This document shows, piece after piece, positions 1 to 23,617 of a stretch of 23,617 nt of DNA; position 1 is the stretch's first letter; each line of letters starts with the position of its first letter. Under the pieces are notes generated by a model that did not search any database, was not told where the DNA came from, and saw only the letters and a program-made list of their open reading frames with translations. A program made the translations under genes and the position numbers. Origin of the DNA: Mycobacterium sp. 1245805.9 (lineage in GTDB: Bacteria; Actinomycetota; Actinomycetes; Mycobacteriales; Mycobacteriaceae); the NCBI RefSeq assembly GCF_001672915.1, contig NZ_LZKR01000138.1, positions 1 to 23,617 of the forward strand, given 5' to 3'.

Positions 1-1
1 C

Positions 2-508
2 GCCCGCGCCGTCGACGCCCCCGACGCGGTGATCACCGAGGCGGCGGATCAGCTGGAGAAGCTCTCGGCGCTATTGAGCCCCTACGACACCGACGAGTGG
101 GAGTCGCCGTCCGGGCGCCGGATGGACCTGCCCATGCGCGGCAACATCTTGTCCATCCCGATGAAGGCGACCAAGGGTGACGACGGGCGCATCCACGGCT
201 GGGCCCGCTTCGCGCGGTATCACCTGGGGCGCAACGGCGCCGTGCATGGCGGGGCGCTGGGGATGCTGTTCGACAGCGTGCTCGGGCTGACGTCCGCGGT
301 CCTCACCGGCGGCCCGTACCAGCGCACCGCCTACCTCAAGATCGACTACCGCCACATCGTGCCGATCGAGAAGGAATTGCAGTTCGAGGCCGGCGTCGAC
401 CGGGTGGAGGGGCGCAAGATCTTTGTGTCGGGCCGGCTCTGCGACGGCGACACGTTGCTGACCGAGGCCGACGCGCTGTTCGTGCGGCTCAAGCCTGGCC
501 AGCCCTGA
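2..508 (+). CDS. PaaI/hotdog-fold thioesterase-like protein, probably 5'-truncated by the window edge
   Basis: The frame stays open back to nt 2, and the first in-window start is GTG 29. The upstream translation ARAVDAPDAV continues without a stop. 'HGGALGMLFDSVLG' followed by a beta-rich C-terminus is typical of PaaI/4HBT hotdog thioesterases. Stop TGA at 506-508. Confidence 0.65.
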   Translation, partial: ARAVDAPDAVITEAADQLEKLSALLSPYDTDEWESPSGRRMDLPMRGNILSIPMKATKGDDGRIHGWARFARYHLGRNGAVHGGALGMLFDSVLGLTSAVLTGGPYQRTAYLKIDYRHIVPIEKELQFEAGVDRVEGRKIFVSGRLCDGDTLLTEADALFVRLKPGQP

Positions 509-574
509 GCCCACTCGGCCCCGATAGCATGGGCACGACCAATCACCGCACCTTAGCCTTGGAGACCCAACCCG

Positions 575-2641
575 ATGAGCGCCGCCGCACAGCCCACCCC
601 GGCAAACCCGATCCGGGTGCCCGCCGGGACCACCGCGGCCGCCGCGGTCGGTGAGGCCGGGCTGCCCAGGCGCGGCGTGCCCGACGCGATCGTGGTGGTG
701 CGCGACGCCGACGGCAAGCTGCGCGACCTGAGCTGGGTGCCCGACACAGATGCCGACGTCGTTCCCGTCGCGGCCAACACCGACGAGGGCCGCAGCGTGA
801 TCCGGCACTCGGCCGCGCACGTGTTGGCCCAGGCCGTCCAAGACCTGTTCCCGCAAGCCAAATTGGGCATCGGGCCGCCCATCACCGACGGCTTCTACTA
901 CGACTTCGACGTGGCGGAGCCGTTCACGCCGGAGGATCTGGCCAAGCTGGAAAAGCGGATGCGCCAGATCGTCAAGGACGGCCAGCTGTTCGACCGGCGC
1001 GTCTACGACTCCAAAGAGCAGGCGCGCATCGAGCTCGCCGACGAGCCCTACAAGCTCGAACTCGTCGACGACAAGTCCGGCTTTACCGAGAACACGGCCG
1101 AGATCATGGAGGTCGGCGGCGACGAGCTCACCGCGTACGACAACCTCAATCCCCGTACCCGCGAACGTGTTTGGGGTGACCTGTGCCGCGGACCGCACAT
1201 CCCCACCACCAAGCACATCCCCGCGTTCAAGCTGACCAGAAGCTCGGCGGCCTATTGGCGCGGTGATCAGAAGAACGCGAGCCTGCAACGCATCTACGGC
1301 ACCGCGTGGGAGTCGCAGGAGGCGCTCGAGAAGCACCTGGAGCTGATCGAGGAGGCCCAGCGCCGCGACCACCGAAAGCTCGGCGCGGAACTCGACCTGT
1401 TCAGCTTCCCCGACGAAATCGGTTCGGGCCTGGCGGTTTTCCACCCCAAGGGCGGCATCGTGCGCCGCGAGCTCGAGGACTACTCGCGGCGCAAGCACAC
1501 CGAGGCCGGCTACCAGTTCGTCAACACCCCGCACATCACCAAGGCCCAGCTGTTCCACACGTCGGGCCACCTGGACTGGTACGCCGACGGCATGTTCCCG
1601 CCGATGCACATCGACGCCGAGCACAACGAGGACGGGTCGCTGCGCAAACCGGGCCAGGACTACTACCTCAAGCCGATGAACTGCCCGATGCACTGCCTGA
1701 TCTTCCGGGCGCGCGGGCGGTCCTACCGCGAACTCCCGTTGCGGCTCTTCGAGTTCGGCACGGTCTATCGCCTGGAGAAGTCCGGCGTCATCCACGGGCT
1801 GACCCGGGTCCGCGGCCTGACGATGGACGACGCCCACATTTTCTGCAGCCGCGAGCAGATGCGCGACGAGCTGCGCTCTCTGCTGCGCTTCGTGCTCGAC
1901 CTGCTCGGCGACTACGGCCTCACCGACTTCTACCTCGAGCTGTCGACCAAGGACCCGGAGAAATTCGTCGGCTCCGACGAGGTGTGGGAGGAAGCCACCA
2001 ACGTGCTGGCCGAGGTGGGCGCCGAATCCGGCCTGGACCTGGTGCCCGACCCGGGCGGCGCGGCGTTCTACGGCCCCAAGATCTCCGTCCAGGTCAAAGA
2101 CGCGCTGGGCCGCACCTGGCAGATGTCGACCATCCAGCTCGACTTCAACTTCCCGGAGCGTTTCGAGCTGGAATACACCGCCCCGGACGGGTCCCGGCAG
2201 CGCCCGGTGATGATCCACCGCGCGCTCTTCGGGTCGATCGAACGGTTCTTCGGCATCCTGACCGAGCACTACGCGGGCGCGTTCCCGGCGTGGCTGGCGC
2301 CGGTCCAGGTGGTCGGCATCCCGGTCGCCGACGAGCACGTGGAGTACTTGGAAAGCGTTGCCGCGCAGCTGAAGTCGCACGGCGTGCGGGTCGAGGTGGA
2401 CGCCAGCGACGACCGGATGGCCAAGAAGATCGTGCACCACACCAACCAGAAGGTGCCGTTCATGTTGCTGGCCGGTGACCGCGACGTGGCCGCCGGCGCG
2501 GTGAGCTTCCGCTTCGGCGACCGCACGCAGATCAACGGCGTGGACCGCGACAGCGCCGTCGACGCGATCGTGAAGTGGATCGCCGATCGCGAAAACGCCT
2601 CTCCCACGGCCGAACTGGTGAAGGTAACCGGCGGTGAGTGA
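575..2641 (+). CDS. thrS: Threonine--tRNA ligase (ThrRS)
   Basis: 688-aa ORF with class II aaRS motifs ([60 protein letters not shown]). It also has editing/SAD signatures HSAAH and CRGPH, and a C-terminal anticodon-binding domain. ATG 575 is preceded by GGAG at 561-564. Confidence 0.97.
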
Positions 2642-3194
2642 CTCCGAACGCGACGACACCATCCTCGACCGGGGAGTCGGCGAGCAAGACCACCTGCAAC
2701 GGCTGTGGACGCCGTACCGGATGAACTACCTGGCCGAGGCGCCGATGAAGCGCGACAACGGCAAGACCGAGCAGCCATTCACCGACATCCCCCAGCTGTC
2801 CGACGAGGACGGCCTGGTGGTGGCGCGCGGCGAACTCGTCTACGCCGTGCTCAACCTCTACCCCTACAACCCCGGGCACCTGATGGTGGTGCCCTACCGG
2901 CGGGTCTCGGAGCTCGAGGACCTGACCGAGGCGGAGAGCGCGGAGCTGATGGCCTTCACCCAGAAGGCGATTCGCGTCATCAAGAACGTGTCGCGGCCGC
3001 ACGGCTTCAACGTCGGGATGAACCTGGGGACGTCGGCCGGGGGCTCGCTGGCCGAGCACCTGCACGTGCACGTCGTGCCGCGCTGGGGCGGCGACGCCAA
3101 CTTCATCACCATCGTCGGCGGCGCCAAGGTGATCCCGCAGTTGCTGCGCGACACCCGCCAGCTGCTCGCGACGGAGTGGGCCCGAAACCGATGA
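2634..3194 (+). CDS. HIT-family nucleotide hydrolase/phosphorylase (Rv2613c-like Ap4A phosphorylase)
   Basis: 186-aa ORF. GTG 2634 overlaps the thrS stop by 8 nt (GTGAGTGA). The histidine-triad motif HLHVHVVPR starts at nt 3057. Its position matches Rv2613c, immediately upstream of pgsA1. Confidence 0.88.
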
Positions 3195-3243
3195 GTCGCG
3201 GCGGCGACGATGCAGAGCGAAGCGATGCTGAGGAGCGGCGCGC

Positions 3244-3876
3244 ATGAGTAAAGTGCCGTTCCTGTCGCGGGCGGCGTTCGCGCGGCTCACCACCCCGACG
3301 GCACGGGCGTGCCTGAAGGTCGGATTGACGCCCGACGCCGTCACCGTCCTGGGCACCGTCGTCGCGGTCGCCGGTGCGCTGACGCTGTTCCCGACGGGCC
3401 GGCTGTTCGCCGGCACCCTGGTGGTCTGGTTCTTCGTGCTCTTCGACATGCTCGACGGGGCCATGGCCCGGGAACGGGGCGGCGGCACGCGATTCGGCGC
3501 GGTGCTGGACGCGACGTGCGACCGGATCAGCGACGGCGCCGTGTTCTGCGGGCTGCTCTGGTGGGCCGCCTTCGGCCTGCACGACAAGCTGCTTGTGGCG
3601 GCGACCCTGATCTGCCTGGTCACCTCGCAGGTGATCTCGTACATCAAGGCGCGGGCCGAAGCCAGCGGGCTGCGCGGCGACGGCGGCATCATCGAACGTC
3701 CGGAACGGCTGATCATCGTGCTGGTCGGCGCCGGCATCTCCGACTTCCCTTACCTCGCTTGGCCGCCCGCGCTGCCGGTGGCGATGTGGCTGCTGGCGGT
3801 GGCCAGCGTGGTCACCTGCGTGCAGCGCCTGCACACCGTGCGCACGTCCCCCGGCGCGACGGAGCCCATGCCATGA
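3244..3876 (+). CDS. pgsA1: CDP-alcohol phosphatidyltransferase, phosphatidylinositol phosphate synthase
   Basis: 210-aa polytopic protein. The CDP-alcohol transferase signature DMLDGAMARERGGGTRFGAVLDATCDRISD (D-x2-DG-x2-AR-x8-G-x3-D-x3-D) lies at about nt 3445-3534. GAGGAG sits 9 nt upstream of ATG 3244. Confidence 0.93.
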   Translation: MSKVPFLSRAAFARLTTPTARACLKVGLTPDAVTVLGTVVAVAGALTLFPTGRLFAGTLVVWFFVLFDMLDGAMARERGGGTRFGAVLDATCDRISDGAVFCGLLWWAAFGLHDKLLVAATLICLVTSQVISYIKARAEASGLRGDGGIIERPERLIIVLVGAGISDFPYLAWPPALPVAMWLLAVASVVTCVQRLHTVRTSPGATEPMP

Positions 3877-4796
3877 TCCTCGATCTGGGCCGCCTGACCC
3901 GCGGTACGGCCGCCGACTGGGCATACGCCACCGGGTGGATGGCGGTGCGGGCGATGCCGGAGTTCGCCGCCCGCAACGCGTTCGACGCCGGCGCGCGCTA
4001 CGCGGCCCGCCGCGGCGGGCCCGCCCAGCTGCGCAAGAACCTGGCCCGGGTGATCGGCGTGCCGCCCGATCAGGTGCCGGACCAGCTGATGCGGGCGTCG
4101 CTGGCGTCCTACGCCCGGTACTGGCGGGAAGCCTTCCGGCTGCCGACGATGGACCACCGCGAGCTGGCCCGCCGCATCGACGAGACGTTCCGCGGCGCCG
4201 ACCATATCGACGCGGCCCTGGCCGCCGGCCGGGGAGTGGTGCTGGCGCTGCCGCACAGCGGCAACTGGGACATGGCCGGGGTGTGGCTGGCGCAGACGCG
4301 CGGCACCTTCACCACCGTCGCCGAGCGCCTCAAACCCGAATCGCTGTACCGGCGTTTCATCGGCTACCGCGAAAGCCTTGGCTTCGAGGTCATCCCGCTG
4401 TCCGGCGGCGAACGCCCGCCGTTCGAGACGTTATGCGACCGGCTGCGCGCCAACCGGCCGGTGTGCCTGATGGCCGAGCGCGACCTGACCCGCACCGGTG
4501 TGGAAGTGAAGTTCTTCGGGGAGCTCACCCGGATGCCGGCCGGGCCGGCGAAGCTCGCGATCGAAACCGGTGCGGCCCTGTGCCCCGCGCACTGCTGGAA
4601 CGAACGCGACGGCTGGCCTGTCGAGATATCCCCGCCGCTGGACACCTCCAGCGGCGACGTCCAGGCCATCACCCAGGCGCTGGCGGATCAGTTCGCCACG
4701 AACATCGCCGCGCACCCCGAGGACTGGCACATGATGCAGCCGCAGTGGCTGGCGGACCTGTCCGACGCCAAGCAGGCGAGGCTGAGGGAAACCTGA
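3873..4796 (+). CDS. patA: Lysophospholipid/PIM acyltransferase (PatA, Rv2611c-like)
   Basis: ATG 3873 lies in an ATGA overlap with the pgsA1 stop. The product is 307 aa with the HX4D acyltransferase motif HSGNWD at nt 4254-4271. The track start at 3309 is an out-of-frame overlap with pgsA1 and was rejected. Confidence 0.9.
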   Translation: MILDLGRLTRGTAADWAYATGWMAVRAMPEFAARNAFDAGARYAARRGGPAQLRKNLARVIGVPPDQVPDQLMRASLASYARYWREAFRLPTMDHRELARRIDETFRGADHIDAALAAGRGVVLALPHSGNWDMAGVWLAQTRGTFTTVAERLKPESLYRRFIGYRESLGFEVIPLSGGERPPFETLCDRLRANRPVCLMAERDLTRTGVEVKFFGELTRMPAGPAKLAIETGAALCPAHCWNERDGWPVEISPPLDTSSGDVQAITQALADQFATNIAAHPEDWHMMQPQWLADLSDAKQARLRET

Positions 4797-5920
4797 TGCG
4801 AATCGGGATGGTCTGTCCGTATTCGTTCGACGTGCCGGGCGGGGTGCAGTCCCATGTGTTGCAGCTGGCCGAGGTGATGCGCGCCCGCGGGAACGAGGTC
4901 AGCGTGCTGGCACCGGTCTCGCCGCACGCCGCGCTGCCCGACTACGTCGTCTCCGCCGGCAAGGCCGTCCCGATTCCCTACAACGGGTCGGTGGCCCGGC
5001 TGCGGTTCGGCCCGGCCACCCACCGCAAGGTCAAAAAGTGGCTCGTGGAGGGTGATTTCGACGTCCTGCACCTGCACGAGCCCAACGCGCCCAGCCTGTC
5101 GATGCTGGCGCTGAACATTGCCGAGGGCCCGATCGTCGCGACGTTCCACACGTCGACCACCAAATCGCTTACCCTGACGGTCTTTCAGGGCATCCTGCGC
5201 CCGATGCACGAGAAGATCGTCGGCCGGATCGCGGTGTCCGACCTGGCCCGGCGCTGGCAGATGGAGGCACTGGGCACCGACGCGGTGGAGATCCCCAACG
5301 GGGTCGACGTGGAGTCGTTCGCCGCGGCGCCGCGGCTGGACGGATACCCGCGGCCGGGCAAGACCGTGCTGTTCCTGGGCCGCTACGGCGAGCCCCGCAA
5401 GGGCATGACGGTGCTGCTCGAGGCGCTGCCGCGCGTGGTCGAACGTAACCCGGACGTGCAGTTGCTGATCGTCGGTCGCGGCGACGAGGACGAATTGCGC
5501 GAGCAGGCAGGCGAATTGGTGCATCACATCTCGTTCCTGGGCCAGGTGGACGACGCGGGCAAGGCGTCGGCGATGCGCAGCGCCGACGTCTACTGCGCGC
5601 CCAACACGGGCGGGGAGAGCTTCGGCATCGTGCTGGTCGAGGCGATGGCCGCCGGCACGCCGGTGGTGGCCAGCGACCTGGATGCCTTCCGGCGCGTGCT
5701 GTGCGACGGCGACTGCGGGCGGTTGGTGCCCGTCGACGACGGGGCCGCACTGGCCGATGCGCTGATCGAGGTGCTGGCCGACGGCGCGCTGCGCAAACGC
5801 TACGTGGCGGCCGGTTCGAAGGCGGTCCGCCGCTACGACTGGTCGGTGGTGGCCAGCCAGATCATGCGGGTGTACGAGACGGTCGCCGGGTCGGGAACCA
5901 AGGTCCAGGTGGCCAGTTGA
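4796..5920 (+). CDS. pimA: GDP-mannose-dependent phosphatidylinositol alpha-mannosyltransferase (GT4)
   Basis: ATG 4796 shares its A with the patA TGA (TGATG). The product is 374 aa, with N-terminus MRIGMVCPYSFDVPGGVQSHV and the GT-B EX7E motif ESFGIVLVE. The track start at 3935 was rejected. Confidence 0.95.
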   Translation: MRIGMVCPYSFDVPGGVQSHVLQLAEVMRARGNEVSVLAPVSPHAALPDYVVSAGKAVPIPYNGSVARLRFGPATHRKVKKWLVEGDFDVLHLHEPNAPSLSMLALNIAEGPIVATFHTSTTKSLTLTVFQGILRPMHEKIVGRIAVSDLARRWQMEALGTDAVEIPNGVDVESFAAAPRLDGYPRPGKTVLFLGRYGEPRKGMTVLLEALPRVVERNPDVQLLIVGRGDEDELREQAGELVHHISFLGQVDDAGKASAMRSADVYCAPNTGGESFGIVLVEAMAAGTPVVASDLDAFRRVLCDGDCGRLVPVDDGAALADALIEVLADGALRKRYVAAGSKAVRRYDWSVVASQIMRVYETVAGSGTKVQVAS

Positions 5921-6960
5921 TGACGTGGCTCGTCATCGCCGTCGTGGTGTTGGTGGCGCTGGTCGCCTTCGCCGGCTGGGCATACCAGACGGCCCACCGG
6001 CTCGACCGGCTGCACGTCCGCTACGACCTGTCCTGGCAGGCGCTCGATGGCGCGCTGGCCCGACGCGCGGTGGTGGCGCGGGCCGTGGCGATCGACGGGT
6101 ACGGGAGTTCCGCCGAGGGCAGGCGGCTGGCCGCGCTGGCCGACGCCGCGGAACGCGCGCCGCGGCCGGCCCGCGAGAACGCCGAGAACGGGCTGTCGGC
6201 CGCGCTGGCGATGGTCGATCCTGCGTCGCTGCCCGCGGGCCTGATCGCCGAGCTGGCCGACGCCGAGGCCCGCGTGGTGCTGGCCCGCCGCTTCCACAAC
6301 GACGCCGTTCGCGACACCCTGGCGCTGCGCGAGCGGTTCCTGGTGCGCACCCTACGGCTGGGCGGAACCGCCGCGCTGCCAAGCTATTTCGAAATCCTGG
6401 AGCGGCCGCACGCGCTCGCGCACCCCGAGCGCGGCGTGCCCAACCACCGCACGTCGGCGCGGGTGGTGCTGCTCGACGAGTCCGGCGCCGTGCTGCTGTT
6501 GTGCGGGTCGGACCCGGCCAACCCGGCGTTCGGTGACGGGGCCGCGCCCCGGTGGTGGTTCACCGTCGGCGGCGAGGTGGGCAACGGCGAGCGGCTGGTC
6601 GAGGCCGCCGTGCGGGAGCTGGCCGAAGAGACGGGCCTGCGGGTCGAGCCGGCCGACATGATCGGACCCGTCTGGCGGCGCGACGAGGTCTTCGAGTTCA
6701 ACGGCTCGCTGATCGAGAGCGAGGAGTTCTACCTGCTGCACCGCACCCGCCGGTTCGAGCCGTCCCTGGCGGGGCGGACCGAGCTGGAACGCAGCTACAT
6801 TCACGGCGCCCGCTGGTGTGACGCGAACGACATCGCCGAGCTGACCGCGGCCGGCGAGCAGGTGTATCCGCGGCAACTGGGCGAGCTGTTGCCGGTGGCC
6901 AACCGGCTGGCGGACGGCGCCGAAAGCGCCGCGGCCGGCGTGCCTCAGCCCATCGTCTGA
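5920..6960 (+). CDS. Membrane-anchored LemA-like / Nudix hydrolase fusion (Rv2609c-like)
   Basis: ATG 5920 shares its A with the pimA TGA (TGATGA). The product is 346 aa with an N-terminal TM helix (WLVIAVVVLVALVAFAGWAY). LemA-like segments follow (LSWQALDGALARR... and ARRFHNDAVRD). A perfect Nudix box GGEVGNGERLVEAAVRELAEETGL lies at nt 6568-6639. Confidence 0.85.
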   Translation: MTWLVIAVVVLVALVAFAGWAYQTAHRLDRLHVRYDLSWQALDGALARRAVVARAVAIDGYGSSAEGRRLAALADAAERAPRPARENAENGLSAALAMVDPASLPAGLIAELADAEARVVLARRFHNDAVRDTLALRERFLVRTLRLGGTAALPSYFEILERPHALAHPERGVPNHRTSARVVLLDESGAVLLLCGSDPANPAFGDGAAPRWWFTVGGEVGNGERLVEAAVRELAEETGLRVEPADMIGPVWRRDEVFEFNGSLIESEEFYLLHRTRRFEPSLAGRTELERSYIHGARWCDANDIAELTAAGEQVYPRQLGELLPVANRLADGAESAAAGVPQPIV

Positions 6961-6964
6961 GGTC

Positions 6965-8626
6965 TCAAAGCCGCAAACCCACGTCGGCGAGCGCGTCGTG
7001 AACCCCCTGCACCGCCCCCTGCTGCAGCTGGGTGGCCACCGTGGCCGGATCGATCTGCGGGAACAGCCCGAACGGCGTGGGCACGTCCTGGTAGGCGGTG
7101 CGGTCGTAGCCCAGCTCGACGAGCACCCGCAGGTCCGGCTGGACCAGGTCGGCCAGCGGGTTTCCCACCAGGGGGATGGCGCGCAGCGGGTCCAGCAGCG
7201 GCAGGTTCGGATTGGGAATGAGGATGTAGGTGGTCAGGCTGTCCCCCGGCGACACCGGCTGGACCACCCCCGACGCCAGCTGGGCGGTCGTCACGGTGTT
7301 GTAGGCCGGGTGCACGAAAAGGAAGCCGGCGATGGCGTTCGCGTCGGCCAAGATGTCGATCGGGTACTGCGGGAAGTCGGCGGCTCCGTCGTATTGGACG
7401 GCGTAGTCGATGGTGGGGTAGGCGTTGGTGGGGGTCGCACCGTAGAACGTGAAGCCCATGCCCGGTATGGAGAAACCGGGAAGGCGCGCCAGCAGCCCGC
7501 CGTCGGGCCGGTCGGGGTTGGCGATCAGCACGAAGGACAGCTCATCCAGCGCCGGCCGTACGCCCGCCGGCAAGGATTGCAGATAGCGCATTTCGACGGT
7601 GGCGATCACGGCGCTTTGCGAGCCGCCGAAGACGATGACGTGGTTTCCCGCCGCCAGTTGCGTGTTGATCGCCGTGTTCAGGTTCTGCACGCCCTGGGCC
7701 ACCGACTGGTCCAGCGTCAGGCTGTCCAACCCGGTGAACGGGAACAACTTCTCGGGTGTCACCAGGAACTGCGCGTTGTAGTCGGGATGAGTCGGATTGA
7801 TGAAGAGCTCGGAAGCCAGCACGTTGTGCAGCCGGGGCAGCGGGCCGAGGCCGGTGCCGCCCATGATCAGCGCCGTCGGCCCGCCGGCACCCACCTGGTT
7901 CTCGCTGATCAGCAGCACCCCGACGTTGCCGTTGCCCGGGTTGGCGAAGCCGATGTTCCAGTTGCCGGTGTTCCCGATGCCGATGTTCTGATTGCCCGTG
8001 TTCTGGATGCCGAAGTTCGCGTTGCCGAGGTTTCCGACGCCGATGTTGCCGTTGCCGACGTTGTTGATGCCGATGTTGCCGACGCCGACGTTTCCGCTGC
8101 CCAGGTTCTGCGGCAGGCCCTGCCACGGCACCAGTTGCGCGACCGCCGCCGCGGCGCCGGCGTAATAGTCCGCCATCGCGGCCGCGTCCTGGGCCCACAT
8201 CTGTTCGTATTCGGCCTCGGCCGCCGCGATCGCCGGGGCGTTCTGGCCCAGCAGGTTGTATCCCACCAGCGAGAGCAACCGAGTCCGGTTGGCGGCCACC
8301 GCAATTGGGTGCACCGTGGCCGCCAGCGCCGCGTCGAAGGTCTCGGCGGTCAACCGGACCTGGGCGGCGGTCTGCTCGGCCTGAGCCGCCGCCGCGCTCA
8401 GCCACGCCGCGTACGGGCCGGCCGCGCTCGCCATCGCCGCCGCCGCCGGGCCGACCCAGGCCTCGCCCGCCAACTCGGAGGTCACCGACGCGAAGGAGCC
8501 CGCCGCGGCGCGCAGCTCTTCGGCCAGCCCGTCCCAGGCCGCCGCCACCGCCAGCATCGGGCCCTGGCCCGGACCGGCGAACATGCGCGCGGAGTTCAAT
8601 TCCGGCGGCAACACGGCGAAATTCAT
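6965..8626 (-). CDS. PPE family protein with NxGxG (MPTR-like) repeats and a C-terminal PE-PPE (alpha/beta hydrolase-like) domain; PPE42/Rv2608 position
   Basis: ATG at 8626 gives [20 protein letters not shown], the PPE signature at residues 7-9. The product is 553 aa. The GxSxG/S-type motif FGGSQSA lies at residues 333-339 (serine codon about nt 7619-7621). The track ORF extension to 9514 runs antisense to pdxS and was rejected. Confidence 0.92.
7916..8104 (-). repeat. Coding pentapeptide repeat block (NxGxG)n inside the PPE gene
   Basis: Residues ~175-237 read [61 protein letters not shown]. The DNA shows a 15-nt periodicity of gttgcc/gatgcc units. Confidence 0.9.
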
Positions 8627-8703
8627 CGCTACGTTTCTTTCGACTCGGTGATCTGACGATATGACAGGTCCGCCGCCCGAGCTGGAAAAACCGGTTTGTT
8701 GGT

Positions 8704-8719
8704 CACCACTAGACTGGTG
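8704..8719 (+). promoter_or_regulatory. Candidate pdxS -10 element (TAGACT 8710-8715) embedded in the inverted repeat CACCA-N6-TGGTG
   Basis: TAGACT fits the mycobacterial TANNNT -10 and lies 32 nt upstream of GTG 8747. It is flanked by 5-bp inverted arms at 8704-8708 and 8715-8719. It sits in the 120-bp divergent PPE/pdxS spacer. Confidence 0.3.
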
Positions 8720-8746
8720 CAGGCATTGACGGAGCGAAGGAGAGAC

Positions 8747-9661
8747 GTGGACACCGCCCAGGCAAATGGTGGCCAGGCCAACCAGACCGGCACCGCGCGC
8801 GTCAAGCGCGGCATGGCCGAGATGCTCAAGGGCGGCGTCATCATGGACGTCGTCACGCCCGAGCAGGCCCGCATCGCCGAGGGCGCCGGCGCCGTCGCGG
8901 TGATGGCGCTGGAACGGGTGCCGGCCGACATCCGCGCCCAGGGCGGGGTGTCGCGGATGAGCGACCCCGACATGATCGAGGGCATCATCGCGGCCGTGAC
9001 CATCCCGGTCATGGCCAAGGTGCGCATCGGGCACTTCGTCGAGGCGCAGATCCTGCAGAGCCTCGGGGTGGACTACATCGACGAGTCGGAGGTGCTGACC
9101 CCCGCCGACTACACCCACCACATCGACAAGTGGAAGTTCACCGTGCCGTTCGTGTGCGGCGCGACCAACCTCGGCGAGGCCCTGCGGCGCATCGCCGAGG
9201 GCGCGGCCATGATCCGCTCCAAGGGCGAGGCCGGCACCGGCGACGTGTCCAACGCCACCACGCACATGCGGGCCATCAGCGGCGAGATCCGCCGGCTGAC
9301 GTCGCTGTCCGAGGACGAGTTGTACGTCGCCGCAAAGGAATTGCAGGCGCCCTACGAGCTGGTCCTCGAGGTGGCCCGGGCCGGCAAGTTGCCGGTCACC
9401 CTGTTCACCGCCGGCGGCATCGCCACCCCCGCCGACGCGGCGATGATGATGCAGCTCGGCGCCGAGGGGGTGTTTGTCGGCTCCGGCATCTTCAAGTCCG
9501 GGGCGCCCGAGCACCGCGCCGCCGCGATCGTGAAGGCCACCACCTTCTACGACGATCCCGACGTGCTGGCCAAGGTGTCACGCGGGCTGGGCGAGGCGAT
9601 GGTGGGCATCAACGTGGAGCAGCTCCCGCAGCCGCATCGGCTGGCCGAACGCGGCTGGTAA
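8747..9661 (+). CDS. pdxS: Pyridoxal 5'-phosphate synthase lyase subunit PdxS
   Basis: GTG 8747 is preceded by AAGGAG at 8737-8742. The 304-aa product contains [29 protein letters not shown] and KGEAGTGD, and is near-identical to the PdxS/SnzP core. The track start at 8696 lacks an RBS. Confidence 0.95.
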
Positions 9662-9670
9662 GAACAGTCC

Positions 9671-10516
9671 GTGTCGATCGAGAAGATCCTTGATCTCGAG
9701 CAGCTCGAGGTCAACATCTATCGCGGAAACGTGTTCAGCCCGGACTCGGGATATTTTCAGCGCACGTTCGGCGGCCACGTAGCGGGGCAGTCCCTGGTGT
9801 CGGCGGTGCGCACCGTCGACCCGCATTTCCTGGTGCACTCGCTGCATGGCTACTTCCTGCGGCCCGGGGACGCCACGGCGTCGACGGTCTTCATCGTCGA
9901 ACGCATCCGCGACGGCGGCTCGTTCTGCACCCGCCGCGTCAACGCCATCCAGCACGGCGAAACCATCTTCTCCATGTCGGCGTCGTTCCAGACCGACCAG
10001 GAGGGCATCAACCACCAGGACGCGATGCCCGCGGCGCCGCCGCCGGACGGCCTGCCGGGGTTGAGCTCGATCAAGGTGTTCGACGACGCCGGGTTCAAGC
10101 AGTTCGAGGAGTGGGACGTGCGGATCGTGCCGCGGGAGCGCGTGGAGCGGCTGCCCGGCAAGGCCTCGCAGCAGCAGGTGTGGTTTCGCCACCGCGACCC
10201 GCTGCCCGACGACCCGGTGCTGCACATCTGCGCGTTGGCCTACATGAGCGACCTCACCCTGTTGGGTTCAGCGCAGGTCACCCACCTCGACGAACGCGCG
10301 CACCTGCAGGTGGCCTCGCTCGACCACGCGATGTGGTTCATGCGGGTGTTCCGGGCCGACGAATGGTTGCTCTACGACCAGTCCTCGCCGTCGGCCTGCG
10401 GCGGTCGCGCGCTGTGCCAGGGCAAGATCTTCAACCAGTACGGCGAGATGGTCGCCGCGGTCATGCAGGAGGGTCTGACCCGCTTCCCGCGCGGATACCA
10501 GCCGCACAAGCAATGA
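9671..10516 (+). CDS. tesB2: Acyl-CoA thioesterase II (double hotdog)
   Basis: 281-aa ORF with GTG 9671 lying 9 nt after the pdxS stop. The N-terminus [14 protein letters not shown], then GGHVAGQSL and a C-terminal second hotdog repeat, are typical of TesB. Its position matches Rv2605c. Confidence 0.9.
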
Positions 10517-10523
10517 TTTCTCC

Positions 10524-11120
10524 GTGAGCGCGCCGAAGATCGGGGTCCTGGCCCTGCAGGGCGACACCCGCGAGCATCTGGCGGCGCTGCGCGAGGCGGG
10601 AGCCGAGTCGATGCCGGTCCGCCGCCGCAGCGAGCTGGAGGCGGTGGACGGGCTGGTCATTCCCGGCGGCGAATCCACCACGATGAGCCACCTGTTGCTG
10701 GACTTCGAGCTGCTCGAGCCGTTGCGGCGGCGGCTGGCCGACGGGCTGCCCGCCTACGGCGCGTGCGCCGGCATGATCCTGCTGGCCACCGACATCCTGG
10801 ACGCCGGCGCCCGGGGCCGGCAGGCGCTGCCGCTTCGCGCGATCGATATGACGGTGCGGCGCAACGCTTTTGGCCGCCAGGTCGACTCGTTCGAGGGCGA
10901 CATTCCGTTCGCGGGCCTCGACGGGCCGGTGCGCGCGGTGTTCATCCGCGCGCCGTGGGTCGAGCGGACCGGCGACGGGGTGCAGGTGCTGGCCAGCGCG
11001 GCCGGGCACGTCGTCGCGGTGCGGCAGGGCTCGAAGCTGGCGACCGCATTTCACCCCGAGATGACCGGCGACCGCCGCATCCACCACCTCTTCGTCGACA
11101 TCGTCAGGGGCGAGGCGTAA
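10524..11120 (+). CDS. pdxT: Pyridoxal 5'-phosphate synthase glutaminase subunit PdxT
   Basis: 198-aa ORF with GTG 10524 lying 7 nt after the tesB2 stop. It has class I amidotransferase features: IGVLALQGD, the nucleophile Cys in GACAGMI, and the His-Glu pair in FHPEMT. Confidence 0.95.
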
Positions 11121-11246
11121 GTCACATCCGTCACTTTCGCCCCGGGACGGGTGGCATGAGGCTTTTTGTCCACCTCATAGCGACAGGCGTTGTCGCTCTG
11201 AGGTGGACAAGAAGGGTGCCGGTCGCTTTCTTGTGACGGCTGTGAC
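11121..11246. repeat. Nested inverted-repeat element: 14-nt terminal inverted repeats enclosing a central long hairpin
   Basis: GTCACATCCGTCAC (11121-11134) matches the reverse complement of GTGACGGCTGTGAC (11233-11246) at 13 of 14 positions. Each arm is itself GTCAC-N4-GTCAC. The element starts immediately after the pdxT TAA. Confidence 0.7.
11162..11214. repeat. Long near-perfect palindrome / RNA hairpin (possible factor-independent terminator or operator)
   Basis: The core is TTGTCCACCTCA-T-AGCGACA-GGCGT-TGTCGCT-C-TGAGGTGGACAA at 11166-11210: 19 bp, one T/C mismatch, 5-nt loop. CTTT/GAAG extends it to about 23 bp. There is no 3' U-tract on the plus strand; the T5 run lies 5' of the stem. 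Confidence 0.8.
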
Positions 11247-11294
11247 TGCAGAGACCGCGGGGAGCGCCGGGGCCGTCGGCGCCCACCGCCCACG

Positions 11295-11300
11295 TAGACT
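11295..11300 (+). promoter_or_regulatory. Candidate -10 hexamer for the yebC-family gene
   Basis: TAGACT fits TANNNT and lies 41 nt upstream of ATG 11341, with a purine-rich GAGAAGAGG RBS region in between. Confidence 0.3.
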
Positions 11301-11340
11301 CGTTGGGCGAGTTATCAAGCGAGAAGAGGTAAGAACACCG

Positions 11341-12096
11341 ATGAGCGGCCATTCCAAGTGGGCCACCACCAAGCACCAGAAGGCCGTCAAGGACGCCCGC
11401 CGCGGCAAGGAGTTCGCCCGGCTGATCAAGAACATCGAGGTCGCGGCCCGCACCGGCGGCGGTGATCCGGCCGGCAACCCGACGCTCTACGACGCGATCC
11501 AGAAGGCCAAGAAGACGTCGGTGCCCAACGACAACATCGAGCGCGCCCGCAAGCGCGGGGCCGGCGAGGAGGCCGGCGGCGCCGACTGGCAAACCATCAC
11601 CTACGAGGGCTACGCCCCCAACGGCGTGGCGGTGCTGATCGAGTGCCTGACCGACAACCGCAACCGCGCCGCCAGCGAGGTGCGGGTGGCGATGACACGC
11701 AACGGCGGCACCATGGCCGACCCCGGCTCGGTGGCCTACCTGTTCTCCCGCAAGGGCGTGGTCACGCTGGAGAAGAACGGCCTGACCGAAGACGACGTGC
11801 TGACCGCCGTGCTCGACGCCGGCGCCGAGGACGTCAACGACCTGGGCGACAGCTTCGAGATCATCTCCGAGCCGACCGACCTTGTCGCGGTGCGCACCGC
11901 GCTGCAGGACGCCGGCATCGACTACGAGTCGGCCGAGGCCAGTTTCCAGCCGTCGGTCAGCGTTCCCGTCGACCTGGACGGCGCCCGCAAGGTGTTCAAG
12001 CTCGTCGATGCGCTGGAGGACAGCGACGACGTGCAGAACGTCTACACCAACGTCGACGTCTCCGACGAGGTGCTGGCCGCGCTCGACGACGAGTGA
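11341..12096 (+). CDS. yebC: YebC/PmpR-family protein (Rv2603c-like)
   Basis: ATG 11341 gives [37 protein letters not shown], the canonical YebC N-terminus. The product is 251 aa. The track start at 11203 crosses the intergenic hairpin region and was rejected. Confidence 0.93.
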
Positions 12097-12713
12097 CCGA
12101 GCCGCCCGTCGTCAACCATCACGCCGACCACCCGGGCTTCGGCGGCCCGATCGGTGTGGTGACCGCGCTCGGCATGCTCGTCACGGGCCGCGGCAACGCG
12201 CGGCTGGCCGTCGACCTGGCCGGGGTGTCGGACGCCGACCGCGTCGTCGACATCGGTTGTGGCCCAGGCAATGCCGCCCGGGCCGCCGCCGCACGGGGCG
12301 CGCGGGTCGTCGGGGTGGATCCGTCCCCGGTGATGTTGCGTCTGGCCCGTGCTGCGACGCGCGACCGCACGACCGTCACCTGGTCCCAGGGCGGCGCCGA
12401 GGCGCTGCCCGTCTCCGACGGCTGGGCGACCGTCGTCTGGTCGCTCAAGACCGTGCACCACTGGCAGGACGTCACCGCCGGGCTCGCCGAGCTGCGCCGC
12501 GTGCTGGCGCCGGCGGGGCGGTTGCTGGTGCTGGAACGCCGGGTGCAACCCGGGGCCACGGGCCTGGCCAGCCACGGCTGGACCGAGCAGCAGGCCGAGT
12601 CGTTCGCCGCGCAGTGCCGGGCGGCGGGCCTCGTCGACGTGCGCGTCGACCAGCGTCCCAAGGGCCGGGGCGTGGTGTGGGTGGTGCGGGCGGACCAGCC
12701 CTCTCAGTCCTAA
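12093..12713 (+). CDS. Class I SAM-dependent methyltransferase
   Basis: GTG 12093 lies in a GTGA overlap with the yebC stop. The product is 206 aa with SAM-binding motif [13 protein letters not shown] and post-I VVGVDPS. The start is uncertain, with an alternative ATG near 12174. The track start at 11643 was rejected. Confidence 0.75.
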
Positions 12714-12716
12714 GCC

Positions 12717-14252
12717 TTAGTCGTACCCGTGTCGCATGTCCTCGACGACGCGCGGATTGTCCAGCGTCGACGGCTCGAGCGGGCGGTCCGCGATGTCGCC
12801 GGCGAAGACGGTGGCCGCGTCGAGCACCCGCTGGTTGAGGAACCGCAGCGGGGGAGCATCGGCTGGCACCCTTGGGAGGGGTGCGGCGTCGCCGCGTTGC
12901 GCCAAGACGAACCCCCAGTCCCCGAACGTGGGCACGTGCACGTGATACGGCGTGACGGCATAACCGGCGGCCCGGATCGTCGAGACCGTCCGCCAGAACG
13001 CGGTCGACGTGGAAAGCGGGCTGCCCGCCTGCACGACCATGAGTCCGCCGGGCGCCAGCGCGCGGGCGGCGAGCGCGTAGAACTCGGTCGAATACAGCCG
13101 GCCCAGCACGGGTGTGTCGGGGTCGGGAAGGTCGACGATCACCGCGTCGAATCCGGTGTCCGAGGCGCCGCGCAGCCAGGTCATGGCGTCGCCGATCACG
13201 ACCTTGACGCGCGGGTTGTCCAGCGCGCCGCCGTTGGCGTCGCGCATGGTGGTGCGCGCCAGCTCGATGACGGCCGGGTCCAGCTCGACCTGCACGATCT
13301 TGCCGATGCCGGGCTGGCGCAGCAGCTCGCGGGCGGCCAGGCCGTCGCCGCCGCCGAGCACCAGCACCGAGCGGGCGCCCCCACCGAGCGCGGGGTAGAC
13401 CAGGCTTTCGGTGTAGCGGTACTCGTCGCGGGTGGAGAACTGCAGGCCGCCGTCGAGGTACAGCCGCATGTCATTGCCGCGCCGCGTCACCACGATCTCC
13501 TGGTACGCCGTGTGCCGGTAGGCGATGATCGGATCGGCGTAAAGCCTTTGCCTGCTTGTGGTTTCGATGTCGGTCGAGCGCACCAGCAGCGTGGCGAGCA
13601 GCCCGAGCGCGGCGGCCAGCGCGCACAGCGCGGTCGCCAGTTGCCGCGCGGAAACGATGCGGCGCAGCAAGAAGACGGCCACGATCCCCGCCGCCGCCAG
13701 GTTGATGATGCCGGTGGCCGCCGCGCCGCGGATCATGCCGAGGTGCGGCAGCAGCAGGAACGGCCAGACCAGCCCGCCCAGCAGCGCGCCGAGGTAGTCG
13801 GCGGCGTTGAGGTTGGCCAGCGTGCGCCCCGCGTCGGCCGCACCCGCCGTCCGCCCCCGCTGCAGCAGCGTCATCAGCAGCGGCACCTCGGCCCCGACCA
13901 GGCCGCCGATCAGGGCGGTGCCGGCCGCCAGCACCCACGTCGAGCCCACCGAGCCGTCCAGGAACGCGAACACCGTGTACAGCGCGGCCGCCGACAGGCC
14001 GCCGATGATGCCTAGCAGCGCCTCGACGGCGATGAAGGCGATCGCCGCGTGCGCCAGCAGCGGCTTGGCCAGCAGCGCGCCCGCGCCCAGGGCCGCGATG
14101 TAGCCCGCGACGATCAGCGACGTCGCGACGATGCCGCCGCCGTTGAGGCTGGCGGACAGCGTCAGCAGCGCGAGCTCGTAGATGATGCCGCACGCCGCGC
14201 AGGCCGCCACGGCGGCCAACAACACGGCGCGCCAACGGCCCTGGGACGTCAT
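12717..14252 (-). CDS. speE: Polytopic membrane domain fused to a spermidine synthase/aminopropyltransferase domain (Rv2601c-like)
   Basis: 511-aa ORF. The N-terminal ~215 aa form about 7 hydrophobic helices. The C-terminal domain carries VLVLGGGDG (about nt 13340-13366) and VIVDLPDPDTP, the dcAdoMet/amine-binding signatures of SpeE. Confidence 0.9.
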   Translation of the reverse strand: MTSQGRWRAVLLAAVAACAACGIIYELALLTLSASLNGGGIVATSLIVAGYIAALGAGALLAKPLLAHAAIAFIAVEALLGIIGGLSAAALYTVFAFLDGSVGSTWVLAAGTALIGGLVGAEVPLLMTLLQRGRTAGAADAGRTLANLNAADYLGALLGGLVWPFLLLPHLGMIRGAAATGIINLAAAGIVAVFLLRRIVSARQLATALCALAAALGLLATLLVRSTDIETTSRQRLYADPIIAYRHTAYQEIVVTRRGNDMRLYLDGGLQFSTRDEYRYTESLVYPALGGGARSVLVLGGGDGLAARELLRQPGIGKIVQVELDPAVIELARTTMRDANGGALDNPRVKVVIGDAMTWLRGASDTGFDAVIVDLPDPDTPVLGRLYSTEFYALAARALAPGGLMVVQAGSPLSTSTAFWRTVSTIRAAGYAVTPYHVHVPTFGDWGFVLAQRGDAAPLPRVPADAPPLRFLNQRVLDAATVFAGDIADRPLEPSTLDNPRVVEDMRHGYD

Positions 14253-14704
14253 GACACCGCCGCGGCGGTCACCCCTCCCACGGCCAGCAATATCAGGGCG
14301 ACCGCGAAGGACCCCGGGTGCAGCGTGGGCTCGTCGATGTGTTCGTGGAAGTCGCCCGGGATCAGCAGGTGCATCGCCAGCAGTGCGATGCCCAGCAGGA
14401 TGACACCCATCAGCCCGTACACCGCCACGCCGAGCAGCCCCTGGGCCAGCTGGCTGTAGCTGTTGACGATGGCGGTGATGATGACGACGGTGAGCGAGAT
14501 GTACATGGCGCCCGCGACGACGACGGCATTGGGGCGGCGATCGATGAACACCAGTTGGCGCAGCTTCCCGGGCGTCAGCCAGTCGACCACATAGAACCCG
14601 ACGAGCAGCACCGCCATCCCGACGGCGAAGTACAGGATCGTCGCGACCGCGCCCTTGAAGACGGGATTGAGGTCGACATTGCCGATCTCGACGGCGAGGT
14701 TCAT
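14249..14704 (-). CDS. DUF350/YjfL-like four-TM membrane protein (Rv2600-like)
   Basis: 151-aa ORF with four long hydrophobic segments. Its stop overlaps the speE ATG by 4 nt (ATGA). The family assignment rests on recollection of Rv2600/DUF350 and needs HMM confirmation. Confidence 0.8.
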   Translation of the reverse strand: MNLAVEIGNVDLNPVFKGAVATILYFAVGMAVLLVGFYVVDWLTPGKLRQLVFIDRRPNAVVVAGAMYISLTVVIITAIVNSYSQLAQGLLGVAVYGLMGVILLGIALLAMHLLIPGDFHEHIDEPTLHPGSFAVALILLAVGGVTAAAVS

Positions 14705-14737
14705 GGTTGTCTCCTTTGCGGTTACTGCCTTAAGCCA

Positions 14738-15169
14738 TCACTTGGTTCCGCCGGGCCCGCCGGGGGGGCGGGCGGCGCCGCCCGACGGGGAGCCGGGGAA
14801 GAACCCGGGCCCGAGGAATACGAAGGCGCCATGGCTGTATCCGGCGCTCAGGGGTTCGACGCGGATGCTGCACGGATTGTTGCCGTCCGGGCCGACGATC
14901 ACGATGTTGTTGCTGTAGCGCAGGTATTCGCTGTTGCCGTTGGAGGCGCGCGCCTCGGGGGCCTGATAGTCGGCGAGCGTGTCGGCGACCTGGTCGGGGG
15001 ACCCGGTGCACTGGTAGCGCGTCCCGTTCACGTCGCGGGAGTACTCGTGATAGTGGCTCGCGATGTAGGACCCGATGTCCTTCTGCTCCAAGATGATTCC
15101 GAAGACCAGGCAGACGACGGCGGCGACGGCCAGCGCCCCGGAGATCACGAACAGGCGGTTGCGGCTCAC
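14738..15169 (-). CDS. DUF4247-like single-pass membrane protein with a Gly/Pro-rich C-terminal tail (Rv2599-like)
   Basis: GTG 15169 lies in a GTGA overlap with the stop of the upstream gene. The product is 143 aa with the TM helix LFVISGALAVAAVVCLVFGIIL and the tail GFFPGSPSGGAARPPGGPGGTK. The track start at 15466 overlaps the upstream gene and was rejected. Confidence 0.7.
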   Translation of the reverse strand: MSRNRLFVISGALAVAAVVCLVFGIILEQKDIGSYIASHYHEYSRDVNGTRYQCTGSPDQVADTLADYQAPEARASNGNSEYLRYSNNIVIVGPDGNNPCSIRVEPLSAGYSHGAFVFLGPGFFPGSPSGGAARPPGGPGGTK

Positions 15170-15669
15170 GGGCGCCACCGGCTCTCGGTGTGCACCACCA
15201 CGCCGCCCGACTCCAGCGGGTACAGATGCCAGGTCTGCCAGTGCCAGCCGGCGCCGTCGGGTTCGGCGGTCAGCGCGGTCAGCGCGGCGTCGTCGCCGGG
15301 GAACGTGCCGCCGAGCCAGCCCGGTTCCCGCGCGCAGCGGTCGCGAAGTTCGCCGGCCAGCGAACGGAAGGCCGCCTCCTCGTGCGTCTCGGTGCGCGAC
15401 CGCAGCCGGTAGCCGGGGGCGTCGGTGCGGCGCGGCAGGTCGCCGCCGAGGCCGCGGGCGGTGCACGAAACCTGTTCGGAGAAGCGGCCTTTCGCGTGCT
15501 CGACCGCGACCACGTGCGATGCGCCCAGCACGCCGAGCAACAGCGCGCCGCCGTCGGGGTGCTGAAGGGAGCAGGTGGCCAGCGGCGCCGGTGCGGGCGC
15601 GTTGAGCGCGAGCCCCAGCCGTTCCCCGGACACGTCCGCCGGCGTCACGGCGAGCTGATGAAGGGGCAC
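15166..15669 (-). CDS. DUF2617-like soluble protein (Rv2598-like)
   Basis: 167-aa ORF with no hydrophobic helix. It starts 19 nt downstream of the preceding gene's stop and is coupled by 4 nt to the next gene. The family assignment comes from remembered synteny and is not verified. Confidence 0.7.
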   Translation of the reverse strand: MPLHQLAVTPADVSGERLGLALNAPAPAPLATCSLQHPDGGALLLGVLGASHVVAVEHAKGRFSEQVSCTARGLGGDLPRRTDAPGYRLRSRTETHEEAAFRSLAGELRDRCAREPGWLGGTFPGDDAALTALTAEPDGAGWHWQTWHLYPLESGGVVVHTESRWRP

Positions 15670-15688
15670 CGACCTGAGTCCTCTGGTC

Positions 15689-16300
15689 CTATGGCGAGGA
15701 GGGCGGCGGCGCTGGGTAGACGGTCAATTCGCCGGGCACCACGGACTTGCCCGTCGAAACCTCCCAGGGCATGTCCGGGGCCCAGCGCTCGAACGAGAGC
15801 AGGGCGCTCTCGTTGGCGTTGGTGCAGTCGAGGAATTCCATCTCGCCGCCGGCGGGCAGGCCGGTGGTGCCCTCGGTGGTGTAGGACGCCCGGCCGCGCT
15901 CCGTTTCGTGGAACGGCACGCCGTCGACGACGTACTGGTCACCGGGCTGCAGGGTGAGGTCCTTGCGAGTGACCCACATGGCCAGCTCCAGGCGCCCGTC
16001 GTCCTCTTCGACGCTCAGCCAGATCGGCTGGTCGCCGCCCTCCAGCAGGTGCTCCCACCACACGAACGGGCCCTCGCGGAACGTTACCGAGCCGCGGACC
16101 ACGAGATCGACGCCGCCGTAGCTGACGATCGCCCCGGGCCCGAGTTGGCGGGGCCCGAACTGGGGCATCGCGTTGAACGACAGCGGATCGGTGCGCCCGC
16201 TCGGCCGGGCCGGCTTTTTGGGCCGCCGCAAAGCGATGACCAGCACCACGATCGACGCGATAAACAGCACCGCCGCCAGGACGAGCAGGACTGTTCCCAC
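15689..16300 (-). CDS. DUF4178-like protein with an N-terminal TM anchor (Rv2597-like)
   Basis: GTG 16300 is preceded on the minus strand by GGAAGG with a 6-nt spacer. The product is 203 aa. The TM helix VLLVLAAVLFIASIVVLVIAL is followed by a beta-rich domain (IVSYGGVDLVVRGSVTF...WWEHLL). Confidence 0.75.
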   Translation of the reverse strand: MGTVLLVLAAVLFIASIVVLVIALRRPKKPARPSGRTDPLSFNAMPQFGPRQLGPGAIVSYGGVDLVVRGSVTFREGPFVWWEHLLEGGDQPIWLSVEEDDGRLELAMWVTRKDLTLQPGDQYVVDGVPFHETERGRASYTTEGTTGLPAGGEMEFLDCTNANESALLSFERWAPDMPWEVSTGKSVVPGELTVYPAPPPSSP

Positions 16301-16315
16301 GCCAAACCTTCCATG

Positions 16316-16339
16316 CCACAGTGCTAGCCACAGGGCTAG
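16316..16339. repeat. Tandem 12-nt direct repeat in the divergent promoter region
   Basis: CCACAGTGCTAG (16316-16327) is followed immediately by CCACAGGGCTAG (16328-16339), matching at 11 of 12 positions. The repeat lies 16-39 nt upstream of the GTG 16300 start of the minus-strand operon. Confidence 0.85.
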
Positions 16340-16355
16340 AGCGAACGTGGGCTAT

Positions 16356-16364
16356 AAGTTAACA
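16356..16364 (-). promoter_or_regulatory. Candidate extended -10 (TGT-TAACTT) for the DUF4178-speE operon
   Basis: The minus strand reads TGTTAACTT, which fits TGN + TANNNT. This would give a leader of about 50 nt that contains the tandem 12-mers. Confidence 0.3.
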
Positions 16365-16415
16365 GCTTTCGTCCGACGGCAGCGTGTCCTACCGGATCCC
16401 GTCGGTGCGGCCGGT

Positions 16416-16421
16416 TAGGCT
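16416..16421 (+). promoter_or_regulatory. Candidate -10 hexamer for ruvCAB
   Basis: TAGGCT fits TANNNT and lies directly upstream of, and abutting, the SOS box. It is 33 nt before ATG 16454. Confidence 0.3.
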
Positions 16422-16422
16422 C

Positions 16423-16438
16423 TCGAACAGCTGTTCGT
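16423..16438. promoter_or_regulatory. LexA SOS box upstream of ruvC
   Basis: TCGAACAGCTGTTCGT matches the mycobacterial LexA consensus TCGAAC-N4-GTTCGA at 11 of 12 specified positions. It lies 16 nt upstream of ATG 16454 and just before the RBS GAAGGAG (16441-16447). Confidence 0.75.
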
Positions 16439-16453
16439 ACGAAGGAGCCGGCA

Positions 16454-17023
16454 ATGCGCGTGATGGGCGTCGACCCCGGGCTGACCCGATGCGGCCTGGC
16501 GGTCGTGGAGACCGGCGCGGGGCGCAAGGTCGTCGCGCTCGACGTCGACGTGGTGCGCACGGGGGCGGACGCGCCGCTGACCAAGCGGTTGCTGACCGTC
16601 AGCGATGCCGTCGAGCACTGGCTGGACACCCACCTGCCGGACGTGGTGGCCATCGAGCGGGTGTTCTCCCAGCACAACGTGTCGACGGTGATGGGCACCG
16701 CGCAGGCCGGCGGCGTGGTCGCGCTGGCGGCGGCCAGGCGCGGCATCGACGTCCACTTCCACACCCCCACCGAGGTGAAGGCGGCGGTCACCGGCAACGG
16801 CTTCGCCGACAAGGCTCAGGTCACCACCATGGTCACCAAAATCCTTGCGCTGCAGACCAAACCGACGCCGGCCGACGCGGCTGACGCGCTGGCGTTGGCG
16901 ATCTGCCACAGCTGGCGCGCGCCGATGATCGCCCGGATGGCCAAGGCCGAAGCGCTGGCGGCGCAGCAACGGCACGCCTACCGGGCCAAGTTGGCGGCGA
17001 AGCGCAAGGCGGTCGCCCGATGA
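16454..17023 (+). CDS. ruvC: Crossover junction endodeoxyribonuclease RuvC
   Basis: 189-aa ORF. It has [19 protein letters not shown] (catalytic Asp in VDPG), the IERVF acidic residue, and [12 protein letters not shown] at the C-terminal catalytic site. Confidence 0.95.
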
Positions 17024-17613
17024 TCGCGTCGGTGCGCGGCGAGGTGCTCGAGGTGGCGCTCGACCACGTCGTGATCGAGGCGGCCGGCGTTGGCTACCGG
17101 GTGAACGCGACGCCGTCGACGCTGGCGACGCTGCGGCAGGGCAGCGAGGCCCGGCTGATCACCGCGATGATCGTGCGCGAGGACTCGATGACGCTGTACG
17201 GGTTCACCGACGCGCAGACCCGCGACCTGTTCCTGACGCTGCTGTCGGTGTCGGGGGTGGGGCCCCGGCTGGCGATGGCGACGCTGGCGGTGCACGACGC
17301 CGCCACGTTGCGCCAGGTGCTGCACGACGGCGACGTCGTGGCGCTGACCCGGGTGCCTGGGATCGGCAAGCGCAGCGCCGAGCGGATGGTGCTGGAGCTG
17401 CGCGACAAAGTGGGCGCCGTGGCCGCGACCAACGGGGCGCCGCTGGTCAACGGCAATGCGGTGCGCAGCCCGGTGGTGGAGGCGCTGGTCGGTCTGGGCT
17501 TCGCCGCCAAGCAGGCCGAGGAGGCCACCGACAAGGTGCTGGCCGGCGATCACGAGGCGACGACGTCCAGCGCGCTGCGGGCGGCCCTGTCGTTGCTGGG
17601 TAGGTCCAAATGA
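17020..17613 (+). CDS. ruvA: Holliday junction branch migration complex subunit RuvA
   Basis: 197-aa ORF in an ATGA overlap with ruvC. It has MIASVRGEV...GVGYRV (OB fold), the helix-hairpin-helix motifs [12 protein letters not shown] and [15 protein letters not shown], and a C-terminal domain III. Confidence 0.95.
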
Positions 17614-18668
17614 CGGACGACTTCTCCGACGACTATGCCGACCGCGACGTCTCCCCGGCCCTGACCGTCGGTGAGGGCGACATCGACGTCAGCCTGCGGC
17701 CCCGCTCGCTGCGGGAGTTCATCGGGCAGTCGCGGGTGCGCGAGCAGCTGCAGCTGGTCATCGAGGGGGCCAAGAACCGCGGCGGCACACCGGATCACAT
17801 CCTGCTGTCGGGTCCGCCGGGGCTGGGGAAGACGTCGCTGGCGATGATCATCGCGGCGGAGCTCGGCTCGTCGTTGCGGGTGACGTCCGGTCCGGCCCTG
17901 GAGCGCGCCGGCGACCTGGCCGCGATGCTGTCCAACCTGGTCGAGCACGACGTGTTGTTCATCGACGAGATCCACCGCATCGCCCGGCCCGCCGAGGAGA
18001 TGCTCTACCTGGCCATGGAGGACTTCCGGGTCGACGTCGTCGTCGGCAAAGGCCCTGGGGCGACGTCGATTCCGCTGGAGGTGGCGCCGTTCACGCTGGT
18101 CGGCGCGACCACGCGGTCCGGCGCGCTGACCGGCCCGCTGCGCGACCGGTTCGGATTCACCGCGCACATGGACTTCTACGAGCCCGCCGAGTTGGAGCGG
18201 GTGCTGGCCCGTTCCGCCGGGATCCTCGGCATCGAGCTGGGGGCCGACGCGGGCGCCGAGATCGCGCGACGCTCGCGGGGGACCCCGCGGATCGCCAACC
18301 GGCTGTTGCGCCGCGTCCGCGACTTCGCCGAGGTGCGCGCCGACGGCGTGATCACCCGCGACGTCGCCAAGGCCGCGCTGGAGGTCTACGACGTCGACGA
18401 GCTGGGGCTGGATCGGCTGGACCGGGCGGTGCTGTCGGCGTTGACCCGCGGCTTCGGCGGCGGCCCGGTCGGGGTTTCGACGCTGGCGGTGGCGGTGGGG
18501 GAGGAGGCCACAACCGTCGAGGAGGTGTGCGAGCCGTTCCTGGTGCGGGCGGGCATGGTCGCGCGCACCCCGCGGGGCCGGGTGGCCACCGCCCAGGCCT
18601 GGACGCACCTCGGCCTGACGCCGCCGGCCGGGGCGACCGGCCTCGGGCAACCGGGCCTCTTCGACTAG
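17610..18668 (+). CDS. ruvB: Holliday junction branch migration DNA helicase RuvB
   Basis: 352-aa ORF in an ATGA overlap with ruvA. It has Walker [10 protein letters not shown], Walker [10 protein letters not shown], sensor [16 protein letters not shown] and [15 protein letters not shown]. Confidence 0.97.
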
Positions 18669-18690
18669 CACCGGTTACGCCACGCCCGAC

Positions 18691-18702
18691 CCGGGTACCC
18701 GG
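18691..18702. repeat. Perfect 12-bp palindrome CCGGGTACCCGG downstream of ruvB
   Basis: The sequence is self-complementary and lies 23 nt after the ruvB TAG. It could form only a short CCGG/CCGG stem with a GTAC loop, so its role as a terminator is doubtful. Confidence 0.4.
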
Positions 18703-18738
18703 TCTGCATCAGCAAACCGCTTGGCGGAGGAGATTCTG

Positions 18739-19389
18739 ATGAGGCGCACCGGTCCCGACTATGACAGCCCACGCACGCCGTACATGCCACGCACCCGCGG
18801 TGCGGTGTCCGGGCTGCTTCTGATCCTCTTGGGTGCATGGGGGGCCTTGGCCCCGTTCATCGGGCCCCTGATCAGGTGGTCGTATTCCGTCGACCCGGCC
18901 TGGACGTGGACGACGGCGAAAGGCTGGCTGGAGGTGCTGCCCGGCGTGGTTGCCGCGGTGGGCGGCCTGATCCTGGTCGTGTCCGGCAATCGCGCCAGCG
19001 CGGTGCTCGGCGGCTGGCTGGCCGTCGTCGCCGGGGCCTGGTTTGTGGTCGGCCGGGCGTTGGCCGCGACGCTGAACATCGGTGACGTCGGCCAGCCGGT
19101 GGCCGCGACGGACCTGAAGCGGGCCCTGCTCGAGGTCACCTACTTCACCGGCCTGGGCGCGCTGATCGTGTTCCTCGGCGGCGCCGCCCTGGGGCGCGTC
19201 GCGGTGCGCCATGCGCGCGACGTCGTCGTGACCGAACCGGCGCCCGTCGCCGCCACGCCGGCACACGAGCCGGCCGTGTACGACGAGTCGCCGCGCGACG
19301 TGCGGACCGACGAGCGTGGCCGGGGCGGCTTCTTCCACCGGCGCGCCGGGGGCGGACTGTTCCGCCGGCACCACCACGCCGGCGTCTGA
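18739..19389 (+). CDS. Conserved 4-TM membrane protein, paralogue A (family not recognised)
   Basis: ATG 18739 is preceded by GGAGGAG (18725-18731). The product is 216 aa with four hydrophobic helices and an Arg/His-rich tail (GFFHRRAGGGLFRRHHHAGV). It is about 65% identical to the ORF at 20012-20689 over 147 aa. Confidence 0.75.
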   Translation: MRRTGPDYDSPRTPYMPRTRGAVSGLLLILLGAWGALAPFIGPLIRWSYSVDPAWTWTTAKGWLEVLPGVVAAVGGLILVVSGNRASAVLGGWLAVVAGAWFVVGRALAATLNIGDVGQPVAATDLKRALLEVTYFTGLGALIVFLGGAALGRVAVRHARDVVVTEPAPVAATPAHEPAVYDESPRDVRTDERGRGGFFHRRAGGGLFRRHHHAGV

Positions 19390-19392
19390 TAA

Positions 19393-19441
19393 CGCGCGAG
19401 AGCACCGGTAGTCCCCAGCGGGCTGCCGGTGCTGTTGCGCG
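19393..19441 (+). terminator. Candidate stem-loop terminator after paralogue A
   Basis: CGCGCGAGAGCACCGG (19393-19408) pairs with CCGGTGCTGTTGCGCG (19426-19441) at 14 of 16 positions, including a perfect 8-bp inner stem, with a 17-nt loop. It starts 4 nt after the stop. There is no U-tract. Confidence 0.4.
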
Positions 19442-19498
19442 CCCGGGCGACCGCCGCTCGGTATGGTTCTTGGGTCGTTCGACTACCGAGGAGGAGCG

Positions 19499-19885
19499 AT
19501 GCTCACCGCCGGGTTGGTGTTCGCCGGGCTGGCAGCCCTACTGCACGTCTACATCTTCACGATGGAGTCGTTGACCTGGACCTCGGAGCGCACCCGCGCC
19601 GTCTTCGGGACGACGCCCGAGGAAGCCGAGACCACCCGGCTGCTCGCCTTCAACCAGGGCTTCTACAACCTGTTCCTGGCGATCGTCACCTTCCTCGGCA
19701 TTCCCCCGGTGATCATGGGCGACAAGGCCGTGGGGGTCGCGCTCATTCTCGCCGGCGTCGGATCCATGGCCGCCGCCGCGATCGTGCTGGTGTTCTCCGC
19801 CCGGGAGAAGGCGCGGGCCGCGGTGATCCAGGGCACGTTTCCGGTGATTGCCATCGTGCTGGTGGTTCTCGGCCTGTCCTGGTAA
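19499..19885 (+). CDS. DUF1304-family small membrane protein
   Basis: ATG 19499 follows GAGGAGGAG (19489-19497). The product is 128 aa. HVYIFTMESLTW...FG...LAFNQGFYNLFLA resembles the DUF1304 signature, and four hydrophobic helices are present. The track start at 19463 lacks an RBS. Confidence 0.8.
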   Translation: MLTAGLVFAGLAALLHVYIFTMESLTWTSERTRAVFGTTPEEAETTRLLAFNQGFYNLFLAIVTFLGIPPVIMGDKAVGVALILAGVGSMAAAAIVLVFSAREKARAAVIQGTFPVIAIVLVVLGLSW

Positions 19886-20011
19886 CACCAGCACCATCAG
19901 CCTCACTGGTCACGCAAAACCGCTTCCTTGTGCCCGCAGGTGTTACATCGCGGGCGGGTCGGGTACTCCCGGGGGGCCGGAAAACGGCCCGGCTTCAATT
20001 GAGGAGATGGA

Positions 20012-20689
20012 ATGAGATACGCAGATAGGGACTATCCAGGCGCTTTGACCATGCCGCGCTCGCGCGGCGCGATCAGCGGATTGATCCTGGTGATCCTTGG
20101 CGCCTGGGGGGCGTTGATCCCGTTCGTCGGCCCCCACTTCGACTTCGCCTACACGCCCGACCGCGATTGGGCCTGGACGACGGCGCGCGGCTGGCTCGAG
20201 GTGCTCCCGGGCGGCGCGACCGTGGTCGGCGGCCTGCTGCTGATCGTCGCCGGCAACCGCATCGCCGCGATGCTGGGCGGCTGGCTCGCGGTCCTGTCCG
20301 GCGCATGGTTCGTGGTGGGCGGCCAGATTGCTCCTCTGCTGGGCATCGGATCCGCCGGCGACCCGATCGCGGCGACCGAACGCAAGCGCGCCGCGCTCGA
20401 GGTCTCCTATTTCTCGGGCCTCGGTGCGCTGATCATCTTCGTGGGCGGGGTCGTCCTGGCGCGCACCGCGGTCCGGCTCGCGCGCGACGTGGAACCCCTG
20501 GGCCCGACCGAGGCCGAGGCAGCTGCGCCGGGCGGGGAGCCGGCGTACGTGTCCGGGCTCGACGAGTCGCCCGCGGTGTCGTCGGGCGCGGTGACCAAGC
20601 CCCGGATGGAGCGCGGCTGGCGCCGCCAGCGCGGCGCCGCGGGGTCGCCGAACGCGGCGTACCTGCGCTGGCCGCACCCCCAGGGCTGA
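20012..20689 (+). CDS. Conserved 4-TM membrane protein, paralogue B
   Basis: ATG 20012 follows GAGGAG (20001-20006). The product is 225 aa. It has the same helix layout and conserved blocks as paralogue A (GAWGAL.PF.GP, W.WTTA.GWLEVLPG, LGGWLAV..GAWFVVG, LEV.YF.GLGALI.F.GG). Confidence 0.75.
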   Translation: MRYADRDYPGALTMPRSRGAISGLILVILGAWGALIPFVGPHFDFAYTPDRDWAWTTARGWLEVLPGGATVVGGLLLIVAGNRIAAMLGGWLAVLSGAWFVVGGQIAPLLGIGSAGDPIAATERKRAALEVSYFSGLGALIIFVGGVVLARTAVRLARDVEPLGPTEAEAAAPGGEPAYVSGLDESPAVSSGAVTKPRMERGWRRQRGAAGSPNAAYLRWPHPQG

Positions 20690-20701
20690 GTCACGAGGAA
20701 A

Positions 20702-20740
20702 GCGAATCGCCCAGCACCGAAGGCGGGCTGGGCGAGTCGC
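20702..20740. terminator. Candidate bidirectional stem-loop terminator between convergent genes
   Basis: GCGAATCGCCCAGC (20702-20715) pairs with GCTGGGCGAGTCGC (20727-20740) at 13 of 14 positions, with an 11-nt loop. It is centred in the 60-nt gap between the stops at 20689 (+) and 20750 (-). Confidence 0.5.
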
Positions 20741-20749
20741 ATTGGATTC

Positions 20750-23617
20750 TCAGAGCAATCCGAGCAGCTGCAGGTCGCTGACGTACTTGGCGATGATCTG
20801 CGGCGAGACGTGCGGAATGTCCTTGTCGGGGCCGATTTTCGCGTCCTGAACCGCCGCACGGAACCGATCGGTCGGCGCCATCGAGCCGTTGATCGGCTGC
20901 TGGGGCTTTTGGTAGTTGTGCAGGAGCGGCAGCAGTGAGGCGTTGCGCTGCTTTTCGGGCAGCCCGCGCAGGCTGGTTTCGAAGCGCTGCAGCCAGTCGC
21001 CGTAGTCGTCGACTCGCCGGATGGCGCAGCCCGCCTCGATGAGCCAGTCGACGAACTGGTCCATCCCGATGCCGTCGTCGTAGGGGTTCATCACGTGGAA
21101 GGTGCGGAAGCCATCCGCGCTCTGGGCGCCAAGGGTGGAGATGGCCTCGGCGATGAACTCCACGGGCAGCCCGTCGTAGTGGGCGCGCTGCCGGTGGCCG
21201 TCGGCGTCGCGCTCGTAGAACGAGGCGGGCGCGATCCCGGTCGCGGCCAGGCTGAGCATCATCCGGGTGAACATGTCCGGGACATTCAGTTGGCCGGCGT
21301 AGGTGGTGTCGGCCAGGATCATGTCGCAGCGGAACACCGCGACGGGCAGCCCGCACAGGTCGTGGGCCTCGCGCAGCAGCACCTCACCGGCCCACTTGCT
21401 GTTGCCGTAGCCGTTGGCGTAGCCGTCGTTGATCTCGCGCGTCGCGCTGATCTGGCGGATGTCGGCGTCCTCGGTGAACTTGCCTGGCTGGATCTGGTCG
21501 CCCACCCCGATCGTCGAGACGTAGGTGTAGGGCTTGATCTTGGTGGTCAGCGCGAGCCGGATCAGCTCGGCGGTGCCCAGCGCGTTGGGCCCGAACAGTT
21601 CGCTGTAGGGCAGCACGTGGTTGACCAGGGCAGCGGGGTCGACGATCAGGTCGACGGTGTCGGCCAGCCGCTGCCACGTCTGGGCGTCCAGGCCGAGGTC
21701 GGCCTCGCCCTTGTCGCCGGCGACGACCTCGAGGTGGTCGGCCGCCAGCCGCTGGTAGTGGGCCAGCAGCTCGGGGTCTCCACTGTCGAACGTCGCGTCC
21801 AGGCGGGCCCGGGCGTCCTCGTCGGAGCGGGCGCGCACCAGCGCGATCACCTTGCCGTCCACCAGGTCCATGCGCTCCAGCCATTCCAGGGCCAGGTAGC
21901 GACCCAGGAAACCCGTTGCGCCGGTGAGCAATACGGTGCGCACCTCGGAGGTGGGCCCGGGCAGCTCGGGCGCGGCGGCCAGCGTCGAGGCCTCCAGGAA
22001 CTTGTCGAGGGTCAGGTCGCCGGCGTGCACCTCGGTCGCCTCACGCCCGTGCACCGAGGCGAAGCTGGGCCGCTTGGTGCCCTTGCGCTCGCCCTCGATG
22101 TAGGTGGCGATGGCGGCCAGGTCGTTGGCCGGGCTGACGATCACGCCCACCGGCACGTCGACGTCGAAGATCTCGCGCAGCAGGTTGCCGAACGTCAACG
22201 CCGACAACGAGTCCCCGCCCAGGTCGGTGAAGTGGGCCTCCGGCGACACCTCGCTGGTGGCGGTGCCCAGCAGGGCGGCCGCGGCGCGGCTAAGCGTCTG
22301 CAGCACCGGCGCGTCGGCGCCGCTGCGGCGCAATTCGGCCAGCTCGTTGGCCTGGCTTTGGGCCAGCTCGGCGTAGAGCTGCTCGAGGCGCTCGCCGTAG
22401 TGCGCCTTCAGCTTCGGCCACGCCAGCTTGCGGATGCCGGTCAGCAGGCCGTTCTCCAGCGTGAAAGGCGTTGTCTCGATGAGGAAGTCGCGCGGCACCT
22501 CATAGGACTGCAGGCCGGCCTCCTTCGCGACGTACTGCAGCGAGTCGGCGATCATCGGCTTCAACGTGTCAATGTCGTAGGCCGCCAACGCCTCTTCGGT
22601 GGGCACCACGACCGCCAGGAGATAGGGGTGGGCGCTGTTGCCGTAGACGTAGATCTGGCGCACCAGCGGGCTGTTGCCGAACACCGCTTCCAGCTTCGCG
22701 ACGGTGACGAATTCGCCCTGCGCGAGCTTGAGCACGTTGTTGCGGCGGTCGACGTACACCAGCTTGTCGGGGGCGACCTCGGCGACGACGTCGCCGGTGC
22801 GGTAGTAGCCGTCCTCGTCGAACACGCCTGCGGTGGTCTCGGGCCGCTTGTAGTAGCCGGGGAACATGTTGTTGGTCTTGAGCAGCATCTCACCGCGCGG
22901 GTAGGGCCGGTCGGTCGAGAAGTAGCCGAGCTCGGGGACGTCGACCAGCTTGTAGTCGATGACCGGCGGGCGCTGCACCACGCCGTCGAACAGGACCATG
23001 CCCGCCTCGGTGGATCCGTAGCCGTCCAGCAGGTGCATCTGCAGCAGGGATTCGACCCACTGGCGCAGCTCGGGGGAGGTGGGCGCCGAGCCCGTCATCG
23101 CGAAGATGAACCGCCCCCCCAGCAGGTGGTTGCGCAGCTCGTCCATCACCTCGGCCTCGTCGGCTCCGCGGTCGACCCGGCGCTGGTACTCGCCGTAGAT
23201 GGTCTCCCAGATCCGCGGCACGAAGTTCATCTCGGTGGGCCGGACCAGCTCGAGGTCCTCCAGCAGCGTCGAGAGGTCACTGCGGGCCGCGAAGTAGGCG
23301 GTGCCGCCGTTGCCGAGCGTGCCGTAGAGGATGCCGCGGCCCATGACGTGGCTCATCGGCATGAAGTTGAGGGTGATCGACGCGGCGCTCGGTCCGAACC
23401 AGTTCCGGGCCGACCGGCACCACATCTTTCCGACGTTGCTCGCCGGGTACATCGCACCCTTGGGTGCGCCGGTGCTGCCGGAGGTGTAGATCAGCAGGGC
23501 CAGGGGCTCCTCGTCGGACGGCGCCGACGTCGGCGCCTCGGGCAAGGCGGTCCCGCGCTCCAGCAGGTCGGCCAGGGCCTCGACGGTGACGGCGGTGCCG
23601 GCCCGCCGCGCCCGGGC
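20750..23617 (-). CDS. car: Carboxylic acid reductase (adenylation-PCP-thioester reductase; FadD9/CAR), 5'-truncated by the window edge
   Basis: The frame stays open to nt 23617. It has the AMP-binding motif [13 protein letters not shown] (about 23470-23500), the phosphopantetheine site GGDSLSAL (about 22203-22226), and the Rossmann reductase motif [13 protein letters not shown] (about 21900-21940). Stop TGA at 20750-20752. Confidence 0.93.

Follow-up and report, generated by a model that had tools for sequence, protein, structure and literature searches.

The closest described system is the Rv2597 operon of Mycobacterium tuberculosis. Ravi et al. (mSystems 2024) listed it as TM+DUF4178->DUF2617->SIG+DUF4247->YjfL-TM->TM+Spermine_synth, drew the same functional inference as is drawn here and cited Li et al. 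2019 for the connection with polyamine genes (PMC11237479). A Shewanella-type operon represents the PspA/CesT variant (PMC11237479). In E. coli, the cluster yjfI-yjfJ (PspA family)-yjfK-yjfL (DUF350)-yjfM-yjfC was arranged as an earlier note on this DNA had described it, and YjfC now carries the annotation peptide--spermidine ligase. Both the PspA/CesT variant and E. coli yjfIJKLMC link DUF350 (YjfL) with a polyamine-related enzyme, as our locus does, and also with a membrane-stress scaffold. Unlike our locus, the E. coli cluster comprises a PspA paralogue, DUF2170, DUF2491, DUF1190 and an ATP-grasp peptide--spermidine ligase, and aminopropyltransferase, DUF4178, DUF2617 and DUF4247 are all absent. 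The soluble aminopropyltransferases of Thermus thermophilus (SpeE, 1uir/3anx) and E. coli (SpeE, 3o4f) and ACL5 (6bq2) share the catalytic fold and motifs with the last gene of our locus, but they have neither its membrane domain nor its linkage to DUF genes.

The window analysed is a stretch of 23,617 nt from Mycobacterium sp. 1245805.9. According to the ORF listing and the sequence, five minus-strand genes run from 16300 to 12717. The features were as follows:

15689..16300, minus strand: gene 1, DUF4178, 203 aa, GTG start, orthologue of Rv2597
15166..15669, minus strand: gene 2, DUF2617, 167 aa, GTG start, orthologue of Rv2598
14738..15169, minus strand: gene 3, DUF4247, 143 aa, the GTG inside GTGA being the start, orthologue of Rv2599
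14249..14704, minus strand: gene 4, DUF350 (YjfL family), 151 aa, ATG start, orthologue of Rv2600
12717..14252, minus strand: gene 5, membrane domain plus aminopropyltransferase, 511 aa, ATG start, orthologue of Rv2601 (speE)
13578..14252, minus strand: gene 5 membrane domain, aa 1-225, about seven hydrophobic segments by hydropathy
12894..13544, minus strand: gene 5 catalytic aminopropyltransferase domain, aa 237-453, from motifs and solved relatives
16301..16453, no strand: divergent intergenic region between gene 1 and ruvC, presumed promoter region

The junctions were a 19-nt gap (genes 1/2), a 4-nt overlap GTGA (genes 2/3), a 33-nt gap (genes 3/4) and a 4-nt overlap ATGA (genes 4/5). The reading frames and all four junctions agreed exactly with the earlier note. 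GGAAGG precedes the GTG start of gene 1, and the ribosome-binding site AAGGAG lies upstream of the ATG of gene 4. No internal terminator or RNA element was found inside the five-gene stretch. All five genes were present in the same order in 75 of 80 mycobacterial loci. Both 4-nt overlaps were retained in 74 of 74 loci, and the gap between genes 1 and 2 was 8–20 nt in 73 of 74. From these conserved overlapping junctions and the tight packing, the five genes are predicted to be a single operon, as the note had claimed.

In M. tuberculosis H37Rv (Rv2597-Rv2601), the five families, their order and the topology labels are equal to those of the window, again with ruvCAB on one side and yebC/pdxT/tesB on the other. 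The window, in which the operon is flanked by ruvCAB, yebC, pdxT, tesB, pdxS and a fadD9-like CAR gene, is syntenic with Rv2590-Rv2606c. The H37Rv operon is flanked by the toxin-antitoxin pairs vapBC40 and vapBC41. In the window, unlike H37Rv, the operon has ruvC as its immediate divergent neighbour, and speE faces a convergent class I methyltransferase gene. Orthology had been assigned to Rv2597-Rv2601c; the architecture is identical (PMC11237479), but the speE gene is Rv2601, not Rv2601c (PMC11841054). The novelty that the note implied was not supported: the gene set is not new, and both the M. tuberculosis operon and the inference were already published (PMC11237479).

The Pfam search recovered all five expected families, each of the four DUF matches and the enzyme match well over the gathering score: PF13785 DUF4178 for gene 1 (5.2e-37), PF10936 DUF2617 for gene 2 (2e-56), PF14042 DUF4247 for gene 3 (4.9e-33), PF03994 DUF350 for gene 4 (8.6e-23) and PF01564 Spermine_synth for gene 5 (5.5e-34). 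Hydropathy gave TM segments in four of the five products, again as expected (DUF4178 one, DUF4247 one, DUF350 four, SpeE about seven, DUF2617 zero). At the N-terminus of the gene 1 product, a TM helix (aa 4-22) precedes RRPKKPARPSGR, and the beta-rich DUF4178 domain (aa 54-187) is therefore predicted to be cytoplasmic and membrane-anchored. The median identity of this product was 84% over 76 mycobacterial orthologues, and its identity was 37% to the copy on the actinobacterial contig L084. In gene 3, a signal-anchor (aa 8-26) is preceded by positive charges, so the DUF4247 domain is predicted to be extracytoplasmic; its cysteines C54 and C100 were at least 97% conserved (n=79 sequences). Gene 4 encodes an integral membrane protein with four TM helices. 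Comparison with YjfL of E. coli and with the copies from Ralstonia and Novosphingobium suggests that a 2-TM unit bearing a (T/I)PG motif was duplicated within the protein.

The soluble product of gene 2 had only 334 matches when 1.84 billion representative proteins were searched. Polar residues that are invariant or nearly so (D12, S51-H52, E65, C69, T131, W144, H148-x-Y150-P151) suggest an enzyme or metal site. The AF2 model was confident (pLDDT 96), and Foldseek against the PDB gave no solved structural relative (best E 0.01, TM <0.35). A sequence-profile search against the PDB gave no match either, and profile comparison with YjfK and YjfI showed no similarity.

Gene 5 combines a membrane domain with an enzyme. 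Its N-terminal 225 aa form about seven TM segments by hydropathy, and the residues Y25-E26, E77, E122-x-P124-L125, D152-Y153, N184, R197 and R203 were invariant from Actinobacteria to Proteobacteria. Four of these (E26, E77, E122 and D152) are acidic and lie within predicted TM helices; they did not vary among the proteins of Mycobacterium, Streptomyces, contig L084, Ralstonia and Novosphingobium, whose overall identity was 40-50%. Even with the threshold relaxed to E=10, Pfam gave no family for the membrane domain; the domain had no convincing sequence relative in the PDB, and its AF2 model was unusable (pLDDT 51). In the catalytic domain, GGGDG (13355..13341) and VDLPDPD (13136..13116) are both intact, as the note had stated. 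Aligned with E. coli SpeE, gene 5 retains the Q, D-E-x-x-Y, GGGDG, VE(L/I)D and D-x-x-D-P positions. By its sequence, the domain thus retains all motifs of an aminopropyltransferase dependent on decarboxylated SAM (dcSAM). The best solved relatives were T. thermophilus SpeE 3anx/1uir (1e-33), 7xif and the thermospermine synthase 6bq2. Unlike the soluble aminopropyltransferases, gene 5 and the proteobacterial fusions share a conserved extension of about 55 aa at the C-terminus. The NCBIfam model NF002956 scored 631 bits (cut-off 472); this equivalog names the protein just a polyamine aminopropyltransferase, which speaks against a membrane system.

Outside mycobacteria, the co-occurrence check found the full set on L084 (DUF4178-DUF2617-DUF4247-DUF350-X-SpeE, with one additional gene) and partial sets in Streptomyces, Ralstonia and Novosphingobium. 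A DUF2617-SpeE pair was found in 4 of 5 sampled Streptomyces species or contigs (5 of 6 loci). DUF4178, DUF4247 and DUF350 were absent beside the Streptomyces membrane-SpeE, and these three are therefore not obligatory partners. DUF2617 persists without SpeE in contig L076 and in S. somaliensis; hence, it may act independently of SpeE. Neither the window nor any of the 84 actinobacterial loci had a homologue of speD, amine oxidase, SPFH or PspA within 10 kb, which weighs against the dcSAM-dependent reading given below.

The clusters of the Proteobacteria, which correspond to the 'second variant' of Ravi et al., are richer. On a Ralstonia megaplasmid, speD-DUF4178-SPFH/SHOCT-DUF350 is accompanied on the opposite strand by membrane-SpeE-amine oxidase; on a Novosphingobium megaplasmid, the order is SPFH-DUF4178-DUF4178-DUF350-SpeE-amine oxidase-speD. 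Like the window, this SPFH/Band-7 variant has membrane-SpeE with the invariant membrane residues, DUF350 and DUF4178, and its membrane-SpeE proteins are full-length orthologues, 40-41% identical to gene 5. Unlike the window, it has an SPFH-SHOCT protein, an AdoMet decarboxylase and a FAD-type amine oxidase with a twin-arginine (Tat) signal, as read from the sequences; its DUF4178 proteins carry zinc ribbons in place of the TM anchor. The Ralstonia and Novosphingobium clusters contained no annotated DUF2617 or DUF4247 gene. As DUF4178, DUF350 and membrane-SpeE are shared with the Proteobacteria, they form the cross-phylum core, and the predicted module of these three is widespread. DUF2617 and DUF4247 make up the actinobacterial accessory pair. 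The pairing of DUF350 with a polyamine enzyme was confirmed outside the Actinobacteria, and more strongly than had been proposed: in Beta- and Alphaproteobacteria, membrane-SpeE, DUF350 and DUF4178 lie beside speD and an amine oxidase.

We consider the operon, the orthologue of Rv2597-Rv2601, to be an actinobacterial variant of the DUF4178/DUF350/membrane-aminopropyltransferase module, probably performing membrane-coupled, dcSAM-dependent aminopropylation, tied to envelope homeostasis, of an amine that is handled at the membrane or through it (probability about 0.6). The gene 5 enzyme would transfer an aminopropyl group from dcSAM to an amine acceptor, and the position of speD beside its proteobacterial orthologues supports dcSAM as the donor. 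The membrane domain may bind or conduct the acceptor or the product. A polyamine-like compound would be produced at the cytoplasmic membrane or passed through it towards the envelope, rather than spermidine for the cytoplasm. DUF350, the anchored cytoplasmic DUF4178 and the extracytoplasmic DUF4247 may form a membrane platform coupling this activity to the envelope state, with DUF2617 as a putative Actinobacteria-specific cytoplasmic partner, enzyme-like or metal-binding. In other phyla, PspA with a CesT-like chaperone, or an SPFH/Band-7 protein, takes the accessory position, which suggests involvement in membrane stress or homeostasis. The envelope direction is favoured by the Tat signals of the proteobacterial oxidases and by the signal-anchor and two conserved cysteines of DUF4247. 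The earlier note had proposed such a membrane polyamine or envelope-stress system instead of housekeeping spermidine synthesis; this fits the operon and the cross-phylum evidence, and we keep it as an inference.

Gene 5 could also be an ordinary housekeeping spermidine synthase with a membrane anchor, making cytoplasmic spermidine from putrescine next to four unrelated passenger genes. The NF002956 match, the intact catalytic motifs and the description of Rv2601 as the M. tuberculosis spermidine synthase gene (PMC11841054) agree with this. However, a mere anchor does not fit a membrane domain whose intramembrane acidic residues are kept from Actinobacteria to Proteobacteria, nor do passenger genes fit the linkage of DUF350 and DUF4178 across phyla and the conserved overlapping junctions. 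The nearest solved enzymes belong to the broad-substrate/thermospermine clade and not to the putrescine-specific SpeE. Moreover, such fusions reportedly failed to complement an E. coli speE (spermidine synthase) mutant, and their native hosts are said to be without spermidine (both attributed to Li et al. 2019, Biochem J 476:2579). Housekeeping synthesis is hence unlikely.

We checked the orientation of gene 5 by positive-inside counting in four homologues. This gave seven spans and placed the N-terminus inside, together with loops 2, 4 and 6, which are KR-rich; therefore, the C-terminus with the catalytic domain is formally outside the cytoplasm, a placement that conflicts with a cytoplasmic donor. 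Taken literally, the catalytic domain would face the envelope and aminopropylate a lipid head group, a cell-wall polymer or a surface protein, and export of the donor would fall to the membrane domain. The Tat-signal oxidases beside the Ralstonia and Novosphingobium enzymes and the predicted extracytoplasmic DUF4247 would suit this chemistry. It is nevertheless improbable: dcSAM is made in the cytoplasm, the clustered proteobacterial SpeD proteins are without signal peptide, no dcSAM exporter is known, the topology comes from hydropathy with an unusable AF2 model, and segment 7 may not cross the membrane.

A further suggestion is that DUF2617 is a new enzyme that supplies or processes donor or acceptor, replacing the AdoMet decarboxylase or amine oxidase in actinobacterial clusters. 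DUF2617 is the only partner retained beside the enzyme in Streptomyces; its clusters lack both speD and an oxidase gene within 10 kb, and no annotated DUF2617 occurs in the two clusters that have speD. Invariant D12, S51-H52, E65, C69 and H148 and a confident model without solved relative would also suit an enzyme. Against this, hhalign with E. coli SpeD gave a probability of 0.55%, remote matches were absent in Pfam and PDB, and DUF2617 persists after SpeE loss, which makes such a replacement quite improbable.

That the operon is a surface adhesin or anti-phage defence locus instead of a metabolic one is hardly credible: the PADLOC model mad2 matched the SpeE domain (73.7 bits), but only across the shared class I methyltransferase-fold core, the other four proteins matched zero defence models, and matrix binding by one recombinant fragment leaves a conserved enzyme operon, also found in soil Streptomyces and Ralstonia, unexplained. 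The binding concerns Rv2599 (DUF4247; 143 aa, the same as the gene 3 product), whose recombinant form showed in vitro binding to fibronectin, laminin and collagen (PMC3726780). The statement that the four DUF members are without assigned biochemistry hence does not hold for this one.

Neither a sigma-70 consensus promoter nor an Rfam element was found in the intergenic region 16301..16453. The same region contains one SOS-box-like palindrome, GAACAGCTGTTC, at 16425-16436.

The earlier note had proposed a five-gene membrane operon on the minus strand, and the ORF listing of the window bore out all five reading frames at the positions claimed.

Genes of the operon, from upstream to downstream
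16300..15689, minus strand: DUF4178 gene, 203 aa
15669..15166, minus strand: DUF2617 gene, 167 aa
15169..14738, minus strand: DUF4247 gene, 143 aa
14704..14249, minus strand: DUF350 gene, 151 aa
14252..12717, minus strand: membrane-SpeE gene, 511 aa

The junctions read from the sequence also agreed with the note: the first and third are gaps of 19 nt and 33 nt, and the second and fourth are the overlaps GTGA and ATGA. All five claimed families were recovered by Pfam (E-values of 9e-23 to 2e-56). Hydropathy located the membrane helices as described: the DUF4178 and DUF4247 proteins each have a single N-terminal helix and the DUF350 protein has four, while the SpeE fusion has about seven within its first 225 residues and the DUF2617 protein lacks any. 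The GGGDG and VDLPDPD motifs of the fusion were intact (translated from 13355..13341 and 13136..13116). Scans gave no internal terminators of note within the operon and no sigma-70 consensus promoter, and Rfam elements were not matched.

The one-strand order TM+DUF4178 -> DUF2617 -> DUF4247 -> YjfL-TM -> TM+Spermine_synth is the architecture published by Ravi et al. (mSystems 2024, PMC11237479). The authors describe operons in which DUF350, DUF4178 and a fusion of 7TM and spermine synthase domains occur together with PspA/CesT, and variants in which the PspA/CesT dyad is swapped for DUF4247 and DUF2617 (examples CCP45395.1 and CCP45394.1). The earlier note names the same set for M. tuberculosis, and the supplementary table of PMC11237479 indeed gives a matching architecture for Rv2597 (TM+DUF4178->DUF2617->SIG+DUF4247->YjfL-TM->TM+Spermine_synth). 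It is close to certain that the window operon is the Rv2597-Rv2601 orthologue. As the gene set of M. tuberculosis is already in print, the window holds a further orthologue, and the operon is an already known system, described but biochemically unsolved. For its function, Ravi et al. (PMC11237479) propose the monitoring of polyamine levels or the aminopropylation of other substrates, and they credit Li et al. 2019 (Biochem J 476:2579) with having seen that polyamine genes are linked. In E. coli, yjfIJKLMC is arranged as the earlier note has it; YjfC now carries the annotation peptide--spermidine ligase, after Pederick et al. 2023, a study cited in PMC11762307. All five operon ORFs were assigned by Pfam to families other than PspA/CesT, and tblastn with E. 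coli YjfJ gave no PspA match in 84 related loci or in the window itself.

When one genome per species was scanned for the DUF2617 motif W[RQ]TWHLYP, 326 loci matched, the best 80 of which were all from Mycobacterium or Actinomycetota bins. The five genes were colinear in 75 of these 80 best loci (tblastn with the five window proteins). Both 4-nt overlaps, DUF2617/DUF4247 and DUF350/SpeE, were kept in every complete locus (74/74), and the first gap (DUF4178/DUF2617) measured 8–20 nt in 73 of the 74. Median protein identities of the mycobacterial orthologues were 78–88%. The conservation of colinearity and junctions across mycobacterial loci is strong evidence that the five genes form one operon under selection, and indirect evidence for translational coupling.

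DUF2617 was also found on its own. In Mycobacterium sp. 1164966.3 (contig L076, 9551-11273), and likewise at L079 and L053, it lay between a PIN-domain gene and yebC and was 71% identical to the window copy. DUF4178, DUF4247, DUF350 and SpeE were missing from this region, which was otherwise syntenic (ruvB-ruvA ... yebC). In Streptomyces somaliensis (L089, 5001-6629), DUF2617 was directly followed by an SRPBCC gene, and the membrane-SpeE gene that separates the two in the other Streptomyces loci was absent. Because it is retained alone in these loci, DUF2617 may have a role of its own.

The contexts outside mycobacteria were taken from contigs encoding homologues and from a tblastn search of a plasmid collection. 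Co-occurrence beyond mycobacteria was seen for the full set on the metagenomic, high-GC contig L084, and for DUF4178, DUF350 and membrane-SpeE on megaplasmids of Ralstonia and Novosphingobium. On L084, whose ClpB was 70% identical to Streptomyces ClpB, the order was DUF4178-DUF2617-DUF4247-DUF350, an extra gene and membrane-SpeE, with abutting junctions. The extra gene (9379-10107) encodes a 242-aa bitopic protein with an N-terminal anchor, an acidic, two-cysteine extracytoplasmic region and a C-terminal TM helix; Pfam did not match it, and neither the window nor the other loci had a counterpart.

In Streptomyces, DUF2617 was directly followed by a membrane-SpeE of 505–539 aa. This was found in S. 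griseoviridis (sampled as two assemblies, L002 and L003), S. capparidis and two further contigs; DUF4178, DUF4247 and DUF350 were not nearby in these loci. Between the S. griseoviridis membrane-SpeE and the window protein, identity was 41% by tblastn and 44% by full-length alignment. A gene of the SRPBCC family (CoxG/Polyketide_cyc2), which binds hydrophobic ligands, was always 3' of membrane-SpeE in the Streptomyces loci having it.

Streptomyces loci with a linked SRPBCC gene
L002, 12340-13446
L091, 7309-8250
L090, 2759-3763
L085, 8603-11164

In L085, membrane-SpeE and the SRPBCC gene are called as one 853-aa product. This apparent fusion probably reflects a frameshift in the assembly, given its truncated Spermine_synth match (87 of 186 profile positions), and it was left out of the evidence.

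Of the 155 plasmid records with a membrane-SpeE orthologue, 120 were from Ralstonia. On one strand, Ralstonia wenshanensis carried speD (the AdoMet decarboxylase gene) followed by genes for a DUF4178 protein with two domains, an SPFH-SHOCT protein and DUF350; membrane-SpeE and a flavin amine oxidase were encoded on the opposite strand. Novosphingobium sp. ES2-1 had SPFH, two DUF4178 genes, DUF350, membrane-SpeE, an oxidase and speD in a single direction. The flavin amine oxidases on the proteobacterial contigs L087 (8893-10515) and L088 (8854-10470) begin with twin-arginine sequences, MNSRRSFLVGAAAAG and MKAESTRRQVLAGAAVGAGATALLGGC, respectively; the signals are SRRSFL and TRRQVL, and that of L088 contains a lipobox. 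Given these signals, the oxidases should be periplasmic. While speD is adjacent to membrane-SpeE in Ralstonia and Novosphingobium, the 10 kb around each actinobacterial copy (84 loci and the window) held no homologue of speD, the oxidase, SPFH or PspA.

The part recurring across phyla is DUF4178, DUF350 and the membrane-fused aminopropyltransferase. The accessory slot is taken by DUF2617 and DUF4247 in the window and by SPFH/Band-7 in other loci of this comparison; the published variant has PspA and a CesT-like chaperone (PMC11237479).

The DUF4178 protein matched PF13785 with 127.5 bits (gathering score 25) over 134 of 136 profile positions. Its TM helix is preceded by uncharged sequence and followed by RRPKKPARPSGR, and the domain is therefore predicted to be cytoplasmic and membrane-tethered. 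The DUF4247 protein (PF14042, 114.8 bits, gathering score 27) has a hydrophobic N-terminal anchor at aa 8–26 by hydropathy, with arginines ahead of it, and should face outwards. Across 79 orthologues, its cysteines C54 and C100 were each at least 97% conserved. The M. tuberculosis protein of this family, Rv2599, is reported to bind matrix proteins in vitro (PMC3726780). The DUF350/YjfL protein reached 81.3 bits against PF03994 (gathering score 26) and has four hydrophobic segments. A 2-TM unit with a (T/I)PG motif appears to be tandemly duplicated in the window gene (14249-14704). In Novosphingobium (L088, 7112-7321), the copy consists of a single 69-aa unit.

The DUF2617 protein matched PF10936 with 190.9 bits (gathering score 22.3). 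The family is small, with 334 matches in 1.84 billion representative proteins, and is abundant in Streptomyces. Two His, one Asp and one Glu are its conserved residues according to Ravi et al. (PMC11237479). Among 86 diverse members, S51, H52, E65, T131, W144, H148, Y150 and P151 were invariant and D12 and C69 near-invariant, a pattern that looks enzyme-like or metal-binding. Relationships to YjfK (DUF2491), YjfI (DUF2170) and AdoMet decarboxylase were rejected (hhalign probabilities of 0.2%, 0.1% and 0.55%), and a WHxYP/HTYPE resemblance was not significant.

The SpeE fusion matched PF01564 with 117.8 bits (cut-off 22.9) and, over its full length, the NCBIfam model for polyamine aminopropyltransferase, NF002956, with 631.4 bits (cut-off 472). 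Aligned to E. coli SpeE, the catalytic domain kept all known donor-binding and catalytic positions, and it has the GGGDG loop that binds decarboxylated SAM (dcSAM), the ribose-binding acidic residue (VELD) and the catalytic D-x-x-D-P. Its closest solved relatives were Thermus thermophilus SpeE, 7xif and thermospermine synthase. In the 2019 work of Li et al., fusions of this type reportedly gave no complementation of an E. coli speE mutant; their hosts are said to be without spermidine, and DUF350 was reportedly noted among the clustered genes.

In the membrane domain, Y25-E26, E77, E122-x-P-L, D152-Y153, N184, R197 and R203 were invariant across Mycobacterium, Streptomyces, the actinobacterial contig L084, Ralstonia and Novosphingobium. 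A Pfam search relaxed to E=10 still assigned the domain to no family, and its profile gave just weak CrcB matches in the PDB (E of about 0.01), nothing usable. A homologue search with the fusion returned only close mycobacterial SpeE fusions, among them a Mycobacterium sp. 1245805.9 protein with 100% identity. An AF2 model of the domain, from an alignment of close homologues only, had a pLDDT of 51 and was unusable. NF037959 (fused MFS/spermidine synthase; cut-off 40) gave 42.4 bits over aa 66–422, much of this score coming from the SpeE domain. Lysine and arginine counts in four homologues placed the N-terminus inside, with seven spans and loops 2, 4 and 6 inside. The positive-inside count (aa 1–245) thus puts the catalytic domain formally outside the cytoplasm, and this predicted placement conflicts with a cytoplasmic dcSAM donor.

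In Proteobacteria, the orthologous enzyme has speD beside it, which speaks for dcSAM as the donor. Handling of the amine at the membrane or beyond it is indicated by the invariant acidic residues of the membrane domain, the predicted export of the oxidases and the outward orientation expected for DUF4247. On this basis, we favour a general model, with a confidence of about 0.6, in which the system would carry out membrane-coupled aminopropylation tied to envelope homeostasis. The functional reading of the earlier note, a putative membrane-embedded polyamine or envelope-stress system, was reasonable and in line with the evidence; its novelty did not stand, as the idea is already in print (PMC11237479).

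A more specific reading, which we consider improbable, is that DUF2617 is an active enzyme whose fold has not been solved in any relative. In Actinobacteria, the membrane aminopropyltransferase would then have DUF2617 as its obligate partner, and DUF2617 would make or process the donor or acceptor in place of the AdoMet decarboxylase and amine oxidase of the proteobacterial clusters. If so, the pair would make a new aminopropylated envelope compound in mycobacteria and Streptomyces. An anti-phage defence role was rejected: the sole PADLOC match, mad2 of the MADS defence system (12894-13376, 73.7 bits), falls in the SpeE catalytic domain and is taken as fold-level similarity only, because the other four proteins match no defence model.

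The operon is kept in M. tuberculosis and most mycobacteria and holds their only annotated polyamine biosynthesis gene. If the acceptor of the membrane-coupled aminopropylation were not putrescine, or if the product went to the envelope, this would be a new pathway of envelope modification or stress in a major pathogen group, and four widespread DUF families would also gain a function. The question of the operon product was already raised in print in 2019 and 2024, and the window brings no new one. Useful for experimental design are DUF2617 and the enzyme as the minimal pair in Streptomyces, the four intramembrane acidic residues invariant across phyla and the Tat signals on the proteobacterial oxidases.

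The operon is flanked by ruvC, ruvA and ruvB on one side and by a class I methyltransferase gene, yebC, pdxT, tesB and pdxS on the other, with a fadD9-like carboxylic acid reductase gene further out. We take this to be the Rv2590-Rv2606c region of the M. tuberculosis H37Rv map. Three successive plus-strand ORFs 3' of ruvB (18721-19389, 19429-20028 and 20012-20689) had no Pfam match. A single perfect palindrome, GAACAGCTGTTC (16425-16436), has the form of the mycobacterial SOS (LexA) box and sits in the 153-nt divergent region between ruvC and the first gene of the operon. One such match was observed in the window against 0.32 expected, and at least one occurred in 27 of 100 shuffles. The site most likely regulates ruvC and could also affect the operon. 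The methyltransferase gene (about 12100-12713, plus strand; class I SAM, Methyltransf_11, 5.8e-23) is convergent with the speE orthologue, and their stop codons are just 3 nt apart; in M. tuberculosis, this position is presumably held by a vapBC pair.
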